This document shows positions 1 through 14,426 of a stretch of 14,426 nucleotides of DNA, one piece after another. Source of the DNA: a virus. The notes under the pieces were generated by a model. That model did not search any database and had not been told where the DNA came from. It saw only the letters and a list, made by a program, of their open reading frames with translations. How positions within the stretch are numbered: position 1 is the stretch's first letter; every line of letters begins with the position of its first letter. Made by a program: the position numbers and the translations under genes. Where the stretch lies: UHGV virus genome UHGV-0061697. One strand, 5' to 3'.

Positions 1-24
1 GTTATTAGTTATCTTATTCTCAAA

Positions 25-52
25 TTGTGTTACGATAATCAGAGCTGATAAT
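25..52 (+). promoter_or_regulatory. Candidate sigma70 promoter for telN (-35 TTGTGT 25-30, -10 GATAAT 47-52, 16-nt spacer)
   Basis: Hexamers read directly from sequence; GGAG Shine-Dalgarno about 8 nt before the ATG at 66. A direct repeat GATAATC occurs at 34-40 and 47-53. No experimental support. Confidence 0.3.
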
Positions 53-65
53 CTGGAGAGGAAAG

Positions 66-1979
66 ATGAGCAAAGTAAAAATCGGTGAATTAATAAACTC
101 ACTTGTTAGCGATGTTGAGTCAATAGATAACTCTGACCGTCCTCAAGGGGAAAAAACAAAAAAAATAAAGGCTGTTGCATTAAAATTTAAAAATGCATTA
201 TTTAATGACAAGCGAAAGTTTAGGGGGAAAGGATTAGAAAAAAGAATTACAGCCAACACATTCAATGCCTATATGAGCAGGGCCAGAAAACGGTTTGATG
301 ATAAACTTCATCATAGCTTTGAAAAAAATATACATCGCCTATCTGAAAAGTATCCTTTATATAATGAGGAGCTATTGTCATGGCTTTCTCTACCTGCTGC
401 CGATATTCGCCAGAGAATGTCAGCTTTACAGGCAAAATTAAAATTAATTCTCCCTTTATCAGAAGATTTATCTAATATCAGAATTGGTGATAACAAAAGT
501 CATAATAAGTTATTAAAATTATCAAATAAATATAAAGAGTGGCAATTCGCCATATCTGATTTAACTAGCGATAACTGGAAAGATAAGCGCGATTATTTAT
601 ATAAATTACTACAGCAAGGATCTGCCTTACTTGAGGAGTTGAATCAGCTAAAAGTTAACCATGAGATTCTCTATCATCTTCAACTAAGCCCTGCCGAACG
701 CGCATCTATCCAGCAACGATGGGCGGACGTTCTGCACAATAAGAAACGTAACGTGGTGGTCATTGATTACCCTAAATATATGCAAGCTATTTACGATATT
801 ATAAATAGCCCTGCTACATTAAATAATCTAAACACTCGTTCAGGTATGGCTCCTTTGGCATTTGCACTTGCAGCATTGTCAGGAAGACGAATGATTGAGA
901 TTATGTATCAAGGTACATTTACTGTTTCTGGTAAGTATACCGTTGATTTTTTAGGCCAAGCAAAAAAAAGAACTTCTGATGATATAACCAGAAAAATATA
1001 TACATTATGCGAAGCAAAAACATTTGTTTATTTAATAAATGTACTTCGCTCATGCCCAGCAGCATCTGATTTTGATGATGTCGTTAAAGGTTATGGAGAT
1101 AACGACACACGCTCTGAAAACGGACGGATTAATGCCATATTAGCAAAGGCTTTTAACCCGTGGGTTAAATCATTTTTCAAAGATGACCGCCGTGTTTATA
1201 AAGATAGTCGTGCTATTTATGCCCGTATTGCGTATGAAATGTTTTTCCGCGTAGATCCTCGTTGGAAAAACGTAGATGAGGATGTTTTCTTTATGGAAAT
1301 TTTAGGCCATGACGATGAAAACACTCAATTACACTATAAGCAATTCAAGCTGGCCAACTTCTCAAAGACATGGAGGCCAAATACTGGAAACGAAAATACC
1401 AGGCTGGAAGCATTGCAGCAGCTTGATGACGAAATGCCAGGATTCGCCAGAGGAGATGCCGGGGTTCGTCTGCATAACACAGTTAAGCAGCTGGTAGAGC
1501 AGGACCCCTCTATAAAAATCACGAACAGCACTCTAAGAGCATTCAAATTTAGCCCTACAATGATTAGTCGATACCTGGAATTTGCTGCTGATGCTCTGGG
1601 GCAATTTGTTGGCGAAAATGGACAATGGCAGCTGAAAATAGATTCTCCAGAAATCGTTATGCCTGACGAAGAAGAGCTGGAAGCAATACCTGAACAGACG
1701 GATGAATTATCAGAGGATGACGATCTGGATGACGACGAAATTGAGATAGAGGAAGAGGAAGAGGAAGAGGAAGAGGAAGAGGAAGAGAGCGTAGAAGAAC
1801 AGCAACCGCCCGCGCCTTCTTCACCTGTATCTAAGCCGGTATTTAAGCCCGTGAGAAATATTGGTGATGGCTCATACGTTGTTGAGTTTCATTATAATGG
1901 CCAGAATTATGCTTGGTCCGGCATTGCAAACAGCCCTATATCAGCAATGCAGTTAGCATGGCTGACATATTTCGGATAA
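66..1979 (+). CDS. telN: Protelomerase (telomere resolvase) TelN, 637 aa
   Basis: Full-length ORF from track. N-terminus MSKVKIGELIN...RPQGEKTKKIKA...NALFNDKRKFRGKGLEKRITANTFNAYMSRARKRFDDKLHHSF and the C-terminal half (...RVYKDSRAIYARIAYEMFFRVDPRWKNVDEDVFFMEILGHDDENTQLHYKQFKLANF...) match my memory of phage N15 TelN almost residue for residue. Length is about that of N15 TelN (about 630 aa). GGAG RBS upstream. Identity is from recall, not a database search. Confidence 0.9.
   Translation: MSKVKIGELINSLVSDVESIDNSDRPQGEKTKKIKAVALKFKNALFNDKRKFRGKGLEKRITANTFNAYMSRARKRFDDKLHHSFEKNIHRLSEKYPLYNEELLSWLSLPAADIRQRMSALQAKLKLILPLSEDLSNIRIGDNKSHNKLLKLSNKYKEWQFAISDLTSDNWKDKRDYLYKLLQQGSALLEELNQLKVNHEILYHLQLSPAERASIQQRWADVLHNKKRNVVVIDYPKYMQAIYDIINSPATLNNLNTRSGMAPLAFALAALSGRRMIEIMYQGTFTVSGKYTVDFLGQAKKRTSDDITRKIYTLCEAKTFVYLINVLRSCPAASDFDDVVKGYGDNDTRSENGRINAILAKAFNPWVKSFFKDDRRVYKDSRAIYARIAYEMFFRVDPRWKNVDEDVFFMEILGHDDENTQLHYKQFKLANFSKTWRPNTGNENTRLEALQQLDDEMPGFARGDAGVRLHNTVKQLVEQDPSIKITNSTLRAFKFSPTMISRYLEFAADALGQFVGENGQWQLKIDSPEIVMPDEEELEAIPEQTDELSEDDDLDDDEIEIEEEEEEEEEEEEESVEEQQPPAPSSPVSKPVFKPVRNIGDGSYVVEFHYNGQNYAWSGIANSPISAMQLAWLTYFG
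1749..1787. repeat. Tandem hexanucleotide repeat (GAGGAA)x6 plus partial unit inside telN, encoding a poly-Glu tract (13 E)
   Basis: Directly visible: gaggaa repeated six times from 1749 to 1784, then gag. In frame, so slippage would change tract length by two Glu per unit. Confidence 0.95.
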
Positions 1980-2107
1980 AGCATGGCCGTAGAATCAATA
2001 CCCGCCGCCATACACACATCAGATGCAACAAACCACGGTTCGCCGTTAATCATCACTACACGAACCTGATGCTCTTCCTGAAAGGAAAATACTGCTAACG
2101 CGCTCAT
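1907..2107 (-). CDS. Short BRO-N-like antirepressor N-terminal fragment (66 aa), possibly a truncated antB-like gene
   Basis: The N-terminus MSALAVFSFQEEHQVRVVMINGEPWFVASDVC resembles the start of BRO-N/antirepressor domains (F-x-F...VR...I-x-GEPWFVA-x-DVC). The ORF ends after 66 aa and its last 73 nt lie on the opposite strand of the telN 3' end. The ATG overlaps the stop of the upstream gene (ATGA). Confidence 0.45.
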   Translation of the reverse strand: MSALAVFSFQEEHQVRVVMINGEPWFVASDVCMAAGIDSTAMLYPKYVSHANCIADIGLFAMPDQA

Positions 2108-2337
2108 TCAGCCTCCTTATCGTGCAGCAATTGCGACGAGAGCGATGCTGAATAACCCTGTGCTTCGTGTGTGAGCTCACACGCAATTTGAAGAAGTTTC
2201 CCTGCTTCTGAGAGATAAATCGACGCCTCACAACTGGAGATTGTCCGATGGGCTGATGATACGAGCGCATAGACCTGAGCCAGACGTTCATCCAACGATT
2301 CCAGCAGGCCAACAGTGTTCATTTTTACCTGATTCAT
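2104..2337 (-). CDS. Hypothetical 77-aa protein, middle gene of the immA-like operon (antA-like by position)
   Basis: ORF from track (MNQVKMNTVGLLESLDERLAQVYALV...). Start and stop both form ATGA overlaps with neighbours (icd-like upstream, BRO-N fragment downstream). The antA assignment is positional inference only. Confidence 0.45.
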   Translation of the reverse strand: MNQVKMNTVGLLESLDERLAQVYALVSSAHRTISSCEASIYLSEAGKLLQIACELTHEAQGYSASLSSQLLHDKEAE

Positions 2338-2498
2338 GCAGCCACCTCGCGCACCGGAATACGGGCAGACAATACCAGGACAAACCGGCTGGCGAACTGG
2401 CGACGAGCTTCCCGTTCAGATGACGCGATGGTGGAAAGATGATGGATGTGTGACTTTTTGTCTGTGCGAACGATTGCCGCAAATTTGAATTTGAACAT
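2334..2498 (-). CDS. icd: Icd-like small protein (cell-division inhibitor family of P1/N15 anti-immunity operons), 54 aa
   Basis: Not in the ORF track as such; I derived it by translating the minus strand from the ATG at 2498..2496, which has a GGAG about 8 nt upstream: MFKFKFAAIVRTDKKSHIHHLSTIASSEREARRQFASRFVLVLSARIPVREVAA. The S-E-R-E-A-R-R core and L-x-L-S-A-R-I-P-V tail match my memory of Icd-like proteins. Stop overlaps the next ATG. Confidence 0.55.
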   Translation of the reverse strand: MFKFKFAAIVRTDKKSHIHHLSTIASSEREARRQFASRFVLVLSARIPVREVAA

Positions 2499-2549
2499 GG
2501 TATGCACTCCGTTTAATTGGTCGTGCTACCACCAGAGTTCCTACGCTCT

Positions 2550-2632
2550 ATATGGCGGTAGCCCAGACGGGGGTAGGAATACCGGTAAACGAAGAAACCG
2601 GCCAGCTAAAAGCTGCCCCATCTGAGCCACCA
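2550..2632 (-). ncRNA. Candidate c4/CA-like antisense immunity RNA in the leader of the icd operon (boundaries approximate)
   Basis: About 370 nt of non-coding leader upstream of icd on the minus strand. It contains stable hairpins (CCGGU-N10-ACCGG, CAGCU-UUU-AGCUG), a tRNA-like 5' segment (GGUGGCUCAGAUGG), and an element UUCCUACC complementary to two identical copies of GTTCCTACGC (plus strand 2538-2547 and 2704-2713) that flank it. This arrangement recalls the P4 CI and P1 c4 systems. Ends were not determined. Confidence 0.3.
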
Positions 2633-2796
2633 TAAATTTGGTGTACGCAGATTTTACACACAAAAAAACACGCTGGCGCGTGTTGTGCGCTTCATTTACT
2701 CGGGTTCCTACGCCCGGCTACGGGATTTACCGTAGCGGAGTAAACTTTACCGTCAAAACGACGCGCACGTCAATAATTTGCAAAGACATTTTACCC

Positions 2797-2810
2797 CGTG
2801 ACCAGTCACG
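2797..2810. repeat. 14-bp palindromic motif CGTGACCAGTCACG (copy 1 of 3; extended palindrome ccccgtgaccagtcacgggg 2794-2813)
   Basis: Exact 14-mer, the reverse complement of the copies at 7477-7490 and 13483-13496. Lies in the intergenic region between the 103-aa gene and the immA leader; a T-run follows on the plus strand (gtgttttta). Confidence 0.5.
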
Positions 2811-2874
2811 GGGACAGGTGTTTTTATAATTTGCTTGAACGAGTGATCAGAAGTTGATCGTTAATCAAAGGCCA

Positions 2875-3183
2875 TTACTGATTAAGAGATTGGAAATACC
2901 TAACTAACTTACCGGCATCATCACATTTTTCTTTATCTTCGTTCTTAACATAGCCGCGACAAAAGGCTGAATAAAATTTTGCATTTTCAGAAGCAAAAGC
3001 AGCCGTCGAAAGGAGCAGCTCTTTGCATGACTCTTTTGATGCAGCATCGGGATTATTTTTACATGCAAGCTCCGCTGATGAGTTAATAACAGAAATGCTA
3101 TCTTCCTGGGCATAAACCGCAGCAGAAAAGGCAAAACATAAAACAAAAATAAAACTCTTCACTTTATCTCCTGTAACAGTCAT
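2875..3183 (-). CDS. Small secreted Cys-containing protein (about 102 aa, predicted signal peptide)
   Basis: ORF from track. N-terminus MTVTGDKVKSFIFVLCFAFSAAVYA-QEDS has the n/h/c layout of a Sec signal peptide with an AxA-like cleavage site. Mature part has 4 Cys. No lipobox. ATG at 3183 preferred over GTG at 3186. Confidence 0.5.
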   Translation of the reverse strand: MTVTGDKVKSFIFVLCFAFSAAVYAQEDSISVINSSAELACKNNPDAASKESCKELLLSTAAFASENAKFYSAFCRGYVKNEDKEKCDDAGKLVRYFQSLNQ

Positions 3184-3189
3184 CACAAT

Positions 3190-3585
3190 TCAATCAACTT
3201 TTTTAGCATCAGCCATACGATTCAACCAGGAATCAACAATCGGTTGCTCATCTACAGAATGTTTACCAGGTATAACTCGCCAGCTATCTTGCGAAAATCT
3301 GCCGTACTTACGCGGGAATAGGCCTTTCTTTATCTCCCGCCATGTACTAGGAAAACCATCCACAAAAGTACCAATTAACAGGAGAGGGACAAAAATCAGA
3401 GCTACAAACCATTGCGCAAGAAAGTGTTCAACAACAACATTTTCACCGTTGTAGTAATACGCATACGCATCCAATATGCGAATTTTCCTTACCTTAAAAA
3501 TAGCCTTATGCTGAGAACGACTTAACTTGATACGAATGTATCCCTTATCCAAAGGGGATTCGTATTTGTATGATTGAACAGCCAT
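3190..3585 (-). CDS. Hypothetical membrane protein (about 131 aa, one predicted TM helix)
   Basis: ORF from track, start moved to the ATG at 3585 (2 nt after the upstream stop). Hydrophobic segment FLAQWFVALIFVPLLLIGTFV. No recognisable family. Confidence 0.5.
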   Translation of the reverse strand: MAVQSYKYESPLDKGYIRIKLSRSQHKAIFKVRKIRILDAYAYYYNGENVVVEHFLAQWFVALIFVPLLLIGTFVDGFPSTWREIKKGLFPRKYGRFSQDSWRVIPGKHSVDEQPIVDSWLNRMADAKKVD

Positions 3586-3587
3586 TT

Positions 3588-3914
3588 TTAACCCCACTCA
3601 CCATCAGCAAACAAAGCGTTATACTCTGACAATGGTAGACGGTTGCCCTCGATGTAGAGATTCAGTTCATACTTCGTCTCCGGGTTTTCCTTGTCGGCTC
3701 GTTCCCAACGCTCAGCAGCCTTACGCGCCAATAATTCCACTGCTTTCAGATAATCCTCCGTACGGAACCAGCCAAAGATAAGGCCACGATCTGTTACAGC
3801 CCAGGCGACCTTTTTTTCTTCCTCCTGGATAGCCCTAATGCGTCGTTCGCACTCATCCCGGCAGAACTGCAGCTGACGGTAATCAAGTTTGTCCAAAAAT
3901 GCCGTAGTAGACAT
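3588..3914 (-). CDS. Hypothetical protein, 108 aa
   Basis: ORF from track (MSTTAFLDKLDYRQLQFCRDECERR...). Tightly packed between neighbours on the same strand. No family recognised. Confidence 0.5.
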   Translation of the reverse strand: MSTTAFLDKLDYRQLQFCRDECERRIRAIQEEEKKVAWAVTDRGLIFGWFRTEDYLKAVELLARKAAERWERADKENPETKYELNLYIEGNRLPLSEYNALFADGEWG

Positions 3915-3918
3915 ATTT

Positions 3919-4110
3919 TTACTCCCCGTTCACCGAAAATTCACGATAGAAACGTTTCCACATACGATAAGTCTGCGCAAATTGTTCACCACGAAACATC
4001 GCCTTCCTGGCCTTCATGTTTTCCTTGTGAGACTTTCGGTCTATGAACCAAAACCATTGATGGAACACACAAAGCAAGAGACACAAAGATAATATCCAAT
4101 CATTACCCAT
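3919..4110 (-). CDS. Small hydrophobic/basic protein (63 aa), start overlapping the repA stop
   Basis: Internal ATG of track ORF 3919..4227 (MGNDWILSLCLLLCVFHQWFWFIDRKSHKEN...). The track's longer version would overlap 125 nt of repA. One TM-like segment followed by a basic tail. Could be spurious. Confidence 0.35.
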   Translation of the reverse strand: MGNDWILSLCLLLCVFHQWFWFIDRKSHKENMKARKAMFRGEQFAQTYRMWKRFYREFSVNGE

Positions 4111-7100
4111 AGAAAGCGCCCTGCTCTTCGTAGCTGCATGAGCTATTCCCCGTAATGTATTCACGTAACCGCCGCAGCTCATTGCTGGAAAGGTGATCCA
4201 TGAACTCTGTGAGGTACAGGGATGCAAACGTCATAGCTATGCTGGCTGATGACCATGATGACATAGTGGCCAACTCCTCACTGGAAAGCGCACTCATCGC
4301 CCAGGACTCAGGTACAGCCACTGGCAACACGGCCAAAGCCTCAGAAATTACTGAATGAGGGGCGTTTTGAACCTGCTCGTTTGTGGATCGCGTTTTATCA
4401 TCCATATATATATTGAGATCCAAATCGCGATCCATTTCGATGGCTGTCTTCTCGGCTTTACGCGTTTTTAGGGTTAGGCCATCTTTCTGACGCTGAACAA
4501 GAATATCCAGCATAAATGCCGCTGATTCAGGCTCAACAAAACGCAAGGTTGGACGCTTATCGCCGTCTCTGCCGCGACGTTTACCTGTTTTAAGGCCAAG
4601 AGAGTCGCAAATGTTTTTAAACAACGCTTCCGGCACTTTAGGCTTCCCTTTTGGCGTCATAAAACCACCAATGTGCAGAACGTTATTCAACAGGTCACGG
4701 CGTTCGGCTGTCATGAGGTTATCTCGAGCGAATTTGAGACGCTCCTGAGTCGCCTCGCCGGTCATAGTCTCAGGGTTGATACCGCAGTCGATAAAGTACT
4801 GCCGGAGAGTTGCTGATTTAAGCGCATAGAAACCGCGCGCCCCGACTTCAACAGTAGGAGTAGCTTTTACCTTGTGATCGATTATTCCAGGGAATTTAGT
4901 TTTAAAGACATCATCAGCCTGCTCGCGAGTCATCGCGGTCACTACAAAATATTGCCACTGTCCCGCCTGACGGTATGCGTAGGTAAAATTGATGGCTGCT
5001 TCTTCCCGGTCGTAACGACGAGCTGTTACCTCATCTAAAAGCATTGTTTCATAGCGGCGAACTTTGTCTCGAGCACCATCGAAATAGAATTTCAGCGTGC
5101 CTTCTTCAACCGGTAGTTTCAGTTCGTTTTCAATATCCCAGCGGACAAGTTTTGCCTGTTCTTCAAGCGTCAGCGCGCGTTTTTTTAGCAGTTCTTCACG
5201 CTCTGATTCTTGTGGAGTTTCTGTATTGAGGTGCAGATCCAGTGTCTGTTCCCACACAATATCCCGCGCTTCTTTACGCAGATCTTTACCGATATCATTC
5301 GCAGCATAATCGGTGGCCAGCGGTGATACCTTATAACCGTCGCTGTGCATGATGCAGATCATGTTGCTGGCGTAGTCGTTACGCGCAGTCGCTTCAATTG
5401 CGGCTGCTTTAATTTTCATCCTGGTAAAGTCGGTATTGGCCACCCCCATTGATATACGGTCGCCATCGAAAACGACATCCGTCAGTTCACCGTTCATACC
5501 TGCGGTAGCAAGCAATGCCTGGGCGAATGCTCGTTCTATTTTTTGCGGGTCAGTTTCACGTTTTGCACGAGCTTTATCAAAGCCGATAATAAATTCTTTT
5601 GCTGTACGGTCGCGGCGTAGCATTTGCACTGCGTCGCTGGGTACAACTTCACCACAGAACATGCCGAAATGACGGTCAAAATGTTTTTGCTCAATCGACA
5701 CGCCGGATGAAATAGACGGGCTATAAATCAGGCCGTCGTATTTTTTGACCATCTTTTTCGGTTGATTGGTAAATGCTTCAACTTCTGGCTCTGGTTTGTT
5801 TTTCTGGTTTACACACAGAAATTTCTTACCAGGAAAATGCATTCTCAGGGTGGCTGTCACATCTTCTGCAAAGGTGGAGCTGTCGGTGGCCAACATGATT
5901 TTTTCGCCATCCGATACAGCTTTCACCACCTCGGTCATGATGCGATCTTTTTCTGTATAAAAAACCCGGATTGGCTCACCTGTTTCGCGGTTGCGAACAT
6001 CAACAGGTAATTCAATTACGTGGATCTGCAGCCATGCCGGTAAACCTAGTTCTTCACGGCGTTTCATAGCCAGTTCAGCCAGGTCAACCAGTAGATCGTT
6101 CGCATCAGCATCCACCATGATTGGGTGTTGTTCCGTTCTGGCCAGCGCGTCAATTAGCGTATTGAATACAGCAACCGGGTTTTCCATAGCCCGACCGGAA
6201 AGAACGGCACGTAGCCCTTGCGTGGCCTCGTCAAAGCCAAAATAGTCGTGCTGGCGCATCAACGGTTGCCAGCAGTTTTTAACAATCGAGTTTATGCAGA
6301 TGGTCAGTTTACTGGCGTATGGAGCCATTTCCTGATAGCCAGGGTCCTGATAGTGCAGGATATCGGCTTTTACACCTTTTCCTTCTGTCATCATTTCCCA
6401 CAGGCCACCAATAAGGGAGACACGGTGAGCAACAGAGATACCACGTTCTGAGCTATGCATTAACGGTCGTAACAATCCAGTAGATTTGCCGGAACCCATA
6501 CCAGCACGGACGATGACTATCCCCTGTAGTGATTGCACGTACTTCAGGACATCATCGGTCATTACCGAAGTTTCAAAACGCTTATAGGTGATATGTTGAG
6601 GGCGTTTATTGGGATCAGTTATGCGTTCGCTGAAAGAGCGCGGAGCCTGGGCAATACGGCACTTTTTATTCAGGCGACGGGCAATGTGGTCTTTTACCGT
6701 AGCACGATAGATATTTTCCAGTCCCATTTCACGCAGAACGATGCAGAACATGTTAAATAAATCTGACGGACTGTTAGGAACCGGGCAGGTTAGCATGCCA
6801 ATATCCACCGCTCTCAGCAGCTCTTTGGCAAAAGTACGACGGTTATCCCGCTTAATTGTCTTCAGGCGGTTGAGCGTCAGAGATAGCAAATCAGTACCGG
6901 TTTTCAGGCGGTTTGCTGTTGCAAATAGTTGACGTGCTGTTTCACGAAGTCCACGTAGTTTGTGCAGGTCGTTGAAGTCACTGCACTCCATTTGCGGATC
7001 GTCTTCAAAAGTTGGATAGACGCAGCGGACATCGTTGAATTTCGATAAGATTTCATAGCCAGTCCGCAGGCCGGTATTCCCTTTTCCTTCTGTGGCAGAT

Positions 7101-8098
7101 TTCCGGTCATTATCCAGTGCGCAGGTGATTTTTGCCGCCGGGTACATGTTTACCAGTTGTTCCACAACATGAACCATGTTGTTAGCGGATACAGCGACAA
7201 CCACAGCGTCAAAGCGTTTATCTTTTTTCGTGGCAAGCCAGATGGATGCACCAGTAGCAAAACCTTCTGTAACAGCGATGTTTTGCGCCCCTTTCAGCTC
7301 ACCGATAACAAAGCAGGCACCGACGAAATCGCCGCTGGTTACTGCGCTGGTCTGGTATTTCCCACCTTGTTTGTCGATTCGCTGCCAACCCACAATACGA
7401 CCATCATAACGACCGTCCAGGTGAGCCAGAGGGATAGCCATATATGTGGTTGGCCCCCGGCTCCATTTCGCACTGTCGTGACTGGTCACGCGACGCACAT
7501 CACATGAACTAAAAACGTCACGAATACCTTTTTTAATCGCATATGGCCATGAGCCGTCTTCAGCCTGAGCATGTTCCCACGCGCTGTGGAATGCCAGCCA
7601 TCCCAGCAAACGTTCATGGTCCATTTGGTTGTTTTTCAGGTCATTAATTCGTTTTTGTTCTTCACGGCGACGACGTGCTTCGGCCTGACGTTCTATTCTT
7701 TCCCGTTCTTCTTCCGGTTGTGCGACCACGGTCGCATTATTCCGTTGTTGCTCACGGCGATATTCAGAAAACAGGAAGGAGAAACCGCTCCATGAGCCAG
7801 CATCGCTGCCTTTATGGACGAAGTTAATGAACGGGTAATCAATCCCTTTGCTGTGTTCCAGCCTGGAGTAAATTTCTACGCGTCCTTTCAGGCTCTTTTC
7901 GAGAGCTTCTGGAGATGTTTTATTGTATGAAGAGTAACGCTCAACCCCCCCGCGAGGGTTGAGTTGGATGTTGTCGGAACAGGCAGGCCAGTTGATACCA
8001 GCCATCTGTGCCAGCTCGGTTAGTTCATCCCGTGCTGCTTCAATTAGCGAGAACGGATCGCTGCCAAAGCGATCCGCATAGAAATCGTTTAATGTCAT
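4103..8098 (-). CDS. repA: Replication protein RepA (multidomain primase-helicase, P4 alpha / N15 RepA family), 1331 aa
   Basis: Single 1331-aa ORF; N15 RepA is about 1320 aa. Walker A motif GMGSGKST is present (RAGMGSGKSTGLL). Position between the immA-like operon and cB matches N15 organisation. Recognition is from memory, not search. Confidence 0.88.
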   Translation of the reverse strand: MTLNDFYADRFGSDPFSLIEAARDELTELAQMAGINWPACSDNIQLNPRGGVERYSSYNKTSPEALEKSLKGRVEIYSRLEHSKGIDYPFINFVHKGSDAGSWSGFSFLFSEYRREQQRNNATVVAQPEEERERIERQAEARRRREEQKRINDLKNNQMDHERLLGWLAFHSAWEHAQAEDGSWPYAIKKGIRDVFSSCDVRRVTSHDSAKWSRGPTTYMAIPLAHLDGRYDGRIVGWQRIDKQGGKYQTSAVTSGDFVGACFVIGELKGAQNIAVTEGFATGASIWLATKKDKRFDAVVVAVSANNMVHVVEQLVNMYPAAKITCALDNDRKSATEGKGNTGLRTGYEILSKFNDVRCVYPTFEDDPQMECSDFNDLHKLRGLRETARQLFATANRLKTGTDLLSLTLNRLKTIKRDNRRTFAKELLRAVDIGMLTCPVPNSPSDLFNMFCIVLREMGLENIYRATVKDHIARRLNKKCRIAQAPRSFSERITDPNKRPQHITYKRFETSVMTDDVLKYVQSLQGIVIVRAGMGSGKSTGLLRPLMHSSERGISVAHRVSLIGGLWEMMTEGKGVKADILHYQDPGYQEMAPYASKLTICINSIVKNCWQPLMRQHDYFGFDEATQGLRAVLSGRAMENPVAVFNTLIDALARTEQHPIMVDADANDLLVDLAELAMKRREELGLPAWLQIHVIELPVDVRNRETGEPIRVFYTEKDRIMTEVVKAVSDGEKIMLATDSSTFAEDVTATLRMHFPGKKFLCVNQKNKPEPEVEAFTNQPKKMVKKYDGLIYSPSISSGVSIEQKHFDRHFGMFCGEVVPSDAVQMLRRDRTAKEFIIGFDKARAKRETDPQKIERAFAQALLATAGMNGELTDVVFDGDRISMGVANTDFTRMKIKAAAIEATARNDYASNMICIMHSDGYKVSPLATDYAANDIGKDLRKEARDIVWEQTLDLHLNTETPQESEREELLKKRALTLEEQAKLVRWDIENELKLPVEEGTLKFYFDGARDKVRRYETMLLDEVTARRYDREEAAINFTYAYRQAGQWQYFVVTAMTREQADDVFKTKFPGIIDHKVKATPTVEVGARGFYALKSATLRQYFIDCGINPETMTGEATQERLKFARDNLMTAERRDLLNNVLHIGGFMTPKGKPKVPEALFKNICDSLGLKTGKRRGRDGDKRPTLRFVEPESAAFMLDILVQRQKDGLTLKTRKAEKTAIEMDRDLDLNIYMDDKTRSTNEQVQNAPHSVISEALAVLPVAVPESWAMSALSSEELATMSSWSSASIAMTFASLYLTEFMDHLSSNELRRLREYITGNSSCSYEEQGAFYG
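4384..4434. other. Candidate internal replication-origin element inside the 3' end of repA: 9-bp inverted repeat TGGATCGCG / CGCGATCCA around an AT-rich spacer with (AT)5 and three GATC sites
   Basis: Read directly: tggatcgcg (4384-4392) and cgcgatcca (4426-4434) flank ttttatcatccatatatatattgagatccaaat. N15-type replicons are reported to carry ori within the 3' part of repA (established knowledge). The function here is inferred. Confidence 0.3.
7477..7490. repeat. 14-bp palindromic motif CGTGACTGGTCACG (copy 2 of 3), inside the repA coding sequence
   Basis: Exact 14-mer identical to 13483-13496 and reverse complement of 2797-2810. Confidence 0.5.
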
Positions 8099-8221
8099 TT
8101 TTTAGCCATTCCATGCGAATTATGTTTTTTCGGGTTGAAAAAATCCGCAGGAGCAGCCACAATAAACGCATCTTGAATTGACGGAATCCGTCGCGTTACT
8201 GTGGCTGCTTCCTGAAAAGGA

Positions 8222-8249
8222 CCCGAGTTTGCCGACTCGGGTTTTTTTT
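8222..8249. terminator. Intrinsic-terminator-like hairpin between cB and repA (stem CCCGAGT/ACTCGGG, 6-nt loop, T8 on plus strand; A-run and UCCUUUU on minus strand)
   Basis: Stem 8222-8228 / 8235-8241 and T-run 8242-8249 read directly. Canonical on the plus strand, weaker in the minus (cB to repA) direction. Possibly bidirectional or an attenuator of read-through into repA. Confidence 0.45.
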
Positions 8250-8343
8250 CGTCTTTTTTCTGCTGCTGTAACCTGAGTCAACCCACAGAACATATGCCCT
8301 GCATTAAACCAGATTTACAGCAAACAATAAACCCCGTATTAAG

Positions 8344-8940
8344 TCATCTACCCTCAACCATGAATGATTTGATCGTTCCGACTATTTGGTGAACAAATTC
8401 AAGATCGCTTTTCCTGAAGATGGCGCGTTGTGAGTTTGTTCCATCCAGATAGTAATTTTCATCATCAAAACGGGCCAGGCGCTGGATAGTGATATTTCCT
8501 GCAGTATCACGAACCAGAACATCCTCGCCGGGGACCAGTTCCAGCGCAGAATCGACCAGGAGAAAATCGCCTGGCTGATAGTTTCCCTGCGTAAGATTGC
8601 TGATAGTTAACGCATACACAGTATTGCGCTGGCTGATGAATGGCAGGAATCGCTCAGTATTTGGAACCTGTCCCGGCTTCCACTCTTCATCCGGCCCACT
8701 TTCAGTTGTGCCAATAACAGGAATGCGATCAGGGTCATATTCTGTCCCATATAGCACCCAATGCACTGGCTTGCGTAAGCACTTAGCCAGGGCAATACCT
8801 ATCTCCAGTGACGGCATTACGTCGCCACGTTCTAAGTTTTGGACGCCTGCTATAGAGATATCGACAGCCTCAGCAACTTCTCGCAACGTCAGCTTCATCT
8901 CTAAACGGCGTGCTTTCAGTCGTTCGCCTCGTGTTTTCAT
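8344..8940 (-). CDS. cB: Prophage repressor CB (N-terminal HTH, C-terminal LexA/CI-like S24 fold), 198 aa
   Basis: ORF from track. N-terminal HTH LTLREVAEAVDISIAGVQNLERG; C-terminal GDFLLVD...GEDVLVRD...ITIQRL pattern typical of the S24-like domain. Divergent from a cro-like gene across an operator-bearing intergenic region. Confidence 0.85.
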   Translation of the reverse strand: MKTRGERLKARRLEMKLTLREVAEAVDISIAGVQNLERGDVMPSLEIGIALAKCLRKPVHWVLYGTEYDPDRIPVIGTTESGPDEEWKPGQVPNTERFLPFISQRNTVYALTISNLTQGNYQPGDFLLVDSALELVPGEDVLVRDTAGNITIQRLARFDDENYYLDGTNSQRAIFRKSDLEFVHQIVGTIKSFMVEGR

Positions 8941-8962
8941 ACTGTAATCATAAATGATCTTC

Positions 8963-9004
8963 TTATAGCTGGCTATAAAATTTATTTATTATAGCTAGCT
9001 TTAA
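8963..9004. promoter_or_regulatory. Two operator-like palindromes in the cB-cro intergenic region: TTATAGC-TG-GCTATAA (8963-8978) and TTATAGC-TA-GCTTTAA (8989-9004), centres 26 bp apart
   Basis: Inverted repeats read directly. Location between divergent repressor and cro genes is the classical place for repressor operators. A third palindrome ATCATAAATGAT (8947-8958) lies next to the cB start. Confidence 0.5.
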
Positions 9005-9031
9005 TTGTTGTTTATTGTTTATAATAACAAC

Positions 9032-9253
9032 ATGAAACCAGAAGAACTTATTCGCCATTTTGGCAGTGTAGAAAAAGCAGCGGCAGGGGTAGGTGTAACA
9101 CCCGGAGCTGTTTACCAATGGTTAACCGCTGGAGAGATTCCTTCATTGCGGCAAAGCGATATTGAAGTTCGTACTGCTTACAAGCTGAAGAGTGACTTTA
9201 CAACTCGGCGGGTAAAGCAGTCGATTAAGGAGAGTCGTAAGCGTGGAGCTTGA
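9032..9253 (+). CDS. cro: Cro-like HTH regulator (73 aa)
   Basis: Internal ATG of track ORF 9005..9253 (the track start is TTG). MKPEELIRHFGSVEKAAAGVGVTPGAVYQWL is a Cro/CI-type HTH. TATAAT at 9020-9025 sits 6 nt before the ATG, with no Shine-Dalgarno, which suggests a leaderless mRNA. Confidence 0.7.
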   Translation: MKPEELIRHFGSVEKAAAGVGVTPGAVYQWLTAGEIPSLRQSDIEVRTAYKLKSDFTTRRVKQSIKESRKRGA

Positions 9254-9938
9254 ATATATACGCAGCTGCGTCTCTACGGCATTGGCTGATGTTCATTATC
9301 GCCAGCGTGGCATTCTGGAGGTCCAGCTTGAGCAGATGCGTCTCGGTAGATCAGGACGGTTTAACAATAAACCAGTCCGGTCAATCAGTGTGGGGGATGA
9401 TAACTCATACGAAGTGTCCGTTCCTGCTGAGCCGGTTAGATTCCATCAGGGGAAAACATTTAAACAATCATCAATGTTGCTCACTGATATTGATTTTCAG
9501 AGCGCCAGCTGGCGCAGGGCTATTGGTCAGTTGAATAACGAGGAATCAGCCTGGCTTTATTATTGCTACGGATGCAAGCCTGATTACAACAATGATGTGA
9601 TTGTTTGTCAGTGGTTATGGCTTCATTCGGGGGGCGGCTTTAAAAAAATGAAGGCCTCCACGAAAAAAGCCATGCGGAAATTGATTTATTACGCGGCACA
9701 ACAGGTTAAATCAGAACTTACGTGTGCTGAGGCAGTTGATGAGAGAGAACAGGACAGGCATCTGAGTTTTCTACTGAATATATCTATTGATAGCTGGAGA
9801 CAAGATTATAAAGAACGCTGGCTTTTAATTAAGTCGCGATGTCTGAGCTTAAATCGAACTGCATTATTAAATGCGGCGGAGAAGCGCAGTGAAATCATCA
9901 AACGCCATCGGGCAGGAAGTGCCATTCTGCCTTTGTAA
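9243..9938 (+). CDS. Putative Q-like late antiterminator (231 aa); assignment positional
   Basis: ORF from track with GTG start and AAGGAG 10 nt upstream. It follows cro as Q does in the N15 immB region (cB, cro, Q). I cannot confirm family membership from sequence alone. Confidence 0.4.
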   Translation: MELEYIRSCVSTALADVHYRQRGILEVQLEQMRLGRSGRFNNKPVRSISVGDDNSYEVSVPAEPVRFHQGKTFKQSSMLLTDIDFQSASWRRAIGQLNNEESAWLYYCYGCKPDYNNDVIVCQWLWLHSGGGFKKMKASTKKAMRKLIYYAAQQVKSELTCAEAVDEREQDRHLSFLLNISIDSWRQDYKERWLLIKSRCLSLNRTALLNAAEKRSEIIKRHRAGSAILPL

Positions 9939-9945
9939 ACAAGTT

Positions 9946-10191
9946 ATGTTCAGGAAACCGTCGAAGCCAGAATTAAGGTATTCGGGGGTAAGAAATGAAT
10001 ATGTTATCTGGTGTCCAACTTGTGGTTACAGGACACGACCAGATAGTAATAAGCAGTCTGTAATTGCCGATTGGTATTTATCAAATCAGCCAGGTAATAA
10101 GCATATAGAAAATCTTTGGATTAAGCGTTACTTGGAAATCAGAGAGGGTGCGACCGTGGTCGCACAAGAAAATGAAAATAACGCCATTTAA
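9946..10191 (+). CDS. Small protein with a single CPxCG zinc-ribbon-like motif (81 aa); weak resemblance to Lar-type restriction alleviation proteins
   Basis: Internal ATG of track ORF 9871..10191, chosen because it starts just after the Q-like stop. Motif VIWCPTCGY...ADWYLSNQ. Only one CxxC pair, so the Lar assignment is tentative. Confidence 0.4.
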   Translation: MFRKPSKPELRYSGVRNEYVIWCPTCGYRTRPDSNKQSVIADWYLSNQPGNKHIENLWIKRYLEIREGATVVAQENENNAI

Positions 10192-10375
10192 GCAGGGGCC
10201 GATGACGCATGATGAAGCAGAGCGTCTTTCAGATACTTATCGGCGGCGTGGTAAGAAAGTTCTGGTTGTTCGTTCTGATTTTTTAGGTGATGGATATTGT
10301 GTTTATGTTCATTTACCTGAATCAGAAAGAACGCCAAAACCATCCAGAACATATCAACAGAAAATTTGGGTATAG
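10148..10375 (+). CDS. Hypothetical small protein (start uncertain: GTG 10148, ATG 10172 or ATG 10205)
   Basis: ORF from track; overlaps the previous gene in another frame; no clear RBS for any of the three starts. Confidence 0.3.
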   Translation: MRPWSHKKMKITPFKQGPMTHDEAERLSDTYRRRGKKVLVVRSDFLGDGYCVYVHLPESERTPKPSRTYQQKIWV

Positions 10376-10398
10376 ATAAACGTTGAGGAGAATTATTC

Positions 10399-10998
10399 GT
10401 GACTAATCAGATTATTTACGACAGGAAACGGTCTGATGTAATGATTGACCTTGAAACAATGGGTACTAACACATGTGCTCCAATTGTTTCTATCGGGGCA
10501 GTGTTTTTTTCTCCAGAAAGTGAGGAATTAGGTCCTACTTTTTATGTGCCAGTGAATCTCAGAAGCTCGATGTTGAATGGTGGTATCGCCGATGGTGATA
10601 CCATTTTATGGTGGTTGAAACAGAGCAAGGAAGCCAGAGCCGCTATTTGTACTAATGATGCCCTTGATATTAAGGATGCACTTTTTGAATTATCACACTT
10701 TATTACTTGCCATGCATGTAATTTAAAAAAGTTGAAAGTATGGGGAAATGGAGCAACGTTCGATAATGTAATTTTACGCGGTGCTTATGAGCGCGTTGGC
10801 TTAGCCTGTCCGTGGGAATATTTTAATGATCAGGATGTTCGAACAATCGTTAATCTTGGTCAGTTTATTGGTTTTAATCCTAAAAAAGATATGCCATTTG
10901 ATGGCGAACGACACAATGCCCTGGCTGATGCTATTCATCAGGCTAAATATGTATCCGCAATTTTCTCCCGTCTTGTAAAAGGGCAAGGAGAATCGTAA
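10399..10998 (+). CDS. DEDDh-family 3'-5' exonuclease (DnaQ/RNase T-like fold), 199 aa
   Basis: Exo motifs read from the translation: MIDLETMG (exo I, D/E), WGNGATFD (exo II), HNALADAIHQAKY (exo III, H and D). GTG start with GAGGAG 8 nt upstream. Confidence 0.75.
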   Translation: MTNQIIYDRKRSDVMIDLETMGTNTCAPIVSIGAVFFSPESEELGPTFYVPVNLRSSMLNGGIADGDTILWWLKQSKEARAAICTNDALDIKDALFELSHFITCHACNLKKLKVWGNGATFDNVILRGAYERVGLACPWEYFNDQDVRTIVNLGQFIGFNPKKDMPFDGERHNALADAIHQAKYVSAIFSRLVKGQGES

Positions 10999-11417
10999 TG
11001 GCAAAGGCTTTTACACCAGAACAGAGGGAAGAACTGAATAAACAAATTGTGGAACTCGTGCGCCTGAATGGACGAGGAACGGTTAGGCAACTTGCGGATG
11101 AAACTGGTATTAGCCGGTGTGCTGTTAGTCGTTTATCAAGAGAGCTTGCTGCCAGTGGTGATTTGTATATCTCTGGCTCCGGGATATTTCTGTCTGCACA
11201 AGCACGCAAGGACTGGCAAAACGCCCGTAAAAAACTATCAAGAGTAAAGCCGAAGAAATCGGTAGTGGTTGATCCAGACCTTATCTGGTCATTACCTGAC
11301 GGAGAAATACGTCGTTACGACAGGCGCTTGAACATGATTTGTCACGATTGCCGGAAAAGTGAAGTTATGCAGCGTGTGCTGGCTTTTTATCAGGGAAATT
11401 TACAGGAGGTGGCGTAG
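10998..11417 (+). CDS. Hypothetical protein with probable helix-turn-helix (139 aa)
   Basis: ORF from track; HTH-like segment TVRQLADETGISRCAVSRLSRELA. Start overlaps the previous stop (TAATG) with AAGGAG upstream. Confidence 0.55.
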   Translation: MAKAFTPEQREELNKQIVELVRLNGRGTVRQLADETGISRCAVSRLSRELAASGDLYISGSGIFLSAQARKDWQNARKKLSRVKPKKSVVVDPDLIWSLPDGEIRRYDRRLNMICHDCRKSEVMQRVLAFYQGNLQEVA

Positions 11418-11707
11418 TGAATATCGACACCACGATAACGATCGATACGGCCCTAAATATCGGTCTGGCACTTCTCGGTTGGTTTTACATCATGTCCCGT
11501 GCATGGCGATGGCTTGGTTCCATTTTTCTAAAACAGTGGAAAAAACGGCGCAAACAGGAGAGACGCCAGAAAGCGTTAGAGGCGTTCTATGACGCATTTG
11601 AACTTAGCCGCATTGAGCCTGGCACAACAGCCAGGATAGCGACAAAAGGCGACCTGATGATAGTGATGTTCCGACAGGAGAGAGCAGAGAAAGGGGAATC
11701 AGCATGA
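11417..11707 (+). CDS. Small membrane protein (96 aa; one N-terminal TM helix then a highly basic segment)
   Basis: ORF from track; GTG start overlapping the upstream stop (TAGTG) with GGAGGTGG upstream. TM segment ALNIGLALLGWFYIM followed by KQWKKRRKQERRQK. Confidence 0.45.
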   Translation: MNIDTTITIDTALNIGLALLGWFYIMSRAWRWLGSIFLKQWKKRRKQERRQKALEAFYDAFELSRIEPGTTARIATKGDLMIVMFRQERAEKGESA

Positions 11708-12438
11708 AATTTTCCAAATTTTCTGAGTTGGTGAATCGTATTTTGTCCAACAACCACAGCCATCGTCGCGATATGGATGTAACAATCGTTATTCATTCGC
11801 CTGGCAGCATTGGTTCAACACCCTCAGTTGAGGTTCAGTCAATTCACGCTGGTTTTGATTGGGATTCCGGGAAAGTGCTGATTTTCCCAGCACAGCCACT
11901 GACCACGCTAACACCAGAACAGATTACTGATATTACTGATAGTGTGCGCAAAGGTCAGTCCTGGCACGCATATCAGGAATACAAGAAGCATAAAGAGCAG
12001 TTGGAAAAATTGTCGATTGAACTGGATGCTGCAAAACAGCGCGTAGCAGAACTGGAAGCCAAACCTGTAAGCCAAACTTACAAGTTAACTTTTGAGCAAT
12101 GGCTGGAACAGCAGCATGACAAAATTGATGTTGATTGTGGATGTGTAAGTACTGAAATGTTTATGCACTGGATAAGGGTCGCGTATGAGGCTGGCAACTA
12201 TCCGGTAACTCCGGATGGTTGGATAAGCTGTAGTGAGCGAATGCCTGAAAAGGGCGAGAACGTGCTTATTTCGGTGAATTTCGATAGCTCTCTGGTTGAA
12301 CCGCTAATATGCTCCGCACGCTATACCGGAAGCACCTTTCGGAGAGGAGATGCAACGATTAAGCCGGGTAATGGTATTGAGCAAGCAACTCACTGGATGC
12401 CGCTACCAGAACCTCCGCAGGAGTCGAAGAGTGAATAA
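11704..12438 (+). CDS. Hypothetical protein with C-terminal DUF551-like domain (244 aa)
   Basis: ORF from track. The C-terminal segment PVTPDGWISCSERMPEKGENVLISV...ATHWMPLPEPP resembles the small phage DUF551 domain as I remember it. ATGA overlap with the upstream gene. Confidence 0.55.
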   Translation: MKFSKFSELVNRILSNNHSHRRDMDVTIVIHSPGSIGSTPSVEVQSIHAGFDWDSGKVLIFPAQPLTTLTPEQITDITDSVRKGQSWHAYQEYKKHKEQLEKLSIELDAAKQRVAELEAKPVSQTYKLTFEQWLEQQHDKIDVDCGCVSTEMFMHWIRVAYEAGNYPVTPDGWISCSERMPEKGENVLISVNFDSSLVEPLICSARYTGSTFRRGDATIKPGNGIEQATHWMPLPEPPQESKSE

Positions 12439-12652
12439 AGCAGAGTTATTTCAGAAAATATCGGCTCTCGCGACTGAATGCCACGCTATAGCATCTGAGC
12501 TTGATGTTGGCGATGAACGAACCGAGATGTTCGAAATATACAGTGTGCTGCGCAATCTCTGTCGGCGTGGCTACGCCACTCAAGTAGGGCGAATGACTAA
12601 CCCACTACTCTCATCCTGTGATGAGGATGACTCGGATGAGGATGACGAATGA
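12431..12652 (+). CDS. Hypothetical small protein with acidic C-terminus (about 73 aa)
   Basis: Track ORF 12350..12652 trimmed to the GTG at 12431, which has AGGAG 7 nt upstream; the longer version overlaps the DUF551 gene extensively. C-terminus DEDDSDEDDE. Confidence 0.4.
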   Translation: MNKAELFQKISALATECHAIASELDVGDERTEMFEIYSVLRNLCRRGYATQVGRMTNPLLSSCDEDDSDEDDE

Positions 12653-13179
12653 TGCATAAAGCAGTAGCCGGTGAGTTTCAGAAGGAAGTCGATAATACTA
12701 CCGTTCTATTGGACGATATTTTAAGCATTCTCGCGTTGCTTGAGGCTGGCGATTGGTCAGAACATTGCACTAAAACAGAGCTAGGCGGTCGGCTTGAAAG
12801 AGAGATTACACGACTTATTGGTGATGCGCAGGAAGCCACTGTCACTGGCTATGAGTTAATCGCTGAAGCCTGGCGTTTGATGGATGGACAAGACCCTAAA
12901 ACCAGCGATTGGCATAGCAAGGCTTCGAAGTATTTAAATTCCAATATTGTAGAAAAAGTTGATGATGACCGTATTGAGGCCGTTAAGGCTGTGTTGCGTA
13001 GGCTGGCTGGCAACTCTCCGGTAACTCCGGATGGTCATGTTCAGTTTTCTGTTTCACTTCCTGCAGCGTTTGGTGGAGATAAATATTTTATTGATGGTGT
13101 ATTTCAACCTTTGAGATATGAGCGTGACTGTGAAAGGGCGGTTGTGGCCGCTGGCGGTGTAGTTAATTGGGTTAAGTAA
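12649..13179 (+). CDS. Hypothetical protein (176 aa) sharing a 30-nt GN-x-PVTPDG segment with the DUF551-like gene
   Basis: ORF from track; ATGA overlap with the upstream gene. Confidence 0.5.
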   Translation: MMHKAVAGEFQKEVDNTTVLLDDILSILALLEAGDWSEHCTKTELGGRLEREITRLIGDAQEATVTGYELIAEAWRLMDGQDPKTSDWHSKASKYLNSNIVEKVDDDRIEAVKAVLRRLAGNSPVTPDGHVQFSVSLPAAFGGDKYFIDGVFQPLRYERDCERAVVAAGGVVNWVK

Positions 13180-13262
13180 TTTTCAGGAGGATTTATGGCG
13201 CTGACACCGGCAGAACGGCAAAGGAGACGCAGGACTGGATTCTAGAACCTGACGAGTTACGT

Positions 13263-13487
13263 ATGTTGGGGGAAATTTGTGTATTGCGTAGACCAGGGCG
13301 AGTTCCATATTCGGAGAACGAAGTCATTGGTTTGCTGATCAGGAAAAACTATAAGGAGCTGCAGAAGCAGCTATCTACTACTTGCCCGCGATGTGGTCAA
13401 AAAATGCCTGTTTCAGAATGCATTTTTGATGGCGAAGGGTCATGCCACCTTACAACCACGAGGCTGAAACTTGCGCTCAAAGCGTGA
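13263..13487 (+). CDS. Hypothetical small Cys-containing protein (74 aa; CPRCG...C...CH); possibly the 3' part of a disrupted gene
   Basis: ORF from track. No Shine-Dalgarno before the ATG, whereas a strong AGGAGG precedes a 16-codon ORF (13195-13245) in another frame just upstream. Confidence 0.35.
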   Translation: MLGEICVLRRPGRVPYSENEVIGLLIRKNYKELQKQLSTTCPRCGQKMPVSECIFDGEGSCHLTTTRLKLALKA

Positions 13488-13496
13488 CTGGTCACG
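13483..13496. repeat. 14-bp palindromic motif CGTGACTGGTCACG (copy 3 of 3), spanning the stop of the 74-aa ORF and abutting the RBS of the next gene
   Basis: Exact 14-mer read directly. Confidence 0.5.
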
Positions 13497-13505
13497 GAGG
13501 GATAA

Positions 13506-13748
13506 ATGGATAAAAAGGCATTGCTTTTTGAAATGATACGAAAACGGAGCGAAAAGAGCTTTTCTGATGGTGGTGATGGGTTTGTTTTCGCTTCGATGCT
13601 TGCTTTTGATGTTGGGTTAAATAGCAGAATTGTTAAAAGGATGCTTGATTCTGCTGTCCGTACTGGACTTCTTGAGAAAGTTGATCGTGGCATAGGGAGA
13701 GAGCATAAGTATCGGGCCACACAGCAGTTTACGCAGTTAATTCATTGA
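13506..13748 (+). CDS. Hypothetical protein (80 aa)
   Basis: ORF from track; GGAGGG RBS 4-9 nt upstream of the ATG. Confidence 0.5.
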   Translation: MDKKALLFEMIRKRSEKSFSDGGDGFVFASMLAFDVGLNSRIVKRMLDSAVRTGLLEKVDRGIGREHKYRATQQFTQLIH

Positions 13749-13770
13749 AAATTGACCGTAAAGTTTGAGT

Positions 13771-13798
13771 TTTACCCTGTAATTTTATACAGTATAAA
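13771..13798 (+). promoter_or_regulatory. Candidate SOS-regulated promoter: -35 TTTACC (13771-13776), -10 TATAAA (13793-13798), with a LexA box ccCTGTaattttatACAGta (13775-13794) filling the spacer
   Basis: CTGT-N8-ACAG with an AT-rich spacer matches the E. coli LexA box consensus taCTGTatatatatACAGta. It is the only such site I found in the window. Confidence 0.6.
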
Positions 13799-13830
13799 TA
13801 ACCTTTTTTAGTTAAATGGTATGAGATTTA

Positions 13831-14034
13831 ATGTCTGAAGCAGCCGTATCAACTCTTGAACAACTCGATTCAAATTTAAGAGATATTGACGCCGTTCTGG
13901 ATCTGGTTAGCGTCACCCTGGCTTCTCCAGAAGCCAGCCTACATATTGGTGAGGTTTCACGACTCATCAACATGTCGCGAGAGATTGCCCAGCATTGTCA
14001 GAAAACTATCGCTGTTGAGCGTTCACATCATTGA
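13831..14034 (+). CDS. Small protein (67 aa) downstream of the LexA-box promoter; candidate SOS-induced antirepressor (AntC-like role)
   Basis: ORF from track (MSEAAVSTLEQLDSNLRDIDAVLDLVS...). The functional call is inferred from the LexA box and from N15 biology, not from sequence similarity. Confidence 0.45.
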   Translation: MSEAAVSTLEQLDSNLRDIDAVLDLVSVTLASPEASLHIGEVSRLINMSREIAQHCQKTIAVERSHH

Positions 14035-14076
14035 TGCACACCCCGCCCTTCTGGACGGGGTAGTAAAAGAGTCTAA

Positions 14077-14364
14077 TTAATAAACAGCGCGAATATCGAT
14101 GGTTGCGCCGCAGGCATGAGCATATTTAGCCAAAGTTTTCATACTTGCCCCTAAAGGATTGCTTTCCAGGCGGCTGATGGCTGACGGTCGCAACCCCATT
14201 CGTTCAGCCAGAGCTGATTTCGTTAAACCTGCTCTTTCCCTCATTTCGTATAACATTTCGACCATCTCCAGCTCTTTGTCGGCCTCTTCATATCCTTTGA
14301 CGGCTTCTGGAGTGTTGAGGAGTTTTTCTTTTACTTCGTTAAACGGGATGCCTTTCGCTTTCAT
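14077..14364 (-). CDS. HigA-like antitoxin, XRE-family HTH (95 aa)
   Basis: ORF from track; HTH GLTKSALAERMGLRPSAISRLE. The ATG overlaps the stop of an upstream minus-strand ORF (TGATG) and has AAGGAG upstream. Confidence 0.65.
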   Translation of the reverse strand: MKAKGIPFNEVKEKLLNTPEAVKGYEEADKELEMVEMLYEMRERAGLTKSALAERMGLRPSAISRLESNPLGASMKTLAKYAHACGATIDIRAVY

Positions 14365-14426
14365 CAGTTCATCTCCTTCAGGCGAGTTCTGGCGATTTCG
14401 ATAGCCTTCACCGGTGTTTTCTGTGT
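14364..14426 (-). CDS. 3' end of a HigB/Gp49-like (RelE/ParE superfamily) toxin gene, truncated by the window edge
   Basis: Minus-strand frame open to the window end, translating to ...TQKTPVKAIEIARTRLKEMN*. The TQKTP motif near the C-terminus is as I remember for Gp49-like toxins paired with HTH antitoxins. Only 20 codons are visible. Confidence 0.45.
   Translation of the reverse strand, partial: TQKTPVKAIEIARTRLKEMN

Follow-up and report, generated by a model that had tools for sequence, protein, structure and literature searches.

A metagenomic telN contig from the Escherichia coli N15-like phage-plasmids ends short of its probable upstream telomere site

The cut-and-reseal mechanism of the protelomerases TelN and TelK is established biology of the phages N15 and phiKO2. 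The accessory repeats of the N15 tos region are reportedly named L2, L3, R2 and R3 in the N15 literature, where autoregulation of telN is likewise said to be described. The target site telRL adjoins telN (PMC10612081), and PMC12624138, citing Deneke 2002, has the 56-bp telRL core accompanied by extra flanking repeats. In this study we analyzed a stretch of 14,426 bp (the window), which an exact-protein look-up identified as an entire metagenome contig with a coverage of 2.2 (ena:ERZ1689702:NODE_412_length_14426_cov_2.200682). We are confident that the window represents the first 14.4 kb in the right arm of a linear N15-like phage-plasmid of E. coli from the PhiR46_1/YDC107_1 clade, with the tel site upstream of telN and an assembly that ended before the hairpin tip.

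The element itself is already known and belongs to an E. coli clade of N15-like (Ravinvirus-related) phage-plasmids that has been sampled well. Escherichia phages PhiR46_1 and YDC107_1 matched window positions 1-3000 at 96% identity. Positions 1-2500 had matches of 96-99% identity in 32 PLSDB plasmids and in 17 complete E. coli genomes, where they were all plasmid-borne and none was chromosomal. PhiR46_1 (PV340565), YDC107_1 (CP025712) and about 30 clade plasmids from E. coli, Shigella, E. albertii and E. fergusonii showed 96-99% identity over 88-100% of the window and have the same telomere position. The window contains the following features:

1-65, plus strand: outer end of an N15-type tos right arm, from alignment with N15, PhiR46_1, YDC107_1, pPEC011-4, MARGA_3 and contig L006
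22-38, plus strand: AAATTGTGTTACGATAA, the last (+151) copy of the outward-facing TTGTGT(T) arm repeat, from a motif match and its shared register
34-53, plus strand: near-palindrome of 20 bp, GATAATCAG-AG-CTGATAATC, with 8 of 9 arm positions paired
55-61, plus strand: Shine-Dalgarno sequence GGAGAGG, found by inspection, 4 nt before the telN ATG and conserved across relatives
66-1979, plus strand: telN, for a complete protelomerase (telomere resolvase) of 637 aa, from Pfam, PDB 2V6E and tblastn
1748-1787, plus strand: (AGAGGA)x6.7 perfect tandem repeat within telN, from Tandem Repeats Finder
2551-2637, minus strand: C4 antisense RNA, Rfam gathering-threshold hit of 73.6 bits
2663-2736, minus strand: isrK-like Hfq-binding RNA, Rfam gathering-threshold hit of 62.5 bits
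4103-8098, minus strand: repA-like gene for a primase-helicase replication protein of 1331 aa, Pfam Herpes_ori_bp and Toprim_3
8344-8940, minus strand: cB repressor gene, Pfam HTH_3 and Peptidase_S24
8963-9016, between cB and cro: two 26-nt tandem units with the 16-bp perfect palindrome TTATAGCTAGCTATAA, from tandem repeat finding
9005-9253, plus strand: cro, Pfam P22_Cro
9243-9938, plus strand: gene for the Q antiterminator, Pfam Phage_antiter_Q

The original prediction had placed telN 65 bp from the window edge, and the open reading frame indeed starts with an ATG at position 66. Its product matched the Pfam families TelK_N, TelK_muzzle, ResT-TelK_cat and TelK_stirrup with E values of 1e-25 to 1e-50, all above the cut-offs, and residues 1-536 could be aligned to the crystal structure of TelK (2V6E; E = 2e-295). 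By tblastn, the protein is 80.7% identical to N15 TelN and 79% identical to TelK. The catalytic tyrosine is conserved as Y424, as in N15 TelN, and the active-site region is almost fully identical to that of TelK. The hexanucleotide repeat codes for an acidic poly-Glu linker, and the length of telN among relatives varies by 6-nt steps, giving proteins of 633, 635, 637 and 639 aa. Judged from its sequence, the protein side of telomere resolution is intact in the window.

Compared with the PhiR46_1/YDC107_1 clade, the window has a different copy number of the hexanucleotide repeat, the A..T haplotype of the 34-53 dyad described below, and lacks 82 bp right after the telN stop codon (junction 1982/1983). 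These 82 bp correspond to positions 2096-2177 of L006 (NCBI GCA_048599965.1) and are present in L006, in L008 (ERZ1689872) and in pPEC011-4. They hold a perfect hairpin with a 10-bp stem, AAGGCACCGA-ATTA-TCGGTGCCTT, which was not called by a terminator scan, and also the 3' end of a small Bro-N-like gene on the minus strand, which in the window is a 66-aa open reading frame (1907-2107) that overlaps the 3' end of telN. Either a true deletion or, at 2.2x coverage, a misassembly could explain the gap.

The remaining genes follow the plan of N15. The window is colinear with N15 genes 31-40 and shares with N15 (Ravinvirus, NC_001901) the order telRL-telN-antirepressor region (with a C4-type RNA)-repA-cB-cro-Q, with telRL predicted from the relatives. 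The C4 and isrK RNAs adjoin each other downstream of Icd-like/antirepressor genes, and the region 2551-2736, which is homologous to N15 genes 31-33/cA, is an immA-type secondary immunity/antirepressor control region as in N15, P1 and P4. The repA product, annotated in relatives as 'primase' or 'CyRepA1 family', is homologous to that of N15 gene 37. Positions 8344-9938 form an immB-type switch of cB, cro and Q, with the two 26-nt units at 8963-9016 presumably being CB/Cro operators of the TTATA-N6-TATAA type. The sopAB partition operon lies on the other side of telRL in relatives with phage order, for example MARGA_3.

Similarity to N15 extends to the telomere, since the relatives of the window in the clade have the identical 22-bp telO core and nearly the same spacing between tip and telN. 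At the DNA level, however, telN and the spacer are too diverged from N15 for megablast, which gave a match only from window position 2162 on (76-78%), and the flanks of the telRL arms are AATTATGTGCTGAT and AATTGTGTTCTGAT in the clade versus TATTGTGTGCTGAT in N15. Klebsiella phage phiKO2 likewise shares the telO core, the spacing and the repeat register, but has a different host genus, extra repeat copies at +86 and +132 and no spacer similarity at the nucleotide level. More distant is Yersinia phage PY54 with its Tel/pal system. [quoted passage not shown]

We searched the window for a telomere site of its own. To our knowledge, N15-type phages never carry telRL on the downstream side of telN, which is where the original prediction had looked for it. 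An inverted-repeat search over the whole 14,426 bp (arms of 14 nt or more, gap up to 60 nt) found no palindrome of tel size, and all inverted repeats passing these thresholds were short and imperfect. The N15/phiKO2 core telO, CCATTATACGCGCGTATAATGG, had no match in the window at up to 3 mismatches. Both searches agree with the original prediction, which had seen no telomere-resolution palindrome within 1980-2870. This region has one inverted repeat, at 2775-2832, with 28-nt arms, 71% complementarity and a 9-bp core stem; it is hairpin-sized and lies just beside the C4 and isrK RNA genes, and we rejected it as a tel site. We also rejected TTATAGCTAGCTATAA at 8963-9016, though it is the sole strong palindrome in the window. 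The broader statement that the window has no tos holds for the palindrome but not for the arms, as positions 1-65 are homologous to the right arm of tos and contain one of its repeats.

Relatives carry the site upstream of telN at a fixed distance. Seventeen related loci have 147 nt or more of sequence upstream of the motif AAATTGTGTTACGATAATC, and in all 17 the half-core GCGTATAATGG begins on that side at a distance of exactly 147 nt from it. This places the centre of the N15-type core CCATTATACGC-GCGTATAATGG exactly 126 nt ahead of window position 1 and 191 nt ahead of the telN start codon. The tip is thus 191 nt from the ATG in the PhiR46_1/YDC107_1 clade. The corresponding distance in N15, from the annotated cut (24802/3) to the telN ATG (24995), is 192 nt, and phiKO2 and NAR688 each have 190 nt. 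The PhiR46_1 record is annotated with a tel site at positions 1-22, and in the alignment window position 1 equals position 138 of PhiR46_1 and position 127 of the pPEC011-4 locus. Degenerate pattern scans of JGI metagenomes and IMG/VR gave 15 extra loci; a degenerate telO+R1 pattern hit 6 loci in the JGI metagenomes, which belonged either to the other haplotypes or to a relative further away. IMG/VR had no exact match to the 40-nt upstream variant of the window, and the R1 variant of L006, joined to telO, had none in contigs from one genome per species, hence the telO junction of the window lineage was not recovered.

The ends of related records are informative about the molecules from which they were assembled. 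The plasmid pPEC011-4 stops right at the centre of the palindrome (GCGTATAATGGGG...), a point 126 nt upstream of window position 1. YDC107_1, pAMSC3 and L027 contain perfect inverted duplications centred on the centre of the tel palindrome, in YDC107_1 with 368-nt arms and zero spacer, and these duplications are an artefact of reading through the hairpin. L011, L014, L019, L021 and L022 end 6-51 nt beyond the centre; the sequence beyond it is fold-back in L011, L019, L021 and L022, and L014 is too short there. Many other records end 33-137 nt upstream of window position 1, and the only ones that extend past this range either fold back or join sopA. The records ending at the centre and the fold-back duplications indirectly point to linear DNA that would have covalently closed ends. 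The telomere architecture of the clade is, as read from these sequences, of the N15/phiKO2 type down to the core sequence and its spacing.

Several of these database records carry traces of the same ends. The RefSeq records of pPEC011-4 (L003, NZ_JBRAXZ010000005.1), pAMSC3 (L004, NZ_CP031108.1) and MARGA_3 (L005, NZ_JAUDQL020000005.1) are declared circular. Both pAMSC3 and the linear GenBank record YDC107_1 (L002, CP025712.1) have two inverted telN copies via hairpin read-through, and in pPEC011-4 a CDS annotated as 'tail assembly protein' spans the artificial join at the telomere tip.

As the window is a complete contig, the 65-bp margin before telN is a contig end and not an arbitrary cut, and the 300 bp of upstream sequence in which the original prediction wanted a palindrome sought are therefore absent from the ERZ1689702 assembly. 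Alignment to the relatives places positions 1-65 at the tip-distal end of the spacer, 191 nt in length, that separates the telR hairpin tip from telN. The contig end is about 126 nt short of the tip expected from this alignment, and hence represents an assembly truncation rather than the telomere itself. The expectation that the contig stops at position 1 as it would at a hairpin telomere was thus right about the end and wrong about the telomere.

Among the matches listed, at least three contigs encode an identical TelN, namely the window, L006 and L008, and they reach 65, 178 and 37 nt upstream of the ATG, respectively, before they end. L006 is identical to the window over the shared 65 nt, continues for 113 nt upstream, and carries, where expected, the R1 arm of telRL (AATTGTGTTCTGAT); it also ends 13 nt before the palindrome centre. 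Homology thus supports a target site just upstream of position 1, as originally proposed, through the 17 of 17 loci, the common layout of N15, phiKO2 and NAR688, and the R1 arm of L006. We infer that the source molecule of the window carries the tel site, which would consist of the CCATTATACGC-GCGTATAATGG core with flanking arms of about 14 nt, centred about 126 nt past the contig end. By analogy with N15 and phiKO2, TelN dimers would bind this palindrome, make staggered cuts 6 bp apart around its centre via Tyr424, and reseal each strand onto its complement to give telL and telR as covalently closed hairpins; junctions of the telRR and telLL type, present after replication, would be resolved likewise. 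According to PMC12624138, TelN remains bound and shields the hairpins from SbcCD.

The form of the molecule that was sampled is a separate matter, as both a hairpin end and the order sopA-telRL-telN occur among the assemblies of relatives. MARGA_3 has an intact junction sopB-sopA-telRL-telN, i.e., the phage order, and telRL is also joined intact to the sop side in L013, L015, L023-L026 and L010. The sampled molecule could therefore have been in this phage or circular order (sopBA-telRL-telN), as virion DNA or a replication intermediate, and the contig end would then be a coverage gap of the kind that a coverage of 2.2 would produce at random. However, the contigs listed with an identical TelN (at least three) all stop before the tip and none runs into sopA, which is suggestive rather than conclusive. 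The clustering of these three contig ends within 191 nt of the ATG, again among the matches listed, is suggestive of a molecule end. We regard the phage order as possible but less likely for the sampled molecule, the end of which was more likely a hairpin than a telRL junction.

It is far less plausible that the tel site has been lost or replaced and that telN is a remnant in a degraded, circularised or integrated derivative. The absence of the palindrome from the contig would fit such a loss, as would the 82-bp gap after telN, which implies a private rearrangement or an assembly error in this copy. Against it, telN is full length with intact catalytic residues, repA, cB, cro and Q are intact, complete E. 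coli genomes match on plasmids only, the site sits at the fixed distance in all relatives whose sequence reaches far enough, and the contig L006 with its identical TelN has the R1 arm. The original alternative that position 1 is the resolved hairpin end of a prophage is effectively refuted: the contig truly ends there and contigs of hairpin replicons often end at the tip, but positions 1-65 align inside the spacer with homology running on for 126 nt to the centre in all relatives, L006 runs 113 nt further, L008 stops 37 nt from telN and thus shows that breakpoints are scattered and not fixed, and there is no half-telO at window positions 1-15.

Returning to the reading of the window as a truncated right arm, we compared the repeats that flank the tel palindrome. 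On the right arm, copies of the motif TT[GA]TGT[GT] lie at +16, +69/70, +94 and +151 from the tip, the +16 copy being the R1 arm of telRL, and this register (+16/+70/+94/+151) is common to N15, phiKO2, NAR688, L010 and the PhiR46_1/YDC107_1 clade. All copies on the right arm face outward except for a sole inward copy in N15, and the left arm has a mirror-image set. The window retains one copy of this accessory tos repeat (22-38), the other three positions being beyond the contig end. This copy, AAATTGTGTTACGATAA, has GATTGTGTTACGATA as its equivalent in N15, kept despite a spacer too diverged for megablast, and resembles the R1 arm of telRL of the same lineage (AATTGTGTTCTGAT in L006). The 7-nt motif has a background of 9 matches over both strands of the window (2x14.4 kb). 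The pattern ATTGTGTKNYGATA matches once, at 24-37, versus 0.06 expected. The right primer for a functional 0.4-kb N15 tos fragment anneals at the homologous sequence GTGTTACGATATCCAGAGAC (PMC2847241), and hence the window includes the outer edge of tos.

The metagenome contig L010 (OKBV01000051.1, 479-700) has a more N15-like telRL, CAACACACAATTGCCCATTATACGCGCGTATAATGGGTAATTGTGTGCTGAT, with a repeat register of +16/+70/+86/+132/+151 and ATTGTGTTATGATAAT units on both arms. It is a distinct lineage between N15 and phiKO2.

The repeat at 22-38 is a putative accessory binding site for TelN. By inspection, it possibly overlaps a candidate extended -10 element, TGT-TACGAT (28-36). A scan for consensus promoters found no plus-strand sigma-70 promoter upstream of telN, and a role of the repeat in a promoter or in autoregulation is accordingly a matter of inference.

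The 20-bp dyad at 34-53 sits between the +151 repeat and the telN ribosome-binding site and is unique in the window. Across 20 related loci, the paired positions 41 and 46 are A..T in 5 and C..G in 15, and never mixed; the window shares the A..T haplotype with pPEC011-4, pAMSC3, L006 and L020. Comparison of the spacers showed that N15, phiKO2 and L010 lack the dyad. Elsewhere in the window its half-site shows no enrichment (6 matches versus 6.5 expected). The dyad may be an operator. We found no support for an RNA hairpin, as the fold of positions 30-90 was no better than that of shuffled sequences (z = -0.27). We know of no earlier analysis of the fixed phasing of the tos repeats or of this dyad. 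Tentatively, and with considerable doubt, we suggest that the phased TTGTGT(T) array may nucleate a higher-order TelN complex that caps the telomere, that its last unit (22-38) on the telN promoter or 5' UTR may autoregulate telN, and that in this E. coli clade a second regulator may bind the 34-53 dyad, with its covarying positions.

For curation, the contig is a fragment of a common, sequenced clade, and truncation during assembly accounts for the 'missing' telomere site. More generally, replicons with hairpin ends appear in assemblies as records that end at or short of the palindrome centre, as fold-back duplications, and as entries given a circular topology in error. How the tos repeats are phased with respect to the tip and to telN bears on the capping of telomeres by TelN against SbcCD (PMC12624138).

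Follow-up and report, generated by a model that had tools for sequence, protein, structure and literature searches.

We suggest that the 66-aa open reading frame (ORF) overlapping the 3' end of telN on the opposite strand is, very probably, a non-functional remnant left behind by deletion of antB, the BRO-N gene with which the immA operon of N15-like linear plasmid-prophages ends. Two successive losses would account for its present form. A first deletion of 738 bp (deletion 1) would have shortened antB to a 54-aa remnant in an E. coli/Shigella lineage. A second deletion of 82 bp (deletion 2) would next have taken away the last 13 codons of this remnant together with its stop codon, the spacer and the terminator. 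From there, the reading frame would run on by chance for 25 codons, antisense to the telN C-terminus, until it meets the first stop codon.

A BRO-N fragment at the end of an immA-type operon

The window, i.e. the whole 14,426-nt stretch of DNA analyzed here, belongs to an N15-like (Ravinvirus-type) linear plasmid-prophage, of which it represents the telN-proximal end. Over its entire 14,426 nt, it is 98.9% identical to the E. coli plasmids CP104505.1, CP088810.1 and CP145143.1, and its start lies 33 nt away from the end of the linear CP104505.1 record. The telN product bears four Pfam domains (TelK_N, TelK_muzzle, ResT-TelK_cat and TelK_stirrup), and the telN end (window positions 1401–1984) shows 96.6–97.3% identity to YDC107_1 and PhiR46_1. 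In addition to telN and repA, the window encodes a CB-like HTH/S24 repressor, Cro and Q (231 aa). The coordinates of the features discussed below are collected in Table 1.

Table 1. Features of the window, with coordinates, strand and the basis of each assignment.
Feature	Coordinates	Strand	Basis
telN protelomerase, 637 aa, intact, stop codon 1977–1979	66..1979	plus	ORF and Pfam
antB-remnant ORF, 66 aa, ATG start	2107..1907	minus	ORF listing
Codons 42–66 of the antB-remnant ORF and stop (1909..1907), homologous to no AntB	1907..1984	minus	translation comparison
Deletion junction AAAGCAT/GGCC	1982..1985		alignment with 7 remnant-carrying relatives
antB codons 1–41, the sole part homologous to BRO-N/AntB	1985..2107	minus	nucleotide comparison and Pfam/PHROG
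antA homologue, 77 aa, intact, TGA stop overlapping the antB ATG	2337..2104	minus	ORF and similarity
icd-like ORF, 57 aa from GTG	2507/2498..2334	minus	ORF and PHROG 1743, 6928
cA RNA, C4-family antisense RNA	2637..2551	minus	Rfam RF01695, 73.6 bits (gathering score 45), full model length
Leader hairpins with intrinsic terminator	2736..2663	minus	Rfam isrK RF01394, 62.5 bits, and terminator scan
Sigma-70-like promoter	2773..2744	minus	consensus scan
repA, 1331 aa	8098..4103	minus	ORF

An earlier note on this DNA had described the 66-aa ORF as the third gene of an immA-type operon, which our analysis supports. On the minus strand, a promoter, leader hairpins with a terminator, a C4-family cA RNA, an icd-like gene, antA and the 66-aa ORF follow each other, so that a C4/cA RNA lies in the leader and intact icd and antA genes lie downstream, as in N15-type immA. 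The promoter/leader arrangement is that of N15, in which the terminator is annotated. The cA RNA region shows DNA similarity to the cI region of P4 and the cA region of N15; by analogy, the cA RNA would be the secondary immunity repressor of N15-type immA. Orthologues of the icd-like ORF in relatives are annotated as 54-aa proteins ("host cell division inhibitor Icd-like"; PGAP, CP104505.1). The AntA homologue shares 66% identity with N15 gp31 across 70 aa (E 2e-30) and matches PHROG 6301 (E 1.7e-36) and PHROG 10889, labeled "anti-repressor" (E 1.1e-18). The "ImmA" of PMC12042878 is a telocin immunity protein and unrelated to the immA locus.

The start ATG of the 66-aa ORF at position 2107 overlaps the stop codon of antA (ATGA), and inspection of the sequence revealed a Shine-Dalgarno motif, AAGGAGG, preceding it. 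Likewise, antB of N15 and YDC107_1 is the last gene of immA, is convergent with telN and has an ATG overlapping the antA stop codon. The locus is syntenic with N15, YDC107_1 and the plasmid relatives; as the third ORF of immA, with an antA-coupled start and nucleotide homology, the 66-aa ORF occupies the orthologous position and descends from antB. Full-length antB at this position encodes 258 aa in YDC107_1 (AUO37525.1) and 264 aa in N15 (gene 30, gp30), and AntB versions of 257–261 aa are encoded by four Escherichia plasmids (E. coli, E. fergusonii, E. albertii). In the ancestral arrangement, antA is followed by antB (~260 aa) and then by a bidirectional hairpin terminator facing telN. A 60-aa "hypothetical protein" annotated in YDC107_1 (L002 1942..2124), which overlaps the telN end, has no Pfam match and spans the terminator; we consider it an annotation artefact.

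Profile comparisons agree with the BRO-N-like start and the stop after 66 aa described in the earlier note, as well as with its reading of the ORF as a truncated remnant. The 66-aa ORF aligned with positions 1–39 of the 96 positions of Pfam Bro-N (PF02498) with 25.1 bits (E 2.7e-5), slightly below the gathering score of 25.6. It matched nine PHROG families (E down to 2e-14), eight of which are labeled anti-repressor; eight of the nine matches end at residue 40–41 and one at residue 48. A complete, above-threshold BRO-N domain (~96 positions) was not found in the 66-aa ORF by Pfam scan, and the ORF possesses neither the C-terminal region beyond BRO-N nor the length of 257–264 aa typical of AntB. 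In comparison, the three full-length AntB relatives that were scanned (YDC107_1, N15 gp30 and CP135212.1) each bear a complete Bro-N domain, with 61.6–77.8 bits over positions 1–96 or 2–96 of 96. A PDB sequence search with full-length AntB of YDC107_1 gave no match.

Alignment with N15 and relatives, as the earlier note had proposed, showed that a full-length antB exists and located the limit of homology. Codons 1–41 (123 nt) are identical to the corresponding part of the 54-aa remnant gene of CP104505.1 and differ at 6 of 123 nt from full-length antB of YDC107_1. In the window, antB homology ends at codon 41, which is exactly the deletion junction. In codons 42–66, the frame crosses a 5-nt spacer and then reads the C-terminal codons of telN in antisense, and the final 73 nt of the ORF (1907..1979) are shared with telN, as had been stated before. 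By translation comparison, the window reads ...DSTA/MLYPKYVSHANCIADIGLFAMPDQA followed by a stop codon, whereas the relatives read ...DSTA/IRKLDEDEKG... at this point. An identical junk tail is seen in CP088430.1, where it arises via an unrelated frameshift. In the three frames antisense to telN, 14–43% of the open runs reach at least 25 codons; a run of that length is a chance expectation and unremarkable.

Two probable deletions between antB and telN

Deletion 1 (L002 2031..2768; CCC microhomology) took antB codons 52–258 and 110 nt downstream, leaving a 54-aa ORF (AntB residues 1–51 plus three junk residues), the hairpin terminator and a 45-nt spacer. The product is the 54-aa "BRO family protein" WP_001542490.1 of PhiR46_1, CP104505.1, CP088810.1, CP101200.1 and a Shigella sonnei plasmid. 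Its gene stops 45 nt before telN, with the terminator hairpin in between, and does not overlap telN. The exact 54-aa protein occurs on at least 1000 contigs and belongs to a cluster of 51 variants. Spans of query coverage fit the 54-aa architecture in 13 of the 17 matching RefSeq complete E. coli records and in 17 PLSDB records, with seven records checked by alignment and the remaining ones by coverage spans. A large lineage of E. coli and Shigella is fixed for the deletion-1 allele, and the pipeline-annotated "BRO family protein" of this phage-plasmid lineage is a gene fragment.

The WP_001542490.1 remnant and the window ORF are the same truncated allele, their first 41 codons being nucleotide-identical (CP104505.1). 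However, while relatives of the CP104505.1 type keep AntB residues 42–51, their own stop codon, the 45-nt spacer and the terminator, the window has lost the 82 bp in question. Across the remnant segment, the window is equal base for base to CP104505.1 and CP088810.1, with the exception of this gap. The missing 82 bp (L004 1780..1861) were lost between two AT dinucleotides (2-nt microhomology), and the junction (1984/1985) lies 5 nt past the telN stop codon at its rightmost and 3 nt past it at its leftmost placement. They hold remnant codons 42–54 and the stop codon, the spacer and the hairpin AAAGGCACCGAATTATCGGTGCCTT, whose folding energies in the relatives are -24.4 kcal/mol on one strand and -19.9 kcal/mol on the other; the telN/immA hairpin of N15 gives -22.7 and -17.7 kcal/mol. 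By terminator scan and folding, no equivalent of the telN/immA terminator hairpin was found in the window. As the 82-bp loss breaks the sequence 3–5 nt after the telN stop codon, the frame reads through, by chance, antisense to telN.

Compared to antB of YDC107_1 and N15, the window is devoid of codons 42–258, comprising more than half of BRO-N and the entire C-terminal part, and of the downstream terminator. In a BLAST comparison with YDC107_1, window positions 1401–1984 correspond to L002 1402–1973 (96.6% identity) and positions 1983–2585 to L002 2793–3397 (91.8%), the latter match beginning inside antB; relative to full-length YDC107_1, 819 bp are missing. One 819-bp loss from a full-length ancestor outside the present sample would also produce this sequence, but it is less parsimonious than two steps, as every close relative already carries deletion 1.

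Small-gene and artefact readings of the overlap

The earlier note had alternatively considered a gene constrained by its overlap with telN. The idea of a real small gene, with a 3' end shaped by constraint from or co-evolution with convergent telN, would be in keeping with the 66 open codons, the good Shine-Dalgarno motif and the coupling to antA; nevertheless, we regard it as barely credible. None of the relatives has a 66-aa ORF or an antB ORF overlapping telN, the homologues being either 54 aa long without overlap or 257–264 aa long. The tail of the ORF is without homologue, and finding 25 open codons antisense to telN requires no explanation beyond chance. Among ~15 billion proteins, the 66-aa protein forms a singleton cluster that contains the window contig alone. 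The junction pattern TTTCGGATAAAGCATGGCCGTAGAATCAATACC had no exact match in the genome, viral and metagenome contig collections, nor did any PLSDB or RefSeq E. coli record align over the window junction without interruption. ORF length and sequence conserved among relatives, as expected of a functional antisense overlap, were not observed. Homologues of the same length and conserved through the overlap were looked for, and none was found; the interpretation as a remnant therefore stands.

A more serious concern, although still an unlikely one, is that the overlap itself is an artefact, i.e. that the real molecule contains the 54-aa remnant, the spacer and the terminator, and that the junction stems from read chimerism, from an artefact of the library or from a rare variant that was assembled at very low coverage. 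The window contig stems from a metagenome assembly (SPAdes NODE_412_length_14426_cov_2.200682; ENA ERZ1689702) and has a k-mer coverage of 2.2, and neither the junction nor the 66-aa protein was seen anywhere else in the collections scanned. Furthermore, the contig has two other private deletions, one of 15 nt in Q (at 9623; 1-nt microhomology) and one of 34 nt at 13232, with 2-nt microhomology, that shifts the frame of a hypothetical gene; the segments concerned are kept in 29 of 29 PLSDB relatives. Compared to its nearest relative, the window has also lost a copy of a 15-nt tandem repeat. Given the 2.2-fold coverage and the two other private microdeletions, the second deletion is possibly private or an artefact as well. 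On the other hand, a de Bruijn assembler needs at least one spanning read to join sequences over a 2-nt overlap. Moreover, the long ORFs repA (1331 aa), telN (637 aa) and Q (231 aa) are intact, indicating that the contig is not generally error-ridden. Deletions of this type, arising by illegitimate recombination, are common in nature, and deletion 1 is of the same character. The 82-bp deletion may have arisen as a mutation private to this molecule, may represent a minority variant or may be an artefact at the read level. Whether it is real or an artefact, the overlap with telN is accidental and not an evolved feature.

A different question is whether the N-terminal BRO-N fragment, 54 aa long in the lineage and 66 aa long in the window, is kept as an active micro-protein, either as a residual module binding DNA or protein or with a dominant-negative effect on full-length BRO/Ant proteins of rival phages. 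The presence of the exact 54-aa sequence on so many contigs, its status as the majority state of complete E. coli N15-like plasmids, the retained translation signals and the synonymous nature of its three nucleotide polymorphisms would be consistent with such a role. Yet we consider it very improbable, as the remnant covers ~40 of the 96 Bro-N profile positions, the neighboring non-coding DNA is equally invariant, and the window version has its last 13 remnant residues replaced by junk. In addition, the 54-aa cluster includes variants at conserved residues (W25R, within the conserved PWF motif, S8Y and G36D), and two records carry a frameshifted remnant, possibly due to sequencing errors.

All three nucleotide sites that vary among carriers of the 54-aa form fall within the remnant on its antA-proximal side. 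Divergence among these carriers amounts to 0 of 45 positions in the adjacent non-coding spacer, 0.3–0.7% at the telN end, 7.3% in antA and ~12% in the leader. This gradient indicates a recombination breakpoint and recent spread rather than constraint. As the adjoining non-coding DNA is equally invariant, the low diversity of the remnant is best explained by recency and hitch-hiking. Taken by themselves, the three synonymous differences could hint at constraint; however, they come from a very small sample and are accounted for by recombination with full-length alleles. An argument for selection on the remnant based on these three differences was rejected in view of the gradient in flanking divergence. 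Judging from these comparisons, we see no good evidence for selection on the 54-aa remnant.

Implications for anti-immunity and the role of antB

Due to the strong Shine-Dalgarno motif and the ATGA coupling to antA, translation of the peptide probably persists whenever the operon is expressed. With less than half of the BRO-N domain and without a C-terminal domain, the stub should be inert or degraded. In N15, AntA alone lifts CB repression and raises the copy number, and thus acts as the antirepressor (PMC2847241), while the role of AntB "has not been elucidated" (PMC4488713, PMC10612081). The suggestion of the earlier note that the anti-immunity operon is partly decayed is correct with respect to antB, which is lost, but does not extend to antA, icd and the cA RNA, which are intact, AntA being the proven antirepressor in N15 (PMC4488713, PMC10612081, PMC2847241). 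With AntA, Icd and the cA RNA intact, the anti-immunity function should, by analogy with N15, be retained in the window; the sole gene lost from the operon is antB, the last one, which is dispensable.

Related elements do without this gene altogether. PY54 lacks antB (PMC4488713), and in the Klebsiella phage 48ST307 antB is cleanly absent, with antA followed directly by a terminator hairpin and then by telN; in both, immA functions with antA (plus icd) and no BRO-N gene. In contrast to this clean absence, the window bears a scarred antB remnant and no terminator. The absence of antB in 48ST307 and PY54, together with the remnant described here, indicates that antB is an accessory, repeatedly lost gene.

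If the 82-bp deletion is real, its sole plausible consequence is that the convergent telN and immA transcripts are no longer separated by a terminator, in which case read-through or antisense effects between telN and immA would be possible. Two bolder readings strike us as far-fetched: one in which the BRO-N stub is a retained micro-protein (e.g. an inhibitor of rival full-length BRO/Ant proteins), and one in which terminator loss in this contig creates a new antisense or transcription-interference link between telomere resolution (telN) and the anti-immunity switch (immA).

The apparent overlapping gene is thus a deletion scar, which matters little on its own, and a remnant of a known accessory gene is already-known biology; private microdeletions in metagenome contigs of low coverage call for caution. 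Of wider relevance is the recurrence of antB loss: most complete N15-like plasmids of E. coli have it deleted and 48ST307 and PY54 lack it, while antA, icd and cA are retained. This repeated loss supports the idea that AntA, and not the BRO-N protein, is the essential anti-immunity effector.

Divergence around the antB scar

Among the relatives carrying the 54-aa remnant, the deletion allele of antB, the BRO-N gene that ends the immA operon (plasmid/phage sequences L003-L009, compared from the telN end to the immA leader), divergence is below 1% across the telN end and the spacer. Because it then jumps to 7% in antA and 12% in the leader, these alignments indicate that recombination had a breakpoint in the antB scar or close to it. 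They also indicate that the deletion allele occurs on two different antA/cA backgrounds. Klebsiella phage 48ST307 (L014 1986..2267) differs in that it lacks antB entirely, antA being followed by a perfect hairpin and then by the telN stop, and is a clean example of an architecture without this gene.

Features of the window and of 48ST307 (L014)
Feature	Sequence	Coordinates	Strand	Details
antA	L014	2040..2267	minus	
Perfect hairpin	L014	1989..2020		between antA and telN stop
Acidic GAG/GAA (poly-Glu) repeat	window	1745..1790		telN C-terminal region
C4/cA RNA	window	2551..2637	minus	immA leader
Rfam isrK match with intrinsic terminator	window	2663..2736	minus	62.5 bits
Small ORF	window	2875..3186	minus	103 aa from GTG; N-terminus signal-peptide-like
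Deletion in gene Q	window	9623		15 nt, in frame, 1-nt microhomology, vs CP104505.1
Loss of single copy of 15-nt tandem duplication	window	11732		vs CP104505.1
34-nt deletion	window	13232		2-nt microhomology, vs CP104505.1

Length variation and contig ends

The telN GAG/GAA repeat varies in copy number among relatives; in the window it is 6 nt longer than in CP104505.1, a closely related E. coli plasmid, and 12 nt longer than in phages YDC107_1 and PhiR46_1. The three deletions relative to CP104505.1, which are private to this contig and come in addition to the one at the antB scar, may be real or may be artefacts of the contig, whose k-mer coverage is 2.2; the segments missing from Q and at 13232 are both retained in 29 of 29 PLSDB relatives. 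At 13232, the loss frameshifts a 108-aa hypothetical gene, leaving a 74-aa ORF (13263..13487). At its start (1..65) the window lies 33 nt in from one terminus of the linear CP104505.1 record, near the hairpin telomere, and it breaks off at its other end (14077..14364) within an HTH-antitoxin/RelE-ParE toxin pair.

Cargo region and immA leader

The 103-aa ORF is part of the variable cargo segment that separates immA from repA, and its homologue in PhiR46_1 is annotated 'Spackle exclusion protein'. In the immA leader, the isrK match and its terminator sit immediately upstream of the C4/cA RNA, and the same terminator is annotated in N15. The isrK family, named after a Salmonella sRNA, appears to represent the leader of the phage anti-immunity operon (immA).

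Follow-up and report, generated by a model that had tools for sequence, protein, structure and literature searches.

The icd-like gene of virus genome UHGV-0061697, analysed here over a window of 14,426 nucleotides, is preceded by a leader in which two identical 10-mers flank a complementary element. A sequence-only reading had likened this arrangement to seqA/seqB/seqC of P4 and to the c4 system of P1 and proposed antisense-RNA control of the genes downstream, raising the question of whether the leader is a control element of this kind and, if so, what it controls and how. Rfam matches to the C4 and isrK families, similarity to N15 and P4 and the layout of the P1 record all agree with that topology, and the region is a standard copy of a known phage control element of the P1 c4/N15 CA/P4 CI type. 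The system is already known and, as a textbook phage RNA regulator that any Rfam-based annotation would label, it adds little scientifically; in the closest record examined, an E. coli plasmid, it has no RNA annotation, the RNA gene being absent from the intergenic stretch. All elements are read on the minus strand, and following P1 nomenclature we call the 10-mers a1 and a2 and their complement inside the C4 RNA a'.

Genomic context, operon and promoter

The window belongs to the N15-like linear phage-plasmids of E. coli. Linear E. coli plasmids coding for a protelomerase, a CyRepA1 replication protein, an Icd-like protein and BRO-N share 99.6% identity with it, and Pfam matches TelK domains, a CB-like repressor and Q within it. 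N15, likewise, is a linear phage-plasmid that has a protelomerase, RepA, CB and Q. The region studied is a homologue of the N15 immA locus (cA-icd-antA-antB). Similarity to immA spans the leader and icd (76.9% identity over 78% of a 901-nt query), and the two loci share an isrK-type leader, a terminator and a C4 RNA in a region that is 77% identical. Gene order beside telN is the same, with synteny to N15 genes 29-33 (telN, antB, antA, icd, cA, terminator, promoter) in which the annotated terminator also matches. A palindrome that precedes the promoter was compared, as a candidate N15 SopB site, with the published IR1-4 and rejected, as the sequence differs.

First in the operon is the icd-like gene (2334..2498, minus strand), encoding 54 aa and matching phrog_1743 (E 5e-20). 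RefSeq names its product 'host cell division inhibitor Icd-like protein', and it is 92.6% identical to Icd of N15 and 48% identical to the P4 homologue, which likewise follows CI. A Pfam LtuB match for Icd, at 18.8 bits against a cut-off of 25, was set aside as noise. The following antA-like antirepressor gene (2104..2337, minus strand; 77 aa) matches phrog_10889 'anti-repressor' (E 1e-18), and the phiKO2 record describes its AntA-like protein as 'similar to antirepressor N15 AntA'. The icd stop and the antA start share an ATGA at 2337..2334, which implies translational coupling. A second ATGA joins the antA stop to the start of a truncated antB (1943..2107, minus strand), whose 54 aa hold only the start of the BRO-N domain. 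The N15 antB product, gp30, has 264 aa, and with the cut to 54 aa the operon is partly decayed in the window's lineage.

The leader had been described as a 370-nt segment upstream of icd. It does lie upstream of icd, but the transcribed part is predicted to be shorter, about 240 nt from a start near G2736 to the icd ATG at 2498; positions 2737-2870 hold the promoter and an upstream spacer, outside the predicted transcribed leader. The predicted sigma-70 promoter (2744..2773, minus strand), equivalent to Pa, consists of TTGACG (2773..2768), an 18-nt spacer and TAAAGT (2749..2744). It is the sole match of a consensus scan over 1900-3300, which reported no candidate promoter between C4 and icd; taken alone the match is weak, with 2.3 matches expected by chance. 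The -35 hexamer is invariant in 41 aligned N15-like leaders and the -10 is, with few exceptions, TAAAGT, TAGAGT or TACAGT (one further leader, L059, does not align and was left out). Position 1 of the isrK model also falls 8 nt past the -10. The description of the leader as rich in hairpins was borne out: the minimum free energy (MFE) of the 321-nt minus-strand leader is -123.9 kcal/mol (z = -6.4), and none of 100 shuffles was as good.

Elements of the leader RNA

Transcripts from this promoter would begin with two hairpins, both placed by the isrK and c4-a1b1 model alignments and by the MFE of the short RNA. The first, GCUACGG-UAAAUC-CCGUAGC, occupies 2717..2736 (minus strand), and the second, at 2701..2716, presents a1 in an 8-nt loop. 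The 10-mer, GTTCCTACGC on the plus strand, occurs exactly twice, as had been claimed; the copy at 2704-2713 was placed correctly, but the other lies at 2537-2546 and not at 2538-2547. The upstream copy, read as RNA GCGUAGGAAC (2713..2704), thus falls in the second hairpin with its a1 core GUAGGAA at 2711..2705. This core covaries with a' and a2, and the annotated a1 of P1 occupies the equivalent loop. Just 3' of the a1 hairpin lies a single-stranded element, b1 (GUAAAUGAAG, 2690..2699, minus strand), which can form 10 bp, including one G-U, with the hairpin-2 loop of C4, and whose position agrees with that of the annotated b1 of P1.

A terminator scan (2684..2667 plus a U run) and the 3' hairpin of the isrK model both predict an intrinsic terminator at 2662..2684 (minus strand), with the stem-loop AACACGC-GCCA-GCGUGUU ahead of the U run. 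The N15 and phiKO2 records annotate a putative terminator at the equivalent place. Conservation of this element right behind b1 extends over the aligned N15-like leaders and P4 and is weaker in P1; in P4 the stem also covaries. Transcripts ending at 2684..2662 would form a short, IsrK-equivalent leader RNA some 75 nt long. Rfam RF01394 (isrK) matches at full length from 2736 to 2663 on the minus strand with 62.5 bits against a cut-off of 50. The c4-a1b1 family, RF03163, matches 2749..2697 with 34.3 bits, under its gathering score of 46.7; its hairpins are also covered by the above-cut-off isrK match, and the model scores 40-49 bits in homologues.

Downstream of the terminator, the whole of Rfam RF01695 (C4; model positions 1-87 of 87) matches 2551..2637 on the minus strand with 73.6 bits against a cut-off of 45 (E 4e-13). 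This match agrees with the 70-90 nt minus-strand RNA that the sequence-only reading had placed at about 2550-2640, and it marks a candidate C4/CA antisense RNA gene. By analogy with the annotated 77-nt c4 RNA of P1, the mature RNA is predicted to be 78 nt long (2631..2554); a CCA (2555..2553) lies just beyond the closing stem at the 3' side, and the sequence is compatible with release by RNase P. The C4 segment folds with an MFE of -44.4 kcal/mol (z = -5.6) into a long closing stem enclosing two hairpins, an architecture with compensatory changes. Another Rfam match, to DAOA-AS1_2 (E 0.65), was dismissed as noise. The 12-nt loop of hairpin 2 carries b' (CUUCGUUUAC, 2585..2594, minus strand), and a' (UUCCUAC, 2573..2579, minus strand) is unpaired between hairpin 2 and the closing stem. 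On the plus strand a' reads GTAGGAA, and it is the complementary element that had been located within 2573-2580. The estimate of about 7 nt of complementarity was right for the a pairing but overlooked the second, 9-10 nt pairing through b'.

Related records tell a different story for this stretch. A CDS is drawn over the C4 homologue in N15 (U63086, AF064539), P4 (cI, 137 aa), phiKO2, KpLi5 and some RefSeq E. coli plasmids, the matching N15 locus having once been annotated 'cA: secondary immunity repressor', and these annotations would favour a small repressor protein ('cA secondary immunity repressor', gp32, 'ash family', 'transcriptional repressor'), with the repeats incidental. Against this, the ORF that starts at a conserved AUG inside C4 varies between 15 and 49 codons in 41 homologues and does not keep its frame, all three remainders modulo 3 being found for the distance to the icd ATG. 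The window's own ORF ends inside a2, substitutions track RNA pairing and not codons, and the title of the N15 paper, as cited in PMC4488713, names a small processed RNA. With no conserved reading frame in the C4 stretch, a protein-coding reading was rejected and the leader's description as non-coding upheld; we consider a repressor protein highly improbable. Records with a CDS over the RNA ('secondary immunity repressor', 'transcriptional repressor', 'ash family protein' or a second 'Icd-like') could be corrected.

The downstream targets lie between C4 and icd. A small hairpin, UAGAG-CGUAGGAA-CUCUG (2533..2550, minus strand; MFE and consensus folds), holds in its loop the downstream 10-mer (2546..2537), whose a2 core GUAGGAA (2544..2538) can pair over 7 bp with a' (2579..2573). 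The second target, b2 (UUAAACGGAG, 2507..2516, minus strand), contains the icd Shine-Dalgarno sequence GGAG (2510..2507), 8 nt ahead of the AUG, and b' (2594..2585) can pair with 2515..2507 over 9 bp, including one G-U, covering the GGAG. When the C4 core (2595..2570) was paired with the upstream targets (2716..2689) the predicted energy was -30.7 kcal/mol, with 0 of 2000 shuffles as good, and with the downstream targets (2545..2506) it was -23.0 kcal/mol, equalled in 11/2000 shuffles. A repeat search also gave longer imperfect inverted repeats absent from the sequence-only reading, one between 2565-2594 and 2690-2719 (30 nt, 77%) and one between 2531-2544 and 2573-2586. In the predicted MFE of the whole leader, a1-b1 pairs with b'-a' in cis.

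The start of icd itself is predicted to be structured. MFE folds and an RNAalifold consensus of 23 sequences place it in a hairpin (2497..2532, minus strand) that pairs GUGGUAGCAC with GUGCAUACCAU, hides part of the Shine-Dalgarno sequence and the AU of the start codon, and presents b2 in its apical part; the consensus contains 3 weakly compensatory pairs only. In these folds the icd start is buried even without C4, and the default state of the mRNA may already be 'off', as at the Gifsy-1 isrK locus. An alternative hairpin between the 3' strand of the C4 closing stem and a downstream GGUGGUAGC, with a2 in its loop, is 98.3% paired and has 4 compensatory changes, each in one sequence (phiKO2, P4); we keep it as a possibility and do not list it as a part of the leader.

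Covariation across homologous leaders

Are the repeats more than coincidence? Any exact 10-mer direct repeat arose in 997 of 20,000 dinucleotide-preserving shuffles of 2499-2870 (5%), and the complementarity first described was just 7 nt, both of which would suit repeats that arose by chance, or DNA operator sites for a protein. The repeat together with a 7-nt complement between its copies, in contrast, occurred in only 48 of 20,000 shuffles of the same stretch (0.24%). Folding and covariance analysis across homologous loci, which the sequence-only reading had suggested, bore the RNA interpretation out, as three-way covariation links the repeats to their complement in 42 leaders. The a triplet and the b triplet each change together in these homologues, which show 5 a types and 21 a/b combinations, and all three sites match in 42/42 leaders. 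The sites moreover lie in loops and other unpaired stretches of an RNA fold that itself covaries. Covariation already refutes both chance and operator sites, to which we give next to no credence.

The pairings that underlie this pattern are well conserved. Among 31 distinct sequences the a'-a2 helix is 100% paired, with compensatory changes at 5/7 pairs, and across the 31 distinct homologues 99.9% of cells in the C4 fold are paired, compared with 29-48% for slid controls; 0/500 shuffles were as good. Both sides had changed in 13 of the 34 pairs counted (27 in the fold and 7 in the a'-a2 helix), 8 of the 13 being within the fold. Cognate duplexes were also predicted to be more stable than non-cognate ones for a'-a1 (-9.05 versus -1.12 kcal/mol), a'-a2 (-8.0 versus -0.4 kcal/mol), b'-b1 (-11.8 versus -6.8 kcal/mol) and b'-b2 (-9.8 versus -5.8 kcal/mol). 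The 42 leaders make up a clean natural set of three-way RNA-RNA covariation that can be used for testing predictors of RNA-RNA interactions.

The two triplets also mix. We found 5 a types and at least 8 b types in 21 combinations among 32 haplotypes, and for two a types and two b types all four combinations occur. We tentatively propose, at less than even odds, a two-module specificity code in N15-like phage-plasmids and P4-like satellites, interleaved as a1 b1 / b' a' / a2 b2, in which each module has three matched sites, the modules reassort freely and the short leader RNA acts as a built-in sponge that sets the threshold of the switch. If such a code is true, it would point to diversifying selection for private secondary-immunity specificities, and partial cross-talk might occur where one module is shared, for example between P4 and several Klebsiella and E. 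coli phage-plasmids with a type GUGAGAA. This P4 type (GUGAGAA / UUCUCAC) is common to several N15-like elements.

The a' and b' sequences should predict which N15-like plasmids exclude each other's antirepressor. N15 has a' GUUGAGA and b' CUUCUUGUA, compared with a' UUCCUAC and b' CUUCGUUUA in the window, and since these differ cross-repression is not expected; on these sequences the window should be heteroimmune to N15.

Regulatory output and related systems

Building on the elements, fold, positions and three-way covariation found here, and taking processing, translational block and termination from homologues, we think it very likely that the region is the minus-strand control leader of an anti-immunity (immA-type) operon, icd-antA-antB', with an antisense mechanism as had been proposed. 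The main interpretation of the sequence-only reading is in this way supported, although it had overlooked the b1/b'/b2 set, the promoter and the intrinsic terminator between b1 and C4. Transcription would start near 2736 from the sigma-70 promoter (2773..2744), and the first 75 nt would fold into two hairpins, with a1 looped in the second, followed by b1 and by the terminator at 2684..2662, which would halt many transcripts. Read-through transcripts would carry the C4/CA RNA (2637..2551), with its closing stem, two hairpins and tRNA-like CCA end, from which a stable product of about 78 nt would be excised, as its homology to P1 c4 suggests, with RNase P acting at the 5' end. Through b' in the hairpin-2 loop and a', this RNA would target transcripts of the same operon, at a2/b2 downstream and at a1-b1 upstream near the terminator. 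Pairing at a2/b2 would block icd translation and, because the starts of antA and antB' each overlap the stop of the preceding gene, no antirepressor would be made and the untranslated RNA would be open to premature termination. Pairing at a1-b1 would promote termination at the intrinsic terminator or titrate the antisense RNA. The prophage would in this way silence its own antirepressor and that of an incoming phage with matching a/b specificity.

P1 provides a parallel for the translational block. There c4 blocks ant translation through pairing around the ribosome binding site, and P1/P7 heteroimmunity rests on short complementary elements that set specificity (PMC12197685). As blastn and tblastn searches with the window as query missed the P1 locus, the primary sequence being too diverged, we compared the P1 immI region by its accession record. 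P1 c4 belongs to the same RF01695 family (68.8 bits), and the record gives the order a1, b1, c4 RNA, a2, b2, icd in equivalent structural places: a1 in a hairpin loop with b1 next to it, a hairpin and U run, c4, a2 directly 3' of it, and b2 on the icd Shine-Dalgarno sequence. The P1 record notes for a2 and b2 'repression of icd ant translation', and regulator and targets share one transcript, as they would in the window if transcribed from the predicted promoter. In the window icd is followed, as expected of a P1-type system, by an antirepressor gene, identified by its phrog match, whose start overlaps icd in an ATGA. The systems differ in that the window's antirepressor is a 77-aa AntA with a BRO-N fragment and not Ant1/Ant2, in that one of the two c4 promoters of P1 lies under a C1 operator for which no equivalent was seen in the window, and in that the isrK match of the P1 leader is below cut-off (35 bits).

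Termination might instead be the main output. CA RNA acting on nascent a1-b1 would then drive transcription to stop at 2684..2662 or at Rho-dependent sites, limiting its own synthesis and read-through into icd-antA, with the block at b2 secondary. C4 is complementary to a1-b1 more strongly and with fewer breaks than elsewhere (the -30.7 kcal/mol pairing and the 30-nt inverted repeat), in a stretch that ends a few nt before the terminator stem, and the conservation of the terminator right after b1 and its annotation in N15 and phiKO2 both fit. In N15, Ravin (1999) is said to have found that CA RNA promotes transcription termination. P4, too, works in this manner, its CI RNA pairing with seqA and seqC to cause premature termination, with IsrK as a structural homologue of seqA (PMC4825925). 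On the other side, b2 overlaps the icd Shine-Dalgarno sequence and covaries with b', so that the downstream pairing is also under selection, and the short-RNA fold has no evident anti-terminator structure for C4 to remove. We regard termination as the main output as a serious contender that falls short of an even chance; it is compatible with, and not exclusive of, the antisense block of icd translation.

The likeness to P4 extends to sequence, with 77.5% identity to P4 cI over 109 nt. P4 matches both isrK (60.8 bits) and C4 (74.9 bits), its a and b elements are in matching places, and its CI-like RNA, with seqB complementary to the flanking seqA and seqC, corresponds to the elements of the window. 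The operon that P4 controls is its replication (left) operon, with premature termination as the described output (PMC4825925), whereas the genes downstream in the window are icd, antA and antB'; the window therefore works like P4 immunity and is not a P4-type element. The gap between terminator and CI is also longer in P4, at 107 nt compared with 25 nt in the window.

A last reading takes the short leader RNA (2736..2662), with its a1-b1, as an anti-antisense RNA that acts in trans on a'/b' of C4 or of the long transcript and turns icd-antA on, making the locus an RNA toggle. The net sign of some pairings is not fixed by sequence, and this positive loop has a precedent in the Gifsy-1 isrK locus of Salmonella (IsrK, STnc1160/orf45, anrP), where one promoter gives a terminated short RNA and a read-through transcript, as predicted for the window, a1-b1 pairs with a C4-like region in the long transcript and an antirepressor lies downstream. 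The full-length isrK match of the window leader and the predicted default sequestration of the icd start are in line with such a loop, as is the cis pairing of a1-b1 with b'-a' in the leader MFE, which equals helix b-I of Gifsy-1 'structure A', established by mutation and compensation (PMC4825925). The wiring differs, however: the short RNA of Gifsy-1 has been demonstrated to switch on translation of orf45, an ORF that overlies the C4 homologue, and icd is absent there, whereas the window has icd with its own masked Shine-Dalgarno sequence between C4 and the antirepressor, and its homologues conserve no equivalent ORF. The N15 cA locus was moreover annotated as an immunity repressor and not as an activator. 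We regard a positive loop as unlikely at this locus.

Paired RNA elements in the icd leader

The sequence-only reading had described two identical 10-mers flanking a complementary element in a hairpin-rich leader. We found that GTTCCTACGC occurs exactly twice, at 2537-2546 and 2704-2713, the first copy lying one base from the position originally reported, and that GTAGGAA at 2573-2579, between the copies, complements 7 nt of the 10-mer. Among 20000 dinucleotide-preserving shuffles of 2499-2870, 5% held some exact 10-mer direct repeat and only 0.24% a 10-mer repeat plus a 7-nt complement between the copies. The minus-strand leader folds far better than shuffles (z = -6.4). Searching Rfam at gathering thresholds returned two matches, both full length and on the minus strand: C4 antisense RNA (RF01695) at 2637..2551 (73.6 bits versus 45) and isrK (RF01394) at 2736..2663 (62.5 bits versus 50). 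The C4 match agrees nearly to the base with the 70-90 nt minus-strand RNA predicted beforehand at about 2550-2640. The c4-a1b1 model ('a1, b1 targets of C4 antisense RNA') scored 34.3 bits at 2749..2697, under its 46.7 cut-off. An isrK match followed by C4 was also present in N15, PhiR46_1, YDC107_1, NAR688, KpLi5, phiKO2, Kpn74, PY54 and P4, while P1 gave C4 and c4-a1b1 matches with isrK sub-threshold. Membership tests place the element in the C4 family, with a P1-type layout, as an orthologue of N15 immA, the secondary immunity locus; it is an already known system.

The P1 record lists, in order, a1, b1, a 77-nt c4 RNA, a2 and b2, with a1 in the loop of the second upstream hairpin, b1 right behind it, a2 directly 3' of c4 and b2 at the icd SD, and annotates a2 and b2 with 'repression of icd ant translation'. 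By position relative to P1, the 10-mers correspond to a1 and a2, and their complement to a'. Read 5' to 3' on the minus strand, the leader has a predicted promoter, Pa (TTGACG, 2773..2768; 18-nt spacer; TAAAGT, 2749..2744), and a predicted transcript start near G2736, position 1 of the isrK model. Leader hairpin 1 (2736..2717) is followed by hairpin 2 (2716..2701), whose 8-nt loop CGUAGGAA carries the upstream 10-mer, then by single-stranded b1 (2699..2690) and an intrinsic terminator (2684..2667, then a U run). A 25-nt spacer leads to C4, in which a closing stem (2632..2616 with 2572..2556) encloses two hairpins, the second with loop UUUCUUCGUUUA, and which also has an unpaired stretch AUUCCUAC and a 3' CCA. 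Downstream, a small predicted hairpin (2550..2533) displays a2, the downstream 10-mer, in an 8-nt loop, and another (2532..2497) buries the icd start codon by its AU and holds b2 (2516..2507), including the SD GGAG, at its tip. Covariation support for these last two hairpins is weak; on the predicted fold, icd mRNA may already be closed to translation when no antisense RNA is present.

A second set of elements had been overlooked: b1 GUAAAUGAAG, b' CUUCGUUUAC in the loop of C4 hairpin 2, and b2 UUAAACGGAG on the SD. The earlier worry that complementarity spans only 7 nt holds for a' and disappears once the b set is counted. Between the C4 core (2595..2570) and 2716..2689 the duplex is near-continuous (-30.7 kcal/mol; 0 of 2000 shuffled targets as good), and with 2545..2506 the core makes a split duplex (-23.0 kcal/mol; 11 of 2000 as good).

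Covariation and specificity across homologous leaders

Starting from 9 annotated phage loci together with 48 IMG/VR loci that carry a gene for an Icd relative, then removing one that does not align (L059) and adding P4, we compared 42 distinct leaders with 32 distinct element haplotypes. Five a types were present (GUAGGAA, UCUCAAC, UCGCAA, GUGAGAA and UUGGAAC), and a1, a' and a2 agreed in all 42 leaders with a Watson-Crick run of at least 7; the b elements were highly varied, with 14 distinct b' loops. Cognate duplexes were much more stable than non-cognate ones for a'-a1 (-9.05 versus -1.12 kcal/mol), a'-a2 (-8.0 versus -0.4), b'-b1 (-11.8 versus -6.8) and b'-b2 (-9.8 versus -5.8). The sequence-only reading had made its case depend on whether homologous loci keep the repeated elements; they do so in the strongest form, since the sites covary and are not conserved in sequence. 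When C4 plus the downstream region was aligned for 31 distinct sequences, 99.9% of cells were paired, counting the a'-a2 helix along with the C4 fold. Of the 34 counted pairs, 13 had two-sided changes, 8 of them inside the fold; none of the shuffles did as well, and pairing in slid controls was 29-48%. For the intermolecular a'-a2 helix, pairing was 100%, with compensatory changes in 5/7 pairs.

CDS features overlie the C4 homologue in several public records: L001 (2745-3035), L002 (413-715), L005 (630-830), L007 (495-629), L008 (531-707) and L011 (620-1036) among the compared loci, and RefSeq matches H29-H37. Their labels include 'cA secondary immunity repressor', gp32, 'transcriptional repressor', a second 'Icd-like protein', P4 'cI gene product' and 'ash family protein'. 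We rejected a coding reading: the ORF from the conserved AUG runs for 15-49 codons with its frame shifting among homologues, its spacing from the icd ATG covers every value modulo 3, and the substitutions follow base pairing. These calls are probably miscalled RNA genes. The closest E. coli plasmid record lists no RNA gene in the C4 stretch.

The a' UUCCUAC of the window is common to phiKO2, PY54 and KpLi5, and its b' CUUCGUUUA to NAR688 and PhiR46_1, whereas N15 has a different specificity in both modules. Because both differ, the element should, judging from sequence, be heteroimmune to N15 at the immA-type locus. Across leaders L001-L058, compared with window 2496-2736, the modules reassort: the 32 haplotypes contain 21 different combinations of the 5 a types with the 14 b' loop variants. 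For two a types and two b types all four combinations are present, despite the interleaved order (a1 b1, b' a', a2 b2), and the a type of P4 also occurs in several N15-like elements. Such free reassortment of two interleaved specificity modules is the one mildly new observation.

Proposed silencing of the icd operon

The operon lies on the minus strand and comprises icd (AUG at 2498; 54 aa), antA (77 aa; PHROG 'anti-repressor') and an antB remnant (1943-2107; a 54-aa BRO-N fragment), each start codon overlying the preceding gene's stop codon. In P1 and P7, translation of ant is blocked by c4, which pairs around the RBS (PMC12197685; P1 annotation), and in P4 the leader-processed CI RNA pairs with seqA and seqC, causing premature termination (PMC4825925). 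IsrK has been called a structural homologue of seqA, and STnc1160, the RNA downstream of it, is processed out of read-through transcripts (PMC4825925). Control of N15 immA 'by a small processed RNA' appears in the title of Ravin 1999, as cited in PMC4488713. From the leader anatomy and these mechanisms of relatives we infer a C4 silencing scheme, in which C4 at b2 would block icd translation, with polarity on antA. This is the best-supported output, as b2 covers the SD and covaries, and the operon's genes are coupled. The element would work as in P4 immunity, although the controlled genes differ.

The best C4 binding site, a1-b1, abuts the terminator, and pairing there may drive termination in the P4 mode; N15 secondary immunity reportedly uses termination. 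By analogy with Gifsy-1, a1-b1 may act as a decoy or activator. The full leader fold predicts that a1-b1 pairs with b'-a' in cis, the same pairing as in the experimentally supported 'structure A' of the Gifsy-1 isrK locus.

Replicon and neighboring features

Over the 901 bases surrounding the finding, six E. coli records, linear or plasmid (27-51 kb), show 99.3-99.6% identity; the closest of them annotates a protelomerase, CyRepA1 replication protein, Icd-like protein and BRO-N protein. Phage N15 is 76.9% identical, and phiKO2 and other Klebsiella telomere phages are 73-76% identical. In the window, Pfam searches placed four protelomerase domains in ORF 66-1979 and also identified an HTH/S24 repressor and a Q antiterminator. 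On these identities, annotated genes and domains, the window is assigned to an N15-like linear phage-plasmid. The finding occupies the position of the immA locus in N15, labelled 'cA: secondary immunity repressor' in an early N15 record.

The auxiliary antirepressor antB, 264 aa in N15 (gp30), is cut to the 54-aa fragment in the window, and this antB remnant and the convergent protelomerase gene overlap at their 3' ends. An equally short antB CDS (165 nt) is present in PhiR46_1, and a BRO-N gene is annotated at this position in all six 99%-identical E. coli records (54 aa in the one examined).

The window holds three exact copies of a perfect 14-bp palindrome, CGTGACTGGTCACG: one located 24 nt before the Pa -35 (2797-2810), one within the repA ORF (7477-7490) and one near 13.5 kb (13483-13496); only 0.66 matches are expected by chance, even with 3 mismatches allowed. 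Conservation of the Pa-upstream copy extends to N15 and about 30 further N15-like loci. No covariation was seen in its outer stem, suggesting a site where a protein binds the DNA rather than a terminator. The palindrome is distinct from the SopB centromere sites IR1-4 published for N15, GTGCGACCNNGGTCGCAC (PMC7205306), and that identity was rejected. Directly upstream of the promoter lies a 95-aa gene (2875-3162, minus strand) matching phrog_26765, a PHROG of unknown function; no Pfam family was found for it, and a homologue is labelled 'Spackle exclusion protein' in one phage record.

Follow-up and report, generated by a model that had tools for sequence, protein, structure and literature searches.

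What does the 14-bp palindrome CGTGACYRGTCACG, which recurs in this viral DNA, serve for, and what reads it? The whole stretch analysed (14,426 nucleotides; hereafter the window) represents a linear plasmid-prophage of the N15 type. N15 serves as the model of the telomere phages, linear cloning vectors are based on it, and to our knowledge the map of its cis-acting sites (tos, the CB operators and four SopB sites) was considered complete. The palindrome adds a second conserved set lying in three control regions, one at the antirepressor operon, one in the replication gene and one in the antC region. An exact search of the window gave three matches (Table 1), reading CGTGACCAGTCACG at site 1 and CGTGACTGGTCACG at sites 2 and 3, while none of 200 dinucleotide-preserving shuffles contained even one match. 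Allowing three mismatches brought in three further matches, which is chance level (0.91 expected), and an unbiased scan for recurrent palindromes in the window and N15 returned only two families, the 14-mer and the SopB type. A threefold occurrence beyond chance had already been claimed by a sequence-only reading of this DNA, whose account of the contexts also holds: site 1 is intergenic, site 2 lies within repA and site 3 between small ORFs.

Table 1. Coordinates of the 14-mer sites and of the features discussed with them (positions in the window).
Feature	Position	Strand	Remarks
C4 antisense RNA	2551-2637	-	Rfam RF01695, 73.6 bits, above gathering score
isrK-like RNA	2663-2736	-	Rfam RF01394, 62.5 bits, above gathering score; model start 2736
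Predicted sigma-70 promoter (TTGACG, 18 nt, TAAAGT)	2744..2773	-	for the isrK-like / C4 RNA / icd / antA operon; site 1 lies upstream
Site 1, CGTGACCAGTCACG	2797..2810	.	intergenic; the repA operon ends on one side, the antirepressor (immA-like) operon lies on the other
repA, primase/helicase replication protein, 1331 aa	4103..8098	-	holds site 2 and SopB site IR1
Site 2, CGTGACTGGTCACG	7477..7490	.	inside repA, ~610 nt past the start codon
SopB centromere site, N15 IR1 equivalent, GTGCGACCACGGTCGCAT	7720..7737	.	in repA; not part of the 14-mer system
SopB centromere site, N15 IR2 equivalent, GTGCGACCGTGGTCGCAC	10148..10165	.	downstream of Q
Gene 46 homologue, PHROG 536, candidate binder	13195..13487	+	predicted ribbon-helix-helix and four-cysteine protein
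Site 3, CGTGACTGGTCACG	13483..13496	.	overlaps the TGA stop (13485-13487) of the gene 46 homologue
Gene 47 homologue, PHROG 13995, hypothetical	13506..13748	+	immediately downstream of site 3

The three 14-mers are genuine and conserved, but the data contradict a role as partition sites of the plasmid. A SopB-bound centromere set was what the sequence-only reading preferred, and there are likenesses: both are scattered palindromes in the early region of the same N15-type plasmid prophage, each has one copy within repA that is conserved against synonymous drift, and the genuine SopB site in repA lies only 243 bp from site 2. The experimentally used N15 centromere sites IR1-4, however, are a different palindrome, GTGCGACCnnGGTCGCAC (PMC7205306, Table 4), at other positions, their flanks matching N15 positions 33479, 35930, 41124 and 45561. 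The equivalent four sites are annotated as partition sites in the phiKO2 record. This palindrome is present separately in the window and in all relatives; a search of the window with the IR consensus (F type: TGGGACCnnGGTCCCA) at up to three mismatches returned only the sites at 7720 and 10148, never a 14-mer. The half-sites differ as well, the GAC/GTC cores of the SopB sites being 4 bp apart as against 2 bp in the 14-mer. The centromere reading is already contradicted by these data, and we give it practically no credence. The 14-mers are left unmarked in the deposited N15 and phiKO2 annotations, and a full-text literature search (~8 million papers) for the exact strings CGTGACCAGTCACG, CGTGACTGGTCACG and GTGACATGTCAC found none of them, an earlier mention in the primary N15/phiKO2 papers being possible.

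In all N15/phiKO2-clade genomes examined the motif occurs about three times, at three syntenic places and at no others: ahead of the promoter of the antirepressor operon, within repA and on the gene 46 stop codon. The PY54-like clade has no 14-mer. Absence from relatives, which the sequence-only reading had named as a refutation, is thus not what the genomes show. One apparent site in a Xenorhabdus relative (L012:230), inside the head protease gene and with two mismatches, is probably due to chance. Selection on site 2 acts at the DNA level. When eight distinct repA genes (~4 kb) were aligned by codon, the third position proved invariant in just 19% of codons. The longest invariant nucleotide run of that alignment (19 nt, window positions 7474-7492) holds the 14-mer, which there encodes R-V-T-S-H-D (minus strand), and the next longest (15 nt) coincides with SopB site IR1, already known. 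The arrangement at site 3, which overlaps the gene 46 stop codon and is separated by 9 nt from the ATG of the gene 47 homologue, is kept in 41 of 44 N15-like IMG/VR loci.

At site 1 the 14-mer is lengthened in the window to a 20-bp palindrome, CCCCGTGACCAGTCACGGGG, centred ~67 bp upstream of the predicted transcription start of the antirepressor operon. The palindrome and its 23-nt spacing to the -35 hexamer are invariant in six aligned relatives, the -35 and -10 hexamers of the promoter are conserved among aligned relatives, and a conserved TAAAAT directly beside the site could be a second -10 element. The leader of the operon (2551..2736, minus strand) consists of an isrK-like RNA and a C4 antisense RNA. 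The palindrome does not belong to this widespread antirepressor module, of which other phages share the RNA part only. No promoter was predicted at sites 2 and 3, and no intrinsic terminator was called at any of the three sites. Known regulators also failed to account for the motif: the CB/Cro operators (N15 34056-34094 and 34729-34793) contain no match to the 14-mer within three mismatches, the sole LexA box (CTGT-N8-ACAG) of the window lies at 13777-13792, ~290 bp from site 3, and the SlmA-binding site, which we take to be GTGAGTACTCAC, differs from the motif at 3 of 12 positions.

Comparison beyond the telomere phages pointed to a single protein family. In phages of enterobacteria and Vibrio, the core GTGAC-N2-GTCAC is found together with homologues of N15 gp46 in some nine phage architectures unrelated to one another; ZF40, phiV10, a P2-like Yersinia phage and two Vibrio phages are among the carriers. 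Altogether 175 sites were counted in 1.59 Mb (~1.5 expected), and all 36 divergent IMG/VR loci with a gp46 homologue carry the motif (74 sites in 668 kb vs 0.64 expected). Controls lacking a gp46 homologue gave one match in 233 kb (lambda, P22, P2, PY54 and three PY54-like loci) and two matches in 747 kb (non-enteric loci). The spacing is strict: the N2 spacer accounts for 175 sites in the 1.59 Mb, and spacers of N0, N1 and N3-N6 for 0-4 each. The resulting consensus is Y-GTGAC-NN-GTCAC-R, with invariant arms, a variable spacer and flanks Y and R. Eight site-bearing genomes of different build have only the gp46 family in common among their ORF families, which also speaks against SopB as the binder, as does the presence of this type of site in integrating phages showing no SopB/ParB homologue (none is listed in the phiV10 annotation); phyletically, the 14-mer type follows gp46 and not SopB.

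The association is tight at the level of the gene as well. A site overlaps or abuts the gp46 gene's own stop codon in N15-like, epsilon15-like and L106-group phages, in Vibrio phage L144 and in ZF40. When the test was reversed, a gp46-family gene was found in 32 of 120 stretches (~10 kb each) containing TGTGACATGTCACA, and in 20 of those 32 the site lay within 60 nt of the 3' end of that gene. Overall, 52% of sites lie within 40 nt of a gene 3' end, compared with 17% of random positions, and the phiV10 sites abut intrinsic terminators.

The gp46 family (PHROG 536) comprises > 1000 sequence clusters, nearly all of whose members are named 'hypothetical protein', and gp46 has no Pfam family. It is predicted to adopt a ribbon-helix-helix (RHH; strand-helix-helix) fold, preceded by an N-terminal basic helix and followed by a C-terminal four-cysteine region; a gp46 profile compared with PDB sequences had no significant match to any solved structure. 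Judging from co-occurrence and from the linkage of gene and site, gp46 probably binds the motif, and the 14-mers are most likely the binding sites of this widespread small phage DNA-binding protein. The fuller explanation, in which they would form the operator set of a gp46-family protein, has in our estimate a probability of about 0.6. The comparative evidence lends support to the fallback of the sequence-only reading, the regulon of a regulator that it left unnamed. With its fold and recognition sequence predicted and its targets defined, the family becomes directly testable.

Other proteins of the element fitted less well. Gene 46 and antA are the only early genes of N15 whose distribution in telomere phages matches that of the motif (present in all bearers, absent from the PY54-like ones); AntA was rejected as the binder, as antA, like gene 47, is absent from the other motif-bearing phages. 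The product of gene 47, probably a winged-helix protein, is excluded as a shared binder on the same ground and has homologues in the motif-less PY54, L013 and L014, which show no palindrome upstream. A Pfam scan of ~30 small proteins of the element revealed no MatP-like or obvious candidate except generic HTH proteins.

The half-sites direct attention to a host protein. MatP, the Ter-macrodomain protein of enterobacteria and Vibrio, reads DNA via an RHH domain. Its site matS (GTGAC-RNY-GTCAC, 13 bp) has GTGAC/GTCAC half-sites identical to those of the motif, and in both cases several dispersed sites occur per replicon, within a similar host range. A host protein, most obviously MatP, might occupy the phage sites and position or tether the prophage, the link to gp46 being indirect. 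We regard this as quite unlikely. The spacer is 2 bp in 175 of 175 phage sites and in all three window sites, whereas that of matS is 3 bp, a spacing seen at one site only in the 1.59 Mb; the 13-bp matS is absent from every N15-like genome; lambda, P22, P2 and PY54, which infect enterobacteria but have no gp46, are free of such sites; and in phages distant from one another the gp46 gene and one site are physically joined. Nor is gp46 a recognizable MatP: it is phage-encoded, its gene is linked to one site, and there is no detectable sequence homology, MatP being absent from the matches in the PDB comparison and a 58-sequence gp46 profile aligning to E. coli MatP with a probability of 0.1% in hhalign. 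The identity of the half-sites nevertheless raises the questions of how RHH proteins read GTGAC and of phage cross-talk with the host's Ter-organizing system.

The position of many sites, just past stop codons or ahead of ribosome-binding sites within operons, would also suit a motif acting as an RNA hairpin, i.e. a processing, translational or termination signal, possibly recognized by the four-cysteine part of gp46. The Shine-Dalgarno sequence of gene 47 follows directly after site 3, and site 1 of the window folds better than its shuffles (z -2.83). The extended stem of site 1 is not kept in N15 or phiKO2, however, and the predicted promoter lies downstream of that site, while the hairpins of sites 2 and 3 and of ZF40 are no more stable than shuffles (z 0.15, -0.84 and -0.29 respectively). 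Strict arms around a free 2-nt centre are more readily explained by a dimer bound to double-stranded DNA than by a 4-5-bp stem, gp46 is predicted to fold as a DNA-binding domain, and the sites themselves had no Rfam match, those of the window lying elsewhere (2551-2736). An RNA role is accordingly very improbable in our view.

With gp46 retained as the candidate binder, the sites could still serve architecture or segregation rather than transcription control, gp46 oligomers bridging the sites and so looping or condensing the phage genome, or acting as a small RHH centromere binder, in the manner of MatP/matS or of the type Ib ParG/omega systems. Two or three sites per genome, kilobases apart and mostly off promoters, would fit such a function, and RHH proteins include centromere binders as well as MatP. 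The gene with its adjacent site also resembles type Ib/II partition cassettes (ParG, omega, ParR), in which an RHH-type protein has its cognate site directly beside the gene, and in Vibrio phage L144 an orphan parA-like gene follows 136 nt after the second site. Most gp46 carriers (epsilon15-like, P2-like, ZF40), however, integrate into the chromosome and need no partition. A partner ATPase is missing from most carriers, and each locus has a single palindrome instead of repeat arrays. N15-like phages already own SopAB and four or five centromere sites, and gp46 is not known to have an oligomerization domain. Such a function is therefore unlikely. A related reading, in which the gp46 family and Y-GTGAC-N2-GTCAC-R would be a phage-borne counterpart of MatP/matS bridging or positioning two or three dispersed sites, is likewise improbable. 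If true, it would mean a self-contained gene-plus-site cassette that travels with the stop codon embedded in the site, organizes, insulates or tethers the phage or plasmid genome, provides N15-like plasmids with a second, SopB-independent cis-acting maintenance set and might disturb the Ter/MatP system of the host, with which it has the half-sites in common.

The preferred reading, an operator set of gp46, has its nearest parallels in RHH repressor/operator systems (P22 Arc and Mnt, CopG, MetJ, NikR and type II antitoxins), which likewise pair a small dimeric protein, of the strand-helix-helix fold predicted here, with a short palindromic target of 12-14 bp. Unlike in these systems, the candidate sites of gp46 are dispersed over > 10 kb and lie mostly at gene ends or inside genes, not at the promoter of the regulator itself; the stop codon of its gene coincides in part with one of them, and the basic helix and the four-cysteine region of gp46 are additional. 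A gp46 dimer would read the two GTGAC arms across the 2-bp spacer. One site is tied to the regulator's own gene, with the TGA stop within its left arm, and N15-like phages would have recruited the other two, upstream of the antirepressor-operon start and inside repA. Its gene belongs to the early-right operon, so gp46 should not appear until derepression has taken place. Once bound, it would in all likelihood serve as a repressor, a roadblock or a boundary element. At site 1 it would limit transcription from the repA operon into the antirepressor operon, at site 2 transcription along repA, and at site 3 transcription passing from gene 46 to gene 47 and antC; a roadblock or boundary mode of action is speculative, and we propose it only tentatively.

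The gene 46 homologue of the window is itself altered. A 34-nt frameshifting deletion lies between 13231 and 13232; the 14-mers in the window may therefore be orphan operators at present. Translation from the ATG at 13195 would end after 16 codons. The product of an internal ORF (13263-13487) would lack the predicted DNA-binding strand.

Exactly three copies of the 14-bp palindrome CGTGACYRGTCACG are present in the window (sites 1, 2 and 3 in the table), with CA at the centre of site 1 and TG at that of sites 2 and 3. The sequence-only reading had reported this count, had placed site 2 within repA and site 3 at a gene junction, and had discounted chance recurrence, all of which held (0 matches in 200 dinucleotide-preserving shuffles); matches with three mismatches were found at chance level in the window. 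We interpret the 14-mers, as the best-supported reading, as operators of a predicted ribbon-helix-helix (RHH) protein of the gp46 family, named after the product of N15 gene 46. With the left arm of Escherichia phage PhiR46_1, a linear plasmid-prophage whose telL and telR sites are annotated, the window shares 97.7% identity; for N15 and phiKO2 the figures in alignable regions are ~76% and ~74%, respectively. Its gene order runs from the protelomerase gene through the antirepressor operon, repA, cB, cro and Q to accessory early genes. Relative to PhiR46_1 it carries a ~785-bp insertion (~12220-13004) with a short duplication at its flanks, bringing two additional ORFs (12350-12652 and 12649-13179), and some of the sequence next to it matches Stx-converting and other lambdoid phages.

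Features associated with the palindromes (window coordinates unless a relative is named)
Feature	Position	Strand	Context or basis
Site 1	2797-2810		Intergenic
Site 2	7477-7490		Inside repA ORF (1331 codons, 4103-8098, minus strand)
Site 3	13483-13496		Junction of two small ORFs
Promoter TTGACG, 18 nt, TAAAGT		minus	Downstream of site 1; prediction
isrK-like RNA (isrK Hfq-binding RNA), own terminator	2663-2736	minus	Rfam match
C4 antisense RNA	2551-2637	minus	Rfam match
LexA box CTGTAATTTTATACAG, perfect	13777-13792		~290 bp beyond site 3
67-aa ORF, weakly anti-repressor-like (antC-like)	13831-14034		Downstream of LexA box
SopB-type palindrome GTGCGACCnnGGTCGCAC (= N15 IR1)	7720-7737		In repA
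SopB-type palindrome GTGCGACCnnGGTCGCAC (= N15 IR2)	10148-10165		After Q
sopC-type palindromes, L012 (Xenorhabdus relative)	10366, 10631		In repA
sopC-type palindromes, L013 (PY54-like relative)	10369, 10625		In repA
sopC-type palindromes, L014 (PY54-like relative)	10362, 10630		In repA

Counting the motif across related telomere phages located it at the same three places in N15 (positions 28549, 33236 and 39268), phiKO2, PhiR46_1, YDC107_1, Klebsiella phages 48ST307 and KpLi5, Enterobacter phage MStein-2023a and a Pseudocitrobacter prophage. These places are the gap between the repA and antirepressor operons, the same repA codons and the gene 46 stop codon. A few copies in the relatives have one mismatch, at the outermost base, and no further copies were found in these eight genomes; 44 N15-like IMG/VR loci gave a matching picture. 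The 14-mer was not found in PY54 or in the Xenorhabdus, unclassified enterobacterium and Erwinia loci, whose RepA is ~50% identical. When eight distinct repA genes were aligned codon by codon, 57% of columns but just 19% of third codon positions were invariant, and the longest invariant nucleotide run was the 14-mer (19 nt, window 7474-7492), followed by the SopB site IR1 (15 nt). By this sequence comparison, site 2 is thus conserved as DNA more strictly than the encoded R-V-T-S-H-D would require. The YDC107_1 record (CP025712.1) contains two copies of the telN-to-repA arm, inverted relative to each other (28021-36551 and 37493-45458) and the second of them fragmented, which looks like a head-to-head assembly across a hairpin telomere.

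The sequence-only reading had preferred a SopB-bound centromere set, a view that comparison with the SopB sites of N15-type elements contradicts. The N15 IR1-4 oligonucleotides used experimentally consist of GTGCGACC-NN-GGTCGCAC with natural flanks (PMC7205306, Table 4). These flanks map to N15 positions 33479, 35930, 41124 and 45561, and four equivalents are labelled as putative partition sites in the phiKO2 GenBank record. Equivalents of IR1 and IR2 occur in the window separately from the 14-mer, and PhiR46_1 contains five SopB-type sites. The GAC/GTC cores lie 4 bp apart in the N15 SopB sites whereas those of the 14-mer lie 2 bp apart, so that two distinct palindrome families coexist; an unbiased scan of N15 and the window for recurrent palindromes returned exactly these two, and the same scan of PY54 only a sopC-like family. 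The other possibility raised there, a set of regulator sites, fared better. The motif, the selection on it and its association with gp46 genes are all observed. The Xenorhabdus, unclassified enterobacterium and Erwinia relatives each have two sopC-type palindromes within repA, the second of which encodes W-D-H-G-P-N and lies only 8 codons after the 14-mer place of N15-like repA.

The only N15 early genes present in all motif-bearing telomere phages and missing from the PY54-like group were gene 46 and antA. Neither AntA nor gp47, the product of the gene downstream of site 3, was retained as a candidate binder, neither being found outside telomere phages though other phages bear sites. The core (GTGAC-N2-GTCAC) also turned up in unrelated phages that encode a gp46 homologue. 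In Pectobacterium phage ZF40, TTGTGACATGTCACAG lies 3 nt past the stop of the homologue; a P2-like Yersinia phage has one copy of the core, phiV10 has two, each adjoining an intrinsic terminator, and two Vibrio phages with homologues ~35% identical have three and two, one copy in one of these phages overlapping the TGA stop of the homologue gene. Divergent IMG/VR loci (homologues 38-44% identical) contained one to three core copies in 36 of 36 cases, amounting to 74 sites over 668 kb, where 0.64 would be expected. Matches were rare in the controls, none of which encodes a gp46 homologue (one in 233 kb of lambda, P22, P2, PY54 and three PY54-like loci; two in 747 kb of 41 non-enteric loci), and these counts argue for a specific association of site and gene. 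Among eight site-bearing genomes of different build, the gp46 family was the sole ORF family in common. In the reverse direction, 32 of 120 viral stretches of ~10 kb containing TGTGACATGTCACA carried a gp46-family gene, with a site ≤60 nt from its 3' end in 20 of the 32. We consider it probable, at roughly 0.7, that gp46 binds the motif. The phiV10 record (DQ126339.2) ends inside a palindrome, with one arm mismatch, over the stop of the gp46 homologue p55 (...GTGTGA / CATGTTACGA...); because the record was opened there, this site is invisible in the linear record. In Vibrio phage PQ189290.1, which also encodes plasmid RepA-like proteins, a second palindrome copy (39335-39348) lies 136 nt upstream of an orphan parA-like gene.

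Across 1.59 Mb of gp46-bearing DNA, 175 sites had the 2-bp spacer, against 0-4 for each other spacer from 0 to 6; their arms are invariant, the centre varies (TG/CA, AT, AC, GC, AG, CC/GG), with a preference for Y and R in the flanks. The arms are the same as those of the MatP site matS, GTGACRNYGTCAC (PMC6907758), but every phage site has a spacer one base shorter and no 13-mer matS was found in the N15-like genomes, so we did not classify the sites as matS. No homology of gp46 to MatP was detectable. The resemblance to matS, together with the predicted RHH fold class and a host range in common with MatP, is nevertheless a lead, and MatP-like architectural bridging by gp46 would be an alternative to a roadblock or boundary role in transcription.

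PHROG 536, to which gp46 belongs, is labelled 'transcriptional regulator'. A profile search returned >1000 gp46-family clusters (90% identity) from Escherichia, Salmonella, Klebsiella, Citrobacter, Cronobacter, Pectobacterium, Xenorhabdus and others, nearly all named 'hypothetical protein'; no Pfam family was found for gp46 and no Pfam domain in these clusters. Among the residues conserved without exception are four C-terminal cysteines and, in the centre, an R-R-P-G...Y...E...L-I-R motif. The AlphaFold model (pLDDT 74.7) starts with a basic helix at the N terminus, continues through an extended segment into two helices (residues 30-43 and 52-71) and closes with a poorly ordered cysteine-rich tail, and gp46 had no significant match among sequences of solved structures. 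An RHH protein with palindromic operators is a known kind of system; unusual here are the dispersed sites, the fusion of one to the stop codon of the candidate regulator, the matS-type half-sites and the large, uncharacterised family. The sites are unmarked in the deposited N15 and phiKO2 annotations, and the motif strings were not found in a search of ~8 million papers; a brief earlier mention in the primary N15 and phiKO2 papers is possible.

Sites are enriched ~three-fold near gene 3' ends, and in the N15-like layout they occupy an operon boundary, the repA interior and the gap between genes 46 and 47. Because of this placement, and of the phiV10 terminators, a roadblock or boundary role is suggested, in which bound gp46 would limit transcriptional read-through. 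Since gene 46 lies in the early-right operon, gp46 would be made only after derepression, and the antirepressor operon, repA and the antC region would thereby be tied to the lytic programme. On the minus strand a conserved -35 hexamer follows 23 nt downstream of site 1, a spacing invariant in six relatives, and the centre of the site is ~67 bp upstream of the predicted transcription start; the predicted promoter would drive the isrK-like RNA, then the C4 RNA, then icd/antA. The combination of isrK and C4 RNAs that heads the icd/antA antirepressor operon here also occurs in PY54, P4 and an Aeromonas phage. About 30 nt upstream of site 1, N15, phiKO2 and the other aligned relatives have a conserved repeat that can form a hairpin, ACTGATCAG-GTT-CTGATCAGT, and that contains two GATC sites (alignment A1, columns 50-70); in the window (~2841-2861) it is degenerate. 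At site 3 the TGA that terminates the gene 46 homologue forms part of the palindrome, whose end lies immediately ahead of the Shine-Dalgarno sequence of gene 47; the 67-aa ORF further downstream is probably an SOS-controlled antC equivalent. At sites 2 and 3 no promoter or terminator was predicted, and RNA folding was no better than for shuffled sequence.

The gene 46 homologue of the window (13195-13487) has lost 34 nt compared with PhiR46_1 and YDC107_1 (junction 13231/13232); this deletion shifts the frame after codon 13 to MALTPAERQRRRRTGF-stop and leaves an ORF of 16 codons from the ATG; an internal ORF (13263-13487) is without the predicted DNA-binding strand. The surrounding DNA is >99% identical to PhiR46_1, and the deletion fits either a very recent inactivating mutation or a sequencing or assembly error. 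All three sites are perfect despite the frameshift, and are possibly orphaned in this element.

What the first reader, a model, noticed from the sequence alone, without database searches (positions are those of the whole stretch)
2875..4110. Uncharacterised four-gene module co-oriented with and immediately downstream of repA
Four small ORFs are packed within a few nucleotides of each other and of the repA stop on the same strand. They encode a secreted 4-Cys protein with a signal peptide, a single-pass membrane protein, a 108-aa soluble protein and a 63-aa hydrophobic/basic peptide. None matches a family I recognise. An envelope-targeted set of proteins expressed from a prophage's replication operon is a plausible superinfection-exclusion or host-modulation module, and is the best candidate in this window for an undescribed function.
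Basis: inference. Interest (0 to 1): 0.55.

Follow-up and report, generated by a model that had tools for sequence, protein, structure and literature searches.

The report
Accessory genes downstream of telomere-phage repA
The four small genes after repA are real. They are not one functional unit: two are conserved backbone genes of N15-like linear phage-plasmids, one is a membrane protein, and one is a mobile secreted cargo gene, all of unknown function, in the slot where Klebsiella relatives carry bacteriocin/immunity genes.

Summary
The window is the right arm of an N15-like (Ravinvirus) telomere phage-plasmid, 95.8% identical to Escherichia phage PhiR46_1. The four minus-strand ORFs exist as described, are tightly packed behind repA, and are conserved under purifying selection.

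They are not a co-inherited module.
- wD (63 aa, one TM) and wC (108 aa, 64% identical to N15 gp35) are backbone genes found behind repA in many telomere phages.
- wB (131/135 aa, one TM) never occurs in the same locus as N15 gp33-like proteins or the telocin immunity protein ImmA among those compared.
- wA (95 aa, signal peptide, four invariant Cys) fills a terminal cargo slot. Relatives there carry lipoproteins, a ParE/HTH pair, an acetyltransferase, TelA/ImmA, or nothing.

Distant wA relatives sit as morons in the tail-gene clusters of other siphophages.

GenBank labels the wA orthologue "Spackle". That is unsupported: only the 16-residue signal peptide aligns with T4 Spackle. No protein matches Pfam, NCBIfam, PADLOC or solved structures.

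Best reading: this is the accessory tail of the repA operon, ending in a lysogenic-conversion moron. An envelope-protective role (superinfection exclusion or immunity) is plausible but untested. Interest is modest: new members of a known kind.

The parts
4103..8098 (-). repA (1331 aa primase/helicase-type replication protein; N15 gene 37 homologue). It heads the transcription unit that the four ORFs follow.
   Evidence: ORF. Annotated 'primase' or 'CyRepA1 family plasmid replication protein' in relatives.
3919..4110 (-). wD: 63-aa small membrane protein with an N-terminal TM (residues 5-23) and a basic C-terminal tail carrying the conserved motif F(R/K)GE.FA..YRMW.R.YRE. Its start overlaps the repA stop (ATGGGTAA). 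It is a homologue of NAR688 gp48.
   Evidence: Homologues of 32-53% identity sit in the same position in Klebsiella-type telomere phages. pN/pS 0.36-0.54. No Pfam, PHROG or PADLOC hit.
3588..3914 (-). wC: 108-aa acidic cytoplasmic alpha/beta protein of the N15 gp35 family (= NAR688 gp49). It is a conserved backbone gene behind repA.
3190..3597 (-). wB: 135-aa (GTG 3597) or 131-aa (ATG 3585) basic protein with a single hydrophobic segment (residues 60-78 of the 131-aa form). It is never found together with N15 gp33-like proteins or ImmA in the loci compared.
   Evidence: phrog_15458. Homologues of 29-97% identity lie immediately after wC in other telomere phages. pN/pS 0.36 over 44 differences. 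No detectable homology to gp33 (hhalign prob 0.4%). GC 0.402 against 0.487 for repA.
2875..3162 (-). wA: 95-aa secreted (Sec signal peptide, cleavage predicted after A18) helical protein with four invariant Cys (C34, C46, C68, C80). It is the moron-type cargo gene in the terminal slot.
   Evidence: phrog_26765. GC 0.378. Replaced by a 270-aa lipoprotein or an IS2 in E. albertii, E. fergusonii and E. coli relatives. Distant relatives sit in other phage contexts.
2794..2813 (-). GC-rich hairpin (CCCCGUGA-CUGG-UCACGGGG) 62 nt after the wA stop. It is the likely end of the repA-wA transcription unit, but the U-tract is weak.
   Evidence: hairpin in the MFE and centroid structures. Not called by the strict terminator scan. 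Inference.

Best explanation
The interval is the accessory tail of the repA transcription unit of an N15-like telomere phage-plasmid. It is composite, not a single system.

1. wD and wC are backbone genes. wD is translationally coupled to repA through the overlapping ATGGGTAA, and wC follows 4 nt later. The wC (N15 gp35) family is kept behind repA across telomere phages, even where no cargo follows. wC most likely serves the replicon or early phage development, not the cell envelope.

2. wB is a small inner-membrane protein. It occupies the position that other telomere phages give to gp33-like proteins or to ImmA, the pore-forming-telocin immunity protein.

3. wA is a moron. It is an AT-rich, independently mobile gene in the terminal cargo slot just before the immA (C4/isrK RNA-icd-ant) operon. 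This is the same hotspot that holds TelA/ImmA in Klebsiella phages.

Proposed mechanism (inferred, not shown): low-level transcription from the repA promoter in the plasmid prophage reads through to the hairpin at 2794-2813. wA is exported by Sec, cleaved after A18 and oxidised to two disulfides. The likely pairs are C34-C46 and C68-C80, each closing a helix-loop-helix. The result would be a compact periplasmic helical protein. Its most likely job is to bind and neutralise something that must cross the periplasm, such as an incoming phage's tail or lysozyme apparatus, or a bacteriocin. That would make it a lysogenic-conversion protection factor, with wB possibly acting at the inner membrane.

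Confidence differs by part: about 0.8 for the composite backbone-plus-moron architecture, and about 0.35 for the protective function.
For: Identity of the element
- 95.8% nucleotide identity to Escherichia phage PhiR46_1, and synteny with N15 genes 29-40.

Independent assortment of the four genes
- tblastn map of about 50 loci and ORF clustering of the wC-to-icd interval.
- L064 carries wC, wB and wA without wD.
- YDC107_1 carries gp36, wB and a 74-aa ORF, without wC or wA.
- L049-L051 have wC directly abutting telN.

Nature of the cargo slot
- Lipoproteins with LLSGC or ILAGC lipoboxes.
- A ParE toxin plus HTH pair, a hexapeptide transferase, and ImmA weakly matching Colicin_im.
- TelA/ImmA placed between RepA and protelomerase, with ImmA detected in lysogen proteomes (PMC12042878).

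Moron character of wA
- GC 0.378 against 0.487 for repA.
- Presence/absence polymorphism among more than 94% identical elements.
- Relatives P0091 (same slot, different telomere phage), P0093 (between lambda I-like and J-like tail genes, next to a lipoprotein) and P0094/P0095 (between tail chaperone and tape measure, followed by a terminator).

Export and disulfides
- Conserved signal peptide and four invariant Cys, and an all-helical prediction.

Operon reading
- Overlaps and short gaps between genes.
- No sigma-70-like site on the minus strand inside 2875-4110.
- A hairpin follows wA.
Against: - No experiment or homology assigns a function to any of the four proteins. Pfam, NCBIfam, PADLOC and PDB searches are empty.
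- The wA structure model is poor (pLDDT 64.7), so fold comparison is uninformative.
- In NAR688 lysogens the wD and wC homologues (gp48, gp49), and RepA itself, were not among the nine phage proteins detected. Read-through expression may therefore be very low, and ImmA may use its own promoter.
- The hairpin after wA lacks a proper U-tract.
- wB topology is ambiguous because both flanks are basic.
- 'wC is always present' is partly circular, because most loci were retrieved with wC as the query. YDC107_1 and L053 lack it.
Confidence: 0.6

Rival explanations
1. This is a single co-evolved four-gene superinfection-exclusion or host-modulation module, with the four products acting together at the envelope.
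For: The genes are tightly packed on one strand, and three products are envelope-targeted. The complete set is kept at 94.5% identity or more in 17 plasmid records and in 12 of 5426 complete E. coli genomes.
Against: The genes assort independently across relatives. wC is cytoplasmic, and homologues occur in 145-150 kb Serratia and Acinetobacter phages. wA relatives occur without wB, wC or wD. The 17 complete copies are near-identical elements, so their co-occurrence reflects shared ancestry.
Confidence: 0.08
2. wA is a Spackle-type periplasmic inhibitor of a phage tail lysozyme, as its orthologue is labelled in GenBank PV340565 ('Spackle exclusion protein').
For: The annotation. There is a generic resemblance: both are about 95-aa precursors with a Sec signal peptide giving a roughly 75-aa helical, disulfide-containing periplasmic protein.
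Against: Profile-versus-sequence hhalign of the wA family against T4 Spackle aligns only residues 1-16, the signal peptide MK(S/K)FIF. phmmer and hmmsearch against PDB do not retrieve 6x6o or 7cn6. Foldseek of the low-confidence model against PDB does not retrieve Spackle. The mature proteins have four Cys (wA) against two (Spackle). There are no Pfam or PHROG functional hits.
Confidence: 0.05
3. wB and/or wA are orphan bacteriocin (telocin/colicin) immunity proteins, or wA and wB form a small Sec-exported toxin/immunity pair, occupying the telocin locus.
For: The position matches ImmA/TelA in NAR688-type phages: repA, gp48, gp49, ImmA, TelA. wB never shares a locus with ImmA. Both products are in the envelope. 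Periplasmic or membrane-anchored immunity proteins are known for peptidoglycan-targeting bacteriocins (established knowledge: pesticin Pim, colicin M Cmi).
Against: The window has no toxin gene: TelA tblastn is negative. A survey of Escherichia and Shigella N15-like elements found no telocin homologues (10.1101/2025.09.12.675607). wB has one hydrophobic segment, whereas Byers et al. predict four hydrophobic helices in ImmA, and it has no Colicin_im hit. wA and wB occur without each other. wA is hydrophilic and charged, unlike microcins.
Confidence: 0.15
4. All four are replication or maintenance accessories of RepA, for example membrane tethering of the replisome or copy-number control, with no role in defence.
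For: wD is translationally coupled to repA, and wC is conserved behind repA. Copy-number and immunity control elements flank the region.
Against: Godiska et al. describe replication as requiring RepA and TelN (PMC2847241), although their minimal vector was not shown to lack genes 33-36. wA and wB are variable, AT-rich and exported or membrane-located. wA relatives live in tail-gene clusters far from any replication gene.
Confidence: 0.12

Closest known systems
N15 genes 33-36 (uncharacterised genes between repA/gene 37 and the antirepressor operon)
   Same: Same position and orientation, with four small genes directly after repA. wC is 64% identical to gp35. The region is followed by the same C4/isrK RNA-icd-ant operon and telN.
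   Different: Only gp35 is shared. N15 has gp36 (soluble, 82 aa) where the window has wD. It has gp34 and gp33 where the window has wB and wA. wB and gp33 are both small membrane-type proteins but show no detectable homology.
Telocin-immunity locus of Klebsiella telomere phages (TelA/ImmA etc.; Byers et al. 2025, PMC12042878)
   Same: Same interval between RepA and protelomerase. The same upstream pair is present (gp48 = wD homologue at 41% identity, gp49 = wC homologue at 65%). The cargo is variable between otherwise related phages, and an inner-membrane protein lies immediately after the gp35-like gene.
   Different: The window has no telocin gene. wB has one predicted TM and no Colicin_im similarity. 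wA has no counterpart in the described cassettes.
T4 Spackle (sp, gene 61.3; PDB 6X6O/7CN6)
   Same: Size, Sec signal peptide, and a small helical periplasmic disulfide-containing protein. The GenBank label on the PhiR46_1 orthologue.
   Different: No sequence similarity beyond the signal peptide, a different Cys pattern, and no fold match obtained.
Lambdoid 'morons' encoding envelope proteins (lambda lom/bor, phi80/N15 cor, HK97 gp15 class)
   Same: Small AT-rich genes present or absent between close relatives. They are inserted between conserved genes, encode secreted, lipo- or membrane proteins, and are often involved in exclusion. wA relatives sit at classic moron sites in tail clusters, and one has a downstream terminator.
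   Different: No sequence relationship. No own promoter was detected for wA in the window, and no phenotype is known.
Plant invertase / pectin-methylesterase inhibitor (PMEI) domain
   Same: A helical protein with a C-x8-C disulfide-stapled N-terminal hairpin. The sequence 'CKN.p...(l/s)C.k.(l/v)ls' aligns with the wA family profile.
   Different: E = 0.81, which is not significant. Only 33 residues align and the kingdom is different. This is a lead only.

Membership tests
T4 Spackle family | Detectable sequence homology of the mature domain to T4 Sp | tested here: not met
   hhalign of the wA family against Sp aligns only signal-peptide residues 1-16. PDB phmmer and hmmsearch do not retrieve 6x6o or 7cn6.
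T4 Spackle family | Spackle fold (6X6O/7CN6) | tested here: inconclusive
   The AF2 model has pLDDT of only 64.7. Foldseek against PDB gives no hit with E<1 and Spackle is not listed.
T4 Spackle family | Sec-exported small periplasmic protein | tested here: met
   Conserved signal peptide with A-x-A|Q/E. This is a generic feature and not diagnostic.
T4 Spackle family | Binds and inhibits the gp5 tail lysozyme and excludes T-even phages | not testable with these tools
   Needs biochemistry or plating assays.
N15 gp35 family (phrog_10878) | Full-length sequence homology to N15 gp35 | tested here: met
   wC is 63.6% identical over 107 aa, E 8e-52. phrog_10878 E 2e-52.
N15 gp35 family (phrog_10878) | Position downstream of repA in telomere phages | tested here: met
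Telocin/immunity cassette | Located between repA and telN of a telomere phage | tested here: met
Telocin/immunity cassette | Bacteriocin-like toxin gene present | tested here: not met
   No TelA hit in the window. No bacteriocin Pfam hit for any of the four proteins.
Telocin/immunity cassette | Multi-pass Colicin_im-type immunity protein | tested here: not met
   wB has a single hydrophobic segment and no Pfam hit. ImmA hits Colicin_im at E 6e-5, below the curated cut-off.
Phage moron (wA) | Presence/absence or replacement polymorphism between closely related phages | tested here: met
   wA is replaced by a 270-aa lipoprotein or by an IS2 in otherwise 94-98% identical elements.
Phage moron (wA) | Base composition distinct from flanking backbone | tested here: met
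   GC 0.378 against 0.487-0.495 for repA and wC.
Phage moron (wA) | Own promoter and terminator | tested here: inconclusive
   No sigma-70-like site upstream in the window, and only a hairpin with a weak U-tract downstream. A relative in a tail cluster has a clear downstream terminator.
Phage moron (wA) | Expressed from the prophage | not testable with these tools
   Indirect only: ImmA in the same slot is expressed in NAR688 lysogens.
Known anti-phage defence systems (PADLOC) | Match to any PADLOC-DB model | tested here: not met
   Zero hits at E<=1 for all four proteins.

The most novel reading that the evidence does not exclude
The wA family (signal peptide plus two C-x8-13-C stapled helical hairpins, about 75 aa mature) could be an unrecognised class of periplasmic protection factor. 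It would be a functional analogue of Spackle or of periplasmic bacteriocin-immunity proteins, but unrelated in sequence. It would hop as a moron between at least three insertion sites in temperate enterobacterial siphophages. Separately, the repA-coupled pair wD-wC could be a conserved membrane-anchored accessory of telomere-phage replication.
Probability: 0.2. Interest if true: 0.6.

Novelty: new member of a known kind. Interest (0 to 1): 0.33.

Why it matters
- It places an uncharacterised E. coli/Shigella gene set at the hotspot that arms Klebsiella telomere phages with bacteriocins. That marks wA and wB as the obvious candidates for what these phage-plasmids give their Escherichia hosts.
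- It defines a small, conserved, secreted four-Cys protein family that recurs as a moron in three phage contexts. The family is a tractable target for exclusion or immunity screens.
- It flags a 'Spackle' label in GenBank that rests only on signal-peptide similarity and could spread to other records.
- It separates the conserved repA-linked genes (the wD and wC/gp35 families) from cargo. That split is useful for anyone dissecting N15-type replication or building N15-based linear vectors.

Tried and rejected
- **Family and structure searches.** Pfam, NCBIfam and PADLOC scans of all four proteins gave nothing above noise. A weak DUF2385/TIGR02301 hit for wA (E 0.06-0.09) was not reproduced in any family member. 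A weak PMEI/invertase-inhibitor hit (E 0.81) was kept only as a lead.
- **Spackle identity.** Rejected.
- **wA structure.** Too low in confidence to interpret.
- **Paralogy of wC.** Links to gp34, DUF5448-like and YDC74-like cargo proteins are only weak hints: hhalign prob 15-54%, BFVD prob 0.87.
- **wB and gp33.** No homology found.
- **Microcin/immunity pair idea for wA and wB.** Rejected on independent distribution and on wA's hydrophilic composition.
- **Collection scan.** The genome-contig scan returned one locus only.
- **NAR688 'gp35'.** The proteome hit turned out to be that phage's own numbering (a RelE/ParE toxin), not the wC homologue.
- **Literature.** Searches found no study of N15 genes 33-36 or of PhiR46_1.
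Full report
**What the window is**

The ORF map shows a 637-aa protelomerase (66..1979 +), a 1331-aa RepA (4103..8098 -), a LexA/CI-type repressor (8344..8940 -), and Cro/Q-like genes on the plus strand.
- Megablast finds Escherichia phage PhiR46_1 (PV340565, host ECOR13) at 95.8% identity over the region. It also finds the Ravinvirus YDC107_1 over part of it.
- The order matches N15 genes 29-40.
- Rfam places a C4 antisense RNA (2551..2637 -) and isrK (2663..2736 -) just downstream of the finding, behind a promoter-like site at 2773..2744. This is the N15-type secondary immunity (immA) operon: RNA, then icd-like and gp31-like genes. It bounds the finding on its distal side.

**Observation check**

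The four ORFs are as described.
- wD (3919..4110) starts inside the repA stop (ATGGGTAA).
- wC (3588..3914) starts 4 nt after the wD stop.
- wB starts either 2 nt after the wC stop (ATG 3585, 131 aa) or 10 nt before the end of wC (GTG 3597, 135 aa). Relatives that lack the internal ATG favour the latter.
- wA starts at GTG 3162 behind an AGGAG, 27 nt after wB. Distant relatives begin at the equivalent MK.

- wA carries a signal peptide and four Cys in a 77-aa acidic mature part.
- wB is basic with one strong hydrophobic segment.
- wC is acidic and soluble.
- wD has an N-terminal TM and a basic tail.

The ORFs are coding.
- Against six to seven close relatives, differences cluster at third codon positions. 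pN/pS ranges 0-0.54, mostly 0.2-0.5, and no internal stops occur.
- wB compared with an 82%-identical allele shows 44 substitutions and pN/pS 0.36.
- Each protein has divergent homologues that keep its key features.

**Known-family searches**

- Pfam, NCBIfam and PADLOC give nothing credible.
- PHROGs places wA, wB and wC in families of unknown function and has nothing for wD.
- The only functional label in public records is 'Spackle exclusion protein' on the PhiR46_1 orthologue of wA.

I tested that label directly.
- The T4 Spackle sequence was verified against PDB 6x6o.
- A profile of the wA family aligns with it over residues 1-16 only, which is the signal peptide MK(S/K)FIF.
- Sequence and profile searches of the PDB do not recover Spackle.
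- The AF2 model of wA is poor (pLDDT 64.7), and Foldseek against the PDB returns nothing below E = 2.
- Mature Spackle has two Cys and wA has four.

The label is therefore unsupported. It most probably stems from signal-peptide similarity.

**The wA family**

- The word-indexed search found only near-identical or frame-shifted copies.
- The exhaustive HMMER search added four relatives at 33-44% identity over the matched stretch (32-42% in the six-sequence alignment), 91-98 aa.
- The alignment keeps the signal peptide, the A-x-A|Q/E site and all four Cys, arranged as two C-x8-13-C units that each flank a predicted helix-loop-helix.

Their genomic homes are informative.
- P0091 lies in the same pre-immA slot of a different telomere phage that lacks wB, wC and wD.
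- P0093 lies between lambda I-like and J-like tail genes, next to a 137-aa lipoprotein.
- P0094 and P0095 lie between the tail chaperone and the tape-measure gene. One sits beside Arc/Bro-N/ORF6N antirepressor genes, the other beside an FtsK-gamma gene, and a clean terminator follows.
- With its low GC (0.378 against 0.487 for repA), wA behaves as a classical moron.

**wC**

- wC is 64% identical to N15 gp35.
- It has 73 homologues across Escherichia, Salmonella, Klebsiella, Citrobacter, Enterobacter, Serratia and Atlantibacter, on contigs the size of telomere phages.
- Homologues also occur in NAR688, KpLi5, PY54 (33%) and a few 145-150 kb Serratia and Acinetobacter phages.
- AF2 gives a confident alpha/beta model (pLDDT 93).
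- Profile comparisons hint weakly that gp35, gp34, a DUF5448-type 173-aa protein and a 74-aa protein found in this locus are distant paralogues. I treat this as a hint only.

**Comparative anatomy**

Using the wC alignment, I fetched 40 IMG/VR loci and one genome locus. I mapped reference proteins onto them and onto the phage and plasmid loci, then clustered every ORF between wC and icd. The pattern has four positions.
- **repA to wC.** A wD-like gene (32-53% identical, including NAR688 gp48), an N15 gp36-like gene, or nothing.
- **wC.** Present in every locus retrieved with it. It is missing in YDC107_1 and L053.
- **After wC.** wB-like (29-97% identical), gp33-like, or ImmA with convergent TelA. 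No locus has two of these. This position sometimes follows gp34 or DUF5448-type genes.
- **Terminal slot before the immA promoter.** wA; a 270-aa lipoprotein (LLSGC); a 143-aa lipoprotein (ILAGC); the 74-aa protein; a ParE plus HTH pair; a hexapeptide acetyltransferase; an IS2; or nothing.

In L049-L051, wC abuts telN directly.

Distribution in public records:
- 17 PLSDB plasmids carry the full four-gene set at 94.5% identity or more. Six swap wA for the 270-aa lipoprotein gene.
- 17 of 5426 complete E. coli genomes carry any of it, always on plasmids, and 12 carry all of it.
- L064 combines wC, wB and wA without wD.

The four genes are therefore not a co-inherited unit.

**Link to published work**

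Byers et al. [quoted passage not shown] - Their gene table reads gp47 RepA, gp48 hypothetical, gp49 hypothetical, gp50 ImmA, gp51 telocin A, gp52 Icd-like.
- My mapping shows that gp48 and gp49 are the wD and wC homologues. wB and wA therefore sit exactly where ImmA and TelA sit.
- The 'gp35' in their proteome is their own numbering (a RelE/ParE toxin), not the gp35 family. RepA, gp48 and gp49 were not detected, so read-through expression from repA is probably low.
- A survey of clinical Escherichia, Shigella and Salmonella N15-like elements found no telocin homologues (10.1101/2025.09.12.675607). That fits a different cargo in this lineage.

**Mechanism**

Shown:
- gene order, overlaps and conservation;
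- export signal and invariant Cys;
- independent assortment of the four genes;
- the hotspot nature of the slot.

Inferred:
- The genes are transcribed with repA. No sigma-70-like site was found on the minus strand within the module.
- Transcription ends at a GC-rich hairpin at 2794..2813, though its U-tract is weak.
- wA is exported, cleaved after A18 and disulfide-bonded. It acts in the periplasm as a binding or inhibitory protein that protects the lysogen.
- wB acts at the inner membrane.
- wD and wC serve the replicon or early development.

I put about 0.8 on the architectural conclusion and about 0.35 on a protective function for wA or wB. The rivals are the single-module reading, the Spackle homologue, orphan bacteriocin immunity or a toxin-immunity pair, and pure replication accessories. 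Their evidence is listed in the Rival explanations section.

**Verdict**

- The four are uncharacterised members of known kinds: backbone accessory genes and a moron in a documented cargo hotspot. They are not a new system.
- Points of value are the recurring four-Cys secreted family, the correction of the 'Spackle' label, and the mapping onto the telocin locus.
- Interest is modest (0.33).

Noticed in passing
window 2551-2773 (-): Rfam C4 antisense RNA (2551..2637, 73.6 bits) and isrK (2663..2736, 62.5 bits) lie behind a TTGACG-18-TAAAGT promoter-like site (2773..2744). The isrK match ends in the terminator-like hairpin at 2684..2667. This is the N15/P1-type immA control region upstream of the icd-like (2334..2507) and gp31-like (2104..2337) genes. 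Several spurious ORFs overlap it here and in relatives; one is annotated 'ash family protein' in L064.
   Followed up: partly
L001 (PV340565) 3086-3373: The GenBank annotation 'Spackle exclusion protein' for the wA orthologue appears to rest on signal-peptide similarity only (MKSFIF against MKKFIF). This is a likely mis-annotation that could propagate.
   Followed up: yes
P0003, P0005, P0007, P0008, P0010; window alternative frame 2904..3146 (-): Many public 'homologues' of wA are frame-shifted hybrids that switch into the overlapping 80-aa alternative frame. Several come from plasmids with LQQ-prefixed locus tags. They are probably assembly indel errors and not pseudogenes.
   Followed up: no
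window 1907-2107 (-): The Bro-N antirepressor (N15 gene 30 homologue, about 260 aa in relatives) is reduced to a 66-aa N-terminal remnant in the window and in most wA-bearing relatives (L001, L013, L016-L022). L064 has wA together with a full-length Bro-N gene.
   Followed up: partly
L014/L015, L025/L026, L030/L032, L035/L036, L044/L045, L049/L050: Several IMG/VR and plasmid records carry the region twice in inverted orientation around telN (for example a 92,470-bp contig holding the region at both ends in opposite orientation, about twice a typical 46-kb telomere-phage genome). These are head-to-head dimer assemblies of hairpin-ended linear genomes, and they inflate the 'plasmid' sizes of 62-92 kb seen.
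   Followed up: no
L053 3152-4044: In the telomere phage carrying the 44%-identical wA relative, about 900 nt of non-coding DNA precede the gene. It contains many copies of GGCTCGCAAT/ATTGCGAGCC-like repeats in both orientations, a strong terminator, and a second segment resembling the C4/isrK region. It may be an iteron or centromere-like array, or a duplicated immA control region.
   Followed up: no
L029 7246-7954 (-); L023 7258-7896 (-); L011 7100-7531; L004 1576-2388 (-): Other cargo in the same slot: a ParE-toxin/HTH antitoxin pair, a hexapeptide-repeat acetyltransferase, a 143-aa lipoprotein and a 270-aa lipoprotein. None of the lipoproteins matches Pfam.
   Followed up: partly
window 8214-8249: A 16-bp-stem hairpin with T/A runs on both sides lies between cB and repA. 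It corresponds to the N15 stem-loop annotated as a putative terminator, and is probably the attenuator that limits repA-operon transcription in lysogens.
   Followed up: no
window 1650-1760 (+), TelN C-terminal region: The protelomerase carries a long acidic run (DDLDDDEIEIEEEEEEEEEEEEES) before its C-terminal domain.
   Followed up: no
H43-H46: gp35/wC-family homologues (31-42% identity) occur in 145-150 kb Serratia and Acinetobacter phages and in a 57-kb Pseudomonas phage. The family is therefore not restricted to telomere phages.
   Followed up: no

Follow-up and report, generated by a model that had tools for sequence, protein, structure and literature searches.

Does the inverted repeat at 4384-4434, in the 3′ part of the repA gene, form a DNA element in its own right, and could replication of the plasmid prophage start there? 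The initial annotation had raised this possibility on finding, embedded in the 3′ coding part of repA, a perfect 9-bp inverted repeat around a 33-bp AT-rich spacer, with (AT)5 and, arms included, three GATC sites. All of these features were recovered in the window, that is, the whole 14,426-nucleotide stretch that was analysed.

The inverted repeat and its replicon

The element spans 51 bp. Its perfect arms, TGGATCGCG (4384-4392) and CGCGATCCA (4426-4434), reach 13 nt when one mismatch is allowed (4384-4396 / 4422-4434), and the spacer between the 9-bp arms (4393-4425) is 79% A+T. The promoter-distal arm (4384-4396, TGGATCGCGTTTT on the plus strand) contains the outer GATC at 4386-4389 and is read on the minus strand as the peptide ...K-T-R-S-T; the promoter-proximal arm (4422-4434, AAATCGCGATCCA on the plus strand) contains the other outer GATC, at 4429-4432, and is read as M-D-R-D. 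Between them, the AT-rich centre (4397-4421), a candidate DNA-unwinding element, combines an (AT)5 run at 4404-4413 with the inner GATC/TGGATC box at 4417-4422, no strand being assigned to any of these three parts. The GATC sites, starting at 4386, 4417 and 4429, are thus spaced by 12, 31 and 43 bp, near whole helical turns. The whole element corresponds to codons 1222-1238 of the 1331 codons of repA, and the stop codon lies 279-329 nt further downstream.

The repA gene (4103-8098, minus strand) was delineated from its ORF, its domain matches and its homology, and encodes a 1331-aa multifunctional initiator, a predicted primase and helicase. RepA contains the Pfam domains Toprim_3 (aa 274-383) and Herpes_ori_bp (aa 522-674, 25.2 bits against a cut-off of 20), and matches the NCBIfam CyRepA1 helicase family over aa 525-1034 with 259 bits. 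It is of the N15 gp37 type, homologous to N15 gp37, phiKO2 gp35 and PY54 RepA, and 98% identical to its counterpart in Escherichia phage PhiR46_1; a sequence search of the PDB, queried with RepA, gave no relative. The adjoining telN gene (66-1979, plus strand) encodes a protelomerase recognised by the Pfam families TelK_N, TelK_muzzle, ResT-TelK_cat and TelK_stirrup, with E-values from 1e-25 to 1e-50, and because of its presence we assign the element to a hairpin-ended linear phage-plasmid. The remaining context is that of hairpin-telomere phage-plasmids, with a CB-type repressor beside the protelomerase (the cB product has HTH and S24 domains) and centromere palindromes of the Sop/Par type. 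Furthermore, the linear phage PhiR46_1, to which the window is 98% identical, carries telL and telR, and the phage has a DNA adenine methylase gene of its own. The cumulative GC skew of the complete relative tracks gene orientation and the direction of transcription, with its minimum at the cB/cro divergence. Among 5426 complete E. coli genomes, the element sequence was found in 17, every time on plasmids.

Taken alone, the 9-bp repeat is within chance. Counting perfect inverted repeats with arms of 9 bp or more and a spacer of 3-40 bp, we found three in the window against 1.89±1.28 in dinucleotide-preserving shuffles, 29% of which reach three. The composition of the element is more unusual. 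GATC is depleted in the window (32 sites against 55.8±6.9 expected), and three of the window's eight TGGATC hexamers sit within these 51 bp. In the complete 46-kb PhiR46_1 genome, this is the only place where three GATC sites fall within one 50-bp stretch and the only one where two lie 43 bp apart; the cluster, three sites in 47 bp, stands well above the genome-wide density of 2.5 per kb. The spacer also contains the least stable 20-bp duplex inside repA, at -18.4 kcal/mol, whereas the mean over the window is -25.9 (sd 2.6). Since the repeat by itself did not reach significance, we turned to a comparative analysis of relatives, and it is this comparison that provides the decisive evidence for a real element.

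Conservation of the element among relatives

The comparison set consisted of 37 non-redundant relatives with 42-100% amino-acid identity, aligned over 930 repA codons (the 3′ 2.8 kb) and falling into two clades. Its sequence diversity came from an IMG/VR scan; a scan of genome contigs gave only two loci. In both clades, independently, the element is the top window for third-position identity, and hence synonymous constraint, among the 930 codons. Indeed, in windows of 17 codons it reaches 0.86 in clade A (mean 0.53, sd 0.077, next best 0.68) and 0.70 in clade B (mean 0.42, sd 0.058, next best 0.56), whereas its amino-acid identity is below the repA average. In clade A the per-codon third-position identity stays at about 0.8-1.0 between sharp boundaries at alignment codon columns 857 and 877, which delimit the full stretch of elevated synonymous-site constraint (4387-4446, minus strand); the clade B peak covers columns 862-876. 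Codon usage follows the same pattern: CGA, which is rare among the Arg codons (7 of 103), is invariant at the promoter-distal arm in all 20 clade-A sequences, and the rare Ile codon ATA (9 of 68) is fixed at the element.

What is conserved differs from the repeat as it appears in a single genome. The two outer GATC sites are exactly 43 bp apart (GATC-N39-GATC) in 37/37 relatives and are the only GATC positions kept throughout, the best position elsewhere being kept in 24/37. Inner sites are almost always present, for a total of two to four GATC per relative, and vary in number and position by lineage. A TATA-type, AT-rich core (TaTA..atat) is conserved in both clades. The reading frame of the boxes differs in PY54-like sequences, where it is GGA TCx instead of GAT Cxx, and a +1/-1 shift recovers the common ATATAGATATA core. 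The arms themselves are lineage-specific, with several pair types at six arm positions, while their dyad symmetry persists: we counted 305 complementary cells, compared with 268±9 after shuffling of the columns and 136-224 after displacing the partner by 1-3 columns. The alignment thus indicates that the family-wide invariant is two GATC 43 bp apart with an AT-rich TATA core and lineage-specific arms, and not the 9-bp arm itself.

More distant replicons carry a comparable arrangement. At the same relative position, the Vibrio plasmid V. chagasii p2 has perfect 9-bp arms around a 34-nt AT-rich spacer, its arms containing GATC spaced 46 bp rather than 43, and VP882 has, at the same relative position in the gene, 12-nt arms around TTATATATACA.

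In the RepA alignment, the element sits between indel-prone, poorly conserved columns and the conserved C-terminal module of the protein; this part of repA codes for a linker of low conservation. Judging from third positions, purifying selection here acts on the DNA, independently of the encoded protein. Sequence constraint of this kind establishes a cis-acting DNA element; it does not specify its function.

A candidate origin within repA

N15 and PY54 are already known to have an origin inside repA, so that the present instance is real but ordinary. Mardanov & Ravin reportedly mapped the N15 origin, in 2006, to the 3′ part of repA, and the PY54 origin of Ziegelin et al. (2005) is reported to be 212 bp long and to lie in the 3′ portion of repA. 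Given this reported length, the 51 bp may be the core only, with RepA sites partly outside. The public records of N15, PY54 and phiKO2 contain no rep_origin feature, and our full-text literature searches gave the location only as within repA. In N15, replication starts bidirectionally at the ori within repA, and RepA is at once primase, helicase and origin-binding protein (PMC4165912; PMC2847241).

The suggestion of the initial annotation that the element matches the reported ori location of N15-type replicons gains support from the alignment, the constraint peak and the persistence of the dyad. In particular, the element aligns base for base with three 11-bp repeats annotated by the depositors in the N15 repA record U63085, and the codon alignment brings out its sequence homology to the repeats and AT-rich region of both N15 and PY54 repA. 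On this comparative ground we consider it very probable that the element forms the core of the origin (ori) from which the plasmid prophage of an N15-like telomere phage-plasmid replicates, placed within its own initiator gene. It appears to be an unannotated orthologue of the N15/PY54 origin inside repA, its function as an origin being what we infer from this homology.

The resemblance to N15 is close. Both the gene and the position within it are homologous, the two outer GATC sites again stand 43 bp from each other, and the layout is shared (TGGATC, about 6 nt, TGGATC, AT-rich core, inverted GATCCA), in a replicon of the same type, with protelomerase, CB repressor and Sop-type centromeres. 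However, the arms match perfectly over 9 bp in this phage and over 7 bp in N15, the core is ATATATATATGG instead of ATATAGATATAC, and the encoded peptide differs; across the 3′ 930 codons, RepA identity is only about 72%. In PY54 the GATC-N39-GATC skeleton and the ATATAGATATA core recur, at an equal distance from the repA stop, but there are four GATC spaced 13/18/12, the arms are GATCTAACTTG / CAAGTTGGATC with one mismatch, and the boxes are in another frame. The PY54 origin is not known to respond to the RepA proteins of N15 and phiKO2, as would fit the lineage-specific arms.

Initiation could then proceed as follows. The two inverted boxes, which in this phage read TGGATCG(CG) and its complement, would be occupied by RepA molecules, and the AT-rich centre of about 25-33 bp between them would melt. 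RepA may then load itself as a helicase and prime through its Toprim domain, after which the host polymerase would replicate bidirectionally and the protelomerase would resolve the replicated telomeres. RepA binding, melting, priming and any methylation role are inferred.

Other initiator-origin pairs help to place this model. In lambda, ori lies inside gene O, where initiator-binding repeats stand beside an AT-rich region in a stretch that encodes a variable linker. The candidate origin described here likewise lies within the coding sequence of its initiator, in a poorly conserved linker region; however, lambda relies on four direct 19-bp iterons and on an unrelated initiator that recruits the host DnaB via the P protein, whereas this phage has two inverted boxes and a predicted self-contained primase-helicase. 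Indeed, a lambda-type series of at least three direct iterons is absent from the element, which has two direct TGGATC and one inverted box, and no other repeat family was found in 3900-5000. A second parallel is HSV oriS, in which two inverted initiator boxes surround a short AT-rich spacer, and UL9 is an origin-binding SF2 helicase. Here too inverted boxes flank an AT-rich spacer and RepA matches Herpes_ori_bp above the cut-off, but oriS is the intergenic origin of a eukaryotic virus, devoid of GATC and of a primase fusion, so that the likeness is a mechanistic analogy only.

With E. coli oriC and P1 oriR, which are under Dam/SeqA control, the element shares a clustering of GATC sites within the unwinding region and beside it, the hosts being Dam-positive. 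It differs from them by having neither DnaA boxes nor 13-mer repeats. The DnaA box TTATNCACA is nowhere perfectly matched in the window; its one-mismatch matches number 17 against 14.5 expected, and the nearest of these, at 4672, is about 240 bp from the element. The cyanobacterial CyRepA1 replicons such as pSYSA have a primase-helicase initiator from the same NCBIfam family; unlike the present case, their origin has not been assigned to an intragenic dyad element, since the origin function of pSYSA was mapped only to a ssr7036-slr7037 fragment and priming was proposed from an upstream transcript (PMC9978351). The CyRepA1 literature offered no mapped intragenic origin in cyanobacterial relatives for comparison.

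If this assignment is correct, the probable origin core of the widespread N15-like phage-plasmids, whose hosts include E. coli, Klebsiella, Enterobacter, Salmonella and Yersinia, is narrowed to about 50 bp. It also allows the element to be defined across the family (GATC-N39-GATC, dyad arms, TATA-type core), which could serve for replicon annotation, for the design of minimal pJAZZ-type linear vectors and for sparing the origin when repA is recoded.

Methylation and alternative readings

The GATC pair, with its fixed phasing of 43 bp or about four helical turns, is the only arm sequence invariant among the 37 N15-, Klebsiella- and PY54-type relatives, and this invariance hints at Dam/SeqA control. 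The conserved, helically phased sites may couple initiation to Dam methylation or to SeqA; alternatively, they could be the invariant core of the RepA recognition site. That the origins of enterobacterial telomere phage-plasmids are gated by adenine methylation is a tentative proposal, which we regard as rather doubtful. If true, the timing of initiation or the copy number would be tied to Dam and SeqA, or to the phage adenine methylase, as at oriC and P1 oriR. The literature searched contained no description of methylation gating for N15-type replicons, and the conserved phasing makes it a directly testable hypothesis.

The same invariance is open to another interpretation, namely a Dam/SeqA-sensitive or other protein-binding regulatory site without a replication start, acting in RepA autoregulation, handcuffing, incompatibility or the control of the downstream genes. 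We judge this unlikely. It would account for GATC being the sole arm sequence kept across clades while inner sites turn over at a maintained density, and for their clustering in an otherwise GATC-depleted phage with its own DNA adenine methylase; a second inverted repeat, GGATCGC, is moreover found at the 5′ end of repA. However, this 5′ repeat is imperfect in N15 and phiKO2, and our scan of 3800-4900 revealed no sigma-70-like promoter, nor any promoter, on either strand. Dyad boxes around the least stable AT-rich core form a classical origin layout, and their position agrees with the published ori inside repA. Two terminator-like matches at 4507-4525 were at chance level.

The covarying dyad could also point to a structured repA mRNA, that is, a hairpin acting on translation, stability or processing. 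Each single strand folds better than its shuffles (-11.5 and -12.7 kcal/mol, z = -3.1 and -3.6), but a hairpin with a 7-14 bp stem would have a loop of about 19-33 nt, and this 'loop', with the TATA core and the GATC sites, is conserved at the DNA level. Furthermore, the non-complementary cells of the sense strand show no G-U excess (23 G/T against 37 A/C and 44 others), and it is this lack of bias that disfavours a hairpin; as no Rfam family matches at the element either, we consider such a role very unlikely.

An origin core thus remains our preferred reading, and two further proposals can be set aside. A partition site (centromere) of the Sop/Par system, conceivable because an N15 centromere site lies within repA (PMC2847241), is extremely improbable and was rejected: sopC-like palindromes, GCGACCACGGTCGC, lie instead at 7722-7735 in the 5′ part of repA, where the sequence is homologous to the phiKO2 'putative plasmid partitioning site', and at 10150-10163, and the element has no sequence in common with them. 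Finally, the view that there is no cis element at all, only a conserved peptide motif (VDRDLDLNI...RS, parts of which are indeed conserved within clade A) and an inverted repeat that alone is within chance, has next to no probability, being effectively refuted by a third-position identity that is the highest of the 930 codons where amino-acid identity is below the gene average, by the fixed rare codons CGA and ATA, by GATC boxes that clade B keeps although it reads them in another frame, and by a GATC pair kept in 37/37 relatives.

The inverted repeat in the 3′ part of repA

The initial annotation had proposed an internal origin of N15 type in the 3′ end of repA, pointing to a 9-bp inverted repeat around an AT-rich spacer with (AT)5 and to three GATC sites, all within coding sequence, and each of these features is indeed present at 4384-4434. 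The perfect arms (TGGATCGCG at 4384-4392 and CGCGATCCA at 4426-4434), which reach 13 nt if one mismatch is allowed, enclose a 33-bp spacer of 79% A+T with (AT)5 at 4404-4413, and GATC starts at 4386, 4417 and 4429. The element lies within codons 1222-1238 of the 1331-codon minus-strand ORF 4103..8098, the stop being 279-329 nt further on. This ORF encodes a RepA of the N15 gp37 type, with a Toprim domain (aa 274-383) and an SF2 helicase (aa 525-1034, matching Pfam Herpes_ori_bp and NCBIfam CyRepA1); a domain search recognised none in its final 300 residues. The window also encodes a protelomerase (66-1979) and a CB/CI-type repressor (8344-8940), and shares 98% identity with the linear Escherichia phage PhiR46_1, where the left telomere is about 4.6 kb from the element, and 95% with YDC107_1; phiKO2, N15 and PY54 are remoter relatives. 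The repA 3′ end was found in 17 of 5426 complete E. coli genomes, every copy on a plasmid of about 46 kb.

Taken alone, such a 9-bp repeat does not stand out, as the window holds three perfect ones against 1.89±1.28 in dinucleotide shuffles. More unusual are the three TGGATC hexamers, of eight in the window, that fall within the 51 bp of the element on a GATC-depleted background, and its spacer, which provides the 20-bp duplex of lowest stability within the repA ORF. In the window as a whole, the least stable and most AT-rich DNA is found at about 435-620, in the 5′ third of the protelomerase ORF (for example AATAAGTTATTAAAATTATCAAATAAATATAAAG around 500-540).

Constraint on the DNA across relatives

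Phage records and 68 IMG/VR loci supplied repA 3′ ends, which we thinned to 37 sequences below 97% DNA identity and compared in 17-codon windows; across 930 codons their amino-acid identity to the window is 42-100%. Third-position identity has its top peak of the 930 codons at the element in both clades: 0.86 in the N15/Klebsiella-type clade (20 sequences; gene mean 0.53, sd 0.077, next best peak 0.68) and 0.70 in the PY54-type clade (17 sequences; 0.42, 0.058 and 0.56, respectively). Amino-acid identity at the element is under the gene average (0.69 versus 0.78 and 0.54 versus 0.66, respectively). The constrained block is sharply bounded, at about 4387-4446, and within it two rare codons, CGA and ATA, are fixed. 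Furthermore, the boxes are read in another frame in PY54-like sequences (TGT GGA TCT versus TTG GAT CTA), where the common ATATAGATATA core is back in register because the one-base shift is compensated further along. The third-position peak, the below-average amino-acid identity and the shifted frame together show that selection here acts on the DNA rather than on the encoded peptide.

In 37/37 sequences the starts of the two outer GATC lie exactly 43 bp from each other, and no other GATC in the last 1.3 kb is so kept, the best position reaching 24/37. Inner GATC number 0-2 per sequence, at lineage-specific positions (12/31, 12/18/13, 13/18/12, 6/6/31 or 6/31/6), and the 39 bp between the outer pair are 59-72% A+T. 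Between clades, conservation is limited to the two outer GATC and the TaTA..atat core in the middle, while the flanks diverge. Around the outer GATC, the arms keep their complementarity over about 14 positions despite sequence change, as in GTGGATCGCG / CGCGATCCAC, GGATCGCGATTT / AAATCGCGATCC, TGATCTAACTT / AAGTTAGATCA, CTGATCCAGCTTTTA / TAAAAGCTGGATCAG and TGATCCAGATCTTT / AAAGATCTGGATCA, and six arm positions show two or three pair types each. Complementary arm cells number 305, versus 136-224 when the partner is slid by 1-3 columns and 268±9 in column shuffles, a covariation that we take as supportive and not as a probability, because kinship of the sequences inflates the counts.

Two distant relatives show the same layout at the equivalent place. 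In Vibrio chagasii plasmid p2, where repA is 28% identical and adjoins a protelomerase, the 9-bp arms of a perfect repeat (TGATCCACG/CGTGGATCA) enclose a 34-nt AT-rich spacer about 270 nt ahead of the repA stop; in VP882, 12-nt arms devoid of GATC flank TTATATATACA about 200 nt ahead of it.

The element as a probable origin core

The N15 origin reportedly lies in the 3′ part of repA, and that of PY54 is said to be a 212-bp segment of the repA 3′ portion on which the N15 and phiKO2 RepA reportedly do not act. No rep_origin feature is annotated in the N15, PY54 and phiKO2 database records. On its coding strand the element reads A-TGGATC-GCGATT-TGGATC-TC-AATATATATATGGATGATAAAACGC-GATCCA, and N15 has G-TGGATC-GCGATT-TGGATC-TA-AATATAGATATACATGGTAACCCTC-GATCCA at the homologous codons; in U63085, an early N15 repA record, the depositors' repeat_regions are exactly these three boxes, two in the same orientation and one inverted. 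This homology and the DNA-level constraint support the proposed match to the N15-type location. From sequence comparison, we consider the element very probably to be the origin core. No other non-coding signal in the repA 3′ part is strongly constrained, the element has the classical origin layout, with two inverted boxes on either side of a readily melting centre, and its arms differ between the N15 and PY54 lineages; these features fit an origin core that the initiator of each lineage recognises in its own way. The peptide encoded here has indel-prone columns of low conservation on one side and a conserved C-terminal module on the other, a setting that recalls how the lambda ori sits in the gene O linker. 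The box, AT spacer and box, together with a UL9-like helicase, likewise recall the herpesvirus oriS, as an analogy only. On this reading the element is an orthologue, hitherto unannotated, of an origin type that is already known.

An mRNA hairpin could also be read from the arms, but on the sense strand their mismatches are not biased towards G-U, which favours a DNA dyad instead. The element matches no Rfam family, no sigma-70-like promoter was detected at 3800-4900 on either strand, and no DnaA box was found near the element. GC skew is uninformative on the origin because transcription direction dominates it. As for a centromere, the Sop-type palindromes sit elsewhere, at 7722-7735 (GCGACCACGGTCGC, in the 5′ part of repA and homologous to the phiKO2 repA "putative plasmid partitioning site") and 10150-10163 (GCGACCGTGGTCGC).

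GATC is strongly depleted in the window (32 versus 55.8±6.9 expected) and in the 46-kb PhiR46_1 (115 versus about 180), which itself encodes a DNA adenine methylase (14970-16091). What stands out, and may be new, is the fixed 43-bp phasing, with turnover yet persistence of inner GATC, in an otherwise GATC-poor phage encoding such a methylase. Together these features suggest either that initiation is under Dam/SeqA-type control or that GATC forms the invariant core of what RepA recognises. Methylation control is a testable side hypothesis of an otherwise modest finding.

Other features of the repA region

Codons 8-15 of repA (8054-8076) contain another perfect 9-bp inverted repeat, CGGATCGCT / AGCGATCCG, its arms 5 nt apart. 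Like the candidate origin arms it carries the GGATCGC box, and the two repeats hold all four copies in the window; in N15 and phiKO2 the repeat at codons 8-15 is imperfect, the left arm being GGAGCGC.

In the leftward operon between the protelomerase gene and repA, Rfam matches a C4 antisense RNA (2551-2637, minus strand, 73.6 bits) and the Hfq-binding RNA isrK (2663-2736, minus strand, 62.5 bits), presumably, as in N15 and P1, a small processed RNA controlling an antirepressor. The small genes downstream of repA include 2875-3162 (minus strand), annotated in PhiR46_1 as a "Spackle exclusion protein", and a toxin-immunity pair is reported in the corresponding interval of Klebsiella relatives.

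Two copies of repA in opposite orientations occur on one contig in five IMG/VR locus pairs (L021/L022, L039/L042, L044/L045, L036/L060 and L074/L079), and several PLSDB plasmids of 60-90 kb have two matching places, as expected if assembly reads through a hairpin telomere or if linear plasmids form head-to-head dimers. Lastly, a Klebsiella-type telomere-phage repA (L012, 79% identical) is found on the 52-kb contig NZ_BMZO01000013.1 of an assembly labelled Limoniibacter endophyticus, which could reflect contamination or an unexpected host.

Follow-up and report, generated by a model that had tools for sequence, protein, structure and literature searches.

We analysed a 14,426-nucleotide stretch of the virus genome UHGV-0061697, referred to here as the window. 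Judged by sequence, the open reading frame at 8344-8940 encodes the CB repressor of an N15-type linear phage-plasmid. The features that place the gene are as follows.

66-1979, plus strand: telN, the protelomerase gene (ORF map)
4103-8098, minus strand: repA, 1331 aa (ORF map)
8315-8330: candidate OL operator TTACAGCAAACAATAA, half-conserved, between cB and repA (weak match)
8344-8940, minus strand: cB, prophage repressor, 198 aa (ORF map), orthologue of N15 gp38 (CB)
8963-8978 and 8989-9004: OR operators TTATAGCTGGCTATAA and TTATAGCTAGCTTTAA, palindromic 16-mers between cB and cro
9032-9253, plus strand: cro, P22_Cro family, divergent from cB (Pfam PF14549, E 2.5e-22)
9243-9938, plus strand: Q, Phage_antiter_Q (ORF map, Pfam)

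The order telN, repA, cB, cro, Q is that of N15, as given by the ORF map and the N15 annotation. Hence, cB sits between repA and the divergent cro-Q genes on an element that carries telN. The start codon of cro is the ATG at 9032, in frame inside the open reading frame 9005-9253. By megablast, positions 8000-9300 share 99.5% nucleotide identity with Escherichia phage YDC107_1 and 97.5% with PhiR46_1. Identity is about 78% with N15, phiKO2 and several Klebsiella and Enterobacter telomere phages. The CB protein aligns with N15 gp38 across 198/198 residues (78% amino acid identity, E 4e-121) and matches phrog_4, 'transcriptional repressor' (E 2e-25). In the N15 record the matching gene is gene 38, an 'apparent prophage repressor', with flanking operator features labelled 'CB prophage repressor'. 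The preliminary description had named the protein CB repressor. Given the N15 annotation and the full-length identity to gp38, that name is therefore correct.

Palindromic 16-bp operators flank cB, the match on the OL side being weak. The two OR sites are near-identical to a stretch annotated as a CB operator in N15. The OL candidate has three mismatches to the OR palindrome; its position is equivalent to that of the N15 operator annotated at L001:9294-9332, L001 being the 19-kb region of N15 that we examined.

CB divides into an N-terminal DNA-binding domain and a C-terminal domain that resembles those of LexA and lambda CI. The parts of the protein that matter here map to the window as listed.

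8758-8919, minus strand: HTH_3 DNA-binding domain of CB, aa 8-61 (Pfam, E 3e-11)
8371-8727, minus strand: LexA/S24-like beta domain of CB, predicted catalytically dead, aa 72-190
8695-8700, minus strand: fossil cleavage site Ser81-Gly82, at the position of LexA Ala84-Gly85 (alignment)
8590-8592, minus strand: Thr117 (ACG), aligned with the nucleophile LexA Ser119 (lambda Ser149, UmuD Ser60; alignments)
8482-8484, minus strand: Gln153 (CAG), aligned with the general base LexA Lys156 (lambda K192; three alignments)

The C-terminal domain had been read by eye as S24-like, from the motifs GDFLLVD (aa 124-130), GEDVLVRD (aa 138-145) and ITIQRL (aa 150-155). Two results bear this reading out. The Pfam Peptidase_S24 profile matches aa 99-171 with 21.3 bits, slightly below its gathering cut-off of 23.3 bits. 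A homologue search with CB gave 63 relatives, and P0054 (201 aa, 43% identical to CB, E 2e-39) is a canonical S24 protein. P0054 contains TQAGPD, VVGDSMKG and VMVKRL, and so has every catalytic feature (A-G, GDSM and K). In the alignment it links CB to the enzymes unambiguously. The C-terminal domain of CB has the LexA-like beta-fold of self-cleaving S24 repressors. We conclude from these comparisons that it is a degenerate S24-like domain and no chance look-alike.

The catalytic positions were located by sequence and profile alignments. CB was aligned using MAFFT with E. coli LexA, lambda CI and UmuD, the sequences being taken from annotated records. As an independent test of the register, a profile of the CB-family C-terminal domain, built with P0054 left out, was used in hmmsearch. 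Three alignments agree on one register: S81-G82, T117 and Q153. In the MAFFT alignment, CB has no G-x-S-M motif where LexA, lambda CI and UmuD have one. The residue at this position is Thr117, in 'SNLTQ', which bears out the earlier observation that the nucleophile motif is missing. Ser114 of CB, in 'TISNL', aligns with LexA Ser116, which is not the nucleophile. The CB stretch ITIQRL aligns with VTVKRL, FTFKKL and FTVKKL of LexA, lambda CI and UmuD, respectively. The replacement of Lys by Gln, which the preliminary description had proposed, holds in all three alignments. That description had also called for a profile alignment of the catalytic positions, and the profile places neither Ser nor Lys there. 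All three of the features tested for a self-cleaving S24 repressor (Ser, Lys and Ala-Gly) are replaced. On this alignment evidence, CB is without the Ser-Lys dyad, and also without the Ala of the Ala-Gly cleavage site.

Within the CB family the two catalytic columns are not fixed. At the nucleophile column this protein has Thr, CBs that are 99.5% identical have Ala, as seen among 53 loci on viral contigs, and those of N15 type have Val or Ile. Other members of the family have V, I, T, F, L, D, K, S or N at this column. The Lys column is occupied by Q, Y, F, L, M or G, with K only in P0054. In N15-type CBs the S81 column is S (T in N15 itself), the G82 column is G and the K column is Q. Such variability is as predicted if catalytic constraint has been lost. 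Since P0054, at 43% identity, keeps Ala-Gly, G-D-S-M and Lys, the dyad was lost within the CB lineage.

Two further features, which bear on the route of induction, lie at the far end of the window.

13777-13792, plus strand: LexA (SOS) box CTGTAATTTTATACAG, 38 nt upstream of antC
13831-14034, plus strand: antC, 67 aa, predicted SOS-controlled antirepressor orthologue (homology to an N15 ORF)

The box is the only perfect CTGT-N8-ACAG in the window. It aligns in position with the N15 box, CTGTGTTTATATACAG, as does the surrounding sequence, and the N15 box is the only perfect one in L001. The AntC protein is 56% identical (E 6e-25) to the N15 open reading frame behind that box. It also matches phrog_6301 (E 2e-35) and phrog_10889, 'anti-repressor' (E 6e-8). 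Hence, the element has both an antC orthologue and a perfect LexA box, as a LexA-controlled antirepressor system would. A scan for simple sigma-70 consensus promoters and for terminators found neither around antC. That the promoter overlaps the LexA box is therefore suggested solely by conservation with N15.

In the N15 RefSeq record (NC_001901), antC is not annotated as a coding sequence. It lies at 14830-15069 of L001, about 39592-39831 of the record. Annotated N15 gp47 was considered as the AntC counterpart and rejected. It gave no BLASTP match, and the true counterpart is the unannotated open reading frame behind the N15 box. Downstream, an HTH_3 antitoxin-like gene (14077-14364, minus strand), homologous to N15 gene 48, converges on antC. 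The partner of gene 48 in N15 is gene 49, a RelE/ParE toxin; a toxin gene in this element would lie past the end of the window.

Work on N15 presents AntC as an antirepressor under the control of LexA (Mardanov & Ravin 2007, cited in PMC4488713 and PMC3121763). The same two papers carry the report that AntC binds CB and relieves repression, and PMC3121763 lists N15 AntC with 186 Tum among LexA-controlled antirepressors. Mitomycin C induction is used to make N15 lysates, so SOS induction does occur. The preliminary description had suggested that a repressor of this kind would fit induction by an antirepressor. The AntC orthologue, its conserved perfect LexA box and an immA module, described below, agree with that suggestion. 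For the present element, binding of AntC to CB and of LexA to the box is extrapolated from N15.

We surveyed the surroundings of cB in related loci. Where the CB was non-catalytic, an AntC homologue with a perfect LexA box no more than 150 nt upstream was found at 52 of the 54 informative loci; two further loci, with flanks too short, were left out. The loci are mostly close relatives, many of them near-identical, and some are two copies from one contig. Such inverted copies of the cB region, two per IMG/VR contig, are L016/L017, L030/L033, L038/L040, L044/L052 and L050/L053. They are as expected if hairpin-ended linear plasmids had been assembled as head-to-head dimers, and they inflate the locus counts. 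The correlation between dyad loss and antC therefore rests on few independent lineages and one catalytic comparator. L054 and L057 are the exceptions; in these non-catalytic relatives, which are more distant, the AntC/AntA-like gene has no LexA box.

The catalytic comparator is P0054. Its gene lies at 10001-10606 of L005, a Logan SRR11077329 contig, and adjoins the same cro-Q genes. Over the 10 kb that run from cro to the lysis genes, L005 carries neither a LexA box nor a homologue of AntC or AntA. This would fit direct self-cleavage making an antirepressor unnecessary, in what is a single case. By sequence, P0054 is a possible catalytic comparator within the CB family, and it looks like an enterobacterial counterpart of the autoproteolytic telomere-phage cI proteins within that family. 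A lone catalytic relative of CB without a LexA-boxed antC is a small comparative addition to what is described for N15.

The window also contains a second antirepressor module, immA.

1907-2107, minus strand: antB, a truncated 66-aa ORF of which only the first 37 aa match N15 gp30
2104-2337, minus strand: antA, immA antirepressor and antC paralogue, 66% identity to N15 gp31
2551-2637, minus strand: C4-type antisense RNA, the CA RNA of immA (Rfam RF01695, 73.6 bits, E 4e-13)

The module also has an icd-like open reading frame, which matches the C-terminal part of N15 gp32 at 93% identity. In N15, the C4-type RNA controls antA expression (Ravin et al. 1999, as cited in later work). Full-length antB, a Bro-N antirepressor-like gene, is N15 gene 30 and encodes 264 aa. 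The 3' end of the truncated antB overlaps the telN stop codon. The truncation is similar in eight close relatives (aa 1-52 only), and antB is full-length in four elements with the same CB. Directly upstream of the C4 RNA, at 2663-2736 on the minus strand, is an isrK-like RNA (Rfam RF01394, 62.5 bits). Together, the two RNAs look like the leader and target arrangement of P1- and P7-type immI regions.

AntA and AntC are related. BLASTP at default settings missed the relationship, which was recovered by Smith-Waterman alignment with shuffles, by tblastn without composition correction and by PHROGs. The Smith-Waterman score is 77, compared with 26 +/- 4.9 for shuffles. The proteins are about 30% identical, ungapped, over 52 aa, and both match phrog_6301 at about 1e-35. 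This paralogy may already have been noted in the N15 literature. AntA would be controlled by RNA and AntC by LexA, and since the two are related they probably have the same repressor as target.

The balance between the two antirepressors could be drawn differently. CB might be inactivated mainly through immA, by AntA freed from the C4-type (CA) RNA, or by another factor acting in trans, leaving antC minor or redundant. The window carries the CA RNA, icd and antA as a complete unit, AntA and its paralogue AntC belong to one PHROG, and the two distant exceptions described above show that AntC/AntA-like genes can lack LexA boxes. All of this would suit an immA-led induction. We nevertheless consider it unlikely, because the LexA box and antC are kept in nearly all sampled relatives and the N15 literature credits AntC with SOS induction. 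Moreover, a leading role for immA would add to the main explanation of the repressor and not replace it.

The main explanation requires that CB is not cleaved. For N15 this has been determined by experiment: the repressor was uncleaved after SOS induction with ciprofloxacin (Silpe et al. 2023, PMC10432266, Fig. 1b). In the same study, 210/271 cI proteins of telN-repA phages were N15-like, had no predicted catalytic sites and were classed as non-proteolytic. By extrapolation from N15 to a protein that is 78% identical, CB of this element most likely cannot cut itself on RecA filaments. The two proteins differ at 22% of positions, and only the present one carries a hydroxyl residue (Thr) where the nucleophile would be.

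That Thr raises the prospect of non-canonical self-cleavage. Thr117 would attack Ser81-Gly82, helped by some other base, and CB would respond directly to RecA* as lambda CI does. Thr stands in the exact nucleophile column, and the strongly conserved cleavage-site loop, P-x-x-G-T-T-x-x-G-P, includes an invariant Gly82. We regard such cleavage as highly improbable. Gln stands in the place of the general base in this protein, and relatives have Q, Y, F, L, M or G there. CB has also lost the G-x-S-M context. The residue equivalent to Thr117 is Ala in the 99.5%-identical CBs, and Val or Ile in the N15-type, and Thr is therefore no conserved substitute nucleophile. In addition, N15 CB stays intact after SOS induction.

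Two further alternatives deserve hardly any credence. If the C-terminal domain were unrelated to S24 peptidases, its likeness would be due to chance and the dyad would never have been present; the sub-threshold Pfam score leans this way, as does a phmmer search of PDB sequences that reaches UmuD only at E 0.7, and P0054 runs counter to it. A dedicated protease cutting CB in trans on induction, as ImmA does with ImmR in ICEBs1, is rejected because a search of the window ORFs found no protease domain of the metalloprotease or any other type, and N15 CB is intact after SOS induction.

Hence, we favour, with high confidence, a non-cleaving CB of N15 type with a dead S24-derived domain and indirect sensing of SOS through LexA and AntC. 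The N-terminal HTH domain would bind the two palindromic OR sites, and probably also an operator upstream of repA. On its operators, CB would keep cro-Q and replication repressed. The C-terminal domain would descend from the self-cleaving LexA/CI (S24) type, with Ser changed to Thr117, Lys to Gln153 and Ala to Ser81. Because Ser, Lys and the scissile Ala are lost, this domain is most likely non-cleaving and would serve only in oligomerisation and partner binding. DNA damage would be sensed indirectly. Host LexA would occupy the box 38 nt upstream of antC, probably over the antC promoter. RecA* would provoke LexA self-cleavage, AntC would be made, and AntC would bind CB and take it off its operators. 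The paralogous AntA, silenced by the C4-type antisense RNA of immA, would provide a second input that is independent of SOS.

The residue replacements, the fold, the orthology of CB and AntC with their N15 counterparts and the conserved LexA box are observed here. Inactivation of CB by AntC, repression of antC by LexA and the uncleaved state of CB come from the N15 literature, and we infer the same for the 78%-identical protein. Such a system explains how this phage-plasmid senses DNA damage, with host LexA and a small antirepressor as intermediaries and no self-cleavage of the repressor. The mechanism itself is already known. Publications on N15 set it out (Mardanov & Ravin 2007, as cited in later papers; Silpe et al. 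2023, PMC10432266), and because it is established there the window adds only one more member.

Few parts of the C-terminal half of CB are as well conserved as the former cleavage-site loop. Within the family P74, G77 and G82 are invariant, and T79 and P83 nearly so. One speculative reading, which we think rather unlikely, is that the dead S24 domain has been repurposed, with the cleavage loop and the active-site cleft forming a docking surface for AntA and AntC. If so, a small phage protein would now act as the ligand of the domain, as RecA* does for LexA and lambda CI.

Comparison with known systems places the element closest to N15. Shared with N15 CB/AntC are the repA-cB-cro-Q synteny, the operator palindromes, loss of Ser, Lys and the scissile Ala, a LexA-boxed antC and immA. 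The differences are at the level of sequence only: the nucleophile column is Ile in N15 and Thr here, AntC is 56% identical and antB is truncated. VP882 and its relatives (Silpe et al., PMC10432266) are likewise telN-repA linear phage-plasmids with a cI-like repressor adjoining repA. However, VP882-type cI proteins retain their catalytic residues and undergo cleavage when SOS is induced, and they are accompanied by separate, SOS-independent antirepressor modules (PMC10432266). LexA, lambda CI and UmuD (MEROPS S24) resemble CB in their two domains, the C-terminal fold and the G-D-x-L-x-V and x-T-x-x-R-L strands. They differ in that Ser, Lys and the Ala of Ala-Gly are all replaced in CB, and in that N15 CB is uncleaved. 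Coliphage 186 also uses a LexA-controlled antirepressor, and its CI/Tum pair has no detectable sequence relationship to CB/AntC. Tum, of 146 aa with a DinI-like half, is unrelated to AntC, and 186 CI is a 14-mer wheel. For the Gifsy repressors GfoR and GtgR, SOS induction occurs by antirepressor binding without repressor cleavage (Lemire et al. 2011). As here, the LexA-controlled antirepressor gene is located outside the immunity region. In contrast, the Gifsy repressors belong to a DicA/RacR-like family that has no S24-like domain, and the antirepressors of the two systems are not related.

These results also bear on annotation. Naming CB a 'LexA family' regulator or an 'S24 peptidase' is to be avoided, and some database records do so. 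The N15 RefSeq record (NC_001901) gives gene 38 (cB) the label 'LexA family transcriptional regulator'. Database entries for related proteins use the name 'S24 family peptidase', which misleads where the protein is non-catalytic.

Follow-up and report, generated by a model that had tools for sequence, protein, structure and literature searches.

The DNA analyzed here (the window, 14,426 nucleotides) carries, after an antiterminator gene Q, a run of small coupled genes that includes a DEDDh exonuclease, which raises the question of what this cassette (positions 10399–13179) does for the element that bears it. The order of the genes in the window, protelomerase, RepA (1331 aa), repressor, Cro, and Q, matches that of annotated linear plasmids and phages at 97% to 99% identity. 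Its sequence identifies the window as an N15-type telomere phage-plasmid, i.e., a linear plasmid-prophage of E. coli, and the cassette is the distal portion of the cro-Q early-right operon of this element. The post-Q accessory early block of N15-type linear plasmid-prophages is ordinary and has already been sequenced and annotated publicly. The initial annotation of this DNA mentioned neither the N15-type context, nor the IR2 site in the Zn-ribbon gene (see below), nor the existing public annotation. Our overall reading, which we give a slightly better than even chance, is that the cassette forms the distal part of a repressor-controlled early-right operon composed of a conserved backbone and mosaic modules, with a DexA-like DNA exonuclease.

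The first gene upstream of the cassette is Q (9243–9938, + strand; PF06323, E 1.2e-81), whose product is 65% identical to N15 gp40 ("late transcription activator"). The ORF of a Lar-like 4-Cys Zn-ribbon protein of 106 aa (9871–10191, + strand) overlaps the 3′ end of Q by 68 nt in another frame. A Zn ribbon had been noted before the cassette and is indeed present, but the start then proposed at position 9946 cuts off its first CxC knuckle (C20 and C22). Because this knuckle lies upstream of 9946, the gene most likely starts at 9871, within the 3′ end of Q. Residues C20, C22, C48, and C51 are invariant across the N15, phiKO2, and PY54 homologues, and PY54 ORF44, annotated as Lar-like, likewise overlaps Q. 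The protein matched phrog_6795 ("Lar-like restriction alleviation protein") with an E of 1.5e-45 over residues 5–101, and its scores against Pfam Lar (21.1 bits) and TIGR03655 (19 bits) were under the respective cut-offs of 28.6 and 39.6 bits. The 3′ part of this gene contains an IR2-type SopB centromere (partition) site, the 18-bp palindrome GTGCGACCGTGGTCGCAC (10148–10165), which is an exact match (0 expected by chance); the N15 IR1–IR4 sequences are given in Table 4 of PMC7205306. The same site lies 3′ of Q in N15 and in the relative L001, phiKO2 has a "putative plasmid partitioning site" annotated at the equivalent position, and 51 of 60 related loci have the site within or at their Lar-like gene. 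Ravin, Rech and Lane (2008) reportedly linked IR2, IR3, and Q functionally.

Between the Zn-ribbon gene and the exonuclease gene we found a conserved gene that was missing from the earlier gene list. It encodes a small protein of the N15 "Orf QD1" family (phrog_1212, E 6e-21; + strand) of 67 aa if it starts at the ATG at 10172 or 57 aa if it starts at the ATG at 10202, ending at 10375 in both cases. The N-terminal extension that distinguishes the 2 forms ("FxQGPM") is kept in divergent homologues and forms a strand (residues 3–11) in the AF2 model (pLDDT 81.6). The protein is predicted to consist of a beta-alpha-beta-beta core followed by a flexible C-terminal tail with a highly conserved QQK(I/M)W-type motif; its sole significant fold match was N15 Orf QD1, and nothing was found in the PDB. 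In 55 of the 56 loci possessing it, this gene is located directly 5′ of the exonuclease gene.

The DEDDh exonuclease itself (+ strand, ending at 10998) may be translated from the GTG at 10399, which has a strong SD (199 aa), or from the ATG at 10441, which is the choice of PGAP (185 aa); the catalytic domain is the same with either start. Its identification in the initial annotation was correct: the protein matched PF16473 with an E of 3.4e-68 (229 bits, cut-off 27) and phrog_255 ("exonuclease") with an E of 4.6e-81, and the catalytic motif residues D17, E19, D122, H172, and D177 are present, defining an Rv2179c-like/T4 DexA-like 3′-5′ exonuclease. Among solved structures, sequence comparison returned a single relative, T4 DexA: the 227-aa exodeoxyribonuclease of PDB 8KEL, whose aligned residues correspond to DexA, matched residues 13–126 (E 1e-7). 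By this sequence criterion, T4 DexA is the closest characterized relative of the protein.

Inspection of the junctions, both by eye and by script, bore out the proposal that 6 genes are coupled between 10399 and 13179 through 5 consecutive stop/start overlaps, all on the + strand. The exonuclease gene and the next gene share a TAATG (TAA 10996–10998, ATG 10998; 1-nt overlap), which is followed by a TAGTG (TAG 11415–11417, GTG 11417; 1 nt), an ATGA (ATG 11704, TGA 11705–11707; 4 nt), an 8-nt overlap (GTG 12431, TAA 12436–12438), and a second ATGA (ATG 12649, TGA 12650–12652; 4 nt). All 6 starts are preceded at 5 to 9 nt by a purine-rich SD-like motif (GAGGAG, AAGGAG, AGGAGG, AAGGGG, GGAG, and GAGGA; script check). 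In a 97.6%-identical plasmid, PGAP annotates the first 4 overlaps (1, 1, 4, and 8 nt), and the last gene is absent from the gene table of that record. Since stop/start overlaps are typical of phage operons, the coupling pattern is real and not unusual.

The identities proposed for the "HTH", "DUF551-like", and "acidic 73-aa" products held, and that of the "membrane protein" did so in part. The gene next to the exonuclease (10998–11417) encodes a DUF977 winged-HTH protein (PF06163, E 3.9e-29) with weak matches to HTH/wHTH families. PHROG labels it Ren-like (phrog_142, "Ren-like exclusion protein", E 1e-41), and its BLASTP similarity to lambda Ren covers only 20 C-terminal residues (E 9e-6). The following 96-aa DUF4752 protein (11417–11707; PF15944, E 8e-43; phrog_667) does have a hydropathy peak, but a borderline one (best 19-residue Kyte-Doolittle mean of 1.48, residues 7–25), so that a membrane anchor may be present at the N-terminus, ahead of a basic stretch. 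The third is a modular Ea22-like protein of 244 aa (11704–12438; phrog_6026, 368, and 60) in which an N-terminal part leads through a coiled-coil-like middle and an "AGNYPVTPDG" linker to a C-terminal DUF551 domain (PF04448, E 3e-24, residues 172–239); its homologue in PhiR46_1 is annotated Ea22. The 73-aa protein (12431–12652; phrog_4220, E 9e-42) has a computed pI of 4.29 and was modeled by AF2 (pLDDT 82) as a helical hairpin (helices 3–23 and 28–44) with a disordered Asp/Glu tail. All its homologues are named "hypothetical", and it had no significant fold or sequence match in the PDB. The last protein, of 176 aa (12649–13179), is of the EaA/Ea22 modular type and consists of the N-terminal domain of a 284-aa EaA-like family (phrog_20174, E 2e-71, residues 1–116 only; phrog_343 also matches), joined by an "AGNSPVTPDG" linker to a short domain at the C-terminus. 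Its homologue in the 108-kb PhiR41_1 is 284 aa long and annotated EaA.

The linker-coding sequences of the 2 modular genes form a 31-nt direct repeat (12189–12219 and 13005–13035; 97% identical, 816 nt apart). Some relatives contain the 816-bp segment between the copies and others lack it, and a 219-aa protein of PhiR46_1 is an exact hybrid of the 244-aa and 176-aa genes across the repeat. Beyond the cassette, the N15 gp46 homologue (13195–13487, + strand; phrog_536, "transcriptional regulator", profile positions 36–114 only) is broken: alignment with 2 intact relatives revealed a 34-nt deletion that leaves a 16-aa stub (13195–13245) and a 74-aa ORF (13263–13487) where PhiR46_1 has an intact ORF of 108 aa. 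It is followed on the + strand by a distal gene of the operon, encoding a conserved 80-aa protein (13506–13748; phrog_13995) that comes after the gp46 homologue in related loci as well, and by a gene for a conserved 67-aa protein (13831–14034), the final one before a convergent toxin-antitoxin pair. In a relative, the next genes lie on the minus strand and code for an antitoxin of the HTH type and a RelE/ParE toxin; the window contains an HTH_3 profile match at 14077–14364 (− strand).

We then compared 60 IMG/VR loci carrying the Lar-like gene, searching for an exonuclease within 4 kb downstream. A DEDDh exonuclease was found in 58 of them, 39 RNase_T-like and 19 Rv2179c/DexA-like, and in N15 gp41 an RNase_T domain is fused to a Lar domain. 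A backbone of Q, Lar-like Zn ribbon, QD1-family protein, and DEDDh exonuclease is common to nearly all N15-like phages, and the exonuclease family in its slot is interchangeable. The modules after it are a mosaic of lambdoid "ea/nin" type, in which recombination at short, conserved linkers brings about the exchange. Of 5426 complete E. coli genomes, 3332 (61%) contain pieces of the cassette and only 6 contain the whole arrangement. The presence of a DEDDh exonuclease in 58 of 60 loci hints at a role more specific than "accessory".

The initial annotation suggested anti-defence or host-takeover functions for the cassette. In an anti-defence scenario, its early genes would neutralize host immunity, with alleviation of type I restriction falling to the Lar-like protein, opposition to Rex-type exclusion to the DUF977 protein, and mimicry or inhibition to the acidic one; the exonuclease would destroy a nucleic acid on which a defence system depends, such as retron msDNA, cDNA made by a reverse transcriptase, or a linear oligonucleotide signal. 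The remote Lar-like and Ren-like similarities, the disordered Asp/Glu tail of the acidic protein, and the location of the genes in an early operon agree with this, as does N15 gp41, which joins a bona fide Lar domain (47.5 bits, cut-off 28.6) to a DEDDh exonuclease. However, the Zn-ribbon protein falls under both curated Lar cut-offs and has no direct similarity to the Lar domain of N15 gp41 (E 0.32), the likeness to lambda Ren is limited to 20 residues, the acidic protein lacks a fold match, and PADLOC returned only marginal generic matches. A DEDDh exonuclease of a Vibrio phage does decide the outcome of retron defence, but it makes the phage retron-sensitive and escape mutants lose it, so that it is a sensitivity factor and not a counter-defence. 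DEDDh exonucleases require a free 3′ end, which makes cyclic oligonucleotides unlikely substrates, and the suggestion that the enzyme degrades these or other host nucleic-acid signals found no support, its nearest characterized relative acting on DNA. An anti-defence role of the cassette is weakly supported, and we regard it as unlikely.

The exonuclease is best read, from its homology, as a DexA-like 3′-5′ DNA exonuclease for DNA-end processing. The alternative that it acts in recombination was the better-founded half of the earlier proposal, given the DexA homology and the recombination-gene contexts in other phages. In mEpX2, a homologue with 56% identity lies in the order Rad52-like annealase, SSB, exonuclease, Abc2; PY54-type telomere phages have an RdgC-like gene within the operon equivalent to that of the cassette; and an RNaseT-type exonuclease of a Vibrio phage adjoins an SSB and an SSAP recombinase. 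Two points count against a recombination role: 3′-5′ polarity is not that of the normal partner of single-strand annealing recombinases, and no recognizable annealase adjoins the exonuclease in this element. T4 DexA, a 3′-5′ DNA exonuclease, is used to scavenge host DNA and in intron homing that depends on recombination (PMC12153337). The same 2025 paper reports that DexA homologues are common in Escherichia and that one of them, the plasmid-borne EcD (HAK9828821.1), degrades the DNA of T4 and shields E. coli against this phage, which points to exclusion rather than recombination. In a superinfection exclusion of this HREX type, the prophage exonuclease would degrade the modified (5hmC-type) DNA of T-even phages. 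The protein retains all catalytic residues and the Asp aligned with DexA D169, but it has Phe at the position of DexA W152 and, at that of DexA D90, Asp, where Ala would be diagnostic of the EcD "dimer-only" type. Moreover, an unrelated RNase_T-type exonuclease occupies the slot in N15 and phiKO2, and the gene lies in a repressed early-right operon without a predicted promoter of its own, which makes its expression in the lysogen doubtful. We consider HREX-type exclusion very unlikely. RNA could also be the substrate, as the founder of the Pfam family, Rv2179c of M. tuberculosis, is named a 3′-5′ exoribonuclease and RefSeq annotates homologues accordingly; the enzyme would then trim the 3′ ends of phage or host transcripts or small RNAs. 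This is similarly improbable in our view, since the only sequence relative among solved structures is a DNA exonuclease, the contexts are those of DNA metabolism (SSB, annealase, Abc2, RdgC-like), and the exonuclease family that alternates with it in this slot carries, in phiKO2, the description DNA polymerase III epsilon-like.

The timing of expression fits the early-operon reading. From Q to approximately 14.0 kb, prediction yielded no convincing promoter and no strong terminator (promoter-like sites numbered 4 where 10.6 were expected, and the stems, of 5–6 bp, were all weak), and the cassette genes lie on one strand in a run that stops at the convergent RelE/HTH pair. In the N15 GenBank record, −35/−10 signals plus a terminator are annotated in the interval from gene 51 to gene 52, and the corresponding site of phiKO2 bears the label "putative late promoter". 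This pair, after genes 50/51 and approximately 5.4 kb 3′ of Q, is conserved in the close relative L001 (15561–15646). The late promoter, by analogy the presumed site of Q action, would thus fall outside the window, which supports the description of the genes as early. That they are instead Q-dependent late "moron" genes, served by a late promoter and qut directly after Q as in lambda and Stx phages, is already largely refuted and extremely improbable: the cassette does occupy, like stx in Stx phages, the interval between Q and the lysis genes, and L001 has methylase, holin, and lysozyme genes downstream, but the next gene overlaps the Q stop, the entire interval consists of coding sequence, prediction gave no promoter/terminator pair right after Q, and that of N15 and phiKO2 lies past the convergent pair. 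The block may nonetheless contain a weak internal promoter or be expressed in the lysogen. In the early-operon reading, infection or inactivation of the CB-type repressor would lead to a single transcript from the cro promoter through the entire block, and ribosomes would re-initiate at the stop/start overlaps, so that the small proteins would be co-produced ahead of the late genes. The exonuclease would trim free 3′ DNA ends and serve recombination, repair, or DNA-end processing in early lytic development, and the Lar-like and Ren-like proteins may perhaps blunt host restriction or exclusion. The exonuclease would probably be dispensable in the laboratory; a PY54 phage with an insertion in ORF46 of the equivalent operon is still viable (PMC10612081).

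The telomere phages are the closest known systems: N15 genes 40–47, phiKO2 genes 38–47, and PY54 genes 43–56 are the equivalents of this region distal to Q. They share the order cro, Q, Lar-like ORF overlapping Q, IR2, QD1 protein, DEDDh exonuclease, variable small genes, gp46-like regulator, and convergent RelE/HTH pair, with the late promoter of N15 and phiKO2 further downstream, as in the relative of the window. PY54 gene 51 belongs to the same Rv2179c-like family as the exonuclease described here (61% identity), whereas N15 and phiKO2 have RNase_T/epsilon-like enzymes; the interval between exonuclease and gp46 contains other modules than here, and the gp46 homologue is broken in this element. 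With T4 DexA (PDB 8KEL/8KEN) and the E. coli EcD the exonuclease shares the Pfam-level family and the DEDDh residues, but it is only approximately 28% identical, lacks the extra loops of DexA, and is encoded by a temperate phage-plasmid whose DNA is presumably unmodified. The exonucleases of the lambdoid early-left (pL) regions of mEpX2 (gene 032) and ST64B (sb30) are 56% to 66% identical and, as here, their genes are surrounded by small early accessory genes, Ea22-like ones among them, whose junctions overlap; there, the gene adjoins annealase/SSB/Abc2 or xis/int, whereas here it is in the pR operon after Q. Finally, the Zn-ribbon and DUF977 proteins strongly match the PHROG families named after Lar (Rac prophage) and Ren (lambda), respectively, and all 4 are accessory proteins of lambdoid phages that are small and early. 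The Zn-ribbon protein, however, scores under the curated Lar thresholds and, at 106 aa, is longer than Lar, and the direct similarity of the DUF977 protein to Ren is confined to a C-terminal motif of 20 residues.

The gene run downstream of Q in the window is real; what it represents is already known and annotated in public records, namely the distal, accessory portion of an N15-like early-right operon. The window showed N15-type synteny, with protelomerase, RepA, CB-like repressor, Cro and Q placed as on a linear plasmid-prophage: a 637-aa ORF (66-1979) lies where protelomerase is annotated in the near-identical plasmid pCAVP367-48, the ORF map places RepA (1331 aa, 4103-8098) and an HTH/S24 repressor (198 aa, 8344-8940) on the minus strand and cro between the repressor gene and Q, and the Q antiterminator (9243-9938) shares 65% identity with N15 gp40 and falls in family PF06323. 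Annotated relatives share the gene order and continue with a RelE/HTH pair, a methylase, lysis genes, terminase and portal. Because of this synteny and the Q match, we identify the element by its sequence as an N15-type telomere phage-plasmid. The cassette region was 97-99% identical over its full length to E. coli plasmids of 27-62 kb that are linear or of linear type, and about 98% identical over 78% of the region to the Escherichia phages PhiR46_1 and YDC107_1. Public plasmid and phage records already contain this block, at up to 99% identity, its layout fits the published N15-type architecture, and its parts are common E. coli prophage modules; in its present form it is therefore of little importance. 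What the analysis does yield is a corrected annotation, which covers a Zn-ribbon gene start inside Q, an extra conserved small gene, the IR2 partition site, a probably broken regulator gene and a recombinational indel.

Other features of the window were observed alongside. The protelomerase-like protein (ORF 66-1979) contains a long acidic run of consecutive Glu near its C-terminus (window about 1690-1760). Rfam matches above the gathering score were obtained on the minus strand for C4 antisense RNA (2551-2637, 73.6 bits) and isrK (2663-2736, 62.5 bits); they adjoin icd/antirepressor-like genes and correspond to the immB (anti-immunity) region of N15. A strong terminator-like hairpin on the plus strand (8214-8249, 16 pairs followed by a T-run) separates repA from the repressor gene and occupies the position at which a putative (bidirectional) terminator is annotated in N15 and phiKO2. 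Q is 15 nt shorter, in frame (the five residues DFLVA), relative to PhiR46_1 and pCAVP367-48 (231 versus 236 aa). A tRNA scan found no tRNA.

The initial annotation had described six consecutive genes between 10399 and 13179, and both reading of the sequence and a script confirmed five consecutive stop/start overlaps, with an SD-like motif before each start. The junctions are TAATG at 10998, TAGTG at 11417, ATGA at 11704, an 8-nt overlap at 12431-12438 and ATGA at 12649 (overlap lengths of 1, 1, 4, 8 and 4 nt), and the first four overlaps are present in the PGAP annotation of a 97.6%-identical plasmid. The overlaps and SD-like motifs are those of a translationally coupled operon with putative re-initiation. 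Profile matches and pI upheld the assignment of the six products as an exonuclease, a DUF977 protein, a DUF4752 protein, a DUF551 protein, an acidic 73-aa protein and a 176-aa protein; the description of the DUF4752 product as a membrane protein is borderline (hydropathy peak 1.48), and weak wHTH matches accompany DUF977. NCBIfam gave no named family for any protein except a sub-threshold Lar match, and PDB sequence searches with the DUF551, 176-aa, 73-aa and DUF977 proteins gave no significant match.

The 5' boundary of the run required revision. A Zn-ribbon gene does precede the cassette, as had been proposed, but its start had been placed too far downstream: the best placement is 9871-10191, with a 68-nt overlap with Q. 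With the start at 9871 the PHROG profile alignment begins at residue 5, the first CxC knuckle (C20, C22), which lies 5' of the earlier start, is invariant in the N15, phiKO2 and PY54 homologues, and the equivalent PY54 ORF is annotated as Lar-like and likewise overlaps Q. A further small gene, missing from the initial annotation, runs from ATG 10172, or from the start at 10202 chosen by PGAP, to 10375 and encodes a homologue of the N15 protein 'Orf QD1' (QD1-type protein). For the exonuclease, GTG 10399, preceded by a strong GAGGAG SD, and ATG 10441 are candidate starts.

The genes had also been described as early genes located after Q. In lambda, the late promoter directly follows Q. A lambda-like late promoter at this position was rejected here because the next gene overlaps the Q stop and the interval is fully coding, and a scan after Q found no promoter/terminator pair in the interval. 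In the N15 GenBank record, genes 51 and 52 are separated by -35/-10 signals and a terminator, about 5.4 kb beyond Q; the equivalent site is labelled 'putative late promoter' in phiKO2, and the same promoter-like hexamers and terminator are conserved at 15561-15646 of the 97.6%-identical plasmid (record L001). This late promoter and terminator are seen in relatives only, at a position about 0.9 kb past the window end; within the window, the plus-strand run stops at 14034, facing a convergent HTH/RelE pair. With the late promoter annotated kilobases downstream in relatives, the architecture of the cro-Q operon supports the early placement of the cassette. Because no promoters or terminators were predicted in the cassette, we infer that it would be transcribed from the cro promoter only after derepression.

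An 18-bp palindrome, GTGCGACCGTGGTCGCAC (IR2, 10148-10165), lies inside the Lar-like (Zn-ribbon) gene just downstream of Q, as an exact 18-mer for which 0 matches are expected by chance and with flanks similar to those of N15 IR2. A copy (IR1, 7720-7737) lies inside repA, and both sites have the form GTGCGACC(G/A)(T/C)GGTCGCAC. The sequences of the dispersed N15 SopB centromere sites IR1-IR4 are printed in Table 4 of PMC7205306. Their sequence identifies the two window palindromes as IR2 and IR1, SopB centromere sites of the N15 type. Relatives have additional copies, shortly before the late promoter and close to the lysis region, and phiKO2 annotates equivalent sites as putative partition sites. 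In a 2008 study, Ravin, Rech and Lane reportedly found that late expression is facilitated by IR2 and IR3, with Q about 6 kb away from its promoter. If this effect holds, the cassette would on that view be the spacer between IR2 and IR3.

The distal genes of the cassette are mosaic. A 31-nt direct repeat (12189-12219 and 13005-13035) encodes an 'AGN(Y/S)PVTPDG' linker in both the DUF551 and the 176-aa proteins, and the 816 bp between the repeats, which comprise the DUF551 domain, the 73-aa gene and the N-terminal part of the 176-aa gene, are missing in many relatives. Because PhiR46_1 carries an exact hybrid of the DUF551 and 176-aa genes (219 aa), we interpret the 816-bp segment as a recombinational indel. 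Modular exchange at the PVTPDG linker is seen in Ea22/DUF551-type genes; the 244-aa Ea22-like protein of the window matches PF04448 (DUF551, E 3e-24) at residues 172-239, and the part N-terminal to this domain is variable. A circular Escherichia phage of 108 kb carries the same string of genes inside a series of Ea22/EaA-type genes. Of 5426 complete E. coli genomes, 3332 have matches to parts of the cassette, mostly in the chromosome, and only 6 have the full arrangement.

Downstream of these genes, the homologue of the N15 gp46 gene (13195-13487; phrog_536, 'transcriptional regulator'), which in intact form encodes 108 aa, has a deletion of 34 nt with GGGA microhomology at its flanks. The resulting frameshift splits it into a 16-aa stub and a 74-aa ORF, and the gene is therefore probably a pseudogene in the window element.

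Such cassettes had been suggested to hold anti-defence functions, and two PHROG labels agree with this reading, phrog_6795 'Lar-like' (E 1.5e-45) and phrog_142 'Ren-like' (E 1e-41). However, the Lar match falls below the curated cut-offs of both Pfam (PF14354, 21.1 versus 28.6 bits) and NCBIfam (TIGR03655, 19 versus 39.6), and the Lar-like protein, a four-cysteine zinc ribbon with C20, C22, C48 and C51 invariant in four telomere-phage homologues, has no direct similarity to the Lar domain of N15 gp41. The DUF977 protein matches PF06163 (E 4e-29), and its BLASTP similarity to lambda Ren is confined to 20 C-terminal residues (E 9e-6). PADLOC, run on ten proteins, returned only marginal generic matches (DEDDh, E 0.0016; CasR; SP_VI). 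The anti-defence reading of the cassette is therefore weak. The 73-aa protein (pI 4.3) was modelled by AF2 as a helical hairpin with a disordered Asp/Glu tail; because Foldseek with this model gave no match with E below 2, the model does not support a DNA-mimic or known anti-restriction fold.

The exonuclease matches PF16473 along nearly the whole profile (positions 2-176 of 177; 229 bits, cut-off 27, E 3e-68), and all DEDDh residues are present: D17 and E19 (DLET), D122 (FDNV), and H172 and D177 (RHNALAD). The only solved relative found by sequence was PDB 8KEL/8KEN, a 227-aa exodeoxyribonuclease (E 1e-7) whose aligned residues match T4 DexA. DexA, with catalytic residues that include D7, D119, H186 and D191, is a 3'-5' DNA exonuclease that acts in host-DNA scavenging and recombination-dependent intron homing (PMC12153337). 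N15 gp43, of similar size, was considered as a homologue of the window enzyme and rejected for lack of similarity. The PF16473-type family occurs in 725 phage records, both temperate and virulent. In mEpX2, a homologue of 56% identity is flanked by a Rad52-like annealase plus SSB on one side and by Abc2 on the other; the ST64B homologue adjoins Ea22-like genes and xis/int; PY54-type phages carry an RdgC-like gene in the same operon; and in a Vibrio phage an RNaseT-type exonuclease gene, mutated in retron-escape mutants, lies next to SSB and SSAP. Because of these contexts, of the two roles initially proposed we favour recombination or repair, with action at DNA 3' ends, over degradation of host nucleic-acid signals. 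A search of the literature for phage DEDDh exonucleases in anti-defence returned nothing on the family of the window enzyme. An insertion in the same operon is tolerated in PY54 (PMC10612081), which a dispensable function would fit.

HREX-type exclusion of T4, in which the E. coli DexA homologue EcD is reported to digest T4 DNA and protect cells, with the tetramer-forming D90 of DexA replaced by Ala and the equivalents of W152 and D169 kept (PMC12153337), is improbable for the window enzyme, the gene of which lies within a repressed operon and which in a remote alignment departs from that signature with Asp (D93) at DexA D90 and Phe at W152, D169 being matched by Asp (D164). Altogether, we lean slightly towards a mechanism in which derepression would allow the cassette to be transcribed from the cro promoter, translational coupling would give co-expression of the small proteins, and the DexA-like 3'-5' DNA exonuclease would act on DNA ends. 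Our confidence is high for the identity of the block, moderate for its mode of expression and lower for the role of the exonuclease.

The QD1-type protein was modelled by AF2 (pLDDT 81.6) as a beta-alpha-beta-beta fold with a low-confidence, predicted flexible tail. Starting at ATG 10172 adds an N-terminal extension, 'FxQGPM', which is kept in divergent homologues and which this confident model shows as a beta-strand. Foldseek gave no PDB match with E below 0.7, and the sole viral fold match was its own homologue, N15 'Orf QD1'. All homologues come from Enterobacteriaceae contigs of about 40-55 kb and are named 'hypothetical'. Among the most conserved positions of the family is the C-terminal (T/I)(Y/F)QQ(K/R)(I/M)W (within 10327-10375), in which the two Gln and the Trp show no or almost no variation among 44 homologues. 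At the level of pattern, this tail resembles the Qxx(L/M)(F/W) pentapeptide that binds the sliding clamp.

We compared this region across viral contigs. A single-sequence query gave only near-identical loci, so an alignment of four Lar-like proteins was needed; with it, 60 IMG/VR loci were collected and annotated by tblastn. Q lies immediately upstream of the Lar-like gene in all 60, and IR2 lies in or at the Lar-like gene in 51. A DEDDh exonuclease gene is found at most 4 kb downstream in 58 of the 60 loci, RNase_T/epsilon-like in 39 and Rv2179c/DexA-like in 19. The QD1-type gene is present in 56 loci, in 55 of them directly 5' of the exonuclease gene, with either exonuclease family. This near-universal, family-swappable DEDDh exonuclease slot behind one small protein (55/56 loci) is a mildly new point. 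It is conceivable, and in our view improbable, that the Lar-like Zn ribbon, the QD1-type protein and the DEDDh exonuclease form one functional module specific to N15-like telomere phages, in which, for example, the C-terminal peptide of the QD1-type protein might tether or regulate the exonuclease at replication forks or at the DNA ends of the linear replicon. If the three did act as a unit, this would suggest that linear plasmid-prophages need 3'-end trimming in a way so far unrecognised, and it would provide a concrete test of the recent claim that E. coli DexA homologues act as anti-T4 defences.

In N15, the 412-nt gap between genes 40 and 41 is unannotated in GenBank, and within it we observed an intact ORF homologous to the Lar-like gene (11654-11974, 106 aa, 79% identical) and an intact homologue of the QD1-type gene (11985-12158). 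The known telomere phages fill the exonuclease slot differently: N15 gp41 combines an RNase_T domain with a bona fide Lar domain in one fusion protein and phiKO2 gp39 is RNase_T-like, whereas the slot in the window holds an Rv2179c/DexA-like exonuclease, as in PY54, the gene 51 product of which is likewise Rv2179c-like and 61% identical to the window enzyme. After the exonuclease gene, the window carries DUF977/DUF4752/Ea22-type genes where N15 carries gp42-gp45, and a gp46-like regulator and two small genes close the operon after this variable part.

Follow-up and report, generated by a model that had tools for sequence, protein, structure and literature searches.

The window analyzed here is the whole 14,426-nucleotide stretch of the virus genome UHGV-0061697, and represents the early/immunity region of a linear phage-plasmid of the N15 type. 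Its nearest named relatives are the Escherichia phages PhiR46_1 and YDC107_1, together with ~46-kb plasmids of E. coli and Shigella. Two of its genes, ORF1 and ORF2, each carry a copy of a short block encoding a putative interdomain linker, and are separated by a small gene whose start overlaps the stop of ORF1 and whose stop overlaps the start of ORF2. The features of the window referred to below are:

66-1979: protelomerase, the only recombinase-like gene in the window
4103-8098, minus strand: RepA-type primase, 1331 aa
8344-8940, minus strand: cI-like repressor
9243-9938: Q antiterminator
After the Q antiterminator: a 3'-5' exonuclease gene, then DUF977 and DUF4752 genes, then the two linker-bearing genes
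11704-12438, plus strand: ORF1, 244 aa, mosaic, with the modules in the order N-terminal, helix (aa 71-119), helical (aa 130-162), linker, DUF551 (aa 172-239)
12189-12219, plus strand: linker block copy 1, GGCTGGCAACTATCCGGTAACTCCGGATGGT, encoding (E)AGNYPVTPDG, ORF1 aa 163-172
12220-12246, plus strand: conserved 27-nt start of DUF551 modules, TGGATAAGCTGTAGTGAGCGAATGCCT, encoding WISCSERMP
12391-12438, plus strand: 3' tail of the C-terminal module, HWMPLPEPPQESKSE-stop, with GGAG placed 7 nt upstream of the GTG at 12431 that opens the small gene
12431-12652, plus strand: small gene between ORF1 and ORF2, 73 aa, GTG start, phrog_4220
12649-13179, plus strand: ORF2, 176 aa, with a helical N-part (aa 1-119), the linker and a 47-aa C-terminal module (13036-13179)
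13005-13035, plus strand: linker block copy 2, GGCTGGCAACTCTCCGGTAACTCCGGATGGT, encoding (L)AGNSPVTPDG, ORF2 aa 120-129
12220-13035, plus strand: 816-bp segment bounded by the two copies, comprising the DUF551 module, the small gene, the ORF2 N-part and one linker

Two dissimilar genes share a 31-nucleotide block

The original prediction, made from the sequence alone, had singled out two 30-mers (12190-12219 and 13006-13035) that differ at one base and encode AGNYPVTPDG in ORF1 and AGNSPVTPDG in ORF2. Both segments and both peptides are present as claimed, the difference being A versus C at position 11 of the 30-mer. Identity reaches one base further upstream (G at 12189 and 13005), giving a block of 31 nt with 30 identical positions, within which the mismatch limits perfect identity between the window copies to a run of at most 19 nt. 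The copies are in direct orientation and in frame, with a spacing of 816 nt, which is a multiple of 3. None of 200 dinucleotide-preserving shuffles of the window contained two matches within three mismatches.

Outside the block, the genes are as dissimilar as had been stated: BLASTN returns the 31-mer alone, BLASTP aligns just 19 residues around the linker, and the flanks of copy 1 and copy 2 agree at 13 of 60 nt on the left and 20 of 60 nt on the right. Longer flanking homology, which would mark an ordinary paralogue pair, was looked for with both programs and is absent. The similarity of DNA and protein is thus confined to the block, in agreement with the view that the arrangement is not a simple duplication.

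The block lies between protein modules

The block had been taken for a shared linker, and in ORF1 the Pro/Gly-rich peptide indeed directly precedes the Pfam envelope of DUF551 (PF04448, aa 172-239, E=3.3e-24, 85.9 bits against a gathering cut-off of 22). Besides DUF551, the Pfam scan (threshold E<=0.01) gave one sub-threshold match to Phage_scaffold for ORF1. No Pfam family was found for ORF2 at E<=0.01, and this protein is therefore not a DUF551 member. In the AlphaFold model of ORF1, which is poor overall (mean pLDDT 59), a long helix spans aa 71-119, and the linker is a coil with a pLDDT dip to 58 between the small helical module of aa 130-162 (~70-76) and a confidently predicted, beta-rich DUF551 domain (81-89). 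The model of ORF2 is unusable (mean pLDDT 42.7); the helix call for this protein ends at aa 119, just before the linker. In DUF551 cassettes, the conserved TGGATAAGCTGTAGTGAGCGAATGCCT start of the module lengthens the 5' homology to ~57 nt.

Both proteins match several PHROGs on different partial segments, with eleven partial matches for ORF1, and matches of this type are the signature of mosaic proteins. No NCBIfam matches were obtained for ORF1, ORF2 or the gene between them, PADLOC gave marginal matches for neighboring genes alone, PDB sequence searches with the modules returned nothing meaningful, and a Foldseek search of the ORF1 model against the PDB found nothing with E<0.5.

Modules reassort around the block in many genomes

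A search of related phages revealed that exact copies of the 30-mer are widespread. With either the A or the C allele, it occurs on at least 120 IMG/VR contigs, and the C form alone is found in 114 phage records. Carriers of the C form include VT1/VT2-Sakai, 933W-type Stx phages, mEp043, mEp213, HK629, Sf6 and a Salmonella phage, as well as HK620, where it lies in hkaE. It is furthermore present in 853 of 5426 complete E. coli genomes (16%), at up to 4 sites per genome, and 81 of the E. coli sites are on plasmids.

We compared 119 contexts of the block with 300-nt flanks, grouped by single linkage. By nucleotide sequence, they form 29 clusters upstream and 33 downstream, which occur in 62 combinations, a number not equated with independent events; some contigs are redundant, and most of the comparison loci were retrieved via the 30-mer itself, which entails an ascertainment bias. 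Column by column across these combinations, identity does not rise above the random level until 3 nt before the block; inside the block it is 100%, as the search demands, and over the next 27 nt, which encode the WISCSERMP start of DUF551, it is partial. The edges of the block are sharp. In 80% of the 4278 pairs of distinct contexts, similarity is lost no more than 3 nt from the left edge; to the right of the block, it is lost within 3 nt in 56% and after 20-29 nt in 24%. In 51% of the pairs, the block stands alone as an island of similarity.

The modules that follow the linker differ, as had been expected, and belong to at least 10 unrelated protein clusters, DUF551 accounting for 79% of occurrences. 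In the protein database, DUF551 or other modules are found attached to the N-part of ORF2 (aa 1-129, at a coverage of 72-79%), and the N-part of ORF1 occurs in combination with many DUF551 cores. Two linker copies lie within a single ORF in one protein, P0069.

Close relatives carry linker-to-linker junctions

The relationship to PhiR46_1 (L001) is particularly simple. Window positions 11400-12219 correspond to positions 6001-6820 of this phage and window positions 13005-13233 to its positions 6790-7018, and the two alignments overlap on exactly its single linker copy, which means that exactly the 816 bp between the window copies are absent. The same segment is missing from YDC107_1-type relatives and from several plasmids. 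The resulting PhiR46_1 gene encodes a hybrid of 219 aa, consisting of the N-part of ORF1 (172 aa including the linker) followed by the 47-aa C-terminal module of ORF2, and hybrids of this length abound in the protein database (P0174, for example, is found on 713 contigs).

Six further plasmids were picked by their overall similarity to window positions 11400-13800 and not via the 30-mer. Two of them (L171 and L175) have the identical 12219|13005 junction, with flanks that, like those of PhiR46_1, are 92-99.6% identical to the window. In L170, the N-part of ORF1 is replaced and the replacement ends at 12181, and homology to the window resumes at 13040 in L172 and at 13030 in L173 and L174.

The expectation that modules reassort around the block is thus borne out both by the linker-to-linker junctions in close relatives and by the 62 combinations. 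In terms of the nucleotide clusters, the window holds the combinations U2D0 and U3D2; U2D2 is found in L001, L069, L072 and L100, and U3D0 in L008, where the N-part of ORF2 is joined to a DUF551 module of the ORF1 type. With this reciprocal combination, all four combinations of the window modules occur, and they switch cleanly at the edges of the block. The left edge of copy 1 is the main onset of similarity to other loci, with 86 HSP starts at 12180-12189; HSP ends number 44 at 13030-13039 and 74 at 12240-12249.

The block is not the sole junction in these genes. Further junctions lie nearby at ~12041-12061, ~12950-12969 and 13030-13040, and the hybrid WISCSEQMPDDG|RIQFSV of L173 and L174 has no obvious homology at its junction in L173. 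Taken together, this hybrid and the other junctions indicate that illegitimate recombination with selection also shapes these genes.

A second conserved block marks the 3' end of the modules

The ending ..(E/A)(P/A)PQ(Q)EV(K/N)..stop is common to most C-terminal modules, several folds other than DUF551 among them. The DNA of this tail, ..CCGCAGGAGGTGAA.TGA(TG), holds the Shine-Dalgarno sequence and the overlapping start of the following gene. The motif is found in 78 of 103 distinct C-terminal modules; in the window, it is present in ORF1 at 12391-12438 and missing from ORF2. At least 10 pairs of loci are at least 91% identical in the 120 nt before the linker and at least 93% identical in the 120 nt past the stop, and the same pairs have no BLAST similarity in the module core between linker and stop. 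Conservation of both outer flanks around a dissimilar core indicates that C-terminal modules are replaced as cassettes between two arms, and the linker block thus appears to act jointly with the second conserved block at the 3' end.

Codon conservation and polymorphism within the block

The nucleotide identity of the block exceeds what the peptide requires. In a degenerate scan with the back-translated peptide, which fixes 18 bases, all variants found in IMG/VR are within 2 changes of the canonical codons. The same scan of bacteria with one genome per species, which serves as a control and with three true matches is little informative on taxonomic breadth, gave three enterobacterial matches (two in Citrobacter and one in Kluyvera) with no changes, and 12 chance matches to the peptide in unrelated phyla with 6-12 base changes. 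The canonical linker codons include some that are non-preferred in E. coli, namely GCT, GTA and ACT. Part of the conservation may be explained by selection on the peptide together with a young pool of E. coli, Shigella and Salmonella phages.

The internal A/C polymorphism is found with both alleles in 6 of the 11 upstream and 6 of the 17 downstream clusters that have several members. The occurrence of both alleles with both flanks is as expected if crossovers fall inside the block.

Discussion

The block is probably an intragenic, in-frame, short conserved boundary sequence that is used for homologous exchange. Sequence identity, unrelated flanks, reassortment and exact linker-to-linker junctions in close relatives are all seen directly here, and from them we infer exchange driven by homology, the enzymes that may act in it and the roles of the proteins. 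The block would encode a flexible Pro/Gly-rich interdomain linker, AGN(S/Y)PVTPDG, in mosaic early accessory proteins that seem to form a family of the Ea22/EaA/DUF551 type in temperate enterobacterial phages. Near-identical nucleotides amid unrelated flanks would constitute a patch of homology for recombination, and any upstream module could then be joined to any downstream module by recombination functions of the phage (Rad52-type) or the host, or by slipped mispairing inside one genome. The chimeras would be likely to fold and to be retained, because the junction falls in a linker and the frame is kept. For most C-terminal modules, the 3' block (..PPQ(Q)EVK-stop) would provide the other arm, and the presence of this second arm would make the module behave as a replaceable cassette. 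In the window, recombination between the direct copies 816 bp apart would produce the single hybrid gene of the PhiR46_1 type, and the reverse event would insert the segment. Deletion between direct copies can also arise by RecA-independent slipped mispairing.

The block is about as long as the minimal pairing segments published for recombinases. The minimal efficient pairing segment is 23-27 bp for Red-beta and 31-34 bp for RecA, and Rad52-type phage recombinases drive exchange on short, diverged homologies (PMC3945230). Compared with these pairing minima, the block measures 30-31 nt, or ~57 nt with the DUF551 start, and the perfect run of 19 nt between the window copies falls below the published values, so exchange between these two copies would either be inefficient or have taken place between identical ancestors.

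Several other explanations have to be weighed against homologous exchange. The 30-mer might be the slowest-evolving part of ordinary paralogues derived from an old duplication, and the copies do lie in neighboring genes, on one strand and in one frame. This reading has next to no probability and is in effect excluded by the lack of any DNA or protein similarity beyond the block; moreover, the Pfam and PHROG assignments of ORF1 and ORF2 differ, and in other phages many unrelated modules meet at the block, with combinations that are discordant at high identity. It is also unlikely that the junctions arose at random by illegitimate recombination, with selection sparing those in a tolerant linker and the block being a passive part of one module. 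Most phage mosaic boundaries lack boundary sequences (PMC3029335), and some junctions in the present genes are without the conserved block, such as WISCSEQMPDDG|RIQFSV in L173/L174. However, the block is bound to neither side, given its 29 upstream and 33 downstream clusters and the clean end of similarity at both edges; random joining would not leave an identical 30 nt at every junction, and the internal polymorphism assorts with both flanks.

A role of the block as a functional nucleic acid is very unlikely. Here, the hairpin TCCGG-TAACT-CCGGA would act as an RNA regulatory element, or the block would be targeted by a dedicated nuclease or recombinase and exchange thereby stimulated. With 15 nt of flank, copy 1 is predicted to form an 11-bp hairpin (MFE -23.6 kcal/mol, z = -3.06), and codons are conserved beyond the requirements of the peptide, but copy 2, with the commoner C allele, reaches a z of just -0.84. 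The natural variants G24A (found six times) and G24T (once) disrupt a stem pair that no second change restores, and the stem is a consequence of two CCG proline codons that are each followed by G. The copies are also direct and not inverted. Neither an Rfam family nor a site resembling a promoter or terminator was found at the block, and no nuclease or recombinase gene adjoins it in the window.

Three known types of variable locus were considered and rejected. For a diversity-generating retroelement, the scanned ORFs of the window include no reverse transcriptase, and the repeat is 31 nt long with a single A/C difference. Site-specific inversion of the shufflon type does not fit direct copies, and the sole recombinase-like gene in the window is the protelomerase (66-1979). 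Neither ORF1, ORF2 nor the gene between them contains a toxin or immunity family of the polymorphic CdiA/Rhs type according to Pfam, NCBIfam and PADLOC. As to protein families, ORF1 and ORF2 have no match to the Ead/Ea22-like family (IPR025153) in the Pfam scan.

Short conserved boundary sequences are part of the modular theory of Susskind and Botstein (1978) and were described for HK620 by Clark et al. (2001), as summarized in PMC3029335, which treats them as exceptional among the mosaic junctions of phages. The block resembles the boundary sequences of lambdoid phages in that a short nucleotide stretch is conserved amid unrelated segments and flanked by reassorting modules, with homologous recombination as the proposed cause. 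It differs from them in being intragenic and in frame and in encoding a putative interdomain linker, and as a consequence it would reassort protein domains rather than whole genes. The boundaries described by Clark et al. in 2001 are reportedly of a gene-boundary type, with a ribosome binding site and overlapping stop and start, which resembles the present 3' block.

Mosaicism of the encoded proteins has likewise been described. Ea22/EaA of lambda and Stx phages also have an N-terminal segment, a coiled coil and a variable C-terminal domain (PMC7093339, PMC10834534). Goddard (2024) treats DUF551 as a portable domain and reports a 16-aa segment common to the variants V1 and V2 (PMC10834534); a shared C-terminal tail has also been described (PMC10834534, PMC7093339), and its motif recurs in the present modules. 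These papers (Dydecka 2020, PMC7093339; Goddard 2024, PMC10834534) deal with mosaicism at the protein level, whereas recombination and a conserved nucleotide junction are not mentioned. Smug et al. (2023) found ongoing exchange of fragments at high identity between otherwise unrelated phage proteins (PMC10684548); their survey gives prominence to receptor-binding proteins, endolysins and replication proteins, and junction sequences were not analyzed (PMC10684548). A literature search for the linker peptide or the DNA string found no paper, Clark et al. (2001) being outside this comparison. The boundary-sequence concept and the mosaic Ea22/DUF551 proteins are therefore already known, and what is new is an unusually clear and abundant intragenic example with a partner arm.

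In polymorphic toxins, a short motif borders a constant N-part and interchangeable C-terminal modules (CdiA-CT after VENN, Rhs after PxxxxDPxGL), and the DNA encoding the motif is thought to permit module replacement by recombination. In contrast, both sides of the motif vary in the present case, and the genes are early accessory genes of phages. We can nevertheless envisage, as a rather unlikely extension of homologous exchange, that linker and 3' tail are the two parts of an architecture dedicated to cassette exchange in a family of fast-evolving effectors, in which a constant oligomerizing scaffold would carry swappable C-terminal 'warheads' (the DUF551 cores and at least nine other folds) against variable factors of the host or of rival phages, and the identity of the arms, perhaps including a hairpin in the 5' arm, would be kept for promoting exchange. 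Such an architecture, if real, would be the phage counterpart of polymorphic toxin loci.

The block bears on the old question of whether mosaicism stems from homologous exchange at boundary sequences or from random joining and selection. As it is abundant and sharply delimited, and present in Stx phages, HK620, Sf6 and N15-like phage-plasmids, it makes this question directly testable. Our analysis also identifies DUF551 and the modules that take its place as exchangeable, and the C-terminal module that is carried may matter for the control of lysogeny in Stx phages. Finally, exchange at the block accounts for unstable annotation, with 219-aa hybrids being named 'DUF551 domain-containing' though the domain has been replaced. 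Relatives of ORF1 are annotated as Ea22 or EaA, and the 'Ea22' label in PhiR46_1 was assigned by the depositor.

Junctions inside ORF1 and in hybrid proteins

The linker is not the only point at which these genes change partners. ORF1, the gene whose product carries a C-terminal DUF551 module, has a second recurrent mosaic junction where the long helix of that product ends (window about 12041-12061, AELEAKPVSQTYKL). The break recurs at this position in five of the seven relatives found by overall similarity. L175 carries about 1.1 kb of extra genes inserted there. A three-part hybrid, present at L173 1905-2060 (NZ_LT906558.1) and in the database proteins P0074 and P0076, runs from the linker through the first 12 residues of DUF551 (WISCSEQMPDDG) into the C-terminal module of ORF2 (RIQFSVSL...). 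Its junction falls on a PDG/PDDG microhomology, not on the 30-mer. Across the DUF551 modules of L002-L154 and of alignment A1, the ends are near-identical (WISCSERMP and HWMPLPEPPQE); the cores, of 40-55 residues, are too divergent to align at the DNA level.

The linker and its variants

In its A allele, the linker plus the TGG codon after it makes up a hairpin of 11 bp (CAACUAUCCGG/UAACU/CCGGAUGGUUG; window 12175-12235) with -23.6 kcal/mol (z = -3.06); the hairpin of the C allele is much weaker. In the plasmid locus L172 (about 2221-2250, NZ_CP117614.1), a diverged linker (..LPVVPDDNR.., CCGGTGGTGCCGGATGATAAT) replaces the canonical block upstream of an ORF2-type C-terminal module, which suggests that a broader, more ancient PVxPD(G/D) linker family exists.

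Naming of the 219-aa hybrids

NCBI lists the 219-aa hybrids P0163-P0231, which correspond to window 11704-12219 joined to 13036-13179, under the name 'DUF551 domain-containing protein', yet none of them has a precomputed PF04448 match. At the C-terminus they carry the module of ORF2, which is not DUF551. The name looks like an annotation transferred through the common N-terminal part and linker.

Other features of the window

Downstream of ORF2, 34 nt (GAACGG...AGACGGG) present in the close relative PhiR46_1 are absent from the window at about 13233, and because of this deficit the phrog_536 gene ('transcriptional regulator', 108 aa; 13196-13487) is frameshifted. Translation from the ATG at 13196 reaches a stop after 16 codons, leaving as a remnant only a 74-aa ORF (13263-13487).

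Near its 3' end, the protelomerase gene contains a run of acidic GAGGAA/GATGAC repeats (window 1700-1780; direct-repeat families D7, D11, and D14). Between this gene and the replication gene lie two Rfam matches, both above the gathering score:

2551-2637, minus strand, C4 antisense RNA (73.6 bits)
2663-2736, minus strand, isrK Hfq-binding RNA (62.5 bits)

What the first reader, a model, noticed from the sequence alone, without database searches (positions are those of the whole stretch)
13771..14034. LexA box inside the promoter of a 67-aa gene: probable SOS input to prophage induction
A near-consensus LexA operator (CTGT-N8-ACAG, AT-rich spacer) lies exactly between a -35 and -10 hexamer, 37 nt upstream of a 67-aa ORF. 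The CB repressor in this window appears to lack the S24 catalytic residues (separate finding). Together these suggest induction by an SOS-controlled antirepressor rather than by repressor autocleavage, as described for N15. The 67-aa protein is the candidate antirepressor. It is convergent with the toxin-antitoxin pair.
Basis: partly seen in the sequence, partly recalled or inferred. Interest (0 to 1): 0.65.

Follow-up and report, generated by a model that had tools for sequence, protein, structure and literature searches.

The report
SOS-controlled AntC antirepressor of N15-like prophage
This is the counterpart, in a close relative of phage N15, of N15's known antC module: a small gene kept off by the host DNA-damage repressor LexA, whose product is expected to switch off the prophage repressor CB.

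Summary
A perfect CTGT-N8-ACAG box with an all-A/T spacer lies at 13777-13792, 38 nt upstream of a real 67-aa gene (13831-14034, +).

- **The box is not chance.** It is the only such box in the window. It scores 19.1 bits on a LexA matrix; the next best site scores 10.2, and 0 of 1000 simulated windows reach 19.1.
- **The box is conserved.** It is present at the same offset in all 40 distinct related loci examined, down to 38% protein identity, and is the most conserved block of the region.
- **The element is N15-like.** The window is a linear plasmid-prophage of the genus Ravinvirus, 99% identical to Escherichia phages PhiR46_1 and YDC107_1.
- **The gene matches N15 antC.** It is the syntenic homologue (about 52-56% identity) of an unannotated 70-aa ORF between N15 genes 47 and 48. 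By elimination that ORF is antC, the LexA-repressed antirepressor of CB (Mardanov & Ravin 2007).
- **CB cannot self-cleave.** CB here, as in six relatives, lacks the Ala-Gly cleavage site and the Ser/Lys catalytic pair.

An invariant TTG (TTGAGT, 13765-13770) paired with TACAGT inside the box is the better promoter model.

Verdict: interpretation supported. This is a new member of a known kind and of low novelty. The family is labelled "hypothetical" in every database checked.

The parts
13777..13792 (.). LexA operator (SOS box) core CTGTAATTTTATACAG. The 20-mer is 13775-13794.
   Evidence: It is unique in the window. It scores 19.1 bits against 10.2 for the next best site, and 0 of 1000 simulated windows reach that score. 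It is present in all 40 distinct homologous loci, ending 36-42 nt before the ATG. It is the most conserved block of the region, with mean column conservation 0.92 against 0.68-0.76 for the flanks and the CDS.
13765..13770 (+). Probable -35 hexamer TTGAGT (conservation-supported model)
   Evidence: The TTG is invariant in all 39 distinct upstream sequences scored, and its spacing to the box is fixed. It was not called by the consensus scan, because the two hexamers match only 8 of 12 positions. No transcription-start data are available.
13788..13793 (+). Probable -10 hexamer TACAGT, 17 nt after TTGAGT. It is the right arm of the LexA box.
   Evidence: It is invariant in all relatives. The annotated p95 promoter of phage 186 tum has an analogous layout: its -10, TACTGT, is an arm of the LexA box. 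This assignment is inferred.
13793..13798 (+).
   Evidence: A -10-like hexamer sits at this position in all relatives (mean 4.6 of 6). The paired -35 is not conserved (mean 1.9 of 6).
13831..14034 (+). antC homologue, 67 aa: candidate antirepressor of CB
   Evidence: It is 55.6% identical to the unannotated N15 ORF at 39619-39831 and lies in the same position between a gp47-like gene and the toxin-antitoxin pair. It matches phrog_6301 at E = 1.8e-35 and phrog_10889, described as 'anti-repressor', at E = 6e-8. Codon-position conservation is 2 > 1 > 3 (0.87, 0.79, 0.63), as expected for a coding sequence. AlphaFold2 predicts a two-helix hairpin with pLDDT 93.
14038..14064 (.). GC-rich hairpin between the convergent antC and antitoxin genes; possible weak bidirectional terminator
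   Evidence: The 61-nt stretch 14025-14085 folds at -15.9 kcal/mol (z = -2.46; 3 of 200 shuffles fold as well). There is no U-tract on either strand, and the terminator scan did not call it. Its function is inconclusive.
14077..14364 (-). HTH antitoxin (homologue of N15 gene 48), convergent with antC. The RelE/ParE toxin gene (N15 gene 49) starts beyond 14364 and runs off the window.
   Evidence: It matches Pfam HTH_3 at E = 2.8e-12. The annotation of YDC107_1 and N15 agrees.
13506..13748 (+). gp47-like 80-aa gene, the last gene of the rightward early operon upstream of antC
   Evidence: It is annotated 'putative gp47' in YDC107_1. No terminator or significant RNA structure lies between it and antC (z = -0.08).
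8344..8940 (-). CB prophage repressor, the presumed target of AntC. It has an HTH domain plus a catalytically dead S24-like C-terminal domain.
   Evidence: It matches HTH_3 at E = 3.3e-11. Its Peptidase_S24 match is below threshold (21.3 bits against a cut-off of 23.3) and covers only profile positions 29-97. At the position of LexA Ser119 it has Thr or a gap; Lys156 is replaced by Gln; Ala84-Gly85 is replaced by Ser-Gly. It is 78% identical to N15 CB.

Best explanation
This locus is the antC module of an N15-like linear plasmid-prophage.

**In a lysogen.** Host LexA binds the operator at 13777-13792. The operator overlaps the core promoter of a single-gene unit, so the 67-aa gene stays silent.

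**After DNA damage.** RecA-stimulated self-cleavage of LexA frees the promoter, and the 67-aa two-helix protein is made. It binds the prophage repressor CB (8344-8940), which cannot cleave itself, and removes it from its operators. This derepresses cro, Q and repA and starts lytic growth.

**Shown here:**
- the operator, its statistical strength and its strict conservation;
- that the gene is real, under coding selection, and a syntenic homologue of the N15 ORF;
- that CB lacks the Ser/Lys pair and the Ala-Gly site.

**Inferred:** LexA binding, damage induction, the AntC-CB contact, and which hexamers form the promoter. The first three are inferred from the published N15 work.
For: - **Element.** The window is 99% identical to Ravinvirus phages, with protelomerase, RepA, CB, Cro and Q present.
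- **Box significance.** 19.1 bits, 0 of 1000 simulations, unique in the window.
- **Box conservation.** It is retained at a 36-42 nt offset in 40 of 40 distinct loci from phages, plasmids, IMG/VR, GTDB and Logan assemblies, down to 38% protein identity. Flanking DNA is far more variable.
- **N15 counterpart.** N15 has the homologous unannotated ORF with the same box. It is the only LexA box in N15 that is neither inside a gene nor in front of the umuD-like gene.
- **Literature.** AntC is a LexA-controlled antirepressor of N15 CB that starts induction (PMC3121763; PMC4488713).
- **Family annotation.** The protein matches phrog_10889, described as 'anti-repressor', at E = 6e-8.
- **CB.** All 7 CB proteins found alongside an AntC homologue lack Ser119, Lys156 and the Ala-Gly site. 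This was also published for N15 and phiKO2 (PMC4997575).
- **Co-variation.** CB and AntC divergence co-vary (r = 0.78 over 21 pairs, which are not phylogenetically independent).
Against: - There is no experimental evidence for this variant. AntC is only about 51-56% identical to N15 AntC.
- The primary paper (Mardanov & Ravin 2007, PMC1951935) is not held. The equation 'N15 ORF 39619-39831 = antC' therefore rests on elimination and on my recollection.
- No database names any family member AntC; all are 'hypothetical' or 'Gp47'.
- The promoter is weak by consensus and was not called by the scan.
- The fold is a generic helical hairpin with no informative structural neighbour.
- The LexA matrix was built from sites I recalled from memory.
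Confidence: 0.85

Rival explanations
1. The promoter is LexA-regulated, but the 67-aa protein has an SOS-linked job other than inactivating CB. Examples would be modulating RecA or cell division, or acting on the adjacent toxin-antitoxin pair. Induction would then run through another route.
For: The protein has no Pfam or NCBIfam family and no informative fold neighbour. It is only about 51-56% identical to N15 AntC. A toxin-antitoxin pair lies convergently next to it in most relatives.
Against: It is the syntenic homologue of the N15 ORF that must be antC. It matches a PHROG family described as anti-repressor. In L071 the toxin-antitoxin pair is replaced by HicAB, and in L065 none is present, while antC and its box persist. 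CB has no self-cleavage machinery, so some antirepressor is needed.
Confidence: 0.07
2. The secondary immunity system in the same window (immA: C4-type antisense RNA plus AntA/AntB-like, BRO-domain antirepressor genes) is the main trigger of induction. The LexA-controlled gene would be accessory or redundant.
For: The window carries a C4 antisense RNA (2551-2637, -) and an isrK-like RNA (2663-2736, -), together with the immA-like genes. N15 has a characterised anti-immunity system there (Ravin et al. 1999, cited in PMC4488713).
Against: The literature states that N15 induction is initiated by antC expression (PMC4488713), and the title of the 2007 paper calls it the antirepressor needed for induction. 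No LexA-like site scoring above 10.2 bits exists anywhere else in the window, including immA.
Confidence: 0.05
3. The palindrome is not a LexA site. It would be a chance match or the operator of a phage-encoded regulator, and the small ORF would be constitutive or driven by read-through from the upstream early operon.
For: The bare pattern occurs by chance in 31 of 200 shuffles. No terminator separates antC from the upstream operon. The consensus scan called no promoter.
Against: The full 20-mer scores in the middle of the range of known LexA sites and was never reached in 1000 simulations. CTGT/ACAG and the flanking TA are invariant across relatives whose CB repressors differ by up to 23%. 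CB operators are described as T-A-(N)10-T-A 16-mers located at cB/cro and repA (PMC4997575).
Confidence: 0.03

Closest known systems
AntC of coliphage N15 (Mardanov & Ravin 2007, J Bacteriol 189:6333), with its unstudied homologue Gp47 of Klebsiella phage phiKO2
   Same: The protein is a homologue (about 52-56% identity to N15, about 51-57% to phiKO2 Gp47). It occupies the same position between gene 47 and the RelE/HTH toxin-antitoxin pair. The LexA box is at the same 38-39 nt offset. The element is the same kind of linear plasmid-prophage, and its CB repressor is 78% identical and equally lacks the S24 catalytic residues.
   Different: The protein is 67 aa against 70 aa, and the C-terminal third has diverged. 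The box spacer is AATTTTAT against GTTTATAT. The downstream hairpin lacks the A/T tracts of the N15 bidirectional terminator. This variant has not been tested experimentally.
Tum of coliphage 186 (LexA-repressed p95 promoter; antirepressor of 186 CI)
   Same: The logic is the same: a LexA box overlaps the -10 of a dedicated promoter outside the immunity region, and the product inactivates a repressor that cannot cleave itself.
   Different: There is no sequence similarity (no BLASTP alignment at E <= 100), and the PHROG families differ. Tum is 146 aa with a DinI-like C-terminal half; AntC is a 67-aa helical hairpin with no DinI domain.
GfoA and GftA of the Salmonella Gifsy prophages (Lemire et al. 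2011, PMC3121763)
   Same: They are small LexA-controlled antirepressors, encoded away from the immunity region, that act on short repressors unable to cleave themselves.
   Different: The Gifsy antirepressors lie in a dinI-antirepressor-irsA operon. Here the unit is a single gene with no dinI or irsA neighbours. The sequence relationship was not tested.
P22 Ant and BRO/KilAC-type antirepressors (including N15 gene 30 in immA)
   Same: The functional class is the same: a protein that inactivates a prophage repressor.
   Different: They are large multidomain proteins controlled by antisense RNA or by Arc/Mnt, not by LexA. The 67-aa protein has no Bro-N or ANT Pfam match. The immA copy is a separate locus in this window.

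Membership tests
N15 AntC-type SOS antirepressor module | Protein homologous to N15 AntC | tested here: met
   tblastn gives 55.6% identity over 94% of the query, E = 9e-16, to N15 39619-39807; 27 columns are invariant across 6 lineages. Caveat: that this N15 ORF is antC is inferred by elimination of the other LexA boxes, because the primary paper is not held.
N15 AntC-type SOS antirepressor module | LexA operator overlapping the gene's promoter | tested here: met
   The match is perfect CTGT-N8-ACAG, 19.1 bits, with 0 of 1000 simulations reaching it. It is conserved in 40 of 40 distinct loci. It covers the spacer and the -10 in both promoter models.
N15 AntC-type SOS antirepressor module | LexA binds the site and transcription is induced by DNA damage in a RecA/LexA-dependent way | not testable with these tools
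   This needs a gel shift or footprint and reporter assays.
N15 AntC-type SOS antirepressor module | The product binds the CB repressor and inactivates it | not testable with these tools
   Only indirect support exists: CB and AntC divergence co-vary (r = 0.78), and the protein matches phrog_10889 'anti-repressor'.
N15 AntC-type SOS antirepressor module | The cognate prophage repressor cannot cleave itself | tested here: met
   In the window CB and six relatives, Ala84-Gly85 is replaced by Ser/Thr-Gly, Ser119 by Thr/Ile/Val (or a gap), and Lys156 by Gln/Leu. The S24 Pfam match is below the cut-off. This agrees with PMC4997575.
N15 AntC-type SOS antirepressor module | Located in the right arm of a protelomerase-bearing linear plasmid-prophage, after the early operon | tested here: met
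   The window holds TelN (66-1979), RepA, CB, Cro and Q. Gene order matches N15 and phiKO2. All 17 matching places in complete E. coli genomes are on plasmids.
Tum (phage 186) antirepressor family | Sequence homology to Tum, with a DinI-like C-terminal half | tested here: not met
   BLASTP finds no alignment at E <= 100. No PHROG family is shared. There is no DinI Pfam match.
BRO/ANT (P22 Ant-like) antirepressors | Bro-N and/or ANT/KilAC domains | tested here: not met
   There are no such Pfam matches at E <= 1. The protein is 67 aa and a two-helix hairpin.
Gifsy GfoA/GftA antirepressors | LexA-controlled dinI-antirepressor-irsA operon; homology to GfoA/GftA | not tested
   The operon context is clearly different: a single gene with no dinI or irsA neighbours. 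The sequences were not compared because I had no GfoA or GftA sequence in hand.
Self-cleaving LexA/CI (peptidase S24) repressors, considered for CB | Ser-Lys catalytic pair and Ala-Gly cleavage site | tested here: not met
   See: neither the catalytic pair nor the cleavage site is present.

The most novel reading that the evidence does not exclude
The hairpin after antC has no U-tract, and a toxin-antitoxin pair sits convergently at this position in most relatives (RelE/HTH in most, HicAB in one). SOS-induced antC transcription might therefore read into the antitoxin gene in antisense. That would lower antitoxin expression and couple toxin activation to prophage induction. A separate possibility: the fast-evolving AntC (78% identical between elements whose CB is 100% identical) might let heteroimmune N15-like plasmid-prophages induce one another.
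Probability: 0.07. Interest if true: 0.5.

Novelty: new member of a known kind. Interest (0 to 1): 0.18.

Why it matters
**Mechanism.** Nothing new: induction by an SOS-controlled antirepressor was shown for N15 in 2007, and for phage 186 and the Gifsy prophages.

**Annotation.**
- The AntC family has no name in Pfam or NCBIfam.
- Every public protein record found calls it 'hypothetical' or 'Gp47'.
- The N15 RefSeq record does not annotate the gene at all.
- The family is tiny: 5 representatives at 50% identity among 1.84 billion proteins. It appears confined to N15-like telomere phage-plasmids of Enterobacteriaceae, which are common in clinical Klebsiella and E. coli.

**Practical use.** The strictly conserved pairing of LexA box and antC marks these elements as inducible by DNA-damaging antibiotics.

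Tried and rejected
- **Primary paper.** I tried to read it by PMC id and by DOI. It is not held.
- **Literature searches.** Searches for the coordinates of antC found only secondary mentions. A search for induction data on the ECOR13 phage found nothing relevant.
- **Family libraries.** Pfam and NCBIfam gave only sub-threshold noise for the 67-aa protein.
- **Database names.** Two homologue searches and an exact cluster look-up returned only 'hypothetical' or 'Gp47'.
- **Fold search.** Searching the high-confidence model against the PDB and BFVD gave only generic helical hairpins, all with E > 0.5, so it says nothing about function.
- **Consensus scans.** The promoter and terminator scan called no promoter at antC and no terminator after it.
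- **Terminator or riboswitch in the 82-nt gap upstream.** Rejected: the fold is no better than shuffles (z = -0.08).
- **Homology to Tum.** Rejected.
Rejected as the likely real one, because it is not conserved.
- **Technical failures.** The first attempt at the Markov simulation timed out, and one script failed on a file path. Both were rerun successfully.

Full report
**What the window is.** The last kilobase is 99.2-99.4% identical to Escherichia phages PhiR46_1 and YDC107_1, both of the genus Ravinvirus, the N15 group. Lining the window up with the YDC107_1 annotation, supported by Pfam, gives this gene order:
- protelomerase (66-1979);
- an immA-like block;
- the 1331-aa RepA;
- the CB repressor (8344-8940, -);
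- Cro and Q;
- a rightward early operon ending in a gp47-like 80-aa gene (13506-13748);
- the 67-aa gene (13831-14034);
- a convergent HTH antitoxin (14077-14364, -), followed by a RelE/ParE toxin gene that runs off the window.

In complete E. coli genomes the locus occurs in 16 of 5426 genomes, always on plasmids. That fits a linear plasmid-prophage.

**Checking the observation.** CTGTAATTTTATACAG lies at 13777-13792 and is the only CTGT-N8-ACAG in the window. The bare pattern is not rare: 31 of 200 shuffles contain one. I therefore scored 20-mers with a symmetric matrix built from 20 E. coli LexA sites. These sites are from my memory of the literature, so individual bases may be wrong.
- The site CCCTGTAATTTTATACAGTA (13775-13794) scores 19.1 bits, inside the 13.2-25.6 range of the training sites.
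- The next best site in the window scores 10.2 bits.
- None of 1000 first-order Markov simulations of the window reaches 19.1; the highest was 18.99.

The ORF is as described, 67 aa with an ATG at 13831. The gap between box and ATG is 38 nt rather than 37.

**Conservation.** I collected homologous loci from five sources:
- GenBank phages (N15, phiKO2, KpLi5, MStein-2023a);
- PLSDB plasmids, where 213 records match, mostly Klebsiella;
- IMG/VR (52 loci);
- GTDB genomes (2 loci);
- two distant Logan contigs.

All 40 distinct versions carry (C/A)TGT-N8-ACAG ending 36-42 nt before the ATG. That includes the relatives at 42% and 38% protein identity. In an alignment of 38 distinct sequences, the 16-mer has mean column conservation 0.92. 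The flanking intergenic DNA, the leader and the CDS range from 0.68 to 0.76. This is a clear phylogenetic footprint.

Within the CDS, conservation by codon position is 0.79, 0.87 and 0.63 for positions 1, 2 and 3. This is the pattern of a translated gene.

**The promoter.** The -35 is not conserved in relatives (mean 1.9 of 6 matches). An invariant TTG lies six bases further upstream.
- It gives TTGAGT (13765-13770), a 17-nt spacer, and TACAGT (13788-13793), the right arm of the box. This arrangement is preserved in every relative.
- A -10-like hexamer just after the box is also conserved (mean 4.6 of 6).

I therefore favour the TTGAGT/TACAGT model but cannot exclude the other without transcription-start data. 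LexA would block RNA polymerase in either case. The annotated p95 promoter of phage 186 tum has the same design, with its -10 inside the LexA box. The simple consensus scan called no promoter here.

**Identity of the gene.** By tblastn the protein is 55.6% identical to N15 coordinates 39619-39807 (E = 9e-16). Nothing is annotated there. The site lies between gene 47 and the gene 48/49 toxin-antitoxin pair. The N15 ORF is 70 aa and is preceded by CTGTGTTTATATACAG at the same offset.

N15 contains three CTGT-N8-ACAG boxes in all:
- one with a GC-rich spacer inside gene 16;
- one in front of the umuD-like gene 26;
- this one.

Published work describes AntC of N15 as a LexA-controlled antirepressor that acts on CB and starts induction (PMC3121763; PMC4488713). 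Both cite Mardanov & Ravin 2007. I could not read that paper. By elimination the ORF at 39619-39831 must be antC, which also agrees with my recollection.

The protein matches phrog_6301 (unknown function, E = 1.8e-35) and phrog_10889, described as 'anti-repressor' (E = 6e-8). It has no Pfam or NCBIfam family, and every named database record is 'hypothetical' or 'Gp47'. The family is very small: 5 representatives at 50% identity among 1.84 billion proteins.

AlphaFold2 predicts a confident two-helix hairpin (pLDDT 93; helices 2-30 and 33-66). The invariant SPEASLH motif spans the turn and the start of the second helix. Fold searches returned only generic hairpins.

**The target.** CB has an N-terminal HTH domain and a C-terminal region with a sub-threshold, truncated S24 match. 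I aligned it with LexA, lambda CI and UmuD, using sequences from memory. The window CB and six CB proteins from AntC-bearing relatives show these substitutions:
- Ser/Thr-Gly in place of the Ala-Gly cleavage site;
- Thr/Ile/Val, or a gap depending on the alignment, at the position of Ser119;
- Gln or Leu at the position of Lys156.

This matches what Hammerl et al. reported for N15 and phiKO2 CB (PMC4997575). CB therefore cannot be induced by self-cleavage and needs an antirepressor.

CB and AntC divergence co-vary (r = 0.78 over 21 pairs, which are not independent), and AntC evolves faster. The window and plasmid pE16EC0348-1 have identical CB, but their AntC proteins are only 78% identical.

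**Mechanism.** In the lysogen, LexA occupies the box and blocks the antC promoter. DNA damage activates RecA and LexA cleaves itself. AntC is then made, binds CB and releases it from OR and OL, and the lytic and replication genes switch on.
- Shown here: the operator, its conservation, the reality and homology of the gene, and the loss of the catalytic pair in CB.
- Inferred from N15: LexA binding, damage induction and the AntC-CB contact.

One further inference follows from the layout. No terminator or stable structure separates antC from the upstream early operon. Once CB is removed, read-through could add positive feedback.

**Rivals.**
- A different SOS function for the protein (0.07).
- The immA system as the main trigger (0.05).
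- A palindrome that is not a LexA site (0.03).

All three are disfavoured by the homology, the conservation and the literature, as set out in the structured fields.

**Comparison with known systems.**
- *N15 AntC.* This is an orthologue; all features testable in silico are met.
- *186 Tum.* It works like Tum but is not homologous to it.
- *Gifsy GfoA/GftA.* It works like them but has a different operon context.
- *P22 Ant/BRO-type antirepressors.* It is unrelated to them.

**Verdict.** This is a new member of a known kind and of low novelty. The practical gain is an annotation fix for a consistently unnamed family and a refined promoter model.

Noticed in passing
window 2551-2637 (-) and 2663-2736 (-): Rfam gathering-level matches to C4 antisense RNA (RF01695, 73.6 bits) and isrK (RF01394, 62.5 bits). 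They lie in the immA-like secondary immunity block, next to the BRO-domain, antA and icd-like genes. This is a second, RNA-controlled antirepressor system in the same window.
   Followed up: no
L010 (N15, NC_001901) 39619-39831: The N15 RefSeq and GenBank records do not annotate the antC ORF at all. phiKO2 calls its homologue Gp47, YDC107_1 calls it 'putative gp47', and every other record found says 'hypothetical'. This is a persistent annotation gap.
   Followed up: partly
L010 (N15) 21660-21675: A second good LexA box, CTGTATAAAAAAACAG, lies 17 nt upstream of N15 gene 26 (UmuD-like protein). N15 therefore has at least two SOS-controlled units. The equivalent region is outside this window.
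   Followed up: no
L071 8267-9089 and L065 571-902: The slot convergent with antC holds different cargo in different relatives. Most have RelE/ParE plus an HTH antitoxin. A 38%-identity relative has HicA/HicB. A 42%-identity relative has no toxin-antitoxin pair, and antC is followed directly by a methylase gene.
   Followed up: partly
window 14038-14064: A GC-rich hairpin lies between the convergent antC and antitoxin genes. The 61-nt stretch 14025-14085 folds at -15.9 kcal/mol (z = -2.46). It has no U-tract on either strand, unlike the N15 hairpin, which is flanked by A and T runs. Termination efficiency is unclear.
   Followed up: partly
window 8344-8940 vs L069 4353-4949; window 13831-14034 vs L069 9001-9204: The window and plasmid pE16EC0348-1 encode identical CB repressors, but their AntC proteins are only 78% identical. 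AntC tolerates, or is driven towards, much faster change than its presumed target.
   Followed up: no
L005 1397-1492 (Klebsiella phage KpLi5): A 31-aa CDS (vBKpnSKpLi5_51) is annotated across the antC promoter and LexA box. It is probably a spurious gene call.
   Followed up: no
window 13831-14034 (protein look-up): The exact 67-aa protein is recorded on at least 1000 contigs, the longest 4.85 Mb. All 17 places in complete E. coli genomes are plasmid-borne. The long contig may be a mis-join or a rare integrated copy.
   Followed up: no
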